A program made the translations under genes and the position numbers. DNA of 64,000 nt from Candidatus Bipolaricaulota bacterium (GTDB lineage: Bacteria; Patescibacteriota; Patescibacteriia; UBA11705; DATKZF01): assembly GCA_035528115.1 (NCBI GenBank), contig DATKZF010000003.1, positions 227,795 through 291,794 on the forward strand, in the 5' to 3' direction. Shown here piece after piece: positions 1 to 64,000 of the stretch (position 1 is the first letter of the stretch; every line of letters starts with the position of its first letter). Below the pieces are notes generated by a model. It had not been told where the DNA came from. It did no database searches and worked only from the letters and a program-made list of their open reading frames with translations.

Positions 1-866
1 ATAAGATTTCCGCTGCTGTTGAACTTAACCACAAAGACATCACGTCCTAATGTGTAGTCCCGCACCGGCGCGCCCCAGGTGGCGTTACTATATCCATCGA
101 CATAAACGTTCCCGCTGCCATCTACGACAATATTACGGCCGACATCACTACCAGTAGTCCCCAAAAAAGTATTCCAGGTCATGTCAGGATCGATTATCAC
201 CGGGATGCCGGGAATGTAATCACCCAGAGAAAACCCGACCTCGCGTTCACCGTAAAGTGTGTAGTTTACTATTACCGATTCCCTATGTCCGTCAACATCC
301 TGCCAGGCGATCGGAGCTCCTTCGATAATTGTGCCGTCTTCATAAACAACGACGAGATTGCCATTTTCGTCAATCTGTACCGGACGGTTGTATCCCAACC
401 TAATGCGGTCAACCGGAATGCCTTCTTTGGTCGCATCTATGTAATATGTACTCTTGACAATTGATTGTTCATTGGCTTCATAAGCCACTGTTATCCCATC
501 CCAAACATTTGTATAAGTAACTCGATTTAGAGGAAGAGCCTGATCAATATTGTTTTCTGCCAAAACACCGTCGTCCGCTTCGGGAGACACTGCGTTGGAA
601 TTAAGAAAGTCCACTTTCAGCATGTGACGCGCCGAAGCGACAATGAGGCCATCTTTATCGAAACCAACCACGTGCCCCTCGGAGGTGAATTGAAGAAGTT
701 TTTCTTCGCCGATTTTTACAGCAGAATCAGGAGTGGCGGAGGTTAGTTGTAGCATTATCGCGCCCGCGTTGACGACGTTAAAAATCATTAAAACCGAAAT
801 TAGAACAGTTAATCCTGTCAGACAAAAACGGCGTATAAAAAACAAGCTTTGAGAAATTTTGAGCAT
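1..866 (-). CDS. Partial CDS (C-terminus lies beyond the window start). Secreted protein with an N-terminal signal peptide and beta-propeller-like repeats ('NATWGAPVRDYTLGRDVFVVKFNSSGN', 'VDGSGNVYVDGYS').
   Basis: Manual minus-strand translation from the ATG at 866 ('MLKISQSLFFIRRFCLTGLTVLISVLMIFNVVNAGA...') runs open to coordinate 1. It is absent from the ORF track because it runs off the window edge. The repeat motifs resemble SBBP/beta-propeller repeats. Confidence 0.5.
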   Translation of the reverse strand, partial: MLKISQSLFFIRRFCLTGLTVLISVLMIFNVVNAGAIMLQLTSATPDSAVKIGEEKLLQFTSEGHVVGFDKDGLIVASARHMLKVDFLNSNAVSPEADDGVLAENNIDQALPLNRVTYTNVWDGITVAYEANEQSIVKSTYYIDATKEGIPVDRIRLGYNRPVQIDENGNLVVVYEDGTIIEGAPIAWQDVDGHRESVIVNYTLYGEREVGFSLGDYIPGIPVIIDPDMTWNTFLGTTGSDVGRNIVVDGSGNVYVDGYSNATWGAPVRDYTLGRDVFVVKFNSSGNL

Positions 867-961
867 ATTGCTTTTATTATCTTAATGTTATAATTATAAC
901 ATTTTTCTCATTACTTACAAACCATAAGTGATATTTATCAATAATTTTAAAAGCGCCAACC

Positions 962-1303
962 GTGATTGACGCTAACGGGTTCGATACGGTTTGCCGCACT
1001 GACCGCAAATTGTAATTCGATACAATCTGCCTTCCTTGCTCTTCACCATCTGGGAATTGTGGCGCTGATTGCCGCAACCAGGGCAACTGTTGAGTTGCCC
1101 TTCCCCGAACGGCAAAGATTCTACATCCACGGCTTGCCATATTTCAGGTCTCCTTCGCCTATAAAAACCGCGCTGTCCTCTTGCCTTCCTACGTTGTCCC
1201 ATGGCTCTACGCTCCTTCCCGTTCCACATGGACTCCCTGATTATATTTTAACTTGAATAATAACCTTATTCAAATCGGCACAGCACCTGTCGTCAATTCC
1301 ATT
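962..1303 (-). ncRNA. rnpB: Candidate RNase P RNA (rnpB). The 5' end appears to overlap the last codons of recO.
   Basis: A 400-nt gap between CDSs has small ORFs in all frames. The minus-strand transcript is purine-rich. Its 3' end 'GAACCCGUUAGCGUCAAUCACG' resembles E. coli M1 RNA 'GAACCCGGCUUAUCGGUCAGUUUCACC' (P4 3' strand plus P1). A candidate P1 pairs AUUGACG (plus 1291-1297) with CGUCAAU (plus ~966-972). A P3-like hairpin is 'UUGAAUAAGGUUAUUAUUCAA'. 'AACGGG' can pair with 'CCCGUU' as P4. Other matches are 'GGUGAAGAGC' and 'GAGCAAGG'. The 342-nt length fits bacterial RNase P RNA. Confidence 0.45.
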
Positions 1304-2001
1304 TCAAACCGATAGCTCCAATACTGGCCGCTCAAGCGATCGAATTCTCCTGAAACCTCATCGCTGATTTTCAATTTCAAAAGTCCGCCGATATCGTTTC
1401 TTTTTATAAATCTCAAAATTTTAATGAATTCCTTGGAGACCAAAACTCCTTTTTCTTTTTGTTTTTTAAAACAGCTCTGGCAAAAAAATCCCCCCGGAGA
1501 GAAAACCAAATAATTATTTTCACCCAAATCAAATTTACACTCCAGACATTTTTCAACATCCATTTCAAATCCGAGCGCCGAGCCCAAACTCCACAAATAA
1601 ATATTTTTCAACAATGGCAATTTGTCCTCCTGCACATTTTCCAAATAATGATAAAAATCAGTTACCACTCGCCACAAATCAAAATCAACATCACCTTCTC
1701 TGACCAAGCTTGAAAAAACTTTCAAAGCGTCAAAATGAACCTTGTGTTTTTCCAATGTCCCCAGCTCATACCGATGAATCAAACTGGCGCCGGCGATATA
1801 ATTCACTTTTTTGCCGTTGACAAAAAAAATCTCGCACAGGCACGGCGGCTCGAGGTGGCCTGACATTTTACTGAGAGATTTTTTCGCCCCTCTGGCGGTC
1901 GCCTTGAGCAATCCTTTTTTTTCCGTGTAAATAATATAAAAATTAGACGCCTCCCCAGCGTCCTTTTTCCCCAATACAATGGCTTTGTCCTTAAAATACA
2001 T
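1270..2001 (-). CDS. recO: DNA repair protein RecO
   Basis: 243 aa. It has an N-terminal OB-fold-like region and a C-terminal zinc-binding Cys cluster (CLECKFD...FCQSCF) typical of RecO. Confidence 0.75.
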   Translation of the reverse strand: MYFKDKAIVLGKKDAGEASNFYIIYTEKKGLLKATARGAKKSLSKMSGHLEPPCLCEIFFVNGKKVNYIAGASLIHRYELGTLEKHKVHFDALKVFSSLVREGDVDFDLWRVVTDFYHYLENVQEDKLPLLKNIYLWSLGSALGFEMDVEKCLECKFDLGENNYLVFSPGGFFCQSCFKKQKEKGVLVSKEFIKILRFIKRNDIGGLLKLKISDEVSGEFDRLSGQYWSYRFEMELTTGAVPI

Positions 2002-2085
2002 ATCTGCTAAATTCTAAACACGAAATCCTAAATTCTAAATAAATCTCAATTTTCCAAATCACAAATTCTAAACTTTTAAAAAATT

Positions 2086-2100
2086 TGAACATTGGAATTT
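2086..2100 (-). promoter_or_regulatory. Shared upstream motif TTCCAATGTTCAA(A), about 85 nt upstream of recO. Candidate common operator.
   Basis: The same motif sits 100 nt upstream of ruvX (2624-2640). Neighbouring AAATTCTAAA direct and inverted repeats are present in both intergenic regions. Confidence 0.35.
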
Positions 2101-2123
2101 GTTTAAAATTTCGATATTATAAT

Positions 2124-2522
2124 TTAGGATTTATCCAAATAAGCTTGCAAAATAATCATAGCCGCCAATTTATCGTCAACCAGCTTTACCTTGTCTCTTT
2201 TCTCGGGAATCTCTTTGGCCAAGGATTCGGCCTGTTTGGTGCTGAATCGCTCATCCTGCCATTTAACCTCGATGACTTCCGCCAAAGCGTCGAACAATCG
2301 AGCCAATTCACCGGGAGTCTCATCTTCTCCTTTTAAATTAACGGGCTTCCCCAGCACCGCCGATTCAATTTCTTCTTGCTTGATGATTGTTTTCAACTCA
2401 TTCAATAATTCATCAAATCCTTTGTTCTTGATCGTTTTAAATCCAAAGGCCAGCTTGGTGATATCATCGCCGAGCGCCAAACCCACTTTGCTTTTACCGT
2501 AGTCAATGCCCAAAAATTGCAT
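2124..2522 (-). CDS. ruvX: Holliday junction resolvase-like RuvX/YqgF
   Basis: 132 aa. 'MQFLGIDYGKSKVGLALGDD...DERFSTKQAE...LAAMIILQAYL' matches the YqgF/RuvX pattern. Confidence 0.8.
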   Translation of the reverse strand: MQFLGIDYGKSKVGLALGDDITKLAFGFKTIKNKGFDELLNELKTIIKQEEIESAVLGKPVNLKGEDETPGELARLFDALAEVIEVKWQDERFSTKQAESLAKEIPEKRDKVKLVDDKLAAMIILQAYLDKS

Positions 2523-2623
2523 AAAATCATTTTTTAAATCCTAATCTCGAAATTCTAATTTCTAAACAATTTTCAAAATACAAATTTTCAAATTTCAAAA
2601 ACAGATAAAGTTTAAAATTTTGA

Positions 2624-2640
2624 ACATTGGAACATTAAAA
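2624..2640 (-). promoter_or_regulatory. Second copy of the TTCCAATGTTCAA motif, upstream of ruvX
   Basis: 'tttgaacattggaacatt' compared with 'tttgaacattggaatttg' at 2085-2102. Confidence 0.35.
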
Positions 2641-2679
2641 ATTGTTTAGTATTTAGAAATTAGGATTTAGAATTTCTAA

Positions 2680-3450
2680 TTATAGTTTCGTCAAAACTTC
2701 CGGCGCTCCGTCCGTCACCAATATAGTATGTTCAAAGTGCGCCGATGGTTTCCTATCTCGGGTCACGAAAGTCCAGCCGTCGTCCAGCATTTCCACCTGA
2801 TATTTGCCCAAACAAACCATGGGTTCCAACGCCAAAGTCATGCCCGGTTTCAGTACGATATCTTTATCTCCGGAAACGTAATTGGGAATTTGGGGATCTT
2901 CATGAACCTCTTTGCCCACGCCGTGTCCGACCAGTGTTCGAACAACCGAAAAGCCTTCTCTTTCGGCCGCCTGTTGAATCGCACGCGAAACTTCTGAAAG
3001 CAGATGGCCGTTTTTGCATTGAGCGATACCGAGATCAAGCGCTTTTTTCGTGGTTTTAATCAATTTTTGGACGTCCTTGTCTATCTTGCCGACCGGTACG
3101 GTAATGGCCATATCAGTATATGTTCCGCCTTTGGCCGGATATTGCATGCCGATATCCAAACTGACGATATCTCCTTCTTTTAATATTTTTTCCGAACTCG
3201 CGATGCCGTGCACCACTTCTTCATTGACGGATACGCAAAGAGTGCAAGGAAACGGATTTCGCGACCCGCCATATCCCTTGAATGACGGGCGTCCGCCGCG
3301 AGCGAGTATTAATTTTTCTGCGACTCGATCCAATTCCAAAGAACCTACTCCCGGCTTGACCAGAGCGGCGACTTCATGCAAAATCTCAGCCAAAATTTTC
3401 CCGCCCTCTTTCATCGTTTTGACTTCAGCCGGCGTTTTGATTATTATCAT
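2680..3450 (-). CDS. map: Methionine aminopeptidase type I
   Basis: 256 aa. The metal-ligand pattern (D..D..H..E..E) and overall similarity fit MetAP. The position after adk is conserved. Confidence 0.9.
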   Translation of the reverse strand: MIIIKTPAEVKTMKEGGKILAEILHEVAALVKPGVGSLELDRVAEKLILARGGRPSFKGYGGSRNPFPCTLCVSVNEEVVHGIASSEKILKEGDIVSLDIGMQYPAKGGTYTDMAITVPVGKIDKDVQKLIKTTKKALDLGIAQCKNGHLLSEVSRAIQQAAEREGFSVVRTLVGHGVGKEVHEDPQIPNYVSGDKDIVLKPGMTLALEPMVCLGKYQVEMLDDGWTFVTRDRKPSAHFEHTILVTDGAPEVLTKL

Positions 3451-4085
3451 ACTCTTATCTTCAAAATGATTTGCTTGAATACCTTATCTATCTCCTTGCT
3501 GGCGTCTATCTCGCGCACGGCCACATTATCAAATTGTCGAAAAAAATCAAGCAACGGCGCGGTGGATCGACGATATATTCCCAACCTCTTTCGAATCGAT
3601 TCGGCATGATCATCTTTTCGCTGTATCAATTTATCGCCGCATTCATCGCACACACCCTTATTTTTGGGAGGATTATTATCGAGATGATAAATTTTACCGC
3701 ATCGCGGACATATTCGCCTCCCGCCGATTCGCTCGATCGCGGTTTTATTGTCCAATTTTAAAGCAATGACTGTCAGCGGCGACTTTCTTTCCGTTAAAAA
3801 GGTCTCCAAGGCTCTGGCTTGATTTTTATTTCTGGGAAATCCGTCGAGAATGAAATTTTTGCCTCGTTCTTTCAATTCATCCATGATAATTTCAATGATG
3901 ATTTCATCGGGCACCAACCTACCCGATTTCAAATCTATTTTTCGACCGATAGACGTTCTTTTTTTGACTTCTTCTCTTAAAATATCTCCGGAAGAAATAA
4001 CTTTCAATTTGTATTTTTGAGCTAATTTTTTGGCTTGAGTGCCTTTGCCCGAGCCCTGCGGACCCATTATTAAAATATTTTTCAT
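3447..4085 (-). CDS. adk: Adenylate kinase with a zinc-binding lid
   Basis: P-loop 'GPQGSGKGTQA'. The lid carries CPRCG...CDECG (C4 zinc knuckle). Confidence 0.9.
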   Translation of the reverse strand: MKNILIMGPQGSGKGTQAKKLAQKYKLKVISSGDILREEVKKRTSIGRKIDLKSGRLVPDEIIIEIIMDELKERGKNFILDGFPRNKNQARALETFLTERKSPLTVIALKLDNKTAIERIGGRRICPRCGKIYHLDNNPPKNKGVCDECGDKLIQRKDDHAESIRKRLGIYRRSTAPLLDFFRQFDNVAVREIDASKEIDKVFKQIILKIRV

Positions 4086-4130
4086 ATTAACGAATATATT
4101 ATAGCTTCTATAATTGATTTAGTCCATAAA

Positions 4131-4156
4131 AAAATTCGAAGATATCTTCGAATTTT
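4131..4156. promoter_or_regulatory. 26-bp perfect palindrome 'aaaattcgaagatatcttcgaatttt' in the secY-adk intergenic region (candidate operator or terminator)
   Basis: Seen directly. Centred on GAT|ATC. Confidence 0.4.
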
Positions 4157-4179
4157 CAAAAATTTTTATAAAAAAACAT

Positions 4180-5451
4180 TTAAAACCCATCGTAATCTCT
4201 CATTACCACTTGCGATTCTATCTGCTTCACCGTCTCAATAACCACGCTGACCACGATGAGCAAACTGGTGCCGCCGATCACGAGCGACGTCATGCCCGTG
4301 GCTTGCCTCATAACCAGCGGTAAAACCGCGATCACGCCCAAAAACAACGCGCCAATCAAAGTGATTCTTTTGATGGTATTGCTCAAATACATTTCAGTAT
4401 GCTGACCGGGTCTGATGCCTGGAATAAAGCCGCCCTGTTTTTGCAAATTTTCCGCAATCTGTCCGGGATGGAAAATAACGGCGGTGTAAAAATAAGTGAA
4501 GCCGAAAACCAACAAGAAATAAAGCACTCCGTAAAAAAGCTGGTTTTGAAAAACATTGATTACGAACTGCGCCAAGTGAGCGATAAACTCGGTCTTGGCG
4601 TTGACAAAAAACTGAGCGACCATGGACGGAAACAATATCAAAGAAATCGCGAAAATAATCGGTATCACGCCGGCCTGATTTACTCGCAGCGGCAGATGAG
4701 TGCTCGAGCCTCCGTACATTTTCATGCCGCGAACGCGTCTGGCGTAAGACACCGGAATATTGCGCTGTCCTTCGGTAATTACCACCACGCCGATAATCGT
4801 AATCAAAGCGATGGCTACAAACACCACCAATGTCACCAAGTTCGATCGATCGAAATTAATCAATGTCTGTTGAATGATTTGAGGGATTCTGGAAACGATG
4901 CCGGCGAAAATTATCAATGAAATGCCGTTGCCGATTTTTTTATCGGAAATCAATTCGCCGATCCAGACCAAAAACATGGTGCCCGCCGATATGGTGATGA
5001 TCATGGCGATGTATTGAAAAAGACTTTTATCCGCAATGATCTGTTGCGACGATTGTCCCAAAATTCGAATCATGGCGTACGCCTGCATTACCGCCAATGG
5101 GATGGTGGCAATCCTGGTGTACATGTTGATTTTCTGTCTGCCGACTTCTTCCTTTTGCATTTCTTCAAGCTTCGGCACGATCATGCCCAAAAGCTGAAAA
5201 ATAATGGAAGCTGTAATGTACGGCGCCACGCCCATCATCACGATGGAAAAGTTTTCCATGCCGCCGCCCGAAAAAATATTCAACAATCCCAATATCTCAT
5301 TGGAAGCGAAAAATTCTTTTAAGTTGGCGAGATTGATGCCGGGAATCGGAATATGCGCCGCGAATCTAAAAATGGCCAACATGACCAGCACGTACAAAAT
5401 GCTGTTTCGCAAATCTTTTATTTTCCAAATCTGGGTCAATTTTTCCCACAT
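4180..5451 (-). CDS. secY: Preprotein translocase subunit SecY
   Basis: 423 aa polytopic membrane protein. Its position after rplO is conserved. SecY-like TM pattern. Confidence 0.95.
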   Translation of the reverse strand: MWEKLTQIWKIKDLRNSILYVLVMLAIFRFAAHIPIPGINLANLKEFFASNEILGLLNIFSGGGMENFSIVMMGVAPYITASIIFQLLGMIVPKLEEMQKEEVGRQKINMYTRIATIPLAVMQAYAMIRILGQSSQQIIADKSLFQYIAMIITISAGTMFLVWIGELISDKKIGNGISLIIFAGIVSRIPQIIQQTLINFDRSNLVTLVVFVAIALITIIGVVVITEGQRNIPVSYARRVRGMKMYGGSSTHLPLRVNQAGVIPIIFAISLILFPSMVAQFFVNAKTEFIAHLAQFVINVFQNQLFYGVLYFLLVFGFTYFYTAVIFHPGQIAENLQKQGGFIPGIRPGQHTEMYLSNTIKRITLIGALFLGVIAVLPLVMRQATGMTSLVIGGTSLLIVVSVVIETVKQIESQVVMRDYDGF

Positions 5452-5493
5452 AAAATAAGAATTTTCCGTCTGGTTATATTATAGCAGATATAA

Positions 5494-5979
5494 TTACTTT
5501 TTTTCAGCTTTCTTGTCTGACGAAACCGGCCTGTCCTTCTTTGCGCTTTCGATGACGCCGCCGGCAGCCGCGATTTTTTCAGCCGCAGCCTTTGAAAAAT
5601 GACAATCTTTGAATTGCAATTTCTTGGCGACTTTTCCGTCGGACAATATTTTAACGCCAAAAGACGCGTCTTTTATAAGATTCTTATCCGCCAATGTTAC
5701 CGGAGTTACGAGCTCGCCTTCGTTAAATCTCTTTTCCAAATCGGTTAAATTTACATTTTGCATTTTGGGAAACTGGCTATGAAATCCTCGCAATTTCGGA
5801 ATGGTAAGCAAACTTCTCTTAAAACCTTTGAGTTTAAGACCCTTTTTGCCGCCGGAACGGGATTTCTGCCCCTTTTGACCTCTGCCGGAATATGTGCCGT
5901 GACCGGAAGAATTACCTCGTCCGATTCTTTTCCTTTTTTTCCCATCAGCGGATTTAATTGTATGCAATTGTATTGGCAT
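5494..5979 (-). CDS. rplO: 50S ribosomal protein L15
   Basis: 'GRGNSSGHGTYSGRGQKGQKSRSG' is the Gly/Arg-rich L15 N-terminus. The C-terminal extension is lysine-rich. Confidence 0.9.
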   Translation of the reverse strand: MPIQLHTIKSADGKKRKRIGRGNSSGHGTYSGRGQKGQKSRSGGKKGLKLKGFKRSLLTIPKLRGFHSQFPKMQNVNLTDLEKRFNEGELVTPVTLADKNLIKDASFGVKILSDGKVAKKLQFKDCHFSKAAAEKIAAAGGVIESAKKDRPVSSDKKAEKK

Positions 5980-5981
5980 AA

Positions 5982-6581
5982 TTATTTCTTGTTAACGTCT
6001 TTCTTCTCCTTTTTGGGCTGGTTGTCTTTGCCCTGAAATTTGGGTCTGCCGCTATTATATCTTCGATCTTCTCTCTGAGATCCGGGTTCCGTTTTTTTCT
6101 CAGCTTTTTTATCCATAGAAAGACCGGTGGTTTTAAAACTTTTCAACGCGAGCATGACCGCCTGCACATTTACCAATTTGTTTCTGGTGCCTAAAATCTT
6201 GGCCACCACGTTCGGCACTCCGGCCAATTCCAAAACCTGACGAATCACACTGCCGGCTTTAATGCCCGTGCCGGCCGGAGCCGGTTTTAACATTATTTTA
6301 GCGGCTTTGTATTTCACTCTGATTTCATGAGGGATCGTTTGATTTACAATAGGCACATCAATCAAAACTTTCTTGGCTTGCTCGACAGCCTTGTTAATAG
6401 CCACGGTAACATCAGCTCCCTTGGCGACTCCGGCTCCCACTTTGCCCCTGCCGTCGCCAATGGCAACCACGGCGCGAAATCTCATTCTCTTTCCGCCGGC
6501 CATGACGCGTGTAACCCTAGCCAAGTGTATCAACTGCTGGTTATACTCGCGATCTTCCCTTTTTTTTCTACTTTTCATCAT
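5982..6581 (-). CDS. rpsE: 30S ribosomal protein S5 with a ~45-aa lysine-rich C-terminal extension
   Basis: 'VTRVMAGGKRMRFRAVVAIGDGRGKVGAGVAKG...KAGSVIRQVLELAGV' matches S5. Its stop abuts the rplO start, with no L30 gene between them. Confidence 0.9.
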   Translation of the reverse strand: MMKSRKKREDREYNQQLIHLARVTRVMAGGKRMRFRAVVAIGDGRGKVGAGVAKGADVTVAINKAVEQAKKVLIDVPIVNQTIPHEIRVKYKAAKIMLKPAPAGTGIKAGSVIRQVLELAGVPNVVAKILGTRNKLVNVQAVMLALKSFKTTGLSMDKKAEKKTEPGSQREDRRYNSGRPKFQGKDNQPKKEKKDVNKK

Positions 6582-6604
6582 AATGCTATGTAACTAATAA
6601 CTTC

Positions 6605-6952
6605 TTAAAATTTCAAACCCGCGGCTCTCGCGCTTTCCGCCACAGCCTTAACTCTTCCATGATATTTGAATCCGCCGCGATCAAAAACAACTTGTTCTAT
6701 TTTTTTCTTCAATGCCTCGGCCCCGACCTGCTCTCCCAATTTGGCCGCGCGTTCCGTTTTATTGCCTTTGATTTTTCGATCATCCAAGGCTAACAAAGTT
6801 TTTCCCGCCGTATCATCGATCAATTGAACATAACAATTCAACAGACTTTTATAAACCGCCAATCTCGGACATTTTGCCGTACCAAAAATCTTGGCGCGAA
6901 CACGCCTTTGTCTGAAATATTTTCGTTGATTTTTTTTCTGTTCTTTGTTCAT
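6605..6952 (-). CDS. rplR: 50S ribosomal protein L18
   Basis: 115 aa. 'RLAVYKSLLNCYVQLIDD...DRGGFKYHGRVKAVAESARAAGLKF' matches L18. Confidence 0.9.
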   Translation of the reverse strand: MNKEQKKNQRKYFRQRRVRAKIFGTAKCPRLAVYKSLLNCYVQLIDDTAGKTLLALDDRKIKGNKTERAAKLGEQVGAEALKKKIEQVVFDRGGFKYHGRVKAVAESARAAGLKF

Positions 6953-6968
6953 ATGTTAAAATTCGGCT

Positions 6969-7511
6969 TTATTCGCCGGATTTGGCGGTCTTGCCGGCTT
7001 TTCGGATAATTACTTCATCCACATATTTAATGCCTTTGCCTTTATACGGTTCGGGCTTTCTGACTTTTCTGATATTGGCGGCCACTTCTCCGACCAATTG
7101 CTTATCAATGCCCGAAATGGTAATAACGTTACCATCTACTTTCGCATCAATGCCCTCGGGCAATTCGAATTCCACCGGATGAGAATAACCGACGTTTAAG
7201 GTCAGCTTCTTCCCCACGACATTGGCCTTGTAACCGACGCCATTGATCTCCATTTTTTTTTCAAACCCTTCCGTAACGCCAACAATCATATTATTCACCA
7301 AGCTTCGGTACAACCCCCAGAAAGCGTTTGACTTTTTCGCGTCACCGACGATTTTACAAACAAGCTCATTATCGGTTTTTTCAAATTTAATACTCTGATG
7401 AATTTCCTGAAACAATTCACCCTTTGGTCCCTTGACGCTGACTTTCGTTCCATCCAAACTGACTTGGACATTATTCGGGATCTCTATCGGTTTTTTACCA
7501 ATTCTAGACAT
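6969..7511 (-). CDS. rplF: 50S ribosomal protein L6
   Basis: 180 aa. 'MSRIGKKPIEIPNNVQVSLDG' matches the L6 N-terminus. Confidence 0.9.
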   Translation of the reverse strand: MSRIGKKPIEIPNNVQVSLDGTKVSVKGPKGELFQEIHQSIKFEKTDNELVCKIVGDAKKSNAFWGLYRSLVNNMIVGVTEGFEKKMEINGVGYKANVVGKKLTLNVGYSHPVEFELPEGIDAKVDGNVITISGIDKQLVGEVAANIRKVRKPEPYKGKGIKYVDEVIIRKAGKTAKSGE

Positions 7512-7517
7512 ATTATA

Positions 7518-7904
7518 TTAATAAATTTCACAAATCACTTCTCCTCCAACACCCGATTTTTTCGCTTTCCTGTTGGTCATGATGCCTTTGGATGTTGAAA
7601 GGATGGCAATTCCTAAATTATTTAAAACAATCGGCAACTTGTCTTTTCCCGCATAAACGCGTCGTCCGCTCTTGCTGATTCTTTGAATATGCCTTATCAC
7701 CGACTTATTGTTATTATATTTCAATTTCAAAATCAGTTCCGGAAAAATTTCTTCCTTTTTTTTAACCTCTTCGATGAAACCTTCTTCAACCAAAATGTCA
7801 GCGATCGATTGCTTGATCTTTGAAAAAGGAATAACCACTTCAAGCTTTTTGACGGCTGAAGCGTTTCGAATTCTAGTTAACATGTCAGCGATAGGATCTG
7901 TCAT
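7518..7904 (-). CDS. rpsH: 30S ribosomal protein S8
   Basis: 128 aa. '[15 protein letters not shown]' is the S8 signature. Confidence 0.9.
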
Positions 7905-7931
7905 ATTTTAATAAATTTATAGATAAATATT

Positions 7932-8117
7932 TTACCAGCTACTTCTTGTAATTCCTGGGATTTCCCCTTTTTCCGCCAATTCACGGAAGCATATTCTACA
8001 CAAATCGAAATCTCTCATGTAGCCCCTTTTTCGACCGCACTTCCAACATCTCCGAACTTTCCTGGTCGAAAATTTGGGTTTCTTGTTCGATTTTATTATT
8101 TGCGCTTTAGTAGCCAT
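7932..8117 (-). CDS. rpsZ: 30S ribosomal protein S14, zinc-binding type Z
   Basis: 61 aa with CWKCGRKRG...CRIC (C4). Located between rplE and rpsH. Confidence 0.85.
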   Translation of the reverse strand: MATKAQIIKSNKKPKFSTRKVRRCWKCGRKRGYMRDFDLCRICFRELAEKGEIPGITRSSW

Positions 8118-8136
8118 ATTCTTTTATATTTTCAGA

Positions 8137-8688
8137 TTAATTGGTCTTGTCTTCCTTGAAAGGAAATCCGAGCAATTTTAGCAATTCATGCCCTTCGGCA
8201 TCATTTTTCGCAGTGGTGGAAATATTGATTTCCAATCCATGTATTTTATCTATTTCATCGGTTTTTATTTCCGGAAAAGCGATATGTTCTTTAAATCCGA
8301 TCGCGTAATTGCCTCGGCCATCGAATTTGCCCGCATCAAGTCCTCGGAAATCCCTGACTCGCGGCAAAGTGACATTTACCAATTTTTCCACAAAATCATA
8401 CATCCTCGGTCCACGCAAAGTCACTTTCACGCCGACCACCATGCCTTCTCTTATCTTAAAATTGGCGATTGATTTTTTAGCTTTGGTCTCCACCGGACGT
8501 TGGCCCGATATATTCAACAAAACCTTCTTAGCTGATTCCAAATAATCCGAATCTTTCAAGCCTTTGCTAATTCCAATATTGAGCGAGATTTTATCCAATC
8601 TCGGGACCTGCATATCATTTCCATAATTGAACTTCTTTTTCAACGCGGGAATGACCTTCTTTTTATATTGTTCTCTCAATCTATCCAT
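8137..8688 (-). CDS. rplE: 50S ribosomal protein L5
   Basis: 183 aa. 'MDRLREQYKKKVIPALKKKF' plus a conserved L5 core. Confidence 0.9.
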   Translation of the reverse strand: MDRLREQYKKKVIPALKKKFNYGNDMQVPRLDKISLNIGISKGLKDSDYLESAKKVLLNISGQRPVETKAKKSIANFKIREGMVVGVKVTLRGPRMYDFVEKLVNVTLPRVRDFRGLDAGKFDGRGNYAIGFKEHIAFPEIKTDEIDKIHGLEINISTTAKNDAEGHELLKLLGFPFKEDKTN

Positions 8689-8692
8689 AATA

Positions 8693-9058
8693 TTAATCTA
8701 TAGTTTCTTTACATTTTTTGCATATTCTAACCTTTTTGCTTTTACCTTCTTCGTTCTTGTTTACCGAAAAACCCACTCTGGTTGTTTTATTGCATTTCGA
8801 GCAAACCAACATAACATTGGAAATATCCATCGCGGCCGGCAATTCTATCTTCTGTCCCTTTTCTCCCATTTTCTTCGGTTTGACATGCTTAATTCTAATA
8901 TTTAATCCTTCAACGACAATTTTTTCCGCCTCAGGCAAAACCTGCAAAACCTTTCCCTGATTGGCTTTGTATGTTTTCTCGCCCTTTTTAGTCTTTTTCA
9001 ATCTATCCTTGCCGCAGACTATTTGGACTTTATCGCCTTTTTTTATCTTAATATTCAT
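8693..9058 (-). CDS. rplX: 50S ribosomal protein L24, with four Cys in the C-terminal region
   Basis: KOW motif 'IKKGDKVQIVCGKD'. The C-terminal part contains CSKC...CKKC. Confidence 0.85.
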   Translation of the reverse strand: MNIKIKKGDKVQIVCGKDRLKKTKKGEKTYKANQGKVLQVLPEAEKIVVEGLNIRIKHVKPKKMGEKGQKIELPAAMDISNVMLVCSKCNKTTRVGFSVNKNEEGKSKKVRICKKCKETID

Positions 9059-9075
9059 AATTAATAAATTAAGCT

Positions 9076-9447
9076 TTATAAAACCTCGGGCGCCAAAGAT
9101 ACTATCTTGGTAAAACCCTTCTTTCTTAATTCCCTGGCGACCGGTCCGAAAACACGGGTGCCTTTCAATTCTTTGGTTTTTTTATCAACAATAATTGCCG
9201 CGTTATCATCAAATCTGATATAAGTGCCGTCTTCTCTTTTCGTTTCTTTTCGCACTCGAACCAAAACCGCATGCAGCACGTCTCCCTTTTTCACCGAAGA
9301 GTGCGGTTTGGCTTCCTTGACCGAAACGGTGATAATATCTCCGAGTCGAGCGTATCTCTTCTTATATCCGCCAAGCACCTTAATGCACTGGAGTTTTTTG
9401 GCTCCGGTATTATCCGCTGACATTAACATTGCTCGATTTTGTATCAT
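9076..9447 (-). CDS. rplN: 50S ribosomal protein L14
   Basis: 123 aa. '[27 protein letters not shown]' matches L14. Confidence 0.9.
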
Positions 9448-9460
9448 ATTATTTCGCGGA

Positions 9461-9721
9461 TTATTTTATCTTTTTAATCACGCGCCATTTTTTATCTTTA
9501 CTCAAAGGTCGACATTCCTGAATTTCGACCACATCACCCGTCTTATACTGATTTTTCTCATCATGAGCTTTCAATTTATTGGTCAAAGTATATCTTTTCA
9601 GATATCTCGGGTGCATTTTGGATCTGGAAATCAAAACCACGACAGTCTTGTCCATTTTATCGCTGACAATCGTTCCTTGAAATTTTCGATAAATTTTCGG
9701 TTTTTTTTCTTCCATATTCAA
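9461..9721 (-). CDS. rpsQ: 30S ribosomal protein S17
   Basis: 86 aa. '[16 protein letters not shown]...[20 protein letters not shown]' matches S17. Confidence 0.9.
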
Positions 9722-9725
9722 TTTG

Positions 9726-9923
9726 TTATTTCGCTTTTCTTTCTTTTAATATCGTAAAAATTTTAGCGATTTCTTTCTTTTTCTTTCTGACATCTCTGAC
9801 GCTTTTCAATTGATCAATCGCCAATTTAAAATTCTGATCACGCAATTCATTCGTCAGCTCTTGATATTGCTCTCGCAATTGTTCATCAGATTTTGCTCGT
9901 AATTCGCTAATCTTCATATTCAT
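9726..9923 (-). CDS. rpmC: 50S ribosomal protein L29
   Basis: 65 aa. '[21 protein letters not shown]' matches the L29 helix pattern. Confidence 0.85.
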
Positions 9924-9926
9924 TAA

Positions 9927-10343
9927 TTATTTTTTCTCAACGAATTTCGTTATAACCGGCAATTTATGACCGGCAAGACGCATTGATTCGCGCGCCACTT
10001 CTCGCGATACCCCGGAAATTTCAAACATGACAGCGCCCGGTTTAACAATCACAACGAATTTTTCCGGAGCTCCTTTGCCGCCACCCATGGTGGACTGACT
10101 GCCTTTGGCCGTCACCGGTTTGTCCGGGAAAATTCTGATCCATACTTTTCCGCCTCGTTTGATATATCTGGTAATGGCTCTTCTCGCGGCTTCAATCTGC
10201 CTGGAATCTATCCAACATCCGGTGATTGCCTTTATTCCATAATCGCCAAAAGAAACTTCGGTCATCGAGGTGGCATGCGACTGCCTGTTTCTGCCTCGGC
10301 CCTTATGCCATTTTCTATGTTTTACTTTTTTCGGTAATAACAT
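9927..10343 (-). CDS. rplP: 50S ribosomal protein L16
   Basis: 138 aa. '[19 protein letters not shown]' matches the L16 N-terminus. Confidence 0.9.
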
Positions 10344-10348
10344 ACTGG

Positions 10349-11011
10349 TTACCTTTTAATTTCTTTTGATGATTTATCAAACTTTTCTCCGCGGAATATC
10401 CAAACTTTAACGCCGATAACGCCGTAGGTCGTATGAGCTTCCTCAAGCGCGTAATCGATATCCGCTCGAATTGTGTGCAACGGCAATTTGCCTAACACCA
10501 CCTTTTCGGTTCTGGCGATTTCCGCTCCGTTCAACCTGCCGGATACGATGATTTTCGCGCCCTTGGCTCCGGCCCGGTCGGTCTTTGACAACCCCTGCTT
10601 AATCGCTCGACGGAACGGGATTCTTCTTTCAATATCAAAGGCTATGCTTTGAGCTATCAAACAGGCATTCAAATTCGGCTGATTCACTTCCTTAATGATA
10701 ATATTGATATTATCCTTTTCTTCAAAAAATCTTTTTTTCACGTCTTTTTTCAAATCTTCGATCCCCGCACCGCCCTTGCCGATAATTGTTCCCGGTCTGG
10801 CGGAAAACAAATAAATCTTTATCTCATTAGCCGATCTTTCAATCTCAATTCCAGCCAAAAACGATTCTCGAAGCTTTTTTCTCAAATACGATTTCACTTG
10901 GGTGTCTTGTTTCAGGAATTTTCGAAAATCATTGCCATTGGCAAACCAGCGAGAAGTCCAAGTCTTCACTTTATTGATCCGAAATATAATTGGATTTATC
11001 TTCTTTCCCAT
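10349..11011 (-). CDS. rpsC: 30S ribosomal protein S3
   Basis: 220 aa. '[24 protein letters not shown]' plus a KH domain match S3. Confidence 0.9.
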
Positions 11012-11014
11012 ATA

Positions 11015-11608
11015 TTATGTGCCTGATTTTCGATTAAATATTTTCTTTAAAAATCCCTTATCCTTCCTTGATCTTTTATCTTCATGTTGCTGATTGCGTC
11101 TTTTGCCCTTGCTTCTCACGTCAAATATTTCCTTGGATTCTTCCGGGTCATCGATTGCTTTCGCGGATTCAACGTTAATCTGTTTGGCCGGGATATCCGA
11201 TTTCACCTGCTTTGGAGACACCTCAGACAACGCTTTCTCTTTTGCCTTTTTAACCTCAGGATTTTTCAAACTTTCCACCTTTTCAGCCAAAATCACGGAG
11301 ATGTGACTTGTTCTTTTCATTATCGGGGTGGCGCGACCGAACGCTCGAGGTCTCCATCTTTTCGCCGTCGGCCCTTCATCCACTTTGATTTCTTTAATAA
11401 ATAAATTATTTTTATCCAACTCAAAATTGTGTTCGGCGTTAGCTACAGCAGATTCCAATAACTTTTTTACCGGCATCGTCGCCGCTTTTTGCACAAATCG
11501 CAATTGCAACAAAGCCTCGGAGACATCCAAACCTCGCACCAAATTAACCACCAGTCTGGTTTTTCGTGGAGCTATTTTAATGAAATTTGCTTGTGCTTTC
11601 ACTTCCAT
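11015..11608 (-). CDS. rplV: 50S ribosomal protein L22 with a ~85-aa Lys/Glu-rich C-terminal extension
   Basis: '[26 protein letters not shown]' matches L22. At 197 aa it is nearly twice the typical length. Confidence 0.85.
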
Positions 11609-11621
11609 ATATTTTTATTGA

Positions 11622-11909
11622 TTATTTCCCGGTTTTTGCCTGTTCTTTGGCCATTCTGCCTCCATGACCCGGAAATTTTCTGGTTTGGGAAAATTCACCC
11701 AATTTATGGCCGACCATATCTTCGCTCACCGCCACTTCCACATGATCTCGTCCATTGTGCACTCCGAATTTAAAACCCACCATCTCAGGGGTAATCGTAG
11801 AGGCTCTGGCCCATGTTTTGATAACTTTATTGTCTTCCGGCTTTAGCTTCGAGACTTTTATCATGAGCTTTTCGTCTATATATGGTCCTTTTTTAAGACT
11901 TCTTGCCAT
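11622..11909 (-). CDS. rpsS: 30S ribosomal protein S19
   Basis: 95 aa. '[15 protein letters not shown]...HNGRDHVEV' matches S19. Confidence 0.9.
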
Positions 11910-11939
11910 ATGGCTTATTACAATCTGTTAATGATAAAC

Positions 11940-12782
11940 TTATTTCTTTCTCTTCTTGCGCCTTCTAAGTATCAAACGATCCGAAATATTCTTTTTCTTC
12001 CTGGTCTTAACGCCAAGAGCGGGCTTGCCCCACGGGGTCTTCGGATGCTTCAACCCGATCGGATTATGACCCTCGCCGCCGCCATGAGGATGATCCACGG
12101 GATTCATCGCTTTGCCTCTGACCGTCGGCTTGATGCCCATATGCCTCTTGCGACCAGCTTTGCCGATCTTGATATGCATGATATCGGGATTGCTGACCTG
12201 TCCTATAGTCGCCATACATTCTTTCGGCACCAATCTGACTTCTCCGGAAGGCAATCTAAGCTGAGCGTATTTCCCTTCAATAGCCATCAGCTTCGCGCTT
12301 TCTCCTGCCGCGCGAACCAAAGCGCCGCCGTGTCCCGGAACCAATTCTATATTATATACAAACAAACCAGCGGGTATTTTTTCAAGCGGCATGGCATTAC
12401 CCGACTTGATTTCAGCGATTTTTTTTGAAGAGATTATTTTAACGCCCGTTTTTAACTCGGTAGGAGCAATGATGTATCTTTTTTCTCCGTCAGGATACAC
12501 AATCAAAGCTATACGCGCGTTTCGGTTCGGATCATATTCTATCTCCCGCACATCTCCCTCTATATCAAATTTATCTCTTTTAAAATCTATTTGTCGGTAA
12601 AACCTTTTGTGACCGCCGCCTCGATGCCTAACCGTAATTCTGCCATACATGCCGCGACCCGCCTTTTTCTTGGTAATCGTCAACAATGATTTTTCGGATT
12701 TTCCGGTCGTGACATCAGCAAAATCATCCAATGTGAATTGGCGTCTGCCCGGGGTTGTTGGTTTTACTTTCTTTATTCCCAT
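11940..12782 (-). CDS. rplB: 50S ribosomal protein L2
   Basis: 280 aa. '[12 protein letters not shown]' is the L2 signature. Confidence 0.95.
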
Positions 12783-12784
12783 AT

Positions 12785-13210
12785 TTAAACTCCTTCGTAA
12801 ATTTCAATTTTATCGCCCGCGCTCAAAACCACAATGGCTTTCTTCCATGATTTTTTTCTGCCTTGACTTCTGCCATATCTGACTTTTTTGCCCGCAAAAT
12901 TAGCGGTTTGCACCTTAACCGGCTTCACGCCGTAAACATGTTCTATTTTAGTGGCGATTTGCGCTTTATTGGCGCTCGTTGGCACGATGAAAAGATATTG
13001 ATTCTTGGCTCCCAATTCCGTGGCCTTTTCAGTGATTAAAGGCTTTAACAAGCATCTGTACGCTTCAGAATCCATCTTCTTTGATATATTTTTAGATTTT
13101 TTGCCGATTGATTTGGCGACAACAACATCATTGGACGCTCCGTCTTTAGCGTCTTTTGTTTTTTCCGTTACTTTCTTTTCGCCTTTTAATTTTTTTAGTA
13201 AACCGGCCAT
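12785..13210 (-). CDS. rplW: 50S ribosomal protein L23 with an N-terminal extension
   Basis: The C-terminal ~95 aa match L23 ('[12 protein letters not shown]...FIVP...ANK.QI'). The N-terminal ~45 aa are Lys-rich. Confidence 0.85.
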
Positions 13211-13215
13211 ATTAA

Positions 13216-13881
13216 TTATTTATCGCTATTATTGTCAACGTCAGCTTTTGTTTCTTTGACAAACGTCTCAACAATGGCGCTGACGGAATCCGCGGTCATT
13301 AATAAATTTTTATATTTCAATAAATCGTACACATTGAGACTGTCCGCCCTCACCACTAAAGTCTTCGGAATATTATGGAATGCTCTGATCACGAGCTGAT
13401 CGGTTTTTTCGATAACCACCAGCACGCTCTTGCTTAATTCCAAATTCTTCATGACCTCTGCCGCCTGCTTTGTTTTCGCGGCCTCAAAATCCAATCTATC
13501 CACCAGCTTCATAACGCCGCTTTCAAATCGATCCGTTAAAACCATGGCAATCGCTTTGCGTCGCACTTTCTTGTTTATTTTCTTTTCAAAATTGCGATCT
13601 CTGCTCGGACCGAAAGTCACTCCACCGCCGATCCAAATCGGTGATCTGTTGGAACCGTGTCTGGCGCGGCCGGTGCCTTTTTGCTTCCAAGGCTTTCTGC
13701 CTCCGCCGCGAACTTCAGCTTTGGTCTTGGCATGAGCCAAAACCTGACGGCCATTGCATCTTTGCGCGACCAACGCTTGATTGATCACTTCCGTCTTCGG
13801 TTCTATTCCAAAAATGGATTTTGGCAAATCAATGGTTTTGACTTCTTGTCCGGCTTTATTGTAAACCTTGGCTTTTAACAT
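13216..13881 (-). CDS. rplD: 50S ribosomal protein L4
   Basis: 221 aa. 'GGGRKPWKQKGTGRARHGS' is the L4 signature. Confidence 0.9.
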   Translation of the reverse strand: MLKAKVYNKAGQEVKTIDLPKSIFGIEPKTEVINQALVAQRCNGRQVLAHAKTKAEVRGGGRKPWKQKGTGRARHGSNRSPIWIGGGVTFGPSRDRNFEKKINKKVRRKAIAMVLTDRFESGVMKLVDRLDFEAAKTKQAAEVMKNLELSKSVLVVIEKTDQLVIRAFHNIPKTLVVRADSLNVYDLLKYKNLLMTADSVSAIVETFVKETKADVDNNSDK

Positions 13882-13883
13882 AA

Positions 13884-14663
13884 TTATTTTTCTTCATTGG
13901 ACTTAGTTTGCGTGGGTTGCTCAGCTGCCGGCTCATTGGCGACAGCGTCATTTCCAACGCTCTCGTTCGCCGGAGCGACCCCTTCATCAGCCGGAGCTTC
14001 GATTGGTTGTTCCTCAACCTTTTTTTCTTCAACTATTTTAAATTCTTGCTCATTGCTTAAAATGACCAGGCCATTTCTGGCTCCCGGCACGGATCCTTTT
14101 ACAAATAATTCGTTTTTGTCCGCGTCAACGACTACAATCTGAACTCCGGCCAAACTGACCTGATCGTCACCCATATGGCCTCCCATTCTTGTTCCTTTGA
14201 AAACATGCGCCGGTCCGCCCGCACCGATAGATCCCGGCATTCTTAATTGATCTTTATGGCCGTGAGTCGCAGGTGATCCGCTAAAGCCGTGTCTTTTGAC
14301 AACGCCTTGAAACCCTTTGCCCCTTGACACGCCGGTCATCCTTACCTTATCTCCTTTTTCAAAAATCGCGGCCTTGATTTCTTGGCCGACTTTAATATTA
14401 TCCAAAATATTGTCATTTCCCATGACTCTAAATTCTTTCCTGAATTGATAAAAATTGGCCGAGCCAACACCTTTTAACAAATTGCTTTTCTTCCCTTTTT
14501 TCTTAGGTAAAAAAACCACCTGCACGGCTTTGTAGCCTTCTTTTTCCAGATTTTTGATGGCGGAAATATAACACGGGCCAGCTTGGATTCTGGTTACCGG
14601 CACTACCTTGCCATCTTCATAAACCTGAGTCATTTCTTTTTTTTGTCCTAAGATAAACTTCAT
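13884..14663 (-). CDS. rplC: 50S ribosomal protein L3. The start is placed at the internal Met ('MKFILGQKKEMTQV'). It has an acidic C-terminal extension.
   Basis: The L3 N-terminal pattern 'LGxKxxMTQ' begins at the Met at 14663. The track ORF starts 36 nt further upstream, within a hairpin. The tail is Glu/Ala/Pro-rich. Confidence 0.85.
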   Translation of the reverse strand: MKFILGQKKEMTQVYEDGKVVPVTRIQAGPCYISAIKNLEKEGYKAVQVVFLPKKKGKKSNLLKGVGSANFYQFRKEFRVMGNDNILDNIKVGQEIKAAIFEKGDKVRMTGVSRGKGFQGVVKRHGFSGSPATHGHKDQLRMPGSIGAGGPAHVFKGTRMGGHMGDDQVSLAGVQIVVVDADKNELFVKGSVPGARNGLVILSNEQEFKIVEEKKVEEQPIEAPADEGVAPANESVGNDAVANEPAAEQPTQTKSNEEK

Positions 14664-14677
14664 ATTTATAAAAAACA

Positions 14678-14694
14678 CCGGACATAAAGTCCGG
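14678..14694 (-). promoter_or_regulatory. Hairpin plus U-run immediately upstream of the rplC start, inside an unusually long (163-nt) rpsJ-rplC spacer. Candidate attenuator.
   Basis: Minus-strand 'ccggacuuuauguccgg' followed by 'uguuuuuuauaaauAUG'. A second hairpin 'cgcgaacgaucgcg' lies at 14780-14796. Confidence 0.35.
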
Positions 14695-14826
14695 GTCATA
14701 AACTGACGTCGACTTTAGTCTGTAAATTGTACTTAACCCGATTATTAATTCTCCATCAGTAAAATTCTCTTCTCGATACTTCGCGATCGTTCGCGGTTAT
14801 CGTGAAAAAAACAGAACCGATATGTT

Positions 14827-15156
14827 TTACATTTTGATCTCAACATCCACGCCCGCGGGCAAATTCAAGCTCATCAAGGCGTCCACTGTCTGCGGAGTCG
14901 GATTTAAAATATCAATCAATCGCTTATGCACTCTCATCTCGTATTGATCTCTGGCATCCTTATGAACAAAAGTTGATCTATTAACCGTGTACTTCTTCAT
15001 TTCAACCGGCAAAGGAACAGGGCCACAAATAGTGGCTCCTGTTCTTTCTCCGGCTTCCATTATAGTTTTGGTTGCTTGATCAATAATTTTATGGTCGTAT
15101 GCCTTTATCTTGATACGAATTCTAGAAGCGCTTTTCTCTTTTTCTTTCACTGCCAT
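14827..15156 (-). CDS. rpsJ: 30S ribosomal protein S10
   Basis: 109 aa. '[38 protein letters not shown]' matches S10. Confidence 0.9.
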
Positions 15157-15159
15157 AAA

Positions 15160-16350
15160 TTATTTAATGATTTTGGTCACCACGCCGGCGCCAATGGTTT
15201 TGCCACCTTCTCTGATAGCGAATCTTTGCTGTTCTTCAAGCGCAACAGGTACGATTAATTTAACATTGAAGGTAACGGTATCTCCGGGCATAACCATTTC
15301 AGTGCCCTCGGCCAAAGTCACTTCTCCGGTAACATCAGTGGTTCTGATATAAAACTGAGGCTTATATCCCTTGAAAAACGGTTTGTGTCTGCCTCCTTCA
15401 TCTTTACTCAAGATATAAACTTCTCCGTCAAATTCAGTATGCGGGGTAACAGTACCGGGCTTGGCCAAAACTTGGCCCCTTTCAACATCTTCTTTCTTAA
15501 TGCCTCGAAGCAAGATGCCCGCGTTGTCTCCGGCTCTGCCCTCATCCAATGTTTTTTTGAACATTTCAACTCCGGTAACGACGCTTTTTTGCGTGGGTTT
15601 CATACCGACGATTTCGATTTCCTCGTTAACTTTAACAATGCCTCTTTCGATTTTACCCGTAACTACCGTTCCTCGGCCTTCAATGGTAAAAATGTCTTCA
15701 ATAGGCATCAAAAAGGGTTTATCGATATCTCTTTCCGGCACCGGAATATATTCATCTAAGGCCTTAATCAATTCAAGAATCGGCTTAATAGCTTCCTCGT
15801 CTGTTGGATTTTCCAAAGCCTTTAAAGCCGAGCCTCGGATAATCGGAGTTTCATCTCCGGGAAATTCATATTTTTTCAATAAATCTCTAACTTCTTCTTC
15901 CACCAAATCAATCAATTCTTTTTCCTCAACCATATCGCATTTATTCAAAAATACGATAATGTAAGGCACGCCCACCTGCCTGGCGAGCAAAATGTGCTCT
16001 CGAGTCTGAGGCATCGGGCCGTCCGTGGCCGAAACAACCAAAATCGCGCCATCCATCTGAGCCGCGCCGGTAATCATGTTTTTGACATAATCGGCGTGTC
16101 CCGGACAATCAACGTGAGCATAGTGTCTCTTATCCGACTCATACTCAACGTGAGCGGTGGCGATAGTAATACCTCTGGCTTTTTCTTCCGGCGCTTTGTC
16201 GATTTGATCAACGTTCAACTCTTCCGCGTTCATGCCTTTAGCATGCAATACTTTCAAAATAGCCGCGGTTAATGTGGTCTTACCATGATCAACGTGGCCG
16301 ATGGTGCCCACGTTGACATGTGGTTTTGATCTATCAAATGTTACTGCCAT
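15160..16350 (-). CDS. tuf: Elongation factor Tu
   Basis: 396 aa. G-domain '[10 protein letters not shown]', 'DCPGHADY', 'NKCD'. Confidence 0.95.
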
Positions 16351-16470
16351 GTGTTTATACTCTCCTTAAAGCGACACCTTTAAAAGGTTTGTGATCCAGC
16401 CGCTTTTTTACTTAATTATAATTAATAAAAGTATAAAAATTATACCTTAAACTTAAAAATATTGCAAGTT

Positions 16471-16785
16471 TTACGATTCCAGCGGCTCAAGGTAGAATTT
16501 TTCCTCGTTTTCTTCCTGATTTTCCGCGAAATCCGATATTTCTTCGTCTCCCGTCCAGTTATCACGCAAATCATCCTGTCCGACTTTCCATAACGCAATA
16601 TCACGATTCATTCTATCCAATAATTCTTCCTGTGTCAAATCACGAATACCCGTATTTTCGCCAAGAATTCGCTGATATTCGCCGAGTGGCATGATCATCA
16701 AATTATTGCCGCTTTGAGCATCATAATATATGCATTTATCGCCCGTTTCCTGAATAAATTTAATGATTTTCTCTAAATTACGCAT
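16471..16785 (-). CDS. Hypothetical small acidic protein inserted between fusA and tuf
   Basis: 104-aa ORF with an acidic C-terminus ('DEEISDFAENQEENEEKFYLEPLES'). No recognisable family. It is co-directional with its neighbours and tightly spaced inside the str operon. Confidence 0.45.
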   Translation of the reverse strand: MRNLEKIIKFIQETGDKCIYYDAQSGNNLMIMPLGEYQRILGENTGIRDLTQEELLDRMNRDIALWKVGQDDLRDNWTGDEEISDFAENQEENEEKFYLEPLES

Positions 16786-16825
16786 AATATTTGATTAATT
16801 ATCCAAAACAACACTGACTTTTCCA

Positions 16826-18904
16826 TTATTTCTGCTTTTCTCCAATAATTTTATCTAAAACATTCTTCGGGACTTCGGCATAATGGGAAAATTCCATGGA
16901 ATAACTGGCTCTTCCTTGCGTAATAGATCTAAGCTCTGTGGCGTAACCGAACATTTCCGCCAATGGCACCGCAGCGCTAACCACCTTGATATTGGCCCTG
17001 TCTTTCATTTCATTTATTTGAGCTCTTTTGGAATTCAAGTCGCCCACCACATCTCCCATGAATTGTTCAGGCATCACTACCTCGACTTTCATGACCGGCT
17101 CAAGCAAAACCAAACCGGCTCTTTTTACCGCTTCCTGAAAAGCCATGGAGCCGGCAATCTTAAACGCCGCTTCGGACGAATCGACTTCATGAAAGGAACC
17201 GTCATAACAAGCGGTTCTGATATCGATCATCGGATAACCGGCTAAAACACCCCGGCCCATCGCTTCTTTAACTCCTTTGCCGATGGCGGGAATATATTCT
17301 CGGGGAATAACGCCTCCTTTAATTTCATCTTTGTATTCAAAACCTTGTCCGCGCTCCAATGGCTCGACTCTAAGCCAGCAATGTCCGTATTGACCGCGGC
17401 CTCCGGATTGTCTGACATATTTGCCTTCGGCTTCCGCGGTCTTTTTAATGGTTTCCTTGTAAGCGACCTGCGGCTGACCGATATTGGCCTCAACTTTGAA
17501 TTCTCTCTTCATTCGATCGACCAATATTTCCAAATGCAATTCTCCCATGCCTGAAATGATGGTCTGCAAAGTATCTTCATCCGTATGAACCTTAAATGTC
17601 GGATCTTCTTCCGCCAATTTCTGCAAAGCAACGCCCATCTTTTCTTGATCGGATTTCGTTTTCGGCTCGATGGCCACTGAAATAACCGGCTCGGGAAAAA
17701 CAATCGTTTCCAAAATGATCGGTCTTGATTCATCGCAAAGAGTATGGCCGGTAAAAGTATTTTTCAAACCGATGGCCGCGGCAATATCTCCGGAATAAAC
17801 CTCTTCAATGTCTTCACGATGATTGGCGTGCATTCTGACAATGCGGCCGATGCGCTCTCGCGCTCCGGTAGTGGTATTCAATACGTACGAACCGCTTTTT
17901 AATATGCCGGAATAAACTCTGATAAAGCATAATTTTCCGACAAACGGATCCGTGGCGATTTTAAATGCCAAAGCCGCGAACGGCGCTTCATCGGACGGCG
18001 CGATCGCCACTTCCTTTTCAGGATCTTTCGCGTCCAAACCGTTAATCGCCGGCACTTCCAGCGGATTGGGCAAATACGCGACCACCGCGTCCAAAAGCAA
18101 TTGCACGCCCTTATTTTTCAAAGCGCTGCCCACCAAAACCGGGACAATTTTATTATCTATGGTCGCTTTTCTCAATACTATCTTCAAATCCGCGGTGTCT
18201 ATTTCGGAACCGCTGAGATATTTGTCCATTAACGCTTCGTCATTTTCAACAATCGCCTCAATTAATTTATTTTTCGCTTCTTTTGTTTTCTCTTTCATGT
18301 CATCCGGGATTTCCACTTCTTGTACATCAACACCCATATCATCATTGTATACGTAAGCTTTCATTTCCATGAGATCTATAACGCCCTTAAATGTCTCGGC
18401 CGCGCCGATCGGCAATTGGATCGGAAAAGCGTTTTTCGTCAATCGTTCGTGAATTGATCTGACATCAGCTTCAAAATCAGCGCCCATTCTGTCCATTTTA
18501 TTGATGAACGCCAATCTGGGCACATTATATTTATCAGCTTGATGCCAAACGGTTTCCGATTGCGGCTCCACACCGGCCACGCCGTCGAAGACCACAACCC
18601 CGCCGTCCAAAACGCGCAAGGAACGTTCCACCTCCGCGGTAAAATCGACGTGTCCGGGAGTATCGATAATATTTATTCGGCAATCTTTCCAAAAACAAGT
18701 GGTGGCCGCCGAAGTGATGGTAATGCCTCTTTCTCTTTCCTGTTCCATCCAATCCATTTCGGCCGCGCCTTCATGAACCTCTCCGATTTTATGTTTTTTC
18801 CCCGTGTAAAATAAAATACGCTCGGAAACTGTGGTTTTCCCAGCATCAATATGAGCGATAATCCCAATATTTCTGGTTTTTTCCAATGTATATTCTCTGG
18901 GCAT
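16826..18904 (-). CDS. fusA: Elongation factor G
   Basis: 692 aa. '[13 protein letters not shown]', 'DTPGHVDF', 'NKMDR'. Confidence 0.95.
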
Positions 18905-18946
18905 AATGCAATATCAAATATAAAAATTTAGAGCAGGTTTTATTTT

Positions 18947-19438
18947 TTATCTCGCGAAATGAGCAAAGGCTCTATTAGCCTCCGCCATTCTTTGAACGTC
19001 CATTTTTTTCTTGATGGCGTCTCCTTCATTTTTTAAAGCCGCCAAAAGCTCGTCAGCCAATCTGTCGGCCATGGGTCTGCCTTTTTTATTTCTCGCGGAT
19101 TCAATAATCCATCTGAAAGCCAAAGCATAACGCCTCTCTCCTCTGACCGGATATGGCACTTGATAATTTCCGCCGCCGATTCTTTTGCCTCGGACTTCAA
19201 CCTGCGGCATAATATTTTTTATGGCCATGTCGAAAACATCCAATGAATTTTTCTGCGCGGCATCGACTTGACCCTTTTTGATTTTTTCTTCGATTATATC
19301 AAAACTTTTATAAACGACCTGCTCGGCCGTGGATTTTTTTCCGTCGCTCATGATGTAATTTATAAACTTGCCCACGACAGGACTGCCGTGCTTTACATCG
19401 GATTTGATTTTCCTTTTTGGTGCTCGTTTACCTCTCAT
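18947..19438 (-). CDS. rpsG: 30S ribosomal protein S7
   Basis: 163 aa. Conserved S7 core ('KKSTAEQVVY...AIKNIMPQVEV'). Confidence 0.9.
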   Translation of the reverse strand: MRGKRAPKRKIKSDVKHGSPVVGKFINYIMSDGKKSTAEQVVYKSFDIIEEKIKKGQVDAAQKNSLDVFDMAIKNIMPQVEVRGKRIGGGNYQVPYPVRGERRYALAFRWIIESARNKKGRPMADRLADELLAALKNEGDAIKKKMDVQRMAEANRAFAHFAR

Positions 19439-19473
19439 AAAATATCGCCCTGCTATTAGTTATTCAAATTGGA

Positions 19474-19893
19474 TTATTTGACCATTTTCGCCCCATATTT
19501 CGAGCGACTCTGCTTTCTGCCTTCAACGCCTCCGGAATCGTAAACACCGCGCAAAATATGATACCTGACGCCCGGAAGATCTTTTACTCTGCCGCCTCGA
19601 AGCAAGACGATCGAATGCTCCTGCAAATTGTGTTTTTCGCCCGGAATGTAAGCGGTGACTTCCATGCCGTTCGAAAGCCTGACACGAGCGATTTTTCGCA
19701 TGGCCGAGTTAGGTTTTTTCGGGGTCATGGTGGTCACTTTCAAGCATACGCCTCGTTTGAACGGCGCGCCTTTGGACAAAACAGTTCTTCTTCTTTTCAA
19801 GGTATTAAAAACAGTCAAAAGCGCCGGGGTTTTTGACTTTTGAAGTTTTGTCGGTCGTTTTTTCGATTTAACTAATTGACTGATTCTGGCCAT
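19474..19893 (-). CDS. rpsL: 30S ribosomal protein S12. The start is placed at the internal Met '[13 protein letters not shown]'.
   Basis: The S12 N-terminus '...INQLV.KGR' aligns at the Met at 19893. The track ORF extends upstream through a palindromic repeat and is probably too long. Confidence 0.85.
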
Positions 19894-19912
19894 ATTTTTA
19901 TTACGTGATATA

Positions 19913-19934
19913 CCTGCCTGCCGGTAGGCAGGCA
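19913..19934. repeat. CCTGCCTGCC-GGTA-GGCAGGCA palindrome, 20 nt upstream of the rpsL start. One member of a family.
   Basis: 8-bp perfect stem. The same core 'cctgcctgccggcaggcagg' recurs at 21091-21110 and 52044-52063. Confidence 0.6.
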
Positions 19935-20250
19935 AGATTTTTCTACAAGATATTACGAGATTATAAGATTCCTCATCTTGTGCCATCTTGTATTAATATC
20001 TCGTACATCTTGTAACTAATACAGATAAAAAACAGAGTAATCAATTACCCTATAAAAATTATAACTAACAAGAATTTAGCACGCCATTAAATAATAGTCA
20101 AGGTTTTTATTGATTTTTAGACAAATTTCACGACGAGGAAACAATTTGAGAAAATAGCTTGTTTACGTCCGCATTTTTAGCTAATTTTAGACAAAATATT
20201 AGAAATCAAATCAAATTCAAACAAAGACAATCCCCACCTTATTCACATTA

Positions 20251-20892
20251 TTAAAAAAACACGCGATATACGCCTTCAATAATAAAAGTGAATAAACCGC
20301 TAAAAATATTAATGTCCAAAATAAAATCCAAAAAGATCAAGGCCATTAAGAGCAATGGGCCTTTTTGGCTCAGCAACAATTTAATATGATTATATTTGGG
20401 AGCGCGCAAAACAGAAAATAAAACCTTTGAACCGTCGAGCGGAGGAATGGGAATTAAATTGAAAACCATTAAAACGATATTTATAATTATCAGTAAATTC
20501 AAAAACTCGATCAGCAAATTCCCTTCGGGCAAAACATTATAAACGAGCAACAATTTCAAAATGGCGCCGGAAATCAAAATCAAGATCAAATTGGAGGCCG
20601 GCCCGGCTAACGAAATCAAGGCCTCTCCCCATCTTTTGTTTTTCAAATTATAAGGATTGAACGGCACCGGCTTGCCCCAACCAAAGCCGATAAAAAGCAG
20701 CAACAAAAAACCGATGCCGCTCAAATGAGCCAATGGATTGAGGGTCAATCGCCCGTTGGCTTTGGCCGTATTGTCGCCCTGCCAAGTTCCGGCCAAAGCA
20801 TGGCTGAATTCATGAATGGTGATGGCGATAATAATGGCTATGAGCCAAGCGAAAAACATCGCGGGTTGTTGAAATAATAATGAAATAATCAT
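20251..20892 (-). CDS. Site-2 protease family zinc metalloprotease (peptidase M50)
   Basis: 213-aa polytopic membrane protein with 'HEFSH' (HExxH) in a TM segment and a downstream LDG motif. Confidence 0.7.
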   Translation of the reverse strand: MIISLLFQQPAMFFAWLIAIIIAITIHEFSHALAGTWQGDNTAKANGRLTLNPLAHLSGIGFLLLLFIGFGWGKPVPFNPYNLKNKRWGEALISLAGPASNLILILISGAILKLLLVYNVLPEGNLLIEFLNLLIIINIVLMVFNLIPIPPLDGSKVLFSVLRAPKYNHIKLLLSQKGPLLLMALIFLDFILDINIFSGLFTFIIEGVYRVFF

Positions 20893-21090
20893 AACAAGTT
20901 ACGAATTATTACCGCTAATTAGCTTGCCTTGGCGTTATATTTGTTACGAATATCGGTAATGGATGATGAGAAATTAGAAACTGGAAATTGGGGTTGGAAG
21001 CTGGGAAACCGGGGATGGAGAAATCTATTCCGAAGAATTAGGAAAAGATCTCTCCGCTTCGTCATCCTTCGCCGCGGCTTCGGACGACTT

Positions 21091-21110
21091 CCTGCCTGCC
21101 GGCAGGCAGG
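21091..21110. repeat. 20-bp perfect palindrome 'cctgcctgccggcaggcagg' (family member)
   Basis: Seen directly. It is embedded in a longer imperfect inverted repeat. Confidence 0.7.
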
Positions 21111-21308
21111 CGGTCGAGATGACAACAGCGTCGGCCTTGTTTCTCTATTTTTCTGTCTCATGTTCTTTTGTTTCATGCTTAATGATCCATGATACGTGTT
21201 ATGTGATACGTGCTATGTGTTCCGTGTTTCATGATCAAGACTTGATTTATTTTAACATACATGTTAAACTATTTCCATAATTCAGTAATTAACTAACGTC
21301 ACTATAAT

Positions 21309-21482
21309 ATGAAATCTTGCGAAATTTGCGGCAAAGGGCCGAAAAAAATGATTAAAAGAAGCCATTCCATGCAAGCGACGAAAACCTGGCAATATCCCAA
21401 TTTGCAATCGAAAAAAATAGACGGTAAAAAAGTCACGCTTTGCACCAGCTGCTTGAGCAGGAGAGCCAAAAACGCCAAGTAA
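21309..21482 (+). CDS. rpmB: 50S ribosomal protein L28
   Basis: 57-aa ORF, below the track threshold and found manually. 'MKSCEICGKGPKKMIKRSHSMQATKTWQYPNLQSKKIDGKKVTLCTSCLSRRAKNAK' matches the L28 pattern (C..C...G.......RSH.....K......PNLQ........V.LC..C). It is followed by a hairpin plus T-run terminator. Confidence 0.75.
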   Translation: MKSCEICGKGPKKMIKRSHSMQATKTWQYPNLQSKKIDGKKVTLCTSCLSRRAKNAK

Positions 21483-21498
21483 AAATTTTAGAAAAACT

Positions 21499-21524
21499 TA
21501 AAGCCCGCAAGGGCTTTTTTTGTT
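21499..21524 (+). terminator. Rho-independent terminator after rpmB
   Basis: 'aaagcccgcaagggcttttttt': a 7-bp GC-rich stem with a GCAA loop, followed by a T-run. Confidence 0.6.
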
Positions 21525-21579
21525 TTACTTTTAAAACAAAAAAACCGCCGTAAAAGGCGATGATTTTTAAATCTTTTTT

Positions 21580-21666
21580 TGGTGCCGGAGAGAGGACTCG
21601 AACCTCCATGGACTTGCGCCCACAGCGACCTGAACGCTGCGTGTATACCAATTTCACCACTCCGGC
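21580..21666 (-). tRNA. tRNA-Leu (anticodon CAG), CCA encoded
   Basis: The reverse complement 'GCCGGAGTGGTGAAATTGGTATACACGCAGCGTTCAGGTCGCTGTGGGCGCAAGTCCATGGAGGTTCGAGTCCTCTCTCCGGCACCA' folds as a cloverleaf. Acceptor pairs GCCGGAG with CTCCGGC. Anticodon loop is TTCAGGT. It has a long variable arm and a GGTTCGAGTCC T-arm. Confidence 0.8.
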
Positions 21667-21864
21667 CTACGCTTTCGCGCTGCTCAAGCTTCGGCCGGTC
21701 TTCGACTCCGAGGGCGACAATTTCGTCGCTCAGACTCGAGGAGCAGGCCGACTAAAGCTTGAAAAATTATTATAACAATCCTGTCTTCGATCCCCAAAAT
21801 GTCTAACAAGCGAAATGGCCTGCCATCCGAAGCTCCAACGAGCGGAGCGAGGAGGAGCGAAGGA

Positions 21865-21940
21865 TGGTGGACTTGAGGGGATTCGGACCCCTGACCTCTG
21901 CGATGCGAACGCAGCGCTCTACCAACTGAGCTACAAGCCC
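21865..21940 (-). tRNA. tRNA-Ala (anticodon CGC), CCA encoded
   Basis: The reverse complement 'GGGCTTGTAGCTCAGTTGGTAGAGCGCTGCGTTCGCATCGCAGAGGTCAGGGGTCCGAATCCCCTCAAGTCCACCA' is 76 nt. G3:U70 is present. Anticodon loop is TTCGCAT. Confidence 0.8.
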
Positions 21941-22158
21941 GAAATAATAAACCTCGCAACTGCCTGCCCGCCAAAACTTCAAATAAGCCTACAAGTGGCG
22001 GGCCTGCCCGCCGAAGCTCGAAGAGCGTAGGCGGGAGCTACAAGCCCTTGGGTCACATAGCACGTATCATGAAACATGAAACATGAAGCATGGGGCATGG
22101 GGCATTAAACAACATGCCGACTCATTATAGCCGATTTTTAAAATTTTTCCAAGGGGTT

Positions 22159-22626
22159 CTAATTCAACCGCCAAATTTGATAAGCCAAGTAAGTGGCGAA
22201 CGATACCCAAATAAAATAAGGTATAAGAAGCGCTGAGACTATTTTGAATTTTTTCCAAAAAATGATGATCAAGGCCAAAGTGGTCAAATTCAAAACAAGC
22301 ATCTCAATAATGGACCAGCCGATTTGATGCCAAGTAAAAAAAATCAAAGTCCAAGCCGCGTTCAAAATCGCGTTTGAAGAAAACAGCGCCAATATTTTAA
22401 ACGGAATTTTTTTTACATAAACTTTATTCCAAACCAGCAAAGCGGAAGCTGTTCCCAAAACATAAATAATCGTCCAAGCCGCGCCGATCAAAGATCCGGC
22501 CGGCGCGATTTTCGGCAAAGTCAAAGAATCATACCAATTCATTCCTTGGCCGGTAAAAAAAGAACCGAGCAAAGCCGCGGCCAAAACAACCAGCGGGATC
22601 GCGAGGTAATTAACTTTTATTTTCAT
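22159..22626 (-). CDS. TspO/MBR-like tryptophan-rich membrane protein
   Basis: 155 aa with five predicted TM helices, Trp-rich. Length and topology are typical of the TspO family. Confidence 0.5.
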   Translation of the reverse strand: MKIKVNYLAIPLVVLAAALLGSFFTGQGMNWYDSLTLPKIAPAGSLIGAAWTIIYVLGTASALLVWNKVYVKKIPFKILALFSSNAILNAAWTLIFFTWHQIGWSIIEMLVLNLTTLALIIIFWKKFKIVSALLIPYFIWVSFATYLAYQIWRLN

Positions 22627-23224
22627 AAAGATTCTTCAGTTTGATGAATTGCTTTAATTTTTTCACGGCCAAACCGCGATGACTCAAAGCGTTTTTTTCT
22701 TCATCCGTCATTTCCGCGAAAGTCGTTTCATAATCCGCGGGCGCGAAAATCAAATCATACGGCAAGCCCGGCCTTGGATCGCCTTTCGCCTGCTCAACGA
22801 TCTCGCCATCCACTCGGCCATCAAATGTCCATTCCTGGCCGTCCGAAGAAACCAAAGCAACCACGCATTCGAAATGAGCCGAGCGCTCCCCGACCGGAAC
22901 ATTGATCAATTGATTGAGCGCGTATTCGAATAAGCGATCGTGAGGAGTTTCTCCGTCTCCCCAACGCGCGGAATGAATGCCCGGCTGGCCATTGAGCGCG
23001 TCAATGCATAACCCGGAATCGTCGCCGATCGCCCACTCGCCCGTTTTTTCCGCGGCGAATCGAGCTTTTTTTAACGCATTTTCAGCGAATGTTTTGCCGT
23101 CTTCGACAATATCTTCACTAACCCCGGCGTCAGTCAAACTGACGATTTCCAAATTGGGATCATTAATCATCTCATTGAATTCTTTGACTTTGCCCGCGTT
23201 TTTCGTAGCGAAAATCAATTTCAT
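22610..23224 (-). CDS. rdgB: Non-canonical purine NTP pyrophosphatase (RdgB/HAM1 family)
   Basis: 204 aa. 'KLIFATKNAGKVKE...TFAENALKKAR...GDDSGLCIDALNGQPGIHSAR' matches the ITPase signature. Confidence 0.85.
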   Translation of the reverse strand: MKLIFATKNAGKVKEFNEMINDPNLEIVSLTDAGVSEDIVEDGKTFAENALKKARFAAEKTGEWAIGDDSGLCIDALNGQPGIHSARWGDGETPHDRLFEYALNQLINVPVGERSAHFECVVALVSSDGQEWTFDGRVDGEIVEQAKGDPRPGLPYDLIFAPADYETTFAEMTDEEKNALSHRGLAVKKLKQFIKLKNLYENKS

Positions 23225-23235
23225 ATTTTTTTTAT

Positions 23236-24429
23236 TTATTTTCCGACATAATCGATTCTGTAAATAACTCCGGCTTTGTCATCGGAAACGAACATGGCGC
23301 CCAAATTGTGAATGGCAATATCAACCGGCCGACCCAAAGCTTCATCGCCGGTCAACCAGCCGGTGATAAAATCTTCTGTTTCCAAATAATTTCCTTCAGC
23401 GTCGAATTTGACCCTGACGATTTTATAGCCGGTCGGCACTGTGCGATTCCACGACCCGTGGTAAGCGACCAACAAATCATTTTCATATTCCTTTGGCCAG
23501 GACGCGGTGGGCACAAATGATATGCCAAGCGGCGCCGAATGAGCAGGAATTTCCACGACAGGACTTTGAGTCGAAGCGCAAAAAGATTTTTTGGCGCCGG
23601 TCTCGTCAAAATTCGCGTCATTTACTTTATCGCCGTAACAATACGGCCAACCGTAATTTTTACCCTGAACTATTTCATTGATTTCATCCGGCGGCAATTC
23701 ATCGCCCAAGTTATCGCGACCCATTTCCGTGGCGAATAATTTTCCGGTCAACGGACTGATGGCCATAAAGACCGAATTTCTCAAACCGGAAGCGTAGGGT
23801 CTCAAATTCGAGCCGTCCGCATCGACAATCAAAATCGAGGCTCGGCGCCAATCGTCTTCCACGCAAGTGTCGCAAGAAGAACCGACCGAAATCAATAACT
23901 TGTCTTTATTCAAAAATTTAAGAGTGCGCGTCCAATGCTCGCCGTCGCCGGGCAAATCGATCAATTTTTCTTGATTGGTCGCGGTCATGGTGTCCGAATC
24001 ATAATCGAAAACGGAAACCTTGTCCGTCTCGGCCACATAAAGCCGACAATCGTTGACGCATCTTATGGCCAAGCCGTGCGGCTGATTCAAATTCTCGGCC
24101 ACCACAATCTGCTCATCAGCTTTTCTGTCCCCATCTTTGTCCGGCAGAGCTACCACTTTGCCTTCTTGCGGCAAACTGACCAACACATTGCTTTTCATGT
24201 CAAAAAGAATGACTCTCGGCTGATTCAAATCCTTGGCGAACACGGTGATGCTAAAACCATCTGGCACGCTGAGCGGCAAGTCGGTGTCATTGGCGGCAAT
24301 ATCATACGGAGCGTCAAGAAACGCCGGAGCGAGCCCGCGATAATATTTGCGGTACACAAACCCGACCGCGATCAGCGCCAAAACCGCTATTGCGGCGATA
24401 ATTATCAAAACCAAATTTTTTCTCTTCAT
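23236..24429 (-). CDS. Soluble quinoprotein glucose/sorbosone dehydrogenase-like beta-propeller protein with an N-terminal TM anchor
   Basis: 397 aa. Family-typical motifs ('GWPYCYG', 'RPVDIAI...DGA') and propeller-like repeats. Confidence 0.65.
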   Translation of the reverse strand: MKRKNLVLIIIAAIAVLALIAVGFVYRKYYRGLAPAFLDAPYDIAANDTDLPLSVPDGFSITVFAKDLNQPRVILFDMKSNVLVSLPQEGKVVALPDKDGDRKADEQIVVAENLNQPHGLAIRCVNDCRLYVAETDKVSVFDYDSDTMTATNQEKLIDLPGDGEHWTRTLKFLNKDKLLISVGSSCDTCVEDDWRRASILIVDADGSNLRPYASGLRNSVFMAISPLTGKLFATEMGRDNLGDELPPDEINEIVQGKNYGWPYCYGDKVNDANFDETGAKKSFCASTQSPVVEIPAHSAPLGISFVPTASWPKEYENDLLVAYHGSWNRTVPTGYKIVRVKFDAEGNYLETEDFITGWLTGDEALGRPVDIAIHNLGAMFVSDDKAGVIYRIDYVGK

Positions 24430-24488
24430 AAAAAAATTAAATTAATTCATCTATCTATCATTCTTCCATTTTTTGGGTGGATTTGTCA

Positions 24489-24520
24489 AAAATCAAAAGA
24501 GTCGGCCACCAGCCAAACTC
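24489..24520 (-). terminator. Hairpin terminator downstream of the DUF378 gene
   Basis: 'aaaagagtcggccaccagccaaactctttt': an 8-bp stem flanked by A/T runs. Confidence 0.45.
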
Positions 24521-24533
24521 TTTTGATGAGGAT

Positions 24534-24743
24534 TTACTTTTTCGCGAATTTCGGAGAAACAAAGATTAAATACAACGCGGCCAAACCGACCAGAACATAG
24601 ACGAGTCTCGCGATCGTGCTTCCCGCTCCGCCAAAAATCCAGGCCACGAGATCGAACTTAAAAATGCCCACCAAACCCCAATTCAGACCGCCGATAATCG
24701 CAAAAACCATGGCGACCCAATCGAGCGTGCTTAATTTTTTCAT
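24534..24743 (-). CDS. DUF378-family small membrane protein
   Basis: 69 aa with two TM helices and a 'GGLNWGL' motif typical of DUF378. Confidence 0.6.
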   Translation of the reverse strand: MKKLSTLDWVAMVFAIIGGLNWGLVGIFKFDLVAWIFGGAGSTIARLVYVLVGLAALYLIFVSPKFAKK

Positions 24744-24865
24744 ACGATTTTGCCCATTAATATTTTAAGCCTATATATAGTATAGCACAAAACAGGCTTT
24801 ATTCAATTTGACATTGTTCGATTCAGAAAATAAAATGGAAACGACTCAAACCAGGAAGGTGTGCC

Positions 24866-25072
24866 ATGGAATTCTCCTGTAAAGACTGCCGAAATGAGGA
24901 CGACTCCCGTCAAATACGCGCCCGCGCAATGAAAGGAGTTTTACCTGCGGAGGAAAGAGACGCCATCAACAATCATGTGGGAAAATGCACCTCGCCGGCC
25001 TGCGTCAGGCTCAAGAAATCGCTCGAGCTCATTGCCACCGCCATCATCAGACCCGGAGAGGCCTCCCCATGA
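24866..25072 (+). CDS. Hypothetical small Cys-containing protein (possible zinc-finger)
   Basis: 68-aa ORF with CKDC...H...C....C spacing. It sits in a GC-rich islet. Coding status is uncertain. Confidence 0.3.
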   Translation: MEFSCKDCRNEDDSRQIRARAMKGVLPAEERDAINNHVGKCTSPACVRLKKSLELIATAIIRPGEASP

Positions 25073-25104
25073 AGACCGCTTTGTCCTCGAACATCGCGGC
25101 CTTT

Positions 25105-25539
25105 TTAATTTCTCGAATATTTACCCATCAGTTCAGCTTGAGCGAGGATATGTCCTTTCATGGCCGAGTCAAGTTTAGAAATATCCGCTCCCCCGTCCAA
25201 GGTCAATTCAATGTCCAGAGCGAACAATTTGAAAAAATAACGATGCTCGCCCGACCCGGGGCACGGTCCGCCATAGCCGACCCGGCCGAAGCTGGTGACG
25301 CCTTCCACTCCGGGATCGGAATTTTCTTCGATTTTTAAAATTTTAGAATCAATGTTCCAGACAGTCCAATGCGTCCACGTTACTCTCGGAGAATCAGGAT
25401 CATCGCAAATTAAGACCAAACTTTTCGCGTTTTCCGGAACGTCCGAAATCATCAGCGGCGGATTGATATTTTCTCCGTCGCAAGTGTATTTGACCGGAAT
25501 GGCTCGGCCGGAAGTAAATTCCGGAGATTGAATTTTCAT
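25105..25539 (-). CDS. YbhB/YbcL family Raf-kinase-inhibitor-like protein (PEBP)
   Basis: 144 aa. 'LVLICDDPDSP...WTHWTVWNI', 'GYGGPCPGSGEHRYFFKLFAL' match the bacterial PEBP signature. Confidence 0.8.
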   Translation of the reverse strand: MKIQSPEFTSGRAIPVKYTCDGENINPPLMISDVPENAKSLVLICDDPDSPRVTWTHWTVWNIDSKILKIEENSDPGVEGVTSFGRVGYGGPCPGSGEHRYFFKLFALDIELTLDGGADISKLDSAMKGHILAQAELMGKYSRN

Positions 25540-25655
25540 ATTTTTGATGAATTATTCATTATTTTTTAATAATTTTCACACTGAGCACTTGACAAATCAC
25601 TAAAATATTAGTAAGTTTTAATGACCTGAAAAAACGCAAACACAGGAGGAACGCG

Positions 25656-26261
25656 GTGAAAAATATCACATTGACACTGGCGGCAATGGTCGTTCTTTTC
25701 CAGAGTCTGCCCGCCCGGGCCGAGGTCAGCTGGCAGGATGGCGCCCGAGTGAGACTGCTCCTACATGGAGGCAAGCAGCTGACGGAAAGTCTCAAAATCA
25801 AGGGGACGTTCATCCCCAGCGGCAACCTCGTCGGAGGATTATCGCCGCTGATGTACCTCGGGCTGAACATCAATCTGCCCAAGGGCTGGGCGATCGCGCC
25901 CACCGCTGGCTACTCGTTCGCGGCCGACGAAAATTCCCCGATCATCGCCGTGCAGATCAGCTTCGAAAACGACCTGGTGATGTCCTGGTCGGACGTCGAG
26001 TACTCGATGCTACCGCATCATTGTTTGTACTGGTTCAGTCAGCTCGAGGGCAAGGCCACGGACTGGCTGATGCTGGGCATCGAGGGCGAAGGTTGGGGCA
26101 GAATCGACAACATCAACTACCGCTCGGACGGTGGCGGGCTGAACATCTTGTTCGTCTTCAAAATGTTCGAGATTGACCTGGCCGTGCACGCTCGCACGCT
26201 GGCCGGAACTTCGGACACGGGCTTCGAGCTGGTGACGCGTGTCCACGCGTTCCTGTTCTGA
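25656..26261 (+). CDS. Hypothetical secreted protein (signal peptide, beta-rich) in a GC-rich islet
   Basis: 201 aa with an N-terminal signal peptide 'MKNITLTLAAMVVLFQSLPARA'. GC is about 60% against a ~40% background. A terminator-like hairpin plus T-run follows at 26290-26325. Confidence 0.45.
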   Translation: MKNITLTLAAMVVLFQSLPARAEVSWQDGARVRLLLHGGKQLTESLKIKGTFIPSGNLVGGLSPLMYLGLNINLPKGWAIAPTAGYSFAADENSPIIAVQISFENDLVMSWSDVEYSMLPHHCLYWFSQLEGKATDWLMLGIEGEGWGRIDNINYRSDGGGLNILFVFKMFEIDLAVHARTLAGTSDTGFELVTRVHAFLF

Positions 26262-26337
26262 CGGACACGACCGCTACAATTCAAAGGAGGTTTCCATGCC
26301 CAGCGCATCGCGCCGGGCTTTTTTTATTTTTCTATAA

Positions 26338-27552
26338 TCAAACTTTTTCCAATTTTACACATGGTTGTTTAACTTTTCGCACTCTGAAAAATATTATTAC
26401 AAATAGGCCGATCGCAAAAGAAAAAACAAACGGATATTCGATATTTTCGCTGATCAACCAAGCGCCGATAAATAATAGAGGGATATCGAATACGCTCTTG
26501 ATGAAATTCGACAAGGATAGGGTTGTCGCTCTGTTAAACGCGCAACATTTTTTATTGTAAAATTCCGAATACAGCGGCCAGCGCATCACCTCGAACATAT
26601 CCATGACAAAAAACGTAATCAACATCACATAGCCGTTTCGTAAAAAAACCAATTCCAAAACCAATAGAGCGGCCGCGGCCACAAATCCAGCATTGATCAA
26701 ATTTATTCTGCGCGCCAATGACTTGTTTTTTAAAAATGAAGAAACGTATTGATTTAGAAAAAAAACGACCGCGTGAAATATTCCCCAACCGATTCCCAAG
26801 GTCAAAACAGATATGCCGATATTAACAAAAAACTCTTGATGAAATCGCCAAATGATAAATGAAGCGATAAAGATCAAAGTTTTGCTTAAAATCGCTTTCA
26901 TGAATTGCCAATCCGATCTGATCAATTTTACCGCGTCTTTCATCACCCCGGCCTCCATTTTTTCAACATCGACGTGATGGTTGGGCTCGACGAGTCTAAA
27001 GGCGAAAATCAAAGATGCGACCGAGGCGACAAATTCCAGCGCTATTAAAATATCAAATTGCCATTCCAATAAATCTTTGGCGACCAGCGCGCCGATCACG
27101 GGCATGAATATTTTAAATATTCGCTGACCGGAATAATATTTGCCCAGTTTTTCCAAACTGTTTCCTTCATTTCCCAATTCTTTATTGGTGTCATACAGCA
27201 GCGCTTCGTCAGTGCCGGTAAAACAAGCGAATGACAAAGATAAAAGTCCGGCCGCGACGATAAACCACAAAAAATCCGCGGCGAAAAGCATTATTATCCA
27301 TTGAAAACACGCCAACGCTACGCCCAGTATCATTGTTTTCTTTCTCCCCCAGCGGTCAGCCAAATAACTGGAAGGGACCTCGAACAGTAATCCGACAACT
27401 GCCCAAGCGATGGCCAAATAAAAAATTTCGGCCAATGTCAGTCCCCTGTGCAAATAAAACAAAGTCATGACCACGTTCATGACCTTGAAATTCAGGAACG
27501 CTTGGAGCCAAAACATTAACTTATAATTTTTCTTCAAATATTTCTTTATCAT
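26338..27552 (-). CDS. MFS transporter
   Basis: 404 aa, about 12 TM helices. 'LADRWGRKKTMILG' matches the MFS motif A. Confidence 0.8.
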   Translation of the reverse strand: MIKKYLKKNYKLMFWLQAFLNFKVMNVVMTLFYLHRGLTLAEIFYLAIAWAVVGLLFEVPSSYLADRWGRKKTMILGVALACFQWIIMLFAADFLWFIVAAGLLSLSFACFTGTDEALLYDTNKELGNEGNSLEKLGKYYSGQRIFKIFMPVIGALVAKDLLEWQFDILIALEFVASVASLIFAFRLVEPNHHVDVEKMEAGVMKDAVKLIRSDWQFMKAILSKTLIFIASFIIWRFHQEFFVNIGISVLTLGIGWGIFHAVVFFLNQYVSSFLKNKSLARRINLINAGFVAAAALLVLELVFLRNGYVMLITFFVMDMFEVMRWPLYSEFYNKKCCAFNRATTLSLSNFIKSVFDIPLLFIGAWLISENIEYPFVFSFAIGLFVIIFFRVRKVKQPCVKLEKV

Positions 27553-27577
27553 GAAAAAACGTTATCAACTTTTGCGA

Positions 27578-28624
27578 CTATAGATGATTTTCAAATTTCT
27601 CCGCCAAATAATCGAACAACCTTTGATGAAGCGAAAGCAAATACTCGAAATATTTTCTATTTTCTTTTTCCCCGTAAAAATCTCCGGCGCCAAGGTCAAC
27701 CAAAATCGAACCCATGGTTCTTTCCAATAAAAGCAAATGAATTTTCTTGTCAAAATCCGGATCGAGTTTGACCACCGGAATTTGGCGGTAAACATCCAGC
27801 CATTTATTCACGTATTCAATCATTTCTTCGAAAGTATAACCAACGTCTCTGATATGAAGCAGGCACGCCCAGATATTAAACGCCAGATCATACCACTGCG
27901 GCCGATATGACCAAAATAAATTCGACAAAATAACATATTGGCCGCTTGGCATTTTATAAACATCGTCAGCGGTCAGGTGGCCGTGAGAAAATACCATGGC
28001 AAAATCAGCAAAATGCTTTTTTACAATTTCCAAATACTTTTCCAAATACTTTTCCAAATACGGCTCGTAATCTTCTTTCTTCAATCGGCCGACGGATTCT
28101 GAAATCTTTTGCCAATTTTCAGCGCGATCAAGCGAGAATTTTACTACGTCAAGATTCTCCGGCTCGAGCCAAGGCTTGGTTAAGGCGGAAGTTCTGTACT
28201 CTTGATAAAATTCCGCAAAATCATTCATTTCCTCGTCGTTGGCAAAAGGCATTTCAAAAATTTTCAACGCGTCAATATATTCGGTGATCAAATAACCGTA
28301 GCCTTTTTTTTCATCAAAAAATTCATAAGCGAAAAGCTCGGGCAAGCGGACTTTCTGGCTGCCATTTTGCTCGCTGAACTTTTCCAAAATCTTTGCTTCA
28401 TCAACTTCCGGTTTTAATCCCTGCAATTTCAAAACCGCGGGCTTGCCTTGGTATTCGCCTTTGTAAATCAAACTGCCGACTTTATTTTTTTGATAAATAA
28501 CGCCGCGAAAAATTTCTTTTTCAAGCTCAAAACCGGTTTTTGCCAGCACTTCGGCCAAAACTTCTTCTTCCCTGTCAGCGAAATTGGCTTGGCTGAAGTA
28601 TTTTTCCGTTATTTTATTGGACAT
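27578..28624 (-). CDS. Aminoglycoside-phosphotransferase-like / protein-kinase-like phosphotransferase
   Basis: 348 aa. 'SHGHLTADDV' resembles the catalytic loop and a Brenner-like motif. It contains an in-frame tandem codon repeat, EKYLEKYLE. Confidence 0.55.
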   Translation of the reverse strand: MSNKITEKYFSQANFADREEEVLAEVLAKTGFELEKEIFRGVIYQKNKVGSLIYKGEYQGKPAVLKLQGLKPEVDEAKILEKFSEQNGSQKVRLPELFAYEFFDEKKGYGYLITEYIDALKIFEMPFANDEEMNDFAEFYQEYRTSALTKPWLEPENLDVVKFSLDRAENWQKISESVGRLKKEDYEPYLEKYLEKYLEIVKKHFADFAMVFSHGHLTADDVYKMPSGQYVILSNLFWSYRPQWYDLAFNIWACLLHIRDVGYTFEEMIEYVNKWLDVYRQIPVVKLDPDFDKKIHLLLLERTMGSILVDLGAGDFYGEKENRKYFEYLLSLHQRLFDYLAEKFENHL

Positions 28625-28669
28625 AATGTTAACTACATTATAAAAAGCCCGCCATATTATAGCAAGCTT

Positions 28670-29194
28670 TCAGCTTTCCTCCATGATTTTTCTCCTCCTG
28701 GCCAGCATTGCCTCACGAACGGCCGGAACATGCAGACCGATGACATCAAGCGGCGTGGCGAGCAAGGTCTGCTTGAACCATTCGATCACTTTGCCGCTCA
28801 TGTCATAGGTGATGACCAGCGGCCACTTGCCCAAAATCAGCCGAGCCAGAACGCGGACCTTCATGGCCCGCGCCGCGTCGCAAAAGATGATGATCCGGTC
28901 TGGCCGCAACCTCTTTTCCGCCATGACTTTTCGCGCGCCATGGAGATTCTCGGCCGTGGTCCTGGCGGATTCGTCCAAATGGATGGGCTGAAATACTTTT
29001 TGCGACCGCAAGTACTCGGCTATCACACTCGCCTCGCTTTTGCCCGGCGCCGACCTTTTGTTCGTGAACCCGCCGCTGCAGATAATCGCGGCCAGCGAAT
29101 TATACCTGGCGAAGTTCGCCACCATATCCAAGTAGCGTTTCAAATCGTCGCTCAAATGACAGCCATAGCCCATGACAATGGCGATTGACTTCAT
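28670..29194 (-). CDS. YdcF/DUF218-family protein in a GC-rich islet
   Basis: 174 aa. 'IICSGGFTNKRSAPGKSEASVIAEYL...LDESARTTAENL' matches the DUF218 pattern. GC is about 60%. Confidence 0.6.
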   Translation of the reverse strand: MKSIAIVMGYGCHLSDDLKRYLDMVANFARYNSLAAIICSGGFTNKRSAPGKSEASVIAEYLRSQKVFQPIHLDESARTTAENLHGARKVMAEKRLRPDRIIIFCDAARAMKVRVLARLILGKWPLVITYDMSGKVIEWFKQTLLATPLDVIGLHVPAVREAMLARRRKIMEES

Positions 29195-29421
29195 CGGTCT
29201 TCTCCTTTCGACGGTTGACGATACTATATCGTAATGAATAAAAAAATCGCTGTCAAACGACCGGCGATTTTTTTATTATGTGCTACGTGTTACGAATTAC
29301 AATCGACTACTTAGCTTTCAAGCGATTGTTACGAATTACAAGATCCTTAGGCTTAAAGCTGTAAATGAATGTAATTTGTAACAATGCTCCATGATACGTG
29401 ACCCATGATACGTGATACGTG

Positions 29422-32400
29422 TTACACGTCTTCCTTGTCTCTGCCAAACTTCAAGTACAAAATCGGCACCACCATCAAAGTCAACACCATGGAAAAGCTT
29501 AAGCCGAAAACGATCGAGTAGCCCAGAGGCCCCCAAGTGGAATCGGACATGGCCAAAGGCAATATGCCGCAGACCGTGGTGATCGTTGTCAGCAAAATGG
29601 GACGAACTCTGGTCATGCAAGCGTCGGCAATGGCGTCCGGTTTGGACATGCCCACGGCGATATTTGAAGTGATTTTATCAATTAAGAAAATAGCGTTGTT
29701 GACCACGACGCCGGCCAAAGCGACCAAGCCGATCGCGGCCGGGAAACTGAGAGGCATATTCACCAAAAACAATCCGGGCAAAACCCCGATCAAGGCCAAA
29801 GGAATAGTGACCAAAATGAAAGCCACTTTTCTGAAAGATTTGAATTGCAAGACCAGCAAAGAGCCGATCATCACCACGCCGATGACAAAAGCGTACAATA
29901 AATCGGTGAATGACTCCTGAATATCTTCGGTCTCTCCGCCTTGGCTGACAATATAACCTTCTGGGATTACCAGCGCGGCCTGCTTTTCCGTAATCTTGTC
30001 ATAAATATCCTGCACGGACGCGCTTTCCTTAACATCTGAAGTAACGGTCATGATCCTGTCTCCGTCCAAATGAGAAATGGACGGCCTGCTGTAGCCTATG
30101 CCGCTATCGGTGAAACTGCTGATCGGAATGCCTCCGGACAAAGTGGCGATGTCAATCGACTCGATCGCGTTTATATCAAGAGCCTTGTCACCGGCGCCGT
30201 TGGCGTCCAAATCGTATTTAACCACCACATCAATGTCGTCCCCGCCTTCTCGAAGCACCGTGGCGCTCGTGCCGCTGATCGCGTTTCTCAAAGTGGCGGC
30301 GATCTGCATGGTGCTGACGCCGTACAGCTGAGCTTTCAAACGATCGATCGTAATAACGAATTCACCCGGAGATTCTTGAACGGAAGAAGAGACGGCTTTG
30401 GTGCCGGGAATTTCATTCAACATTTTTTCATATTCCTTCGCCAAAGATTCCAACACCTCAAGCTTTGGTCCGATGATTTTTATTTCCACCGGCGCGCCGG
30501 CGGGCGGACCTTCGTCCATCAAGGAAATGGTAATATCGAGTTTGGTAAAAGATTTAAACTTTTCATTATACTCATCGGCTATTTGCGCGCTCGTTTTTTC
30601 CCGTTCTTCCTTCAATTTAACGATAATATAAGCTTGATTGGAAGTGTTTGAATCCACAGAGACAAAACTGCCCGCGCTGGACTGCGAACCGATGACCGTC
30701 AAAAACGATTTCACGCTATTATCCTCGTACAAAATATTCTCAACTCCCAACGCTTGCCGATCGGTAACGGTCAGCGGCGTGCCCGCCGGCATTTTCATAT
30801 CAATGTAAATCAACTCATAATCCGAAATGGGGAACATATTGACTTCGAGCAAACCCGTCACGGGCAAAGCGACCGCGCCGACAAAAGCGATCAACACAAC
30901 AATGATAAACGCGGTTCTTTTCGCTTTGCTTCGCATGTAAGATTCTATTTTATTTTGATACCAACGATAAAACGGGCCGAGCAAACGCTCCCGTAAATTT
31001 CCCAAGGTGATTTTTTTCTGAAATTTACTATTTAAAAAATTTATTTCCGGCACGGGCAATTTATTCTTCATCACTCTGGCGGAAATGGTCGTCAAAAATC
31101 CCAGCGACACCGCGAATGAACCGATTAAAACCACGGTGATGGTGAAAGGAATGCTTTCAATGAATTTGCCGATGATGCCTCCCACGAACATCATGGGCAA
31201 AAAAGCGAAAACCGTGGTCAAGGTGCCCGCGATCAACGGCCACTGAAATTCTTCGATCGTGCGATATACCGCTTCTTTGACCGGCACTCCCCTGTTTCTA
31301 TATTTATTAATGCCTTCGCTCACCACAATGGAGCAATCCACCAACATGCCCAAACCCAAAATCAAGGAGAACAAAGAAAGAAAATTAATGGTGTAGCCGA
31401 ACTGATATAAAAAGATAAAAGTGATTAAAAAAGTCATGGGCACGGCCAAACCCGTTAAAATAGCCTCTTGCCAACCCAAAAATATCAAAAGCAAAACTAT
31501 TATAATAATGATAGTGGAAAGTCCGTTCGCGCTCAATCGACTCAGATCTTCTCTGACATATTGAGCCATGTTTTCCGTGACTTCAAATTCGATTCCTTCG
31601 GGCAAAATATCTCCCTTTACTTGATCCAATATTTCCATCACCTGCCGCTCGATGTTCACGATGTTGCCGCCGCTCACTTTATACACGGATAAAGACACGG
31701 CCGACTGCGACTGACCGCCGTCCAAACTCAATCTGGACACGCTGGCGGCTTCCACATAACCGTCAACGACTTCGGCCAGGTCATTCACGGTGATTACCGT
31801 ATCGCCGATACTGGCGATCGGCACGCGACTGATTTCTTCCACCGAAGACAGTCTGCCCGCGAACCTGACCAAATATTTGGTGTCCGACGTTTCGATCGAG
31901 CCGGCAGGAATATCGCTATTGGCCGAGGCGATCATGGAAGTTACCGACGACAGCGGCAAGCCATAGCCGTCGAGCTTGACTTTGTCGACAATGACCGAGA
32001 TTTCCCGGTCTTGGCCGCCGGATATTTTAACTTTGGATACTCCGCTGATGCTTTCCAATTGCCCTTGGACGCTTTTCGCGTATTCCACCAATTGATTTAT
32101 CGGAAACGGTCCGCTCAAAGAAAATGTCAAAACCGGCGTGTCGCTGAAATTCAATTTGCGGACGGAAGGATCGCTGGCGTCGCTCGGCAATTGCGTTTTA
32201 GCCTCGTCAACCGCTTCTTTGAGCGCCGACACTTTTTGATCCACATCCGCGTCAATATCGAATTGAACGAAAATAAATGATAAACCGCTGCTTGATTCCG
32301 AAGTGACGATATCCAATTCGTCCAAACTTTTTATTTTATCTTCGATCGGATCCGTCACCAATTCTTCCACATCTTCCGGGCTGGCGCCGGGATATGGCGT

Positions 32401-32562
32401 CATAACCAATGCGTAAGGCACTTCCACCTCGGGGCTGGATTCTTGGGGTATTTGCAAAATCGATACGGTGCCTAAAATAATCACTCCGGCAATAATAATA
32501 TAAGTGAATTTATGATTATTCACGAAAAATTTCCAAATTTTTCCGATTTCTTTTTGCTCCAT
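29422..32562 (-). CDS. RND-family efflux transporter permease (AcrB-like)
   Basis: 1046 aa with a 12-TM architecture and two large periplasmic loops. Confidence 0.9.
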   Translation of the reverse strand: MEQKEIGKIWKFFVNNHKFTYIIIAGVIILGTVSILQIPQESSPEVEVPYALVMTPYPGASPEDVEELVTDPIEDKIKSLDELDIVTSESSSGLSFIFVQFDIDADVDQKVSALKEAVDEAKTQLPSDASDPSVRKLNFSDTPVLTFSLSGPFPINQLVEYAKSVQGQLESISGVSKVKISGGQDREISVIVDKVKLDGYGLPLSSVTSMIASANSDIPAGSIETSDTKYLVRFAGRLSSVEEISRVPIASIGDTVITVNDLAEVVDGYVEAASVSRLSLDGGQSQSAVSLSVYKVSGGNIVNIERQVMEILDQVKGDILPEGIEFEVTENMAQYVREDLSRLSANGLSTIIIIIVLLLIFLGWQEAILTGLAVPMTFLITFIFLYQFGYTINFLSLFSLILGLGMLVDCSIVVSEGINKYRNRGVPVKEAVYRTIEEFQWPLIAGTLTTVFAFLPMMFVGGIIGKFIESIPFTITVVLIGSFAVSLGFLTTISARVMKNKLPVPEINFLNSKFQKKITLGNLRERLLGPFYRWYQNKIESYMRSKAKRTAFIIVVLIAFVGAVALPVTGLLEVNMFPISDYELIYIDMKMPAGTPLTVTDRQALGVENILYEDNSVKSFLTVIGSQSSAGSFVSVDSNTSNQAYIIVKLKEEREKTSAQIADEYNEKFKSFTKLDITISLMDEGPPAGAPVEIKIIGPKLEVLESLAKEYEKMLNEIPGTKAVSSSVQESPGEFVITIDRLKAQLYGVSTMQIAATLRNAISGTSATVLREGGDDIDVVVKYDLDANGAGDKALDINAIESIDIATLSGGIPISSFTDSGIGYSRPSISHLDGDRIMTVTSDVKESASVQDIYDKITEKQAALVIPEGYIVSQGGETEDIQESFTDLLYAFVIGVVMIGSLLVLQFKSFRKVAFILVTIPLALIGVLPGLFLVNMPLSFPAAIGLVALAGVVVNNAIFLIDKITSNIAVGMSKPDAIADACMTRVRPILLTTITTVCGILPLAMSDSTWGPLGYSIVFGLSFSMVLTLMVVPILYLKFGRDKEDV

Positions 32563-32563
32563 A

Positions 32564-34426
32564 TTAATTCAACTCGACTTTTTGTCCGTCTTTGATTCCT
32601 CTGGTGGATTCCAATATTTCCATGCCCGAAAAAAGTCCGTCATTCACCTCAATCATCTCTCCGACGACTTTGCCCAAGGCCACGGGCAAGGATTCCACGA
32701 CGCCATCTTGGCCGAACAAATAGACATAAGCCTGGTCGGAGGTTATTTTCACGGCGGCCAGCGGCAAAAAGTAAATATTATTGTGAATCAATTCTTCATT
32801 GATCCTTATTTGAGCTCGAGCGTATTGCCCGATCTTGACCGGCAGATTATCGCCGACCATGGCGATAATCGTTTCTATCTTTTTGGTTTGAGGATTCACT
32901 CTCGGCGAAATTTTGGCCACCGAACCTTCAATGCCGTCTTCGATCCTGGCAGCGGAACCCACGCCGATCATATTTATTTCTTTTTCATTCAAATAAACTT
33001 TCAATTGCAACCCTCCGGGATTCACCAAGGAAACAACCATTTGACCGAATGACACCAAATCACCCGTTGTTATTTTGACCTCGGAAATAATTCCGTCAAA
33101 AGGCGCTCTGATAAAAGCTTTGTTTTTATTATTTTGAATCAGGCCGACGGACGCTTTCGCTTCTTTGACCGAAGCAAGAAGTCCGGCCAAATCAACGTCT
33201 CGTGGACCGGCCACGGTCAAATTATAAGCGGCCTCGGCCTGAGCGAGAGAAGCTTCTTGCACCGCCACGGAAGCATCGGCGGACTTGAGATCATTTTTCG
33301 CTTGTTCTTTGGCGTCCGCCAAATCCTTGATCGCTTTCTGATAAGCGATTTGCGCGGCCGTGTCAGCGACCTTGGCGTTATCGACGCCGGCCGCGGCGCC
33401 GGACAAAGCCGAAGCGGCGCCCGAGACCGAAGCTCGCGCGGCGCCTATGCCGGCCTTAAAACCGTCGAGCATGGTCGGGGTCAAGTGACCCACGGCCGAA
33501 GTGGCGTTAAGCATGGCGGTCATGTCAGCCAAATGATCGGTCATGGTCTCCACAGCCGAGACGGCGTAAGTCGCCACGGAATCAATGTCATCATGATTGC
33601 TCGTATAGCTCAAATAGGAAACCATTTCCGCGACTTCCACCTTGGCTTTTTTGGCTTCATTATAACTGTCGATGGCCGCGTACCAGGCGACTTGGCTTTT
33701 TTGGCTCAAATCCGCCTCGAACACATCATTGATAATGGTGTTATCAATACCCATGATATTGTCGGAAGCGGTCAGCGCCGAAGCCAAAGTGGAAACCGTC
33801 GAATCCAAAACATTAACCAAATTTTTATAAGCGTTATCTATTATCTCGCTGTTATCTTGATCCGCGGCTTTTTGCAAATTATTTTCGGCTATTTTCAAAG
33901 CGGTCTCGACGGCCGAGACTCTTTGCTCGGACATCAATTTCGATTGCTCCCGCCCAACTTTCGTTTGCTCCAAAATGGCGGTCGCCTGAGCCACGGCGGC
34001 CGCGGCTCGCGCGATTTCTTGATCCGTAGCTCCGGCGACTCTTTGATCAACGCCGCTTTCCAATCTTTCAATGGTCGCGGCGGCCTGAGCCAACTGAGCG
34101 TCAATGTCCGCGTGATTCAATTCAACCAAAACATCGCCCGCATGGACTTCCTGTCCGATTGCGGCGTTTACCTTTACCGCTTTCGAAGACAATTCGCTTT
34201 TTATATCTATCTGTTCCAAGGATTCGACCACGCCCGTGGCCTCGATTTGCGCGTTCTTTTTCTGAAAATCGTCGACATTGAGCAATGAGACCTTTCTCAC
34301 CGTCTCTATTTCAATAACTTCTTCAGTATTCAATTCCTGATATATTCGAAAACCGAAAACGCCGATAACGGCCAAAATGATAATATAAATGATGAATTTG
34401 GCGAAATATGATTTTTTCTCTGGCAT
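32564..34426 (-). CDS. Efflux RND periplasmic adaptor (HlyD/MFP family) with a long Ala-rich coiled coil
   Basis: 620 aa. It has an N-terminal TM anchor, a long coiled-coil, and a C-terminal beta-barrel/lipoyl-like region. It is adjacent and co-directional with the RND pump. Confidence 0.8.
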   Translation of the reverse strand: MPEKKSYFAKFIIYIIILAVIGVFGFRIYQELNTEEVIEIETVRKVSLLNVDDFQKKNAQIEATGVVESLEQIDIKSELSSKAVKVNAAIGQEVHAGDVLVELNHADIDAQLAQAAATIERLESGVDQRVAGATDQEIARAAAAVAQATAILEQTKVGREQSKLMSEQRVSAVETALKIAENNLQKAADQDNSEIIDNAYKNLVNVLDSTVSTLASALTASDNIMGIDNTIINDVFEADLSQKSQVAWYAAIDSYNEAKKAKVEVAEMVSYLSYTSNHDDIDSVATYAVSAVETMTDHLADMTAMLNATSAVGHLTPTMLDGFKAGIGAARASVSGAASALSGAAAGVDNAKVADTAAQIAYQKAIKDLADAKEQAKNDLKSADASVAVQEASLAQAEAAYNLTVAGPRDVDLAGLLASVKEAKASVGLIQNNKNKAFIRAPFDGIISEVKITTGDLVSFGQMVVSLVNPGGLQLKVYLNEKEINMIGVGSAARIEDGIEGSVAKISPRVNPQTKKIETIIAMVGDNLPVKIGQYARAQIRINEELIHNNIYFLPLAAVKITSDQAYVYLFGQDGVVESLPVALGKVVGEMIEVNDGLFSGMEILESTRGIKDGQKVELN

Positions 34427-34561
34427 AATTGAAATTATTGTCTTTTAATATTTTAGAAACCTATCAATGAAAAATTATCTTAACATAAATCAAAAATTTG
34501 TCAAAAAAACAAAAAAAGCCCCTTAGGATTTTTTTTGTTTATCGCGCTACTTAATTTTTAT

Positions 34562-35128
34562 TTAAAATATGAGCACGGCCGCGGCCACCACCGTGGTCCA
34601 TAAACCGTCTTTGTGGCCTTCGGCCGACTGCGTGATATTCGAGGTTCTGATTATCTTGCCCGATGATTTATATACTTGCTCCCGCTCATCCCACGCCGCG
34701 GAGGAATCAAACTCCAAACCGACTATCGTGGCCAGCATGGTGGCGGCCAAATCCTCGGCATAATCTCCGGCTCGCTCGGCCGTCTCGCCGAAAGAATGAT
34801 GTTCTGACAAATAACCGTGTTGATTATGATCCTGTGGCAAAGCCAAACCGATGGAAGCGCACATCAAACGATTGGGCTCGCATGCGGCTTGTCTGGCCAT
34901 GACGACAAAAACTATTTGTCCCGGTTTTAAAAATTTTTTTCCTTCATCTCGAGAAATACGTTTGCAATCGGGAGGAAAAATGGAGCTGACGGTCACCAAA
35001 TTATATTCCGCTATGCCGGCGTCGCGCAAAGACATTTCAAATGACTGCAAATAATCTTTGTGCCGGCCGACACCCTTGGTTAAAAACATTTTAGTGGGAA
35101 CGAACATTGAACCGGTTTCATTTTCCAT
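34562..35128 (-). CDS. pdaD: Pyruvoyl-dependent arginine decarboxylase (PdaD-like)
   Basis: 188 aa. The '[10 protein letters not shown]' self-cleavage Ser-Ser site and overall similarity fit PvlArgDC. Confidence 0.65.
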
Positions 35129-35244
35129 AGGACGCGAAAATATTATTTTTTATTTTAGGATAATTAGAATATAGCAATTTATAAAAAATCTGTAAACAAA
35201 AAAATGGGCAAGGACCATGAACGGAAAAATTATTCATTAACCGA

Positions 35245-35595
35245 CTATCTTTTTAACATAGCGCCAATAAGACCAGAAAGCATTTTAGCAATGCCCTCCA
35301 AATCATCGTACGCTTTCCCAAACATATCATCATCAAGCAATCTTTCGATCTTCATTATTCTCATGATGGCCACGCATTCATTAACCGACCCTTTGGCCAC
35401 AACGTAAAAATTTTTCTTGTCGTTTTTGCTGTATTTACCGGCTCCTTCCGCAATATTTAACACAATGCTTATTGAAGCTCTTTTTAGTTGATCTTTAAGA
35501 TTTTTGTCTATCTTGGGATCGGAAAGAATTTTCAAAACTTTGACATAATAGAATTCCGCTTTCTGATAAACGGGAAATTGCTCAAAATCAAACAT
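35245..35595 (-). CDS. Four-helix-bundle protein (TIGR02436 / 23S rRNA-intervening-sequence protein family)
   Basis: 116 aa. 'IVLNIAEGAGKYSKNDKKNFYVVAKGSVNEC' is the family signature. Confidence 0.7.
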   Translation of the reverse strand: MFDFEQFPVYQKAEFYYVKVLKILSDPKIDKNLKDQLKRASISIVLNIAEGAGKYSKNDKKNFYVVAKGSVNECVAIMRIMKIERLLDDDMFGKAYDDLEGIAKMLSGLIGAMLKR

Positions 35596-35712
35596 ACTTT
35601 TAAAAATTTGCTTGCCTTAATTCTTCTCCTTAATCTTAATTCTCAATTCTATTATTAAACAACTTAAAGATTAGAATTAAGGATAAGGATGAGATTAAGA
35701 ATTAAGGTGCGG

Positions 35713-35788
35713 TGGTCGGGCTGGGGAGACTCGAACTCCCGGCCTCATCGTCCCGAACGATGCGCGCTACCAACTGCGCTACAGCCCG
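35713..35788 (-). tRNA. tRNA-Pro (anticodon CGG), CCA encoded
   Basis: The reverse complement 'CGGGCTGTAGCGCAGTTGGTAGCGCGCATCGTTCGGGACGATGAGGCCGGGAGTTCGAGTCTCCCCAGCCCGACCA'. Acceptor pairs CGGGCTG with CAGCCCG. Anticodon loop is TTCGGGA. Confidence 0.85.
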
Positions 35789-35820
35789 CGAAATAAAAAT
35801 TGAAAATCAGGGATCCAGCA

Positions 35821-36711
35821 TCAATAAAAGTAAAAAATCTGATGACTGGTCGTCGGCTCATCCGGTTTACCCAGCAGTTTCCCGGAATTAGTATGAAATA
35901 TACGCTCTGATCCGTCGATGCCCATGAACTTTAGATAGCTTAACATAAAATAAACAGCTGGTCGAGAGTCTAATTCCAAACTGTAAATTTTATCGAAATC
36001 ATAACTTAAAATCGCCTTATTGCTTAATTCATCAGCAATATCCGCCTGGTCAGCCTGCTTATCGTGAGAAAAATCAATACTGGCTAAAATCAAGGTTTTT
36101 TCCGGATCGACTGACCGCACAATGACCTTGGCCAATAATTCTGCTTCCAGCGAAGTTACAGTATCTTTGATAATGATCGGCATTATTTTCGCGTCCGGAA
36201 AACTTTTTTTAATAAAAGGCACAAGCCCGGTAATCCCATGCTCATTTTCAAATGGCGCTTCTTCAATTTTTACCTCAGTATTATCTATAATTGCTTTGAT
36301 CAAATCCTGATCCGGCAAAAGAACGCCATAAGGCGTGTTCCAGGCGGCAGTCGAGGTTATTCTCCGGGCATAGCCGGCATTATAATGGTTAGGTCCGATT
36401 AAAATAATCGTTTCATAGTCAAAATCTTCGATGCCCAAAAAAAAAGCGGCGATTTTATCTTTGACAATCAAATGATGCGGAACAATACCGGCGTAAACGC
36501 GGCTTGGCGGCCGATTGACTTGACCCGCGGCCTGCTCATATGCCTGGTCGTAAAAATTTCTGTCATTGATAAAAGAATAATGCATCGCGTCATACTCGAC
36601 AATCGAATCGGCTTCCCGGTTATTGCTTATGAAAATTAAAAGCAATCCTGCCTGTAGAGACACAAGCAGGATTACCGCGACAAGAATTATGTTGAAGACA
36701 TTTGATTTCAT
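35821..36711 (-). CDS. AmmeMemoRadiSam system protein B (MEMO1-like)
   Basis: 296 aa. 'ILIGPNH' and 'ASIDFSHD' match Memo family motifs. It has an N-terminal TM/signal region. Confidence 0.7.
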   Translation of the reverse strand: MKSNVFNIILVAVILLVSLQAGLLLIFISNNREADSIVEYDAMHYSFINDRNFYDQAYEQAAGQVNRPPSRVYAGIVPHHLIVKDKIAAFFLGIEDFDYETIILIGPNHYNAGYARRITSTAAWNTPYGVLLPDQDLIKAIIDNTEVKIEEAPFENEHGITGLVPFIKKSFPDAKIMPIIIKDTVTSLEAELLAKVIVRSVDPEKTLILASIDFSHDKQADQADIADELSNKAILSYDFDKIYSLELDSRPAVYFMLSYLKFMGIDGSERIFHTNSGKLLGKPDEPTTSHQIFYFY

Positions 36712-38541
36712 TTATTTGTGCAATGCTCCGCCCCACTCAACCACCGTAAAGCCTCTTCTCTCCGGAGTGACAATCTTTTGCGCTTCGACTTTTACGGGAT
36801 AATCCAATCCTTCGTAATCCATGAACACTCTGATGACCGTGTCCGGTCTCGGGCTGACAGTCAGCGGAGCCAATTTATCAAATTGAGACTGGGGCACAAA
36901 GGTCACGAAATAATAATTTTTATCCTGCATTCGAGGCAGCCAGAATTCAATAAATTCATCCGATTCATTCTCATTCAAACCGAGCAATGCCAGTTTTTCC
37001 CACAAAAATTTCTCAACATCGTTTTTAGCCACGACAAATCCTTGATTCGGCCTTTGATAAAACATTCCTTTGCCTTCCCAAAATAGATATGGATAATAAG
37101 TTTTATCAGCGTAATTGAATAATTTGCCTTCCGGCGTGGCGTTTACCTGCCAGCCGCCGTTGTAATCCGGTTCGGTGATGGAAAATCCGCCATTGGGATC
37201 GACTTTCACTGACACATCCATTTGCTTTTCAGGATAGAGGTAAATCACCGGCTTGCCACATTCAACCGCGGGGATAAACATCAGATTGCGGAATTCAACG
37301 AAACCTCCGAACGGATCTTTCCAGAAAATGGCCGGGTGCTCTTTGGTAAAAGTTTCATACGGAGTTTTATCCAGCTGAGTTTTATTGACTTCATCGTAGC
37401 CGGGATAATAATCATCATATATCTGCCGTATGTACGACACGCCGTCAGTCAGCAAAGCTCCATCTTTCAATTCATATATATCATATTTCCCTGAAAGCAC
37501 GCCTGACTTGACCAGATCCTTTTCAGTCGCGCCGGCAGCATAGTGATAGCATCTGCCCACGCCGCAGCCGCCGATTGTGCCTTTGAAAAATTCATATTTA
37601 TTATAGGCGCCGCTGGACCAGGCAATCGGGAGCTGAGTAGACAGCACGCCAAGCGTTTCTCCTCCAAGTATGTCAAATTCATATTCTCTGACAGTGCCGT
37701 CTTTGGCGACCGCGTAATAGCAAATTTCCGTCCCCATTTTGCCCATATCATATTTATAAATAAATTCTCCCCGGGCGAATTCGAAAAGCTTGGTTAAATC
37801 TTTTTCCTCGAGATTTTGAAATAGCAGAAACTTCTCTCCGGCCGCTTTGATTAAATTTATAGAGGAGTTAGGGATTCCGATTTTTCCCGGCGTTTCCAGA
37901 TTGCGAATTGAAATAGTCTCATTCACTGAATAAACAGAAGTATATATTCCATAAATTTCAGCTGAATGCTTGGATAAGACCACATATTGATCGCCGTTTT
38001 TGATCACTCGGAGAAAGCCGGTCGGACCCATTTCCTGCATGGGTATTATCAAATACAGCTCTTTATCTTTATATACGCCGCTGGCGATCTTTCCGATTTT
38101 GTAATATTCGGAATTATCAATCGAGTCTTTGGCATATTCTTTTCCGTAGGATGATATGATATCCTTGTTTTTTGAAAAACTGGCGATAACCGCATTATAA
38201 TTGTCTCCAAAAAATCCCGACGCGCCGACATCCTTGAGTTTTGCTATGTCATACCACTGCACGTCCACTTGCTCACTCGTCGTCAATCCGTCAGTGGTGA
38301 TTTCGTCCGCTGTCGAATTTGCGCTTTGTCCATCAGTCGTTTCAATTTCCGATGTCGCTACTCCCTTCTGCTCGAGAGCGGCCAACTTCTGTGTCTCAGA
38401 CACGGATTCAAACGCTCCTTTTTTGATCAATAAAAAGTAAACTGTAATGCCGTTGGTAATAATCAGCAAAGACAGTGCGATAATTAGAACGCACAGCAAC
38501 ACTTTGCTGTTTTTTCCGGAAGATTGATCTGATATTTGCAT
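36712..38541 (-). CDS. Hypothetical N-terminally anchored extracellular protein
   Basis: 609 aa, a single N-terminal TM helix, no recognisable family. Translationally coupled to the Memo-like gene (stop and start adjacent). Confidence 0.5.
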   Translation of the reverse strand: MQISDQSSGKNSKVLLCVLIIALSLLIITNGITVYFLLIKKGAFESVSETQKLAALEQKGVATSEIETTDGQSANSTADEITTDGLTTSEQVDVQWYDIAKLKDVGASGFFGDNYNAVIASFSKNKDIISSYGKEYAKDSIDNSEYYKIGKIASGVYKDKELYLIIPMQEMGPTGFLRVIKNGDQYVVLSKHSAEIYGIYTSVYSVNETISIRNLETPGKIGIPNSSINLIKAAGEKFLLFQNLEEKDLTKLFEFARGEFIYKYDMGKMGTEICYYAVAKDGTVREYEFDILGGETLGVLSTQLPIAWSSGAYNKYEFFKGTIGGCGVGRCYHYAAGATEKDLVKSGVLSGKYDIYELKDGALLTDGVSYIRQIYDDYYPGYDEVNKTQLDKTPYETFTKEHPAIFWKDPFGGFVEFRNLMFIPAVECGKPVIYLYPEKQMDVSVKVDPNGGFSITEPDYNGGWQVNATPEGKLFNYADKTYYPYLFWEGKGMFYQRPNQGFVVAKNDVEKFLWEKLALLGLNENESDEFIEFWLPRMQDKNYYFVTFVPQSQFDKLAPLTVSPRPDTVIRVFMDYEGLDYPVKVEAQKIVTPERRGFTVVEWGGALHK

Positions 38542-38871
38542 AAATACTCCAATTATTTTTAATTTTGTTAAATTATTTAATATTTAATTTTTAAAAACTC
38601 CACCTTCAACTGGCAAAATTCCGGCTAAACGCCAAGTGGGTGACCGCAATCTCGCTCCACGGAGCGAGACGATATGAGTCTCCCTAGAAATAAGTTTGTC
38701 CCGAAATTTAACCAGCCTCATGGTGAAGCTGTTATTATTTTAACATTTTTAAGAAATATTGTAAAAATTCGAACGAATATTGATTTTTTGCCTTAATTTC
38801 ACTATAATTAATAATAAATTTATGAGATTTCAACTCAAATCAAAATTCAGCCGCTCGACCGCGTCCAAACA

Positions 38872-38899
38872 AAAAACGGAAAGTTTTTCCGTTTTTTTA
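38872..38899 (-). terminator. Rho-independent terminator after ndk
   Basis: Minus-strand 'aaaacggaaaaactttccgttttttg'. Confidence 0.6.
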
Positions 38900-38907
38900 T
38901 TGACCCG

Positions 38908-39486
38908 TTATTTTTCCACTGTCCGATAAATCAACGCCTCGTCAACTCTTTGCCAATCATGCAATTCTTCATCTTTAAACCAAACTTTTATTTCTCTGTC
39001 CGCTTCGTCAACCGCGCCCGAAGCGTGAATCAGGTTTTGGATCGGCCGACCGGACTTGTCGGACAAAACATATGAGTCAACGGAATAGTCTCCCCGAATC
39101 GTGCCCGGTTCCGCATCCTGCGGACTGGTCGCGCCCACCAATTTTCTGATTTTAGCCACTGCGTTATGACCTTCAACGCAAATCGCCACGATCGGCGACA
39201 TGGTTAAGTATGAAATCAATTGATTGCGCACGCGCCGGCCGATTTCCATGGCCGTCTCGGTCATTTTATCGCCCCGGCTCTCAGCGGCTTTCAAAGCTTT
39301 TTCCCCCACGCTTAGCATCCAAGCTTCATCGTTGGCATAATGCTCCCCGGCCAGATCTTCGGTGGCGCGAACCACTTTCAAGCCGATTATTTTCAAACCG
39401 CTGCGTTCGAAACGGCTGATGATTTCTCCGACCAAAGCTCTCTGAACTCCATCCGGCTTGATCAGGACCAATGATTTTTCAGTCAT
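38908..39486 (-). CDS. ndk: Nucleoside diphosphate kinase (long form with an insertion)
   Basis: 192 aa. 'NLIHASG' is the active-site His motif. Start 'LVLIKPDGVQR'. Confidence 0.85.
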   Translation of the reverse strand: MTEKSLVLIKPDGVQRALVGEIISRFERSGLKIIGLKVVRATEDLAGEHYANDEAWMLSVGEKALKAAESRGDKMTETAMEIGRRVRNQLISYLTMSPIVAICVEGHNAVAKIRKLVGATSPQDAEPGTIRGDYSVDSYVLSDKSGRPIQNLIHASGAVDEADREIKVWFKDEELHDWQRVDEALIYRTVEK

Positions 39487-39533
39487 ACAAATTAAATTTA
39501 ATTGATAAAGTTATTGCCATTTTAGCAAATTAA

Positions 39534-40457
39534 TCAATTTTGTAAAGGCTTTCCCCCGCTTTTGCCGCTGAAAATTTCCAAATTGTCGCCATCGGAAAAT
39601 ATCGAAATTTGCTCGTCTTCATCCGTTCTGAAAATATCAATGCCCAGGCGCTCCAGACGACGAACCACGGAAAGATGCGGATGGCCGAAGCTATTGTTTT
39701 CGCCGACCGAAATAACGGAGTATTGCGGATTTACCGCGGTCAAAAATTCCTCGGAGGATGAACTCGAACTGCCATGATGGCCTATTTTTATAATATCGGA
39801 AGCGACATCAACTTCATAATTCAATATTTTATTCTCCACGGGAATTTCAGCGTCCCCCATGAACAAAAAACTTTTGCGGCCGAAAACCAATCGATTCACG
39901 ATCGAAGTATCATTCAAATCACCGGCCTCATCAATATCTTTTTTCTCAAAAGGATAAATGAATTTTAAAATCGCGCCATCGCCGAAATCCAGATCTCGGG
40001 GCGTATCGACTATTTCCAAAGTAATTTCTTTATCTTTGATAATTTGCAAAAATTCCAGAAATGCCGGGGAATTGGAGATCGCTCCCGTGTAATAAATCTT
40101 GCCCACCTCATATCTTTTAACGACTTCAATCAAACCGTTCAAATGATCCGCGTGCGGATGAGTTAAGACAACGGCGTCTATTTTTCGGTCAAAAAACGAC
40201 AAATTGGCTCCCAACTTATCCAAAACAGAAGTATCCGGACCGCCGTCGATCAATATTTTTTGCGCCGAAGGAGTGATGATCAAGCTGGCGTCGCCTTGGC
40301 CGACATCCAAAAAATAAACCGCCAGCCTGCTTTCGGCGGGCAGCGACGCTTGAGAATTGACGCCGAAACCGGTCAATTCTTCTTTGATGATCAAGCCCAT
40401 CAAAATCAATACCGCGGCCAATAAACTAACCGTTATTTTTTTTAAGTTTTTTCGCAT
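39534..40457 (-). CDS. ComEC/Rec2 C-terminal metallo-beta-lactamase-fold domain protein, as a separate ORF
   Basis: 307 aa. 'DVGQGDASLIITP...VLTHPHADHLNGL' is the MBL motif. It has its own N-terminal TM helix. It overlaps the upstream ComEC channel ORF by 32 nt in a different frame. Confidence 0.75.
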   Translation of the reverse strand: MRKNLKKITVSLLAAVLILMGLIIKEELTGFGVNSQASLPAESRLAVYFLDVGQGDASLIITPSAQKILIDGGPDTSVLDKLGANLSFFDRKIDAVVLTHPHADHLNGLIEVVKRYEVGKIYYTGAISNSPAFLEFLQIIKDKEITLEIVDTPRDLDFGDGAILKFIYPFEKKDIDEAGDLNDTSIVNRLVFGRKSFLFMGDAEIPVENKILNYEVDVASDIIKIGHHGSSSSSSEEFLTAVNPQYSVISVGENNSFGHPHLSVVRRLERLGIDIFRTDEDEQISIFSDGDNLEIFSGKSGGKPLQN

Positions 40458-41889
40458 AAAATATTATAAAGACGGAAATTATCGCGTAGCAAAAAAGCAT
40501 GGACGCCAAACCGAATTTCACATCAACGGACGCCCAGCCGATGGCTGACAAATATTTAACCGCGCTGATGATGTATTGCTCGACCAGCCAAGTCAACCAG
40601 CTGACGATTTGCCCCAATTCAACGGATATTATCGAGATGACCAGGCCGATAAAACCGCACAACATGGCCAGCGGGATTACGGATAAAATCAGAATATTGG
40701 CCAGAGGAGCGATAAGAGACACCCTGTTGAAATTATACATTATCAGCGGCATGGTGGCCATGATGGCCGCCAGTGTGGTGGAAAAATTTTCTCGCAACGC
40801 GAACTTTTGCGGCAGCCAGGAAAAAAACTTTTCCATCGGCTTCGAGATATAAATCAAGCCGATCGTGGCCAAAAAAGAAAGCTGAAAGCCAAGATCGAAA
40901 AAAAGTATTTTGGGATTGATCGCGGCCATGACAAACACGGCGAGAATCAAAACATGGCCGGTTTTGGTTTTTCTGCCCAGCTGCGAGGCGGCCATGATCG
41001 TCAACCCCATGACCGCGGCTCTGACCACGGCCGCGCTCATTCCGCACAAAAAAACAAAACAGATAACGCCGGCCGCGGAAAAATAAAACGCTTTTTTTCT
41101 GCCTATAAAAACGGCTTTCAAAAAATTGGCCAAAGCCGCGGCCACCACCGTGATGTTATAGCCGGAAACGGCAATGATGTGCGTGACGCCGACTCGAGTG
41201 AAAGCGTCGGTCAAATCCGACGGAATACCCTTTCGGGCGCCCAAGAGCAACCCGGCCAAAAAAGAAGCGTGAGGCTCCGGCAAAATCAAATTTATTTTGT
41301 TCAATAAATACTTTTTCGCTTTAAGCAAATATTTTTCGAAATAATGCCCGTCCACTTTCCCCAATATTTGCATCTTCGGATTATAACAAGTTGAAAAAAT
41401 CTTTTTGCCCGATAAATATCTGCCGTAATCGAATTCATCGATCAACCCCGGCTTCTTTAACAAGCATTCGATCTTTACTTTTTGTCCGAATTCATAAATC
41501 GGGTATGAGTCCACCTTGACCAAAACCAAACCCTCCGTTTTTTTGCCGTTCAATTCGGTCGCGGCCACGGTCAATTTCTGATGATCAGCTCTTTGATCGA
41601 CCTCTTGCGCGATATAGCCAGAAAACGAGACTTTTTCTTCATTGTAATAATGAATAAAGTTCTCGGTCATCGGCGGATCAAAACGGCCAAACCAATAAAA
41701 ACCCGAAACAAGTCCGATAATCGCCAACGCTGCGGCCAATCTGTACGAAGAGAACAAGACGCCAAGCATCAAACCCGAAATGACGACAAGCAAAATCAAG
41801 TCGGCGCCAAAACTGGCCAAGCAAATTCCTGCGATAAATAAAATCAGCGATAAATAAAATTTTTTGCTCAGTGAAAAATTTTTAAACAT
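40426..41889 (-). CDS. comEC: ComEC/Rec2 competence membrane channel (DUF4131 plus Competence domain)
   Basis: 487-aa polytopic membrane protein with the ComEC pattern ('GVTHIIAVSGYNI', 'LSFLATIGLI'). Confidence 0.75.
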   Translation of the reverse strand: MFKNFSLSKKFYLSLILFIAGICLASFGADLILLVVISGLMLGVLFSSYRLAAALAIIGLVSGFYWFGRFDPPMTENFIHYYNEEKVSFSGYIAQEVDQRADHQKLTVAATELNGKKTEGLVLVKVDSYPIYEFGQKVKIECLLKKPGLIDEFDYGRYLSGKKIFSTCYNPKMQILGKVDGHYFEKYLLKAKKYLLNKINLILPEPHASFLAGLLLGARKGIPSDLTDAFTRVGVTHIIAVSGYNITVVAAALANFLKAVFIGRKKAFYFSAAGVICFVFLCGMSAAVVRAAVMGLTIMAASQLGRKTKTGHVLILAVFVMAAINPKILFFDLGFQLSFLATIGLIYISKPMEKFFSWLPQKFALRENFSTTLAAIMATMPLIMYNFNRVSLIAPLANILILSVIPLAMLCGFIGLVISIISVELGQIVSWLTWLVEQYIISAVKYLSAIGWASVDVKFGLASMLFCYAIISVFIIFYAKKLKKNNG

Positions 41890-41930
41890 AAAACCCCTCC
41901 GGTTGGAGGGGTTCCGCTATGTTGAAAATT

Positions 41931-42344
41931 TTATTGTTGGGCTTTGAAATCCAAAATGGCGGTCACCACTTTGGAATCGTCTTGCAAGTCTTCGATAAAC
42001 AAAACATGGTCTTTGTTTATTTCCATTCTATCCATCGGTCCGTGCAGTTCATTTCCCAATTTAATCAAACTCAAATCAGGCGTTGTTTCGCTTCCCGCTT
42101 GTTGCTCTTGAAGCGGTTCTTTCAATTGCAAATAATAAATGTCTTTCAACAAGACATAACTCGCGTTTTTATTGGTTAATTTTCCGAAATATACCTGACC
42201 GTTTGTCAAAAAAACAGCTTGGTAATCCGATTTATTGAAGCCGCGCCGATAAATGAAAAAATATGCGGCCCCGGCGACAATAATCAAAATCATCAAGGCC
42301 AAAATCATGGCGAATTTTGAATTTGATCCTTCTTTTTGCGGCAT
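41931..42344 (-). CDS. Hypothetical small N-terminally anchored protein
   Basis: 137-aa ORF with one N-terminal TM helix, immediately downstream of the giant surface protein gene. Confidence 0.4.
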   Translation of the reverse strand: MPQKEGSNSKFAMILALMILIIVAGAAYFFIYRRGFNKSDYQAVFLTNGQVYFGKLTNKNASYVLLKDIYYLQLKEPLQEQQAGSETTPDLSLIKLGNELHGPMDRMEINKDHVLFIEDLQDDSKVVTAILDFKAQQ

Positions 42345-42410
42345 AAATATTTTTTATTTAATTTTCAATTATTAATATAATACAATAAAAAACACGCAAA
42401 TGCAAATGGG

Positions 42411-45400
42411 TTATTCACTTGGAGGTAAAGCCGGAGTCTGTTCGGCAGGCGCGGGTTCAACGGGCGTCGGCTCGATCGGCTCAGGTTCGACGGGAACGGG
42501 TTCGATCAGCGCTGGTTCTGCCGGAGTCGGCTCTGGCAAAACAGGTTCCTCGATTATTGGCTCGCTTGCCGGCTCAATGGGTTCCTCCGGCGCGTCAATA
42601 ATTTCTTCCGGAGCGATTGGCTCTTCTTCGGGAATAATGGGTTCATCCGGCGCAACGGGTTCAATATTGTTCTCCCCGAAAACCTGCTGAATTAAATCCG
42701 CGCCCAAAACTATCACCAAATCGCTGTTGCCGTAAAAACCGACTTCCCCGCTCATCAAATCAAACGGCACGACTTCTCCGCCCGTAATGCTTTGAATTTC
42801 CAGCAAAGCGTTTTGATCAATATTCAAATCGACCTGATAAATTTCAGTATTATCATAGCGCATGATCGGATCTTGACCTATATAAACGGTATAACCCAGC
42901 CCGCGCAAACTTTCCACGATATTTACGATATCCAAATTCGCTCCGTTAAGCAAAGTGATTTCAATCATTGACCGATCAATGGTCACTTCCGGTAAAACCG
43001 GCTCGCCGGCGTCCGCTTCGTTGCCCACGACTCCGAAAGCCAGCCAGGAAAAATTTATTGAGAAGGCGCAAACGCCATTATTATTGAACGTCTCTTCCGG
43101 CAAACAAAGCGGCTCGGCTATGTTTATGGTGAACCCTTCTTTGCTCTTGCCGGTAATGACGAATCTGCCGTCCCAGATGTCAAAAGCGTTGTCGGCCGCG
43201 GTCAAACCGTATAATTCCGGGGTCACGGAAATTCTGGGCAATTCTTCATAAGGCCTATCGAAATTGACCTTAACGAACGTCAGATCCGCCGAAGCGATGG
43301 TCGCGACTCCGGACATTTCGTCGCTGACATAAATTCTCTTTTCAGCGGTCAGATCTCCGGCCACGCTCAAACCGCCTTCGACTCGCAAGTCCGCCAAAAT
43401 CTTCATGTCCGTTTTCACTTCCAAATATTTGTCCGCTCCGTCAGGATAAACGACAGTCAAGACTTCGGCCAAGGAAGAATCGGTTAAATTAAGAGCCGCG
43501 TCCGGACCGATGATGGCCGAAATGGGATCGGAAACCAAATCTCCGGATCCTTCAAGCAAGGCCGCGGCCAAGGCGTTCGAGCCGTTATTTCTGGAAATTA
43601 AAACTTTGATGCTGTCAGACCCCGAGAACAAAGATTCCAACGCGATACCGATGGTCGGATCGCCGAGCGAAGCTTTCATGGCCACGCCGGGGATTGACGA
43701 GGTCGTCAAATAATCTCCTTGCCTGATGGCGCCGTTTTCGACATTGACTTTGGTGGGCAACTGTCCGATCAAACCGATCAATTTGTAATGTGTGTTGTTG
43801 TCGCCGTACCGATCGTTGCCGACAAATGCCGGGGACGTAGACACCACTCCCATGGCCAGCGCGTCCGACGAGGCAACGCAACGTTTCACCCCGTTGCTGT
43901 GTGCTCTGTCCACGCAAACTATTTCTCCGGGCACAAGATTAGAATCAATACTGAAGAAATATTCCGCATAGTCGGATCCGGTGGAAGCGTAAGTGACGCC
44001 ATCCGCGCCATTGCCGTGGATTTTTCCTCCTTCGGTGCCGTCGCCGTCCGCGAACTGCACCCATTTATTCGTGGCGCCAAAGCCCGCGTCTTCTCCGGCC
44101 TGAATCCAGACTCCCATATTGCCGGTGGTGCCGCCGTCATTGAATACTTTCAACGAATAATCCGAAGATTTGCTGTTGATCTCAGCGTCGCCGTTGATTC
44201 TAAAAAGCTGGTTGGCGATGGAACTCGCGAATTCCCCGTAAACCAAAGACAAAGTTTGATCTTGAAGTCTATTGGAGTTAGCAGAAGCTTTACTGCTTAT
44301 ATACAATTTATAAGAATCGGAAGTGGTGGTGGCGGAAGCTCCGGCATAAGATCCAATGGCCACATTATAAGTTCCAGTATCCAAATCATCCAAGGCGTAG
44401 TTTCCCAGCGCCACATTATATGAACCCGTGGTAAAATCATCCAGGGTCGACCTGCCTATACCGATATTATAATTGCCCCCGGCTGATGTTCCCGCTCCCG
44501 CCGCATTGTAACCGACGCCGATATTGTATGTTCCGGTGAGAATGTAATATCCGCTTTGAAAGCCAATCATGGTATTAGATCCTCCAGTCGCTCTATATAA
44601 CGAATCAGTACCAACCGCGGTGCTGTAACTGTTTGTTGAAATTGCTTGCAAAGAATTTCTGCCGACCGCTACATTCTCGTGGCCGCTAGTATTTGAATCA
44701 AGGGTGTTAGCGCCAACAGCAACACTGTCAAAACCACCTGCGGTGGCGGTCATTGAGTTAAACCCAATTGCCACGTTGTAATATGCCGTATCATCAGCGA
44801 CCGCCAAGGCGCTGCTTCCTATCGCCACATTATGATGAGCTAGAGAAGTTGCCACTGAACTCAAAGCGTTATTACCCATCGCCACATTATTGGCACCGAC
44901 ATTATTAGTCATGGCTCCGGAGCCTACCGCTACATTATAGTCTCCGGTATTAAGCATCAGGGCCTCATAACCAATGGCGGTATTATAACTGTTTGCGCTG
45001 ACCGCTGATAATGATGAATATCCAACTGCGGTATTGTATGATCCCGTATGGGAATTCATGGCATTATATCCCACCGCCGTGAGACCAGACTGGGTGTTCG
45101 CCGTCTGCAACACGCCCGGACCTATACCGACGTTATAATCGCCCGTGGTGAGAGCGGCCAGCGCTGACTCGCCGACAGAAATATTGTATGTGCCTCCGGC
45201 CTGAACCACCGCCAGAGCGCTCGGACCGACGGCCACCGAATTGTTGTCAAAATCAAGATAACCGCTGCCCACTGTCAATCTCTTCCCGGCGACATTAAAC
45301 CACAATTCAGCATCAGCGGTCGCGTTAGAGCCGATGACCAAATCATCATTGCTTGCGGTTAAATATGTAAAAGTTCCGGCATCGGTAAAAAGACCGGATC

Positions 45401-48400
45401 CTCCCGGCGCGGCGCCGGTCAGGCTCGCCCAAGTCGCGCCCGTGTAGCCTTCAAAATCCCCTCCCGTCCAGCGCAAATTACCGGCCGTGGTATCATCCGT
45501 ATTGCCTATTCTGATGCCGTCGCTGAAACCGACCACGGTGGCCGTCGCGTTGTCGATGATCGAACCGTTGCTGAGCTGAATGTCTCCGCTGGTAAAAGTC
45601 AGGCCGTTCATGTCAATTCCATAGCCCGCGCTGCCGCTGTCCGAAGCCAGACTGATATAACTGTCGATAAAAGCGTTTTTGGAAACGACTTGCAAACCGT
45701 ACGCTCCGTTGACTTCAGTTCCGGAAGCATCGACGATAATTTTACCGCCGTAAATGCTGTCCGCGGACGCGCCTCCCGAATTGGTCACGGACACATTGAA
45801 TCCATATAACTTTTGAGCGACCGCGCTTTGATTGGTTAAAGCGAAATTGTAACCGTACAAAGAACCGCTGAAACCCGCTTGTCCCAAGGCCGAACCGCCG
45901 TATCCGGTCGCATTTCCGCTGCCGGAATGATATAGAAGATTGTCAAAACCCGTTAAACTGCCCGCCCCGGAATGCGAAAGGATGTTCCATGAACCTCTTA
46001 CCGAACCGACACCGTCAAAGCCGCCTTGTCCGGTATCCGCAAAATCCCAAAAAGTGTAACCGACTATATCAGAAGTGGCGGTCGTGCCATCAACATTCAC
46101 ATTATTTGCGATGCGCAAAGTGCCGGCCTCATCAGCGGCATGGATTCCCAGCGTAATTTGCTGGCCCATTAAATTATTATATGCTCCCGTTAAAGCGGCC
46201 GATGAGCCCGCGTAAATATCTATCGCCTGAAGATTGTTGGTGTTGCCGCGGAAATTAACGTCCAAGGCGGCCGACGCGTGAGCGTCGCTTGAAGCGTCAA
46301 TGGCCAATTGCTGCGAACCGACCGTATTGTTGAATAAAAACGGAGCGTCAGCCGTGGCATTTGAACCGATAACCAAATCATCGCCGCTAGCCGTTAAATA
46401 TGTAAAAGTTCCGGCATCGGTAAAAAGACTTGATCCTCCCGGAGCGGCGCCGGTCAGGCTCTCCCAAGTCGCGCCCGTGTACCCTTCGAAATCCGCGCCC
46501 GTCCATCTAATATTGCCGGCCGTGGTATCGTCGGTATTGCCGATTCTGATGCCATCGCTGAAACCGGTTACGGTCGCGGTGGCATTGGAAATGATCGAAC
46601 CGTTGCTCAGCTCGATATCGCCACTGGCGAAAGTCAGTCCATTCATGGTCAAACCATAGCCGGCGCTGCCGCTGTCCGAGGTCAAACTGATATAATTTTC
46701 GATGTAAGCGTTTTTTGAAACTATCTGCAATCCGTAAGCGCCATTAACTTCGGCCCCGGACGCGTCAACCGTAATTTTTCCTCCATAGATGGAATCCGCT
46801 GACGCGCCTCCGGAATTGGTCACGGCAATATCCATGCCAAGCAAACTCTGCGCGGACGCGCTTTGATTGGTTAACGTAAGTTTGTAGCCGTACAATGACC
46901 CGCTGAATGAACCCGAACCATACACTTGCGGATTCACTCCATAAACGGTGCCGCTGCCCGAGCTGGTGGTGGAGCCGCCAAGGCCGGTTACCGAACCGCT
47001 ACCCGTATGCCACAAATAATTTTGAAAACCGGTCAGACTACCGCTGCCCGTATGGGAGATTAAAGAATACGCGCCGGTCGCCGAACCGACTCCGGACAAA
47101 CCATCTTGTCCGGTCTGAGAATTATCGAAAAAAGCGTAACCAATGATATCCGAAGTGGCGTTCGTGCCATCCACGTCGACATTATTCGCAATGCGAAAAG
47201 TGCCGGCCGTGTCCGCCGCGTTATAACCCAGCGTGACTGCTTGACCGAAAAGAAAAGCGCTGGCGCCCAAACCCGCTGATGACCCAGCGTAAATATCAAC
47301 GGCTTTAAGATTATCCGCGCTGCCGCGAAAATCAATATTCAAAGCTGATGTCGCGTTAGCGTCCGTGGAAGCATTAATTGCCAATTGACGCGAACCGCTG
47401 GTAGGGTCAAATAAAAACGGAGCGTCAGCCGTGGCGTTCGCGCCGAAAACCAATTGATCGGTCGAGGCCGTCAAATACGTGAACGAGCCGGCATCCGTAA
47501 ACAAACTGCCGCCCGGTCCGATGCCCGCGATGGCCGCGTCCAAATCTTCGATCACTCCTTGCACATTATTTTTCGTTGAATAAGTCAAACCATCGGAATA
47601 CACGCCGACATTATACGCGCCGCTGTCATCGGCGGCCGTAAATTCGCCCAAGGCGGTGGTGCCGATCACCAAGTCGCTGGACGCGGTCAAAGTCAGTTGA
47701 TTAACCACGGTTAAATTTTGTCCGAAATAGCCGTCATCTTCCACGTAAAGTCCGTAATCCCAAGCCGTGCCCGCCTGATAAATGGCGTATTCATTGCCGG
47801 CGCCGGCAGCGCCTTGCAAATCTTTGATATAAAGTCCGTACAAAGCGTCGCCGTCGGTCGCGTCTTGAGTGGCGGTCATTTGCAAAATCGACATGGTGTT
47901 GGCGCCGGAGTTCGTATTGGCCGTGAATTGCAAATTCAAAGCGTCGCCCGTCGTTCCCGAAACCGTATGTGAATATTTGCCCGTGACAATTTCGTCTTCA
48001 GCCAAAATGGCGAATCCGTCACCGTCCTGACCGTTTAATTTACCCGCGTTAATCGCGTAAGCCACGGCCGTGATTTCTTTTCGGGGCGACATCTCGCCAT
48101 CCCAAGACGCGGCGCCGGCTTTGCCGCCGACTTCCACGCTCAGCCAATAACCGGCTTCGGTCTGAAAATCGAGCGTGGCCGGAAAGGCCATCAAATCTCC
48201 GAGCTTCAATGAAAATAATCCCGAATCAACCGTCGCCAACGAAGTCGTGTCAGTCCAAGTCTCCGTCCAAAGCAAATCACCTGCGCTTTCGGCGTTGTAA
48301 ATTTTGAATCTGACATGATAATATCCGTCTTTGACTTCTTTGCCGTTGCTGTCAAAAAGCCTGGCTTGATAATTCAAATAATTGCTCACCGCGGCTTTGG

Positions 48401-48524
48401 TTTCCGGAGAATGCGTATTAAAAGCGTAAAAACCCATGGCCAAACAAACAATCAAAAATATCACCAGCTTGTACGGGCTCGCTTGATCGCGGGTCGAAAT
48501 AATTTTATCGAATTGTCTTTTCAC
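42411..48524 (-). CDS. Giant (2037-aa) N-terminally anchored cell-surface repeat protein. It has about 340-aa tandem domain repeats, tail-fibre-like NxAxGxxAL repeats and a Pro/Glu/Ile-rich C-terminal tail.
   Basis: Single long ORF with an N-terminal TM segment 'LVIFLIVCLAMGFYAF'. An about 340-aa unit occurs 2.5 times ('GGSLFTDAG(S/T)FTYLTAS...GDI(E/Q)LSNGSII(S/D)NATATV'). A block of 'YN(T/V)A(I/V)G..A(L/M)..NT.G' repeats follows. The C-terminus is 'EPIIPEEEPIAPEE...PVPVEPEPIEPTPVEP'. Confidence 0.8.
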   Translation of the reverse strand: MKRQFDKIISTRDQASPYKLVIFLIVCLAMGFYAFNTHSPETKAAVSNYLNYQARLFDSNGKEVKDGYYHVRFKIYNAESAGDLLWTETWTDTTSLATVDSGLFSLKLGDLMAFPATLDFQTEAGYWLSVEVGGKAGAASWDGEMSPRKEITAVAYAINAGKLNGQDGDGFAILAEDEIVTGKYSHTVSGTTGDALNLQFTANTNSGANTMSILQMTATQDATDGDALYGLYIKDLQGAAGAGNEYAIYQAGTAWDYGLYVEDDGYFGQNLTVVNQLTLTASSDLVIGTTALGEFTAADDSGAYNVGVYSDGLTYSTKNNVQGVIEDLDAAIAGIGPGGSLFTDAGSFTYLTASTDQLVFGANATADAPFLFDPTSGSRQLAINASTDANATSALNIDFRGSADNLKAVDIYAGSSAGLGASAFLFGQAVTLGYNAADTAGTFRIANNVDVDGTNATSDIIGYAFFDNSQTGQDGLSGVGSATGAYSLISHTGSGSLTGFQNYLWHTGSGSVTGLGGSTTSSGSGTVYGVNPQVYGSGSFSGSLYGYKLTLTNQSASAQSLLGMDIAVTNSGGASADSIYGGKITVDASGAEVNGAYGLQIVSKNAYIENYISLTSDSGSAGYGLTMNGLTFASGDIELSNGSIISNATATVTGFSDGIRIGNTDDTTAGNIRWTGADFEGYTGATWESLTGAAPGGSSLFTDAGTFTYLTASGDDLVIGSNATADAPFLFNNTVGSQQLAIDASSDAHASAALDVNFRGNTNNLQAIDIYAGSSAALTGAYNNLMGQQITLGIHAADEAGTLRIANNVNVDGTTATSDIVGYTFWDFADTGQGGFDGVGSVRGSWNILSHSGAGSLTGFDNLLYHSGSGNATGYGGSALGQAGFSGSLYGYNFALTNQSAVAQKLYGFNVSVTNSGGASADSIYGGKIIVDASGTEVNGAYGLQVVSKNAFIDSYISLASDSGSAGYGIDMNGLTFTSGDIQLSNGSIIDNATATVVGFSDGIRIGNTDDTTAGNLRWTGGDFEGYTGATWASLTGAAPGGSGLFTDAGTFTYLTASNDDLVIGSNATADAELWFNVAGKRLTVGSGYLDFDNNSVAVGPSALAVVQAGGTYNISVGESALAALTTGDYNVGIGPGVLQTANTQSGLTAVGYNAMNSHTGSYNTAVGYSSLSAVSANSYNTAIGYEALMLNTGDYNVAVGSGAMTNNVGANNVAMGNNALSSVATSLAHHNVAIGSSALAVADDTAYYNVAIGFNSMTATAGGFDSVAVGANTLDSNTSGHENVAVGRNSLQAISTNSYSTAVGTDSLYRATGGSNTMIGFQSGYYILTGTYNIGVGYNAAGAGTSAGGNYNIGIGRSTLDDFTTGSYNVALGNYALDDLDTGTYNVAIGSYAGASATTTSDSYKLYISSKASANSNRLQDQTLSLVYGEFASSIANQLFRINGDAEINSKSSDYSLKVFNDGGTTGNMGVWIQAGEDAGFGATNKWVQFADGDGTEGGKIHGNGADGVTYASTGSDYAEYFFSIDSNLVPGEIVCVDRAHSNGVKRCVASSDALAMGVVSTSPAFVGNDRYGDNNTHYKLIGLIGQLPTKVNVENGAIRQGDYLTTSSIPGVAMKASLGDPTIGIALESLFSGSDSIKVLISRNNGSNALAAALLEGSGDLVSDPISAIIGPDAALNLTDSSLAEVLTVVYPDGADKYLEVKTDMKILADLRVEGGLSVAGDLTAEKRIYVSDEMSGVATIASADLTFVKVNFDRPYEELPRISVTPELYGLTAADNAFDIWDGRFVITGKSKEGFTINIAEPLCLPEETFNNNGVCAFSINFSWLAFGVVGNEADAGEPVLPEVTIDRSMIEITLLNGANLDIVNIVESLRGLGYTVYIGQDPIMRYDNTEIYQVDLNIDQNALLEIQSITGGEVVPFDLMSGEVGFYGNSDLVIVLGADLIQQVFGENNIEPVAPDEPIIPEEEPIAPEEIIDAPEEPIEPASEPIIEEPVLPEPTPAEPALIEPVPVEPEPIEPTPVEPAPAEQTPALPPSE
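45480..47510 (-). repeat. Intragenic tandem repeat (about 1.0-kb unit, two full copies plus a partial one) inside the giant surface protein gene
   Basis: Near-identical long protein segments recur with about 340-aa periodicity. Coordinates are approximate and derived from residue positions. Confidence 0.6.
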
Positions 48525-48527
48525 AGA

Positions 48528-49517
48528 CTACTTTTTTTCAACTTCTTCTTTTATTTCGTTTTTCTTTTGAGCCATTTTAATGATCGCCTTGTTGTAGCTT
48601 CTGAGCATCAGGTATAAAATCGCCAAGATCGCCAAACCGACCAACATCAAATGCCATGGAATAATCCAAAATTTCAAATTGCCGATGATTTTCTCATCAG
48701 GATCATCCTGCCAAGCCATTTCCAAATGAGCGGTGTATCTGCCAAAGCCGAAATTATGCCATTCGTTTTTCAATTCCTGAACGAAACTGCCCCGTTCTTC
48801 CGGACCTCGCCAAATCGGGTGAAACGCCCTGATGCTGTTCGGTAAAATATTGCCTTTTTTCGGATTGGCGGCAATCAACGCGGACGCGCCGATCCAGCCT
48901 GAAACCGAAATATCGCCGATCGGCTTGAAATGAACATTGCCCGAATTTTTGATTCTGATCAAAAATTCCACGGGCGGGCGATTAAAAACCTTTTTTCCGC
49001 TGGCCAAGGAAAACTCCACCAAATCCGCTCCCTGCCTGATATTGCCGGGCACCGTGACCAAAGTCAGCACACCCGTGTTCTCTCCCAAGCCCACGCCGCC
49101 GCTCTGCTCGGAACCCGGAGGTTCAGTGCTGGTGAACAAGGCCGCGTAATGTCCTCCCGGCTCGGCGTCGCTCGGCACTTTTATTTTAAAATTGATTTCT
49201 TTGGTCTCGCCGACCATAACCAGCATAAAAGGAAATTCGAATTCAACCCAGCTGGCCAAACCCATTTGACTGTCTTCTTCGGAAGCCAAACCGGCATCGC
49301 CTTCTTCGCCCCTGGCGTCGAAATTTCTGGCCATGAAATAATATATGCGCGGCGAATCCGTTTCATTTCTGATGCGATATGATCCTTCATAAACTTTGCC
49401 AGGCTCGACCACAATACCTTCAAGCACCGGTGGCATTACGGTCACGGCAAAACTCTCGCCGACAAAACCGAAAAATAATATTGAAACAAGTCCTAAAATA
49501 ATGAAAGTTTTTTTCAT
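48528..49517 (-). CDS. Cell-surface protein with a signal peptide, an Ig-like secreted domain, a C-terminal TM anchor and a Lys-rich tail (DUF916/DUF3324-like architecture)
   Basis: 329 aa. Signal peptide 'MKKTFIILGLVSILFFGFVGESFA'. A C-terminal TM 'WHLMLVGLAILAILYLML' is followed by a KK-rich cytoplasmic tail. The pattern of beta-strand motifs resembles WxL-locus DUF916 proteins. Confidence 0.5.
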   Translation of the reverse strand: MKKTFIILGLVSILFFGFVGESFAVTVMPPVLEGIVVEPGKVYEGSYRIRNETDSPRIYYFMARNFDARGEEGDAGLASEEDSQMGLASWVEFEFPFMLVMVGETKEINFKIKVPSDAEPGGHYAALFTSTEPPGSEQSGGVGLGENTGVLTLVTVPGNIRQGADLVEFSLASGKKVFNRPPVEFLIRIKNSGNVHFKPIGDISVSGWIGASALIAANPKKGNILPNSIRAFHPIWRGPEERGSFVQELKNEWHNFGFGRYTAHLEMAWQDDPDEKIIGNLKFWIIPWHLMLVGLAILAILYLMLRSYNKAIIKMAQKKNEIKEEVEKK

Positions 49518-49538
49518 AAAATGCGGAATTGGGAAATA

Positions 49539-50651
49539 TTAAAAACTGGCGGTCACGTAATATGTCATTGTTTGCGTGTAAGTGCCGGAACTGGTGCCGT
49601 CGTCGATTTTGGCGCGATGCTGAATCAACGCGGTATTGGTCAGATCCGTTGAAATCGGAGAATTCACGCCCGCGCAATCATACAAATCTTCCACAGTGCT
49701 GCCGTCAACGGGCATGGGAGAATCGTCATCCGTGTAATTGCCCAATTCCGTAGCCGCGGTGCCGCCGCTATAACTGCAGCTGCCCGCGGTCACGGCGATG
49801 CCATAGGCTTCGGCGCTGCTGTTGGTTATCGCGCCCGCGCCTTCAGTCACCAAATCAATGTCCAACCCGTCGGCCACGGCGCCCGAACCGGACGTGCGCA
49901 AGTCGCCGTCACTCGTTATCTTAACCGTGTAACCTCCGCTGGCCGTGGAATAAACTTTCAAACGGTATTCGCAAGTGGCCACCGTGTTTAACCCCAGCAA
50001 ACCCAAACCGCAGGCGTTGGTATATCCCGTGTCAGTCGTGTTTCTTATTTCAAATCTTAAAATTGTTTCCACTGAAGCCGTCACAGTCACGTCATTTTCA
50101 TCTCCGGAGTAAAGCAACACTGCGCCGAATTCACTATTGACGCTGGAAGCGGTTAAATAAACGGCATCCATTTGATCCGGAGCGACGGCGGGCGCGGTCA
50201 AGGTCAGACAAAATTCCACGCCGTTGCTTGAGGACGTGGTGGTCGATCCGGAAAAAGTATATGTCGCAATCAGACCTATCGAGGTCCAAGCGCCGTCCGG
50301 AGTGATGTCTCCATCAATATCCGTGGTGTTGCCGCTGACGCAAGCGGTGTCGAGGCTCCAACCGGCAGGCAATTCTAGAGAAATGGTGTCATCCGAAGCG
50401 AACTCTCCCTCAGCGACAAAAGAGAAGAAAACTTCATCGGTCGCGCTCTCCGCGATGTTCGGCCAGGCGCCATGCGAGGCGGGCAGAGCGGGCGTAATCG
50501 TGCCGCCGCCATTGTAATTGGCGTCTTCATTGAGATCGGCGTATAAAATTACGCCGTTATCGGCCTGGGCGTCGATCGGAACCAAGGCGACCGAGAAAGT
50601 CGCCGTGAAAATAATTATGAAGATGAGGGACGAGATGCTTTTTCTATACAT
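49539..50651 (-). CDS. Secreted protein, paralog A of a pair with a conserved C-terminal motif ('YTQTMTYYVTASF')
   Basis: 370 aa with a signal peptide. It shares 'SGGYTVKITSDGDLR' and the C-terminal 'T.T.YY...F' with the next gene. It contains 'AGWSLD' (W-x-L). Confidence 0.5.
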   Translation of the reverse strand: MYRKSISSLIFIIIFTATFSVALVPIDAQADNGVILYADLNEDANYNGGGTITPALPASHGAWPNIAESATDEVFFSFVAEGEFASDDTISLELPAGWSLDTACVSGNTTDIDGDITPDGAWTSIGLIATYTFSGSTTTSSSNGVEFCLTLTAPAVAPDQMDAVYLTASSVNSEFGAVLLYSGDENDVTVTASVETILRFEIRNTTDTGYTNACGLGLLGLNTVATCEYRLKVYSTASGGYTVKITSDGDLRTSGSGAVADGLDIDLVTEGAGAITNSSAEAYGIAVTAGSCSYSGGTAATELGNYTDDDSPMPVDGSTVEDLYDCAGVNSPISTDLTNTALIQHRAKIDDGTSSGTYTQTMTYYVTASF

Positions 50652-50687
50652 ACATATTTTATTTATATTTTATATATTTTATTTTTT

Positions 50688-51653
50688 TCAAAAACCGGCC
50701 ACGCAATAATAGCTGGTGGTATGAGTGTAAACTCCTCCGGCCATTTCCGCTGAATCGATTGACGCTTTGTAAATCACGGCCACGCGAGCGTTATCTTGCT
50801 TGTCAGTGGAAACGGCCACGTCCTGAGCGGTCGAGCTGATCGGCCAATCACCTGACCCGACGGCTTGATCGCCCGTGGTGGAGATGCCGTATTCCGTGCT
50901 GCCGATGCTGACCGTGCCGTCGCTGACATCCACGGTCACATACGGTCCTTCGCCCAATCTCAAATCATGATCTTCGGTAATGTAAACGGTGTAACCGGAC
51001 TCCGCATTGGTATCGACTTCGGCCATGGCCACGCCCGTGGCCACCGTCGCGTCGGTCAATTGTCCGAGCGACAACATCTGTCTATCCAACAAATACACGG
51101 CGTCGTCTCCGCCGGCCGGACTCGCGCTCATGGTCGCTTGATCGCCTGACCATTTATCAACCGTAAAGTCATTGCCAATCACCGAAACGATTTCGCCTAT
51201 GGCCACTTTTTGCCCTTGACCTTCATTTTCAACCACGGCGATAAAGTCGCCGCTGGCAAAACCGATTGCCGAAGAAACCGTCACCGAAAAAGCGGCCAAG
51301 TCAAAAGCGGAATAATCCACCCGACTGCCGTCGTTTTGCGCGTTGACTCGAAATTGCAATTTGGGTTTTTCCGCCTGTCTGTATCCGGCGTTCACCGACC
51401 AATTGCTGCTGGCGCTCTGGCCCGAGCTCAATTGCCCCAAGGTGTCTATGGCTTGATAATTGGTCGAAGACGAATTGTCCGTGCCGCCCGAATTCAGAGA
51501 ATCCCAATCAATAATGTAATTCGAGCTGGTCATGGCAAACACAATCTCCTTGCCGCCGAAAATTTGGCAAGTCAAAAGCGTCAATAAAATCGCGATCGTA
51601 AATTTAACATTTTTTAAAACCATAAAAACCGGAAGTATTTCCTCAATATTCAA
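50688..51653 (-). CDS. Secreted protein, paralog B ('SGYTVYITEDHDLR ... YTHTTSYYCVAGF')
   Basis: 321 aa with a signal peptide. Same conserved internal and C-terminal motifs as paralog A. Confidence 0.5.
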   Translation of the reverse strand: MNIEEILPVFMVLKNVKFTIAILLTLLTCQIFGGKEIVFAMTSSNYIIDWDSLNSGGTDNSSSTNYQAIDTLGQLSSGQSASSNWSVNAGYRQAEKPKLQFRVNAQNDGSRVDYSAFDLAAFSVTVSSAIGFASGDFIAVVENEGQGQKVAIGEIVSVIGNDFTVDKWSGDQATMSASPAGGDDAVYLLDRQMLSLGQLTDATVATGVAMAEVDTNAESGYTVYITEDHDLRLGEGPYVTVDVSDGTVSIGSTEYGISTTGDQAVGSGDWPISSTAQDVAVSTDKQDNARVAVIYKASIDSAEMAGGVYTHTTSYYCVAGF

Positions 51654-52030
51654 AATGAAACCTCATACACTGAAATGGGCTTAAAAATTTAAATTTCTTC
51701 GACTTTTTCTCCCGGAGAAAAAAGAATTCTCCATATAAAATTATACCACAAAACATTGAAATAAATCTGACTTTATTGTGAAAATGTGGATAAAAAAAAG
51801 AAAGCGCGCTCGCTTTCATGGCTTTGTTTCAAATTCATTGGCAAAATCAAACCATTTTCCCAGCTGTTTTGCCGATATTTCTTTTATAATCCGCTGATTT
51901 TCTCCTTGACGGCGTGCGGTATCGGGTCAATTTTTTATTTGTTTTTTTCGAATAATTTTTCATAATGACAAACTTCCCCCCTAGTCCAAACCGATGCTGT
52001 CATCTCGACCGTAGTACCGCCCCGTTCGTC

Positions 52031-52070
52031 ATTCCCGCGAAAGCCTGCCTGCCGGCAGGCAGGCGGGAAT
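52031..52070. repeat. Extended palindrome 'attcccgcgaaagcctgcctgccggcaggcaggcgggaat' (family member)
   Basis: Seen directly. Intergenic, upstream of femAB. Confidence 0.7.
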
Positions 52071-52221
52071 CCACAAAACAGCGACAATGGCATAGGCGGT
52101 GCGTTTAATGAAAAAGATTCTTCCATTCCAGCTTGCTCCGAGCGACCCCGAGTGGGAGTCGAGGGGGCGAAATGACAAACACTATTTAACGCGCAAAATC
52201 TTGCTGATCTTTTATCTGGTA

Positions 52222-53310
52222 CTATCTCGCACGCAAAATCTTGTACATCTTGTACCCCAAATCCCACACCTTCAAAACAACCGGCCTGAAAATAAGCTGA
52301 TAGCACCCCAAATACTCAAAAATCGGCCGGCTCGGGTCAAAACCTTGTTTGAATCTGGTAATACCCTGCCAGGACTTTTCCTTTTTCACTTTGGAATCAG
52401 CGGGCGCGGCTCCCCAAAAATCATAAATTTCAAAGCCTTCTTTTTTCGCGTCGCAAATAGCGCGCCACTGTAAAAGGTGCGGGGCCATGACATTGCGATA
52501 TTTATCCGAAGAGGCGCCGAAAAGGTAGGTGGCCACGTTTTTATAATAAACGCACAAAATCCCGGCCACAACTTTGTTTTCAAATTTCGCCAAATACAAT
52601 TTCGAAAAATCGAATTTTAAAATATCCTCGAAATATTTCAGCGGGTACGCGCCGAATTTTTGCCGAGCCGTTGTTTGTTTCAATAATTCAAAGAACGTGG
52701 CCGCGTCTTTTGACTCCTCGACCTTCACTCCCTTTTTCTCAGCCAGCCTGATATTATATCTGGTTTTCTGGCTCATTTTCGCCAGCAATTCGTCTTCAGA
52801 CTGTGAAATATCGAGCATGATGGTGTGGGCCGGCTGGACTTCGTCATTTGATTTTTTCAAACCCAGATTCTCAAAAGCTTTTTTCCAAACATTTTTTTCA
52901 TCAATGGCCAAGCTCGACCACTTTTCTTTTTCCGGCAAATTTCCGGCGTCAATTATCACATTGGGATCGATTCGAAAAAGCAATGATTTGTTTTCTTTGG
53001 CAATCGCACGGACTTTTTCAAATAATAATTTCAAAACCTGCTCGAGCTTTTGCTCGTCATTTAAAATTTCATCGCAAACGACCGGGCCTCTGGGGCAATA
53101 CAAGCCGTTTTGTCCGATCAAAAACCGATGTTTCCAAAAAAACATTTGCGCCAAGATTTTCTCGCCGTCTTTTACCTCCAATCGCCAGATTTTTTGCTGG
53201 CGGCCGGACTGAAATTCGCCCCATTCAAAAGATTGTAAAAGAGAGCCGGTTTTTTGGGCGGCGTTGAAGGAAGAATAGGGGGTTTGAATTTGAGATTGTT
53301 CGACAATCAT
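52222..53310 (-). CDS. FemAB-family peptidoglycan interpeptide-bridge aminoacyltransferase
   Basis: 362 aa. Family-typical motifs ('YNIRLAEKKG', 'GAYPLKYF', 'APHLLQWRAI'). Confidence 0.75.
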   Translation of the reverse strand: MIVEQSQIQTPYSSFNAAQKTGSLLQSFEWGEFQSGRQQKIWRLEVKDGEKILAQMFFWKHRFLIGQNGLYCPRGPVVCDEILNDEQKLEQVLKLLFEKVRAIAKENKSLLFRIDPNVIIDAGNLPEKEKWSSLAIDEKNVWKKAFENLGLKKSNDEVQPAHTIMLDISQSEDELLAKMSQKTRYNIRLAEKKGVKVEESKDAATFFELLKQTTARQKFGAYPLKYFEDILKFDFSKLYLAKFENKVVAGILCVYYKNVATYLFGASSDKYRNVMAPHLLQWRAICDAKKEGFEIYDFWGAAPADSKVKKEKSWQGITRFKQGFDPSRPIFEYLGCYQLIFRPVVLKVWDLGYKMYKILRAR

Positions 53311-53346
53311 AATGCAAAGGTGTAAGCCTAATAAAATTATTCAATT

Positions 53347-54192
53347 TCAATGACGAGGATTTTTGTTTTTCAATTGCCGCTCATTACTGCCATTAATGAC
53401 GCTCTTTCCGGTTTTGCTTTCAATGTCCTTTCTGGCATTACCGGCCACGCTTCCGCCATCTCTTGCCACGATTTTATTTTCATCCATATTTTTCGGCTGA
53501 CGTTTTTGGGAAATTTCGGTCGTGGCGGTTTCGGCAAGCATATTCAAAACCAGCTCAAGATTCGTCATATTATCGCGTAAATTTTCCTTTTTCAAATTTT
53601 TCAACCGCTTGTATTCTTTGGTGGTCAATCCTGCCCAAGCCTTGATTATCTCATCGGTGAGAATGGCAAATTCCAATCCATCTTTCACGCCGCGCTTTTC
53701 CCATTCATCGGTCAACGCTTTTCTTATTTCAATACTTTTTAAGCGTTGATTGATCCATTCCTGACTGTACCCCTTTTGCCAATAAGTCTTTAGCGCGCGG
53801 TCTATCGCCAATTCCGGATCAGCGGTCTCCTCCAGCCGTTCATATCCCACGCGCGCCAGCCAAAGTTTAAATGGTTCGGCATTGGGAGAAGGGATGGACT
53901 GGATAAGACGAAGCATGGTTTCGGTATCAGCCGCGTCAGTAAGACGCATTTTGCCGTCCGGGGCAATCATTTTCAAAGCGTTACATTTTGTAACGGTTTC
54001 ATTTGAACCTTCATCAATCAATCGTTTTTTCAGCACGCGCCAATAAACCTGCGGATTATCACTCTTTGTAAGAACCGCTATTACATCAGCTACCGAGAAA
54101 TACCAGATTTCCTTTTCTCCGTCCCAATGACGGCGAATTTGATTTCCTTCAAAAATCGCTATTGTTTTGTTTTTTGATTCCTTTTTTGCCAT
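53347..54192 (-). CDS. DinD-like DNA-damage-inducible protein with a Bro-N/KilAC-like N-terminal domain
   Basis: 281 aa. 'IAIFEGNQIRRHWDGEKEIWYFSVADVIAVLT' is Bro-N-like. The overall layout resembles E. coli DinD. Confidence 0.6.
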   Translation of the reverse strand: MAKKESKNKTIAIFEGNQIRRHWDGEKEIWYFSVADVIAVLTKSDNPQVYWRVLKKRLIDEGSNETVTKCNALKMIAPDGKMRLTDAADTETMLRLIQSIPSPNAEPFKLWLARVGYERLEETADPELAIDRALKTYWQKGYSQEWINQRLKSIEIRKALTDEWEKRGVKDGLEFAILTDEIIKAWAGLTTKEYKRLKNLKKENLRDNMTNLELVLNMLAETATTEISQKRQPKNMDENKIVARDGGSVAGNARKDIESKTGKSVINGSNERQLKNKNPRH

Positions 54193-54218
54193 GATATTTA
54201 CAAATTTATTTCAAAAAC

Positions 54219-54395
54219 TTATTTTTCTTTCCGGCTAAAAATTTTCTCTCCGTCTTTTACCTCCAACCGCCGGATTTTTTGCTGGCGGGTTTTTTGGAAT
54301 TCGGACCAATTCAAGGATTGCAAAAGAGAGGAGGTTTTTGGGGAAAGGGCAAAATTTTGCCAGGAGGTTTGATCAGAAAATTCTTCGATTCTCAT
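54219..54395 (-). pseudogene. Diverged duplicate of the femAB 5' end (N-terminal 55 codons), a remnant
   Basis: Nucleotides 54225-54400 are about 80% identical to 53160-53310. It translates to 'MRIEEFSDQTSWQNFALSPKTSSLLQSLNWSEFQKTRQQKIRRLEVKDGEKIF', against femAB 'MIVEQSQIQTPYSSFNAAQKTGSLLQSFEWGEFQSGRQQKIWRLEVKDGEKIL'. It then terminates. Confidence 0.55.
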
Positions 54396-54407
54396 TATAT
54401 TAAAAAA

Positions 54408-54920
54408 TTATTCTTTAAATATTAAATATTTTTTAAAAAGTTCTCTTGATTCGTCAAATTGTTTTTGAAACCAAGTCAACAAATCATAACTTTCTTGAGC
54501 CAACCCTGTTCTTTTATCTCCAATAGGTAACCTTGCATCATTCAATAATCTGCTCACCATTGCTAAACGTATCGCCTTTCCTCTTAGAGTGTCAATATAA
54601 TTGGGAATCTCTTTATCAAATAGAAATTCTCTTTCATTTGTATCTGCGATAAATTGATTTAGGACTTTAGGGTTAACTGTCGCATTAATCATGGCATCAC
54701 GCAATAAAGCAGTGATTGCCTTATATATCGTGTATCTTCTGTCATATAGATTTAATTTAAATTGATCAGATCTTGTTCTGTGTTCTTGATATGCGATATA
54801 CGCTACAAAAATAGCAATCATGGGGGTCAATAGGCCTGATAGTATTACTATCAATCTAACATATTCGATCATCTCCGTTATTTTATGAATTATTGACACG
54901 GTAAACATAACGACAAACAT
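54408..54920 (-). CDS. Hypothetical single-pass membrane protein, downstream partner of the Rx4HG (HEPN-like) gene
   Basis: 170 aa with an N-terminal TM 'VRLIVILSGLLTPMIAIFVAYIAY' and a cytoplasmic helical domain. A 2-nt gap to the upstream gene suggests an operon. Confidence 0.45.
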   Translation of the reverse strand: MFVVMFTVSIIHKITEMIEYVRLIVILSGLLTPMIAIFVAYIAYQEHRTRSDQFKLNLYDRRYTIYKAITALLRDAMINATVNPKVLNQFIADTNEREFLFDKEIPNYIDTLRGKAIRLAMVSRLLNDARLPIGDKRTGLAQESYDLLTWFQKQFDESRELFKKYLIFKE

Positions 54921-54922
54921 AC

Positions 54923-56065
54923 TTAACTGTAAAAAAATAATTGATCAAGAATCAAAATCAACTGTAAAGCACGTTGCTTTGTATATTGTTGTGGTTCCGC
55001 AACTCCGTGGCCCGCTGAATTGCGCGACATACCAATATTTCCAGCCTCGACATTAAAGGTTGCAAAGACAACATCCTTTAAGTATGTTAAAAATGGCAGA
55101 GGAAATAACAATGAATGATCTGAACCAGTTTTATTTTTCGCCTTTTCGACAATGTGTTTGGATAACTCGTATGATTTTATTCCAACGCCTTTCCCCGTAT
55201 CTACAAAATAAAGTATTCTCAATACTCCTTCAATCTCAGACCACAATGTTTTTATGCAAGTCACAAATCCATCCGGATTATTTTGCATATAAGCATTAAC
55301 ACCAGCCCCAATCAAAGCCTTTTTTTCTGAAAAAATTTTGTTTTGCCACCACTTTTCTGTTATTTTCTTTATGCGACTTGAATCAAAACTATCTACAATA
55401 ATTTTAATTCTGTTTTCAAAATCAAATCTGTTTTGATAGACTTCAGTCAATTGCTTGTAAGCAATGGCAATAATCTCTATAAAAGGGAACCAACCATCTT
55501 TCCTCATATCAGCGAACTGAGCCCCCGCCTCCAGGGTTTTATAAACATGATAAAAAGAAAGATATCTATACAATCCGCCTATAGATAATTCCATTTTCTC
55601 CATATCTAATTGTTGGTGATCTCCCGTGTGGAAATCAACCGCAGTAAAATCAAAAAATAATCCAAATCGCCATCCAACTTTAAAACAATAAATTACACTG
55701 TCATTTGAAACAATACTTATATCACCAAACTTTATTTTTCTGATGTCTGCGACGTCGGCATCGGTTATGGCCTCTCCAACCTTTACATCTCTCTTTGCCT
55801 TAATTTCAACTAATACTTTAAAATCATTCACATATAGATCCGCGCTCAAATCATCATGTATAACAATGAGGAACTGGCATACTGAATCTTCCAGAACACC
55901 TGCTCGGGATAGAAACAAGTTTGATATTTGATCCATGTATTTGTAAAAAACCGGCTCGTCTGACGTTAACTTAGCGCGTATTAAAATTTCTGCCACCTCG
56001 CCGTCTTTTACATTCTTGGTAGAAAAGCCAGCAAGATTATCGACTTTATCAAAGTAAAATTTCAT
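54923..56065 (-). CDS. Hypothetical protein with a C-terminal Rx4HG (HEPN-like) motif. Candidate RNase toxin / abortive-infection effector.
   Basis: 380 aa. 'NIGMSRNSAGHGVAEP' carries R-x4-H-G near the C-terminus (compare 'RNxxAHG' of many HEPN nucleases). No other family recognised. GC is lower than the background. Confidence 0.4.
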   Translation of the reverse strand: MKFYFDKVDNLAGFSTKNVKDGEVAEILIRAKLTSDEPVFYKYMDQISNLFLSRAGVLEDSVCQFLIVIHDDLSADLYVNDFKVLVEIKAKRDVKVGEAITDADVADIRKIKFGDISIVSNDSVIYCFKVGWRFGLFFDFTAVDFHTGDHQQLDMEKMELSIGGLYRYLSFYHVYKTLEAGAQFADMRKDGWFPFIEIIAIAYKQLTEVYQNRFDFENRIKIIVDSFDSSRIKKITEKWWQNKIFSEKKALIGAGVNAYMQNNPDGFVTCIKTLWSEIEGVLRILYFVDTGKGVGIKSYELSKHIVEKAKNKTGSDHSLLFPLPFLTYLKDVVFATFNVEAGNIGMSRNSAGHGVAEPQQYTKQRALQLILILDQLFFYS

Positions 56066-56141
56066 ATTAATTTAATGTCTCAAAAATCTTCTTTACTAAT
56101 TTCGTCCTCGCGTAAAAAGCGCGCGTTATCGGTCGCCTTTA

Positions 56142-56333
56142 CTAAACCCACCACGCCTGAAACTCCGGATACGTCAGGGAATCGTAAAAATCCAAATATT
56201 TATCATCCTCCCAAACCAGCTCCGTGAAATTCTTCAGATCTTCATTATATCCGCGGCACATGACTTTCAAGCGCGCCAGCGGATTGAATCTTAACATGAT
56301 TTTAGCGGAAGTGGGAGAGATATTGATTTCCAT
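56142..56333 (-). CDS. Hypothetical small protein (63 aa)
   Basis: ORF between the DpnI-like gene and the Rx4HG gene. No recognisable motif. Confidence 0.3.
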   Translation of the reverse strand: MEINISPTSAKIMLRFNPLARLKVMCRGYNEDLKNFTELVWEDDKYLDFYDSLTYPEFQAWWV

Positions 56334-56338
56334 ATTTT

Positions 56339-57109
56339 TTAATTGAGTTTGTATTTCCCTCTGCCCAAAAACTTCAAATACCCGCCATCGCGCAAAAACT
56401 GCAACTGCTGGCGGATTTTGTCTTTGATATGCTTATTTTCTGGATGCAAAAGGCTTAATTCTTTTTCAAAAGCATACATTTCATCGAGCGAAAATTCTTT
56501 TTTCCCGACTTGATCAACGCAGCACATGACGTCAAGCGTCCAGCCTTTGGCTGATATTTCTTTTTCTTCTCGCAAAAACAAAGTTTTCTTCCAGTCGTCC
56601 AGCACCTTTTTCTTCGGCGCAATTCGCTTATCTCGGACGAAAAATATTTTGCCGGTTTGAGGAATGCTTTTTAGAATGATATTGCAGCCCACCCAGCCGG
56701 CGCGGCGAGCGGATGGAGGAAGCGGCTTTCGTTTCTCGATCATTTCAGGCACGAAAAAATGTTTGGGGATCACGATAAAATTTATTACCTGCAAGCTCTT
56801 CAAATTATAATTTAGAAAAAAGAAATTGGGATTGGCGCTGCTTTTCAGACGATCCAACATGGTCTTATACGCTCCGTCGACTATTTTCAAACCCATGGAA
56901 TCTCTTTTACTTTTCAATTCATAATCTTCCAGGCAATTGGCGCAATAAAAATCGGCTGCCGGCCGATTATTCGGATATTTATCGATTTCAACGCGGCCGC
57001 AATTCGGACAAAAGATGGAATGATCAACCCAATTTTCCGTCAAAACGCGCGCTTTTTGCGAAGCGCTTTTATAATTTGTAGCTAACTTTTTATCAAAAAA
57101 TAATTTCAT
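56339..57109 (-). CDS. DpnI-like methyl-directed restriction endonuclease (Dam-replacing protein family)
   Basis: 256 aa. 'YKSASQKARVLTENWV...FCPNCG...NRPAADFYCANC...YELKSKRD' matches the DpnI/DRP catalytic domain pattern. A C-terminal winged-helix-like region ends 'FLGRGKYKLN'. Confidence 0.6.
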   Translation of the reverse strand: MKLFFDKKLATNYKSASQKARVLTENWVDHSIFCPNCGRVEIDKYPNNRPAADFYCANCLEDYELKSKRDSMGLKIVDGAYKTMLDRLKSSANPNFFFLNYNLKSLQVINFIVIPKHFFVPEMIEKRKPLPPSARRAGWVGCNIILKSIPQTGKIFFVRDKRIAPKKKVLDDWKKTLFLREEKEISAKGWTLDVMCCVDQVGKKEFSLDEMYAFEKELSLLHPENKHIKDKIRQQLQFLRDGGYLKFLGRGKYKLN

Positions 57110-57128
57110 GTTTATTAGACTTTAAAAT

Positions 57129-57758
57129 TTATTTACAAGCCCGCGCGACCCATCTGCCATGGCTATCCAAATCCAATTGCAGATCTCTAAATTTTGAAAA
57201 CAATTTTTGAACTTCCTCCCTTGTATAAAAACTGTGAGGCAATCCTTTTTCCGGACCCGATAATGGGGCGAAAGTCCCTTCGGATATTTCCTGATGATTT
57301 TTAAAAGTATTCCATTTCTTACTGCTTTCAAGATCAGGCAACGTAATGAAGGTTCTTCCATTGGTAACAATTGACTCAAAAATTCTATTTATCAAAGATT
57401 GAACCTGCGCCTTTGTTCCATGGTGGATCGTGGCGATGGACAGTATCAAATCGTATTTATCCTTAGGAATTTCAAATTCAAACATATTCGAGCAAAGAAT
57501 GACGGAATCATCGCCCAGCTCTTTTTTTGTCATTTCCACCGCTGTTTCACTCGAATCAATGCCATCTGTTTTAAATCCGCCTGCTTCCAAAAATTGCAAA
57601 TATTTTCCCGTACCGCACCCGATATCCAAAACATATTTAATTTCAAAATCAGATTGATTTAAAAATTCTTTAAATAAAGGATGGATTTCTTCCGAAAGAG
57701 TCGCCCAAGCTTGGCCGCCTTGCTGATAATTCTTATAAATTTTATCCCAAATAGTCAT
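57129..57758 (-). CDS. Class I SAM-dependent methyltransferase (TehB-like small-molecule MTase)
   Basis: 209 aa. 'VLDIGCGTGKYLQFL' is motif I. It lacks DNA-MTase target-recognition features. Confidence 0.75.
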   Translation of the reverse strand: MTIWDKIYKNYQQGGQAWATLSEEIHPLFKEFLNQSDFEIKYVLDIGCGTGKYLQFLEAGGFKTDGIDSSETAVEMTKKELGDDSVILCSNMFEFEIPKDKYDLILSIATIHHGTKAQVQSLINRIFESIVTNGRTFITLPDLESSKKWNTFKNHQEISEGTFAPLSGPEKGLPHSFYTREEVQKLFSKFRDLQLDLDSHGRWVARACK

Positions 57759-57760
57759 AT

Positions 57761-58363
57761 TTATTTTATTGATCCAACCAATTCCACTTCATCCCCCTCG
57801 ACCAAAACAGCTTGATTATCCGTTATTTCCTTAATTTCATAAGAGACCTTTTTCTTCCATTCATCAATAACATCCTTGTCGCTTTCTTCATAGTGCGGCG
57901 CCACGGCGAAATCGACAAACCCCAATCCTTTTGTATTCCGCAAATCAACATCGTTTTCATCCCAAGGAGCGGCGGTTTCAATGTCAGGCCCGGCCACAAT
58001 GCTGCCGGCGCTGACGCCGACGTAAACGCCATCAAAACCGTTTAATATCCGGTCAAATTCCGATTCGCGGATCTTATTCAATAAATAAAAACTATTGCCT
58101 CCGCAGACGTAAATGACATCATAGCCGGCAACTTCATCGGTTTTTATTGTATGATCCAATTCCAGCGTTTTTATGTCTTTAATCCCCAAATCCAGTAATT
58201 CTTTATATGATTCCTTTACGTATTTTAATTCTTCATCGCTTCGCGAGGCTGTCGGCACGAAAATCACTCGTATTTCGCGTGACGGTTTGCCGCACAATTC
58301 AATAAATTTTTCAGCGACCTTTTTATTCAAAAACCCCGCCGATGTAAGTAAAATTTTTTCCAT
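57761..58363 (-). CDS. pepE: Peptidase E (S51, type-1 glutamine amidotransferase-like fold). Start at the internal Met 'MEKILLTSAGF'.
   Basis: 'ILLTSAG...VIFVPTAS...YVGVSAGS' matches peptidase S51 motifs. The track ORF start (58417) adds 18 non-conserved residues. Confidence 0.65.
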   Translation of the reverse strand: MEKILLTSAGFLNKKVAEKFIELCGKPSREIRVIFVPTASRSDEELKYVKESYKELLDLGIKDIKTLELDHTIKTDEVAGYDVIYVCGGNSFYLLNKIRESEFDRILNGFDGVYVGVSAGSIVAGPDIETAAPWDENDVDLRNTKGLGFVDFAVAPHYEESDKDVIDEWKKKVSYEIKEITDNQAVLVEGDEVELVGSIK

Positions 58364-58419
58364 ATTAATTACAAATTCCAGCTTCCATGCCCTCGTCCCT
58401 AACCTCCAGCCTCCCAAAA

Positions 58420-58995
58420 TTACCGTCCTCCTAAAAACTTTAACGCCTCTTTCAATTGCTCCCCCGAATCCACGATTTCCTTTGAAACTTTGCTCAAAGC
58501 GTCTCTGGCCTGCTGTTTGCTGTAGCCGAGAGTCATCAAGGCTTCTACGGTATCATTATTAATTGACACCGCTTCAAACGAATCAGCGCCTTCCAAATAC
58601 TCGACTTTATTTTTTAATTCCAAAACGATTCGCTCGGCCGTTTTTTTGCCCAAGCCCGACACTTCATCGAAAACTTCGGCTTGCCCATTGGCAATGGCTG
58701 ACAATATCTGATTGACCGAATACGCGGCAAAGACATTGAGCGCGGTTTTCGGGCCCACGCCATTAACCGAGATCAATTTTTCAAAAAGCCCCAGCTCTTC
58801 AAAGCTCGAAAACCCGAAAAGGTCATCAGCGTCTTCCCTGATATTTTCATAAAGATAAAATTCTGCCGCGTCGCCGATACTCAACTCGGCCAACAGTTTT
58901 TTATTGGTGAATATTTTATAACCCAGGTCATTTCTTGCCAAAATTACGAAATTTTCGCCTTTGTTTTTGATTGTTCCCTTGATGAATGAAAGCAT
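58420..58995 (-). CDS. ruvA: Holliday junction DNA helicase RuvA
   Basis: 191 aa. 'LISVNGVGPKTALNVF...GLGKKTAERIVLEL' are tandem HhH motifs. Confidence 0.9.
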   Translation of the reverse strand: MLSFIKGTIKNKGENFVILARNDLGYKIFTNKKLLAELSIGDAAEFYLYENIREDADDLFGFSSFEELGLFEKLISVNGVGPKTALNVFAAYSVNQILSAIANGQAEVFDEVSGLGKKTAERIVLELKNKVEYLEGADSFEAVSINNDTVEALMTLGYSKQQARDALSKVSKEIVDSGEQLKEALKFLGGR

Positions 58996-59100
58996 ATTTA
59001 TATCTATTTTAGCACGAATTGGGTGAGTTTACGAGATTACAGATAAACATACAGATTGTACAGATTGGAAATTATGGAGCTAATCTCGTATAATCTGTAC

Positions 59101-60477
59101 TCAAATCTCGTAATCTTGTATATTCAACTTCCTCAATACCGTAAACTCCGGCGCTGGCCTATCCAGTCCAATCAAAACACTCAAACCCTGCCCGCCATGA
59201 GCTTCGGTCAATGGCTCTTTGGTCTTTGAATCAAACATTTCCTTTATGGTCATTGAAAAATTTTCACCCTTTGGCGCCACCAGCTCCACCTCGTCTCCTA
59301 TTTTAATAACATTATGAACCTTGACTTCCGCATATTTGTAATTATTCGTAATTTCATCATTTTTTGTATTTGTAACCATCCCAACGAATTCATAATCGCA
59401 ACCCTCATGCCCGCTCTCATACCTTTGCTCGACATTTTCTTTTCCAAATAAAAATCCGGTCGTAAATCCGCGATTGATGTTTTTTTTCAATTCTTCTTTC
59501 AATCTTGCCGCTATGTTTTTGAAATCTTTTTCATTGATTGAATCAATCGCTTGGCGATAAGCTTTGGTGGCCGTGGCCGCGTAATAAACGCTCTTGGCCC
59601 GACCTTCAATTTTAAAGCTCGACACGCCGGCCTTTGCCAAATCCTTCAAATATTCAATCAAACACAAATCTTTGGAATTTAAAATGTACGTTCCATGCTC
59701 GTCTTCGGTTATTTCCAAAAATTCTCCAGGCCTTTTCACTTCTTCAATATAAAAATCCGATCTTTTATTTTCGAGGGATCGGAAAGGCAAGCTTTCCGCC
59801 GGTGATTTTCCCTCCATTAAAATATCATCCATTTTTTTTATTTTTGATATTTTATTTTTTATTTTATATTCCCACCGGCACGGCTGCGTGCAATCGCCCA
59901 GGTTGGCGCTTTGATTCATAAAATATTTCGACAATAAACATCTGCCCGAATACGACACGCACATGGCGCCGTGAACGAAAGCTTCCAATTCGACCTCGGG
60001 AACTTTTTCGTGAATTTCTTTGATCTGATCAAGCGTGACTTCGCGCGCCAAAATGATTCTTTTCACTCCTTGATCAAACCAAAACTTGGCCGCGCGCCAA
60101 TTCGTGCAATTCGCTTGCGTGCTAAGATGAATTTCCGCCTCCGGCCAAATTTCTTTGATCAAAGTCAAAACTCCGGGATCGGAGACGATCAGCGCATCCG
60201 GTTTTATTTTTTTCAATTCAAGCAAATATTTTTCAAGCTCGGGCAAATGAAAATTGTGCGCGAAAATATTAACCGTGATAAAAACTTTTTTGCCCAGATC
60301 ATGAGCGTATTCAATGCCGTCTTTCAAACATTCCAAATCGAATTGATTGATTCGAACCCGAAGCGAAAAATCCGGAATACCGCAATACACCGCGTCCGCT
60401 CCAAAAGCGAATGCAGTCTTTAATTTTTCCAAATTTCCGGCCGGGGCCAGCAATTCCGATTTTATAAAATCGTTCAT
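59101..60477 (-). CDS. Peptidase U32 family protein (YhbU/RlhA-like)
   Basis: 458 aa. 'ELLAPAGN...GADAVYCG', 'E.FVHGAMC.SYSGRC' are U32 signatures. Confidence 0.85.
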   Translation of the reverse strand: MNDFIKSELLAPAGNLEKLKTAFAFGADAVYCGIPDFSLRVRINQFDLECLKDGIEYAHDLGKKVFITVNIFAHNFHLPELEKYLLELKKIKPDALIVSDPGVLTLIKEIWPEAEIHLSTQANCTNWRAAKFWFDQGVKRIILAREVTLDQIKEIHEKVPEVELEAFVHGAMCVSYSGRCLLSKYFMNQSANLGDCTQPCRWEYKIKNKISKIKKMDDILMEGKSPAESLPFRSLENKRSDFYIEEVKRPGEFLEITEDEHGTYILNSKDLCLIEYLKDLAKAGVSSFKIEGRAKSVYYAATATKAYRQAIDSINEKDFKNIAARLKEELKKNINRGFTTGFLFGKENVEQRYESGHEGCDYEFVGMVTNTKNDEITNNYKYAEVKVHNVIKIGDEVELVAPKGENFSMTIKEMFDSKTKEPLTEAHGGQGLSVLIGLDRPAPEFTVLRKLNIQDYEI

Positions 60478-60515
60478 ATTAACGAAATTTTAGCATATTT
60501 TGGGAAAAAATCAAT

Positions 60516-60599
60516 GGCGCGGGCGGACGGGCAATCGCCCGTTGTAGAGACGCGCCATGGCGCGTCTCTACGCGCCGCAACGCGGCGCCCGCCCGCGCC
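60516..60599. repeat. GC-rich composite palindromic element, copy 1 (outer 11-bp stem enclosing three hairpins)
   Basis: 'ggcgcgggcgg acgggcaatcgcccgt tgtagagacgcgccatggcgcgtctctac gcgccgcaacgcggcgc ccgcccgcgcc' in a ~40% GC genome. It shares its core with 61593-61651. Confidence 0.7.
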
Positions 60600-60605
60600 A
60601 ATCAA

Positions 60606-60636
60606 AAAACCGCCTGATTGGAATTTGGCGGTTTTT
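60606..60636. terminator. Bidirectional hairpin terminator
   Basis: 'aaaaccgcc tgattggaatttg gcggtttttt': a 9-bp stem flanked by A-run and T-run. Confidence 0.5.
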
Positions 60637-60640
60637 TATT

Positions 60641-61579
60641 TTAAATTCTTTTATGCCTGATCAACCCAGAACACGGAATTATTTCCAGCTTCTTTTTTTC
60701 CAATTGATCCAAAAGCAAATTGACGCCGATCGAATCAGATGACATATGCCCGGCGATCAGAGCGTTCAAATGATTTTTCTCCGCTTCTTCTTTATGCTGT
60801 TCGCTAATGTGCATGCCGATGATCGTGCCAATGCCGGCATTGGCCATCTTTTCGTAAATCTGCGGATTGCCTTCCGTGCCGCCCGTAATTTCAGTAATCG
60901 CTATTTTGCCGCAACGATTGTTTTCATGACCGGAAAAAAGCATTGGTCCGGCGCCCATCTTTCTCGCTTCCTCATATTCCGGAATCGCGTTGAAAAGCTT
61001 CATCAAATCTCCGACGTATTCGAATTTCTTTTTCGAAATTTGTTTTTTCAAAAAATCAGCCACCAAATTATCGCAAATGGTGTGGCAACATATGAAATTG
61101 ATATCAAGCAGTTGGGCGGCGTCCACAGCGCTGTTGTAATTTTTGCTCCCGACATTTCGCGCCACCTCGGAAATCTTCACCTTAAAAAGTCCTTCGGCCA
61201 CATTGACGGGCACTCCGTATCCGGCCAACACCTCGACTTGAAGATCAATCACTTGCGGCACGTTGGCCAGGGCTTTGCCTCGAGGATGATGGGAAATCAC
61301 CAAATCCACGCCCAGTTCTTTGGCCAAAAGAATTTCAGCGGTATCAATATCTATGCCGACCAAAATCTTTTTCACCTCTTTTTTATTGTCATACAAAATC
61401 GCGGAATCAGCGTACGGATTGACCAGCCGATCCTTGTCGAAGAATCTTTTTTCCTCTTTGGACGCTTTGTCGAAAAGATCTTTTTGTCTGGCCAAATATT
61501 TTTGCACGGACTTTGTCCCGCGAAGATCCGCGGCTTGACCCATCTTTAAAGCCAATTCGAATATTTGTTGTACTTTCAT
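60641..61579 (-). CDS. Nif3-family dinuclear metal centre protein (YqfO/YbgI-like)
   Basis: 312 aa. 'DLVISHHP' and a C-terminal 'GHMSSD'-like metal-ligand pattern. Confidence 0.75.
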   Translation of the reverse strand: MKVQQIFELALKMGQAADLRGTKSVQKYLARQKDLFDKASKEEKRFFDKDRLVNPYADSAILYDNKKEVKKILVGIDIDTAEILLAKELGVDLVISHHPRGKALANVPQVIDLQVEVLAGYGVPVNVAEGLFKVKISEVARNVGSKNYNSAVDAAQLLDINFICCHTICDNLVADFLKKQISKKKFEYVGDLMKLFNAIPEYEEARKMGAGPMLFSGHENNRCGKIAITEITGGTEGNPQIYEKMANAGIGTIIGMHISEQHKEEAEKNHLNALIAGHMSSDSIGVNLLLDQLEKKKLEIIPCSGLIRHKRI

Positions 61580-61592
61580 ATTGTTATTTAAA

Positions 61593-61651
61593 GCGCGGGC
61601 GACGTGTAGAGTCGCGCCATGGCGCGTCTCTACACGTCGCCCGCCCGCGCC
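61593..61651. repeat. GC-rich palindromic element, copy 2
   Basis: 'gcgcgggcgacgtgtagagtcgcgccatggcgcgtctctacacgtcgcccgcccgcgcc': an about 24-bp stem centred on CCATGG. Confidence 0.7.
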
Positions 61652-61654
61652 ATA

Positions 61655-64000
61655 TTAATTTTTCTCCAACCCAAACCAAACTTCCTTGCCATTGATTTTA
61701 AGCTGCGCGCAAGCGCTGTCTTCAAGCTCTTTTTTCCCTTCGATTATTTCATCGACCAAAGTCTTTTTCTTTATCTCTTCCCCGAATTCTCCGGTCAAAA
61801 TCTCGCGCAAATCCTCCTCGGATGTTTCGAAATATATTTTCGCCCGATCCTCAATGGAATAACCCGCGCCTTTTCTCAAATTATTGATTGACCTGATGAT
61901 TTCCCTGACCAAACCTTCCTTTTCCAACTCGGGAGTGATTTCCGTATTCAACGCCACTTTAACGGGCGCGTCCTCGATCGTTCGCCATTCTCCCCCGTAA
62001 GTCAAATCGGAGACCACGCTGATTTTTTTCACGTTCAATTCGTCTTTGATCAAGTCCGAATACTCATCCTTAAATTTATGATCAACGATTTCCAGCTCGG
62101 ACAGAGCCTGCCTGACTTTGACTCCTTTTCTCTGCCTGATGGCCAGACCGATTTCAATGACTTGCTTGGCTTTGTCCATCATGGACAAAACATTTTGATC
62201 AATTAGCTTTTCGTCAAACAAAGGCCAATCTTCCAGATGAACCGATTTTTTCTCCCCGCCGATGCGGTCATAAATGAATTCGGCCAAAAACGGAGTGAAC
62301 GGCGCCATGGTTTGGCTTAAAGTCATCAAGGATTGATAAAGCGTCGATAACGCGGCTTCTTTGTCCGCCAAGTCATCGCCTTTGACTCGTTCCCTGCTTC
62401 GGCGCACGTACCAGGTCGATAATTCGTTGATAAAATCCTGAATGCTCTTTTGAGCGCGATTCAAATCATACTTGTTCAAATTCTCCGTGACTTCCTTGAC
62501 CATCAAATTCAATTTGCTGAAAATCCATTTGTCCAAAATATTTTCGCCGGAAACGATTTTCGGTTTCTCGGTCGCGTACATCAAATAAAACGACAACACA
62601 TTGGTGGCCAGCAAAATCACTTTTTTGTAAACTTCATCAACGCCTTTTTCGCTGAACCGTAAATCTTCAGCTCGCACCACGGGCGAGGACATCAGATAAA
62701 ATCTGAGCGCGTCCGCGCTGTATTTATCGACCACGGCCATGAGATCCGGATAATTCTTTTTCGATTTGGCCATTTTCTGCCCGTCTTCGGCCAAAACCAT
62801 GCCGTTGACCACCACGTTCTTGAACGCGGGTTGGTCAAACAAAGCGGTTGATAAAACCAGCAAGGTGTAAAACCAGCCGCGCGTTTGATCCTGGCCTTCG
62901 GCGATGAAATCGGCCGGAAAATGATTTTTGAAATATTCTTCGTTTTCAAAGGGATAATGCATTCGAGCGAACGGCACTGATCCGCTTTCCATCCAACAGT
63001 CAAAAACTTCCGGCACCCTTTGCATGGCGGAGCCGCATTTTTCGCACGGAAACATTATCTTATCCACGAAATGTTTGTGAAGATCAGTCACTTTCTGACC
63101 GCTTAATTCTTCGAGCTCTTTGATCGAGCCAACCACTTTCTTTTCCCCGCACACGCATTTCCAAACCGGAATCGGATTGCCCCAAAATCTGGCTCGAGAA
63201 ATCGACCAGTCGCGGACGTTCTCCAGCCATTTGCCGAACCGTCCTTGTTTCAAATGCTCGGGCATCCAATTTATTTGATCGTTCATTTTAATCATTTCGT
63301 TTTTTATATCCGTCACTTTCACGAACCACGAGGAGGTGGCGTAATTTAAAAGCGGGGTGTCGCAACGCCAACAATGCGGATAGCTGTGTTCGAAATCTTC
63401 GAATAAAAAAACATTGCCTTGCGCGGCCAAAAAAGCTACTATTTCCTTGTCCGTTTTGGTGGGATCGCCCTTGGGTTTGACTTCCTGTCCGGAAAATTCG
63501 CGAACCTGATCAATGAATTTACCGTTTGGCGTCACATGCTGAATGAAAGATAAATTTTTCTCTTGTCCCAAATTAAGATCGTCTTCGCCGAAAGCCGGGG
63601 CAATATGCACCACGCCCGTGCCTTCTTCCGTGGACACGAAATCCGCGGAGACAATTTTGTATAAATTTTCCTTATTCGGCAGTTCCTCGCTTAAAAAATA
63701 ATCGAACAGCGGGACATATTTTTTGTTTTCCAATTCCGCCCCCCTGATCTTCTTTATGAATTCAAACTTGAAATCGCGGTTGGCCTCGGTCTCGTGAAAA
63801 ACAAACGATTTGTCTCCCTCGGAATATTCCGCGTAATGTCCGAACACTCTCGGTTCCGCGGTCTGCGCCAAAATCAAAAGTTCCTCGGCTCCGCCATCGA
63901 CTTCTTGTTTTTTCCAAATTGAATAATCCATGTCCGCGCCCACGGCCAAAGCCACATTGCCCGGCAACGTCCACGGCGTGGTCGTCCAGGCCAGCACGAA
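61655..64000 (-). CDS. ileS: Isoleucine--tRNA ligase, type 2 (partial; N-terminus beyond the window end)
   Basis: 'WTTTPWTLPGNVALAV' and 'KMAKSKKNYPD' (a KMSKS variant followed by NYPD) match the type-2 IleS pattern. The ORF is open to the window edge. Confidence 0.85.
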   Translation of the reverse strand, partial: FVLAWTTTPWTLPGNVALAVGADMDYSIWKKQEVDGGAEELLILAQTAEPRVFGHYAEYSEGDKSFVFHETEANRDFKFEFIKKIRGAELENKKYVPLFDYFLSEELPNKENLYKIVSADFVSTEEGTGVVHIAPAFGEDDLNLGQEKNLSFIQHVTPNGKFIDQVREFSGQEVKPKGDPTKTDKEIVAFLAAQGNVFLFEDFEHSYPHCWRCDTPLLNYATSSWFVKVTDIKNEMIKMNDQINWMPEHLKQGRFGKWLENVRDWSISRARFWGNPIPVWKCVCGEKKVVGSIKELEELSGQKVTDLHKHFVDKIMFPCEKCGSAMQRVPEVFDCWMESGSVPFARMHYPFENEEYFKNHFPADFIAEGQDQTRGWFYTLLVLSTALFDQPAFKNVVVNGMVLAEDGQKMAKSKKNYPDLMAVVDKYSADALRFYLMSSPVVRAEDLRFSEKGVDEVYKKVILLATNVLSFYLMYATEKPKIVSGENILDKWIFSKLNLMVKEVTENLNKYDLNRAQKSIQDFINELSTWYVRRSRERVKGDDLADKEAALSTLYQSLMTLSQTMAPFTPFLAEFIYDRIGGEKKSVHLEDWPLFDEKLIDQNVLSMMDKAKQVIEIGLAIRQRKGVKVRQALSELEIVDHKFKDEYSDLIKDELNVKKISVVSDLTYGGEWRTIEDAPVKVALNTEITPELEKEGLVREIIRSINNLRKGAGYSIEDRAKIYFETSEEDLREILTGEFGEEIKKKTLVDEIIEGKKELEDSACAQLKINGKEVWFGLEKN

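Follow-up and report, generated by a model that had tools for sequence, protein, structure and literature searches.

The two GC-rich structured elements that bracket the nif3 gene of this Patescibacteria genome are each best read as a copy of a "double-foot" REP (repetitive extragenic palindrome, GTAG...CTAC) of the kind associated with subclass 2.4 (Group 4) of the RAYT/TnpA_REP family of HuH-Y1 transposases, set at or close to the tip of a GC-rich hairpin shell peculiar to this genome, the composite having then been copied locally around nif3; we place the probability of this reading at roughly three in four. The window, a 64,000-nt stretch of one contig, has a GC content of 44.2%, against about 77% in the two elements (60516–60599 and 61593–61651). 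Two odd GC spikes in the small, AT-rich genome of an episymbiont would thereby become a recognisable object, a RAYT Group 4 / subclass 2.4 REP.

The first-pass annotation of this DNA had described two elements with a common core, one on either side of a single housekeeping gene, the longer of them folding into an outer stem around three hairpins, and the sequence bears this out (Table 1). Its GC values of about 80% and 40% were approximate, and the strong contrast that they expressed stands. Element 1 (84 nt, 78.6% GC) has an outer stem of GGCGCGGGCGG (60516–60526) and CCGCCCGCGCC (60589–60599), which amounts to 12 bp with perfect terminal inverted repeats, TGGCGCGGGCGG and CCGCCCGCGCCA, when the pair T60515–A60600 is counted. 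Element 2 (59 nt, 76.3% GC), in which the terminal repeats are partial, forms one long, near-perfect 50-nt hairpin (61595–61644) with GCGGGCGACGT and ACGTCGCCCGC on either side of the core. Predicted RNA folds reach −75 to −77 kcal/mol for element 1 and −49 kcal/mol for element 2, and both elements score a z of about −9 relative to dinucleotide shuffles on either strand. In addition to the GC-rich outer shell, the two share the core GTAGAG(A/T)CGCGCCATGGCGCGTCTCTAC, which contains GAGACG/CGTCTC and CCATGG; copy 1 can fold as a 12-bp stem with a 4-nt loop or, as a perfect palindrome, over 14 bp. The 28-nt core is present at these two sites of the window and nowhere else in it (0 expected by chance), and the count remains two in the about 82 kb read of this genome (82 of the 438 kb of the contig). 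Both elements appear base for base on a Logan contig (run SRR8554643, 3 samples), from a run that may not be independent of the ENA assembly.

Table 1. Features of the nif3 locus, in window coordinates
Feature	Position	Strand	Basis or remark
Element 1, composite palindrome	60515..60600	.	Sequence, fold, GC; outer stem around three hairpins, a four-way junction on either strand
Side hairpin A, ACGGGC-AATC-GCCCGT (ACGGGCAATCGCCCGT)	60527..60542	.	Element 2 has just ACGT at the matching place
REP core copy 1, GTAGAGACGCGCCATGGCGCGTCTCTAC, GTAG...CTAC	60544..60571	.	Perfect 28-nt palindrome; equals the majority sequence of 96 copies in other genomes
Side hairpin B, GCGCCGC-AAC-GCGGCGC (GCGCCGCAACGCGGCGC)	60572..60588	.	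Missing from element 2
Element 2, shell GCGCGGGCG ... CGCCCGCCCGCGCC around the core	61593..61651	.	Sequence, fold; shell as in element 1
REP core copy 2, GTAGAGTCGCGCCATGGCGCGTCTCTAC	61606..61633	.	One uncompensated change, a T:T mismatch; same base on the Logan contig
NIF3-family gene (nif3), between the elements	60641..61579	-	PF01784
ileS, upstream neighbour of nif3	61655..64000	-	ORF; runs past the window end
Peptidase U32 gene, downstream neighbour of nif3	59101..60477	-	ORF, Pfam
nif3 intrinsic terminator, AAAAAACCGCC...GGCGGTTTTTT	60604..60637	-	Hairpin and T-run, symmetrical on both strands; between nif3 stop and element 1
Promoter-like site for the U32 gene, TTGATT, 16 nt, TG-TAAAAT	60487..60514	-	Consensus match only; abuts element 1

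The core belongs to a dispersed family, whose frame can be written as GTAGAGACG(N10)CGTCTCTAC or GTAGAGNCG(N10)CGNCTCTAC. The pattern was found at at least 120 loci in Cyanobacteria, Anaerolineae, Bacteroidales, Patescibacteria, Gammaproteobacteria, and Marinimicrobia, in unrelated contexts that include coding genes; the unit conserved between genomes is the 28-mer, nearly unchanged across at least five bacterial phyla, and the flanks are unrelated. A tailed-phage contig carries the core together with two variants and no RAYT, and a BLAST search of INPHARED phages and PLSDB plasmids with the exact core returned no match. The first-pass annotation had reasoned that a total of two copies would speak for local duplication rather than a repeat family. 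In fact both halves apply: the two same-shell copies within about 82 kb look like a local duplication, and the core is a member of a widespread family.

Covariation across copies, a check proposed with the first description, was assessed on 17 distinct 28-mers. Double compensatory changes occur at 4 of the 12 pairs, 97% of cells are paired, and one-sided (G-U) changes number zero. The foot and stem GTAGAGACG...CGTCTCTAC are near-invariant, while the apex varies freely yet is always self-complementary. Since the apex variants are strictly Watson-Crick and free of G-U pairs, the comparison favours a hairpin formed by DNA over an RNA motif.

This result bears directly on the reading in which the elements act for the host at the RNA level, as terminators, attenuators or mRNA-stabilising hairpins that evolved for the expression of ileS, nif3, and the U32 gene, with the similarity to other genomes convergent or secondary. 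The folds are indeed very stable on the transcribed strand, element 2 lies only 3 nt past the ileS stop and 13 nt ahead of the nif3 start, TTGATTTTTT comes after element 1 on the minus strand, and REPs elsewhere have been reported to stabilise mRNA (Di Nocera 2013). An identical 28-mer amid unrelated neighbours in several phyla cannot be convergent, however, and the uncompensated mismatch in element 2 is contrary to selection for RNA pairing; the lack of G-U pairs among the variants also counts against this reading. Relatives have no counterpart of the elements, and a canonical nif3 terminator already precedes element 1. An Rfam scan to E 1 gave nothing at gathering score for either element, just weak generic hairpin matches (E ≥ 0.05), and ARAGORN called no gene at either. 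We therefore regard host RNA structures as very improbable; the earlier proposal of structured RNA or a transcription boundary as the primary nature of the elements is left unsupported by the missing Rfam match, the same sequence on both strands, the unrelated contexts that include coding genes, and the absence of G-U pairs.

A candidate enzyme for the palindrome emerged from other genomes, in which RAYT genes were detected with an HMM built from RAYTs. RAYT genes lie beside the palindrome family or contain it in seven cases from six lineages and three phyla (L049, L105, L060, L008, L103 with two genes, and L022), with GTAGAGACG and CGTCTCTAC modules upstream, inside, and downstream of these genes. 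The exact 28-mer is located inside the RAYT gene or within about 100 nt of it in L049, L105, L008, and L022; variant or degenerate copies occupy this position in L060 and L103. Pfam Y1_Tnp exceeded its cut-off for two of the RAYTs, and JGI labels the homologues "REP element-mobilizing transposase RayT". Where the palindrome lies in frame within the gene it encodes the peptide VETRHGASL, and in five RAYTs, which represent three phyla, the REP-coded stretch ETRHGxSL always takes the same position behind the HuH motif. The residues shift with the palindrome apex, to VETGHAPSL in L103, which by sequence comparison argues that the conserved entity is the palindrome and not the peptide.

No gene family other than RAYT recurs at the palindrome, a finding that is hard to reconcile with a dyad-symmetric site for a host protein that binds double-stranded DNA, such as a repressor, a nucleoid protein, or a restriction or methylation enzyme. 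Such a site could account for the perfect dyad, which double changes maintain and in which G-U pairs are absent, and a methyltransferase gene and a DpnI-like gene lie about 3–4 kb downstream. The free, self-complementary apex is more in keeping with a hairpin than with a protein that reads specific bases of a duplex, and a single regulator common to Patescibacteria, cyanobacteria, and Bacteroidales is unlikely. Taken together, we give a duplex-binding site hardly any credence.

Assignment of the REP class follows Quentin et al. 2018 (PMC6006769; BMC Genomics 19:475), in which subclass 2.4 REPs bear 5' GT[AG]G and 3' C[TC]AC (the "double foot"), the REP descriptor asks for 7 bp or more of unbroken pairing at the base of the stem, a loop of 2–5 nt, and a stem GC of at least 50%, and in-frame REP insertions inside tnpA_REP were already noted. 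Both core copies have GTAG...CTAC ends and conform to this hairpin descriptor, copy 2 with one mismatch. Among the 28-mers in Table S1 of Quentin 2018 are GTAGAGACGCACGGCCGTGCGTCTCTAC (CaggA01) and GTAGAGACGTTGCATGCAACGTCTCTAC (CyspE01), which have the frame GTAGAGACG(N10)CGTCTCTAC in common with the core and place it in the same sequence family; the exact apex CGCCATGGCG has no entry in that table. Copies that flank a RAYT or lie in frame within one (a REPtron) occur in other genomes, and none in the window. We take the code CaggA01 to denote Chloroflexus aggregans, and CyspE01 presumably denotes a Cyanothece strain.

Subclass 2.4 corresponds to RAYT Group 4 of Bertels et al. 2017, which these authors found in 17 bacterial classes and commonly in Cyanobacteria, Chlorobia, and Caldilineae. 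The 16-mers flanking Group 4 RAYTs are low-copy, about 14 per replicon on average (Bertels et al. 2017), and the low copy count here is thus not unusual. The core agrees with double-foot REPs in its 28-nt length, its GTAG/CTAC ends, its foot and stem, identical to the Table S1 entries, and a taxon range of Cyanobacteria, Bacteroidetes, and scattered phyla. It differs in the Patescibacteria host, in the GC-rich shell and side hairpins, and in the lack of a RAYT in 82 kb. In the searchable literature REP or RAYT is never named together with Patescibacteria, and shell and side hairpins are part of no described REP. One exact 28-mer common to Cyanobacteria, Chloroflexi, Bacteroidales, Patescibacteria, Gammaproteobacteria, Marinimicrobia, and a tailed phage goes somewhat beyond the literature that we found.

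Classical REPs, BIMEs, and REPINs, the province of Group 2–3 RAYTs in E. coli and Pseudomonas (Nunvar 2010; Bertels & Rainey 2011; Ton-Hoang 2012; Di Nocera 2013), are likewise short palindromes outside genes, rich in GC and tagged with GTAG, located between co-directional genes near gene 3' ends. In contrast, their GTAG is unpaired at one end, whereas here it pairs with CTAC, a point against the REP reading; they number hundreds of copies per genome, whereas the 28-mer here appears to be low-copy; and their families are species- or genus-specific, whereas this 28-mer is nearly unchanged across phyla. A REPIN consists of two inverted REPs and a spacer, unlike the two feet fused in one perfect palindrome seen here. 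The nesting of the core in a longer hairpin resembles that of another group of repeats, the small dispersed repeats (SDRs). These 21–27-nt repeats of Nostoc and other cyanobacteria, reportedly described by Elhai et al. in 2008, are said to be shared among cyanobacteria and nested in hairpins and in each other; no enzyme is reported to be associated with them.

The borders of element 1 raise a different question. The 5-bp direct repeat ATCAA stands on both sides of it (60510–60514 and 60601–60605), with an estimated probability of about 0.005–0.01 of arising by chance in AT-rich DNA, and this counts against the REP reading because Y1 transposition would not make such a duplication. It could instead reflect a TIR-type MITE, the whole 86-nt element 1 having been inserted by a DDE transposase with a 5-bp duplication, element 2 being a decayed copy and the core a passenger. 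Shell termini common to both copies fit this idea, and the elements resemble known MITEs (Correia/NEMIS, RPE, Nezha) in being small, non-coding, intergenic, and foldable, element 1 adding its 12-bp perfect termini and possible 5-bp duplication. A target-site duplication was sought at the borders of element 2 and none was found, no transposase with such ends is present in the 82 kb read, and no parent insertion sequence is known. It is the inner 28-mer that is conserved between genomes, with unrelated flanks, and not the termini. A scan of the JGI metagenome collection for shell and core (GCGCGGGCG, 0–30 nt, GTAGAGNCGCGCCATGG) gave three matches, which we rejected as chance, being one homologous coding stretch of 74% GC in which the full palindrome is missing; shell and side hairpins were not found elsewhere in that collection. 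A MITE of this type is accordingly improbable. The miniature repeat of the first-pass annotation survives in spirit as a RAYT-linked REP with its core at many loci in several phyla, and not as a classical TIR/TSD MITE.

All genes at the locus are on the minus strand; the hairpin terminator that had been described as following copy 1 is real and, for this reason, lies ahead of element 1 as transcription runs. In relatives with a NIF3 65–72% identical, the order ileS-nif3-U32-ruvA is kept, both elements are missing, and the spacers are AT-rich; these spacers are not alignable with the present locus, so that absence of the elements is visible and insertion borders are not. Because the relatives keep the gene order without the elements, the comparison suggests that the elements arrived recently. 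It also led us to reject import of nif3 as a cassette by the two elements, as the ileS-nif3 adjacency and the ileS...U32-ruvA neighbourhood are kept in element-free relatives. A gene between two hairpins is formally IS-like, and the subterminal hairpins of IS200/IS605 are, similarly, DNA hairpins that an HuH-Y1 enzyme recognises in single-stranded form; the gene enclosed here, however, is no transposase but nif3, which has kept its ancestral position behind ileS, and IS ends are imperfect, unlike on left and right, and tied to a defined cleavage tetranucleotide.

Both copies occupy the sole harmless sites available, the gap between terminator and promoter and the gap between stop and start codons, and the elements are most likely selfish or neutral. 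Incidental effects on expression are conceivable. The hairpin of element 2 is followed by only TTT; if transcribed, it would, as a side effect, shield the 3' end of ileS or lower the expression of nif3. On the minus strand the outer stem of element 1, which encloses a multi-branch structure and comes after the canonical terminator, leads into TTGATTTTTT, and the two together could serve as a back-up terminator.

Under the subclass 2.4 REP reading, the palindrome would fold on single-stranded DNA into a 12–14 bp hairpin with a GTAG foot, and a RAYT would bind hairpin and foot, cut and rejoin the DNA, and so spread copies, by analogy with work on E. coli TnpA_REP. Binding and cleavage of single-stranded DNA are known for E. 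coli TnpA_REP only, and we know of no direct demonstration of RAYT-driven REP movement for subclass 2.4. A RAYT gene that bears the palindrome in frame could carry enzyme and site together between phyla, which would explain a near-invariant GTAGAGACG...CGTCTCTAC with a free, self-complementary apex. As both elements have the same shell, the sequence suggests that the composite of shell and core was copied locally, presumably into both spacers flanking nif3, after which the copies would have diverged by gain or loss of side hairpins.

A motif regular expression and an HMM built from five RAYTs detected no RAYT in the window, L121 and L131 (together about 82 kb of the 438-kb contig), in L122, or in any of the Patescibacteria core loci. 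The best 120 of about 8000 homologues from a RAYT profile search were nearly all cyanobacterial, and none was on the contig of the window or from a named Patescibacteria. The odds between a RAYT of this genome's own and orphan copies are, in our estimate, roughly even. A variant of the main reading holds that the two copies are orphan relics: the core would have entered the lineage in a single horizontal transfer, through phage or recombination, no RAYT would ever have been resident, and the second copy would have arisen by local recombination, gene conversion, or template switching. It accords with the lack of a RAYT and with only two copies, 1 kb apart in the same shell, in the 82 kb, with the phage contig that carries the core and two variants and no RAYT, and with other Patescibacteria loci that have one or two core copies per 8 kb and no RAYT. 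The 82 kb are a sample only, outside which lie 81% of the contig and all other parts of the genome, and a pair of copies in one shell is met again in a Parcubacteria genome that is unrelated, suggesting reproducible copying and not a one-off accident. Orphan relics, which would alter just the origin of the copies here and not the identity of the core, are a serious possibility that we nevertheless consider doubtful.

The Parcubacteria case, L024, has two same-shell copies, in an AT-rich shell, that bracket gatC; the nearest GatA relative is 61% identical, and other assemblies of the same organism have identical copies without polymorphism. It could be that in Patescibacteria a RAYT-type palindrome, unlike its cyanobacterial relatives, settles in the tip of a longer hairpin or forms that tip itself and that the composite copies itself into the next intergenic spacer, in genomes in which no RAYT is seen, yielding same-shell pairs around single housekeeping genes (nif3 here, gatC in L024), an idea that we regard as speculative and rather unlikely. 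If true, it would imply a preference for hairpin tips as targets and a short-range copying mode, both undescribed for REPs, or else copies supplied in trans. A supply in trans would have as its source phages or the host bacteria of these episymbionts, and the palindrome would then trace DNA traffic between Patescibacteria and their hosts. The nesting and same-shell pairing in Patescibacteria are somewhat beyond the literature found, and if they held genome-wide they would offer a handle on how very small elements choose targets and are copied. To our knowledge, target choice and self-copying have been demonstrated directly for no REP.

Two smaller observations concern assembly and annotation. 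The Logan contigs L122 and L173 terminate within the palindrome; we set these ends aside as proof of repetition, since coverage loss at a hairpin is an equally good cause, and the 28-nt repeat is presumably shorter than the assembler's k-mer. In gene prediction, the palindromes give rise to spurious ORFs (MARLY..., VETRHGASL...).

The NIF3-family gene (nif3) stands between two GC-rich palindromic elements, element 1 and element 2, in a part of the window where the minus strand carries every gene. Element 2 borders lie 3 nt past the ileS stop and 13 nt ahead of the nif3 start. Element 1 is predicted to fold, on either strand, into an outer stem of 11–12 bp around three hairpins, and element 2 into a single near-perfect hairpin of 50 nt; the stability of both folds is ~9 standard deviations beyond that of shuffled sequence. 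Common to both is a 28-nt palindromic core, GTAGAG(A/T)CGCGCCATGGCGCGTCTCTAC, whose only two occurrences in the window are these (chance expectation 0). Both elements are also present, base-for-base identical, on a Logan contig that derives from run SRR8554643 and is reported in 3 samples. The coordinates, the folds and this contig copy bear out the first-pass annotation, which had described two GC-rich palindromic elements with a common core around nif3.

Features of the nif3 locus and copies of two short palindromes (L-numbers denote fetched loci or contigs)
Feature	Position	Strand	Description
ileS	61655 to beyond 64000	minus	gene
Element 2	61593–61651		59 nt, 76% GC; occupies ileS–nif3 spacer
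nif3	60641–61579	minus	gene between the two elements
nif3 terminator	60604–60637		precedes element 1 in gene direction
Element 1	60516–60599		84 nt, 79% GC; past nif3 terminator
Promoter-like site	60487–60514		for U32 gene; adjoins element 1 directly
U32 peptidase gene	59101–60477	minus	gene
ruvA		minus	gene beside ileS, nif3 and U32
Core and variants, L130	1556–1583, 3212–3240, 4778–4805		IMG/VR contig
CCTGCCTGCCGGCAGGCAGG, exact	21091–21110, 52044–52063		window
CCTGCCTGCCGGCAGGCAGG, one mismatch	19913–19932		window
CCTGCCTGCCGGCAGGCAGG	L121 4444 and 6337		just past window end
CCTGCCTGCCGGCAGGCAGG	L071 4703		another Patescibacteria MAG

The elements are best filed as double-foot GTAG members of the repetitive extragenic palindromes (REPs), belonging to the subclass 2.4/Group 4 system of the RAYT (TnpA_REP) transposases and set inside a genome-specific GC-rich hairpin shell. 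Most REPs fall into GTAG- or CGTC-tagged super-families (Di Nocera et al. 2013). Those of RAYT subclass 2.4 are long, with 5′ GT[AG]G and 3′ C[TC]AC ends, and are termed "double foot"; Table S1 of the same study includes GTAGAGACGCACGGCCGTGCGTCTCTAC (code CaggA01) and GTAGAGACGTTGCATGCAACGTCTCTAC (code CyspE01) in this subclass and does not contain the exact apex of the window core (Quentin et al. 2018, PMC6006769). Compared with the window core, these two REPs have an equal 28-nt frame, foot and stem, and differ in the apex alone. We take the codes to stand for Chloroflexus aggregans and a Cyanothece strain, respectively. Group 4, the counterpart of subclass 2.4, spans 17 bacterial classes, is common in Cyanobacteria, Chlorobia and Caldilineae, and has low-copy flanking 16-mers (Bertels et al. 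2017).

A motif scan of the fetched loci, followed by an HMM search, revealed RAYT genes in Coleofasciculus (L049), Planktothrix (L105), Fischerella (L060), Nostochopsis (L008), Bacteroidetes (L103, two genes), and a Gammaproteobacteria MAG (L022). Every one of these loci has GTAGAGACG / CGTCTCTAC modules beside and/or inside the RAYT gene. The exact 28-mer appeared inside the gene or within ~100 nt of it in L049, L105, L008, and L022, the last containing the exact core in its RAYT reading frame; the copies at the RAYT genes of L060 and L103 are variant or degenerate. Alignment of five RAYT proteins showed that the peptide encoded by the REP, (V)ETRHG(A/T)SL, always falls at the same site after the HuH motif, and in L103 a differing palindrome apex, GGGCATGCCC, gives the peptide VETGHAPSL. 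Because the peptide shifts with the apex, it is the palindrome rather than the peptide that is conserved. Two of these proteins passed the Pfam Y1_Tnp cut-off, and the JGI label on the RAYT homologues is "REP element-mobilizing transposase RayT".

A scan for the core with the pattern GAGNCGCGCCATGGCGCGNCTC, using one genome per species, returned at least 120 loci. The matches listed include many Cyanobacteria (Coleofasciculus, Scytonema, Fischerella, Westiellopsis, Planktothrix, Aphanothece, and others), three Anaerolineae MAGs, about a dozen Bacteroidales from rumen and gut, Patescibacteria (Falkowbacteria, Parcubacteria, Peribacteria, and other MAGs), two Gammaproteobacteria MAGs, and one Marinimicrobia MAG. 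Nearly all listed loci hold the whole 28-mer GTAGAGACGCGCCATGGCGCGTCTCTAC, and their flanks are unrelated. The core is a member of a widespread family. Tandem half-sites occur on one side of some copies (e.g., L001, L018, L066, L076, L109). An exact core also lies within the portal reading frame of L130 (IMG/VR contig 3300022555_000399), a 14-kb tailed-phage fragment with genes for portal, large terminase, head protease, major head, and tape-measure proteins; two apex variants are located in intergenic spacers beside its terminase gene, and no RAYT gene was found on this contig. Contigs of independent assemblies break inside the 28-nt palindrome (L122 end, L173 start, L065 start), which suggests that coverage drops or the assembly graph breaks at the hairpin. 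In the window and ~18 kb past its ends, approximately a fifth of the 438-kb contig, there are two core copies and no RAYT gene. The searchable literature yielded no paper that names REP or RAYT alongside Patescibacteria.

The first-pass annotation had also offered structured RNA as a candidate nature of the elements. Covariation was evaluated over 17 distinct 28-mers, 15 from loci and 2 from Table S1 of Quentin et al. 2018. In this set, 97% of cells were paired, compensatory changes on both sides appeared in 4 of 12 pairs, and one-sided (G-U type) changes numbered 0, while all slid controls collapsed. The apex covariation is not an ascertainment artefact, since the search pattern left the apex positions unconstrained. 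Strict Watson-Crick symmetry of this kind is predicted by a DNA hairpin, or by a process in which one arm copies the other, and not by RNA under selection. Neither element matched Rfam, and both strands are identical; together with the strict symmetry, these observations argue against a primary RNA function.

The names of NIF3 homologues mark the host as a Patescibacteria bacterium. Relatives with NIF3 65–72% identical retained ileS on the upstream side of nif3 and U32-ruvA on the downstream side, the 65% relative having thioredoxin and DUF218 genes between ileS and nif3. In the 70% and 72% relatives, where the ileS–nif3 spacer was readable, it is AT-rich, 147–176 nt long, and without a trace of an element; neither core nor shell was found in the 65% and 69% relatives. 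The absence from these relatives indicates that the elements arrived in the window's lineage. The idea that the elements brought nif3 along was rejected, as gene order is kept in element-free relatives. Past the nif3 terminator of the 72% relative (L125 1605–1685, L126 1375–1456), another GTAG REP, GTAGGGACAGAACACTGTTCTGTCCC, stands between two GGCGCGCGCC palindromes, so REP-like sequences recur past nif3 in this group. These GGCGCGCGCC palindromes resemble the shell ends of the window elements.

The shell is common to both window elements, with TGGCGCGGGCGG on one side of the core and CGCCCGCGC on the other. Judged by sequence, element 2 looks like element 1 minus two side-hairpin tips, or element 1 like element 2 plus two small palindromes. 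Flanks are unrelated between genomes yet common to these neighbours, which is most simply read as local copying of the shell-plus-core composite. A search of the JGI metagenome collection gave no further instance of the combination. A strikingly similar pair of the same layout occurs in the Parcubacteria locus L024 (Greene0416_36), where exact cores at 3713–3740 and 4213–4240, 500 nt apart, bracket gatC upstream of gatA; both copies have one and the same AT-rich shell (ggttgt..tttttt-core-aaaaaatta...). Other assemblies of this organism carry identical copies. Of 9 Patescibacteria copies, 5 (4 of 7 independent loci) continue the palindrome for 6 bp or more past the core, versus 1 of 93 other copies (Fisher's exact test, p ~4e-5), and symmetry past the core of cyanobacterial copies is limited to a T...A pair. 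The Patescibacteria REP thus typically caps a longer hairpin, which could reflect either insertion into existing hairpin tips or flanks turning palindromic afterwards. What is new here is the host group, the nesting, and the same-shell pairs, which fall short of a new class and merit a genome-wide check. Flush with element 1, taken as 86 nt with its T...A pair counted, is a 5-bp direct repeat, ATCAA (60510–60514 and 60601–60605); no such repeat is present at element 2. Y1 transposition is not known to leave a target duplication of this kind, so ATCAA either arose by chance (~1 in 100 to 200) or hints that insertion took some other route.

Both copies appear to sit in the sole spaces where insertion is harmless, element 1 in a terminator-to-promoter gap and element 2 in a stop-to-start-codon gap. 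If ileS and nif3 share a transcript, the element 2 hairpin (-49 kcal/mol) would be placed at the ileS 3′ end, just ahead of the nif3 start, where it could stop 3′ exonucleases or reduce translation of nif3. On the minus strand, TTGATTTTTT follows the element 1 outer stem, and the two might act as a second terminator. Such host effects are not needed to explain the presence of the elements.

A second short perfect palindrome, CCTGCCTGCCGGCAGGCAGG, has at least 5 copies in ~82 kb of the window genome and often caps a longer hairpin. It lacks a GTAG foot, and the REP table of Quentin et al. 2018 does not list it. The same palindrome occurs in 35 IMG/VR viral contigs (38–68% GC) with unrelated flanks, and in L167, L137, and L160 it lies inside tRNA-like sequence. 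About 4 kb before the window start on the same contig (L131 14430–14830) is a minus-strand cluster of tRNA-like sequences, one apparently split in the T-arm region by a GCCTGCC...GGCAGGC-armed hairpin and adjoined by a 24-nt GC-rich palindrome, CCACGTCGCTCGCGAGCGACGTGG. Units resembling CATGATACGTG form short repeats, tandem and inverted (window 21167–21235, 22053–22099, 29383–29437), that flank tRNA-Leu and tRNA-Ala genes on both sides and appear again 7–8 kb away. Three diverged direct repeats at window 45309–47507 (spacing ~1035–1080 nt, 74–84% identity, GC raised to ~52–53%) probably represent tandem repetition of a gene or domain. Dense AT-rich direct and inverted repeats, with arms up to 65 nt and 70–85% complementary, surround a small gene (2124–2522) at window 2023–2675. 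L121 4761–5942 and 13822–15241, partly past the window end, hold a Csx3-family gene and a methyltransferase plus DpnI-like pair, the former ~1 kb upstream of ileS and the latter ~650 nt downstream of ruvA, beyond a peptidase S51 gene.
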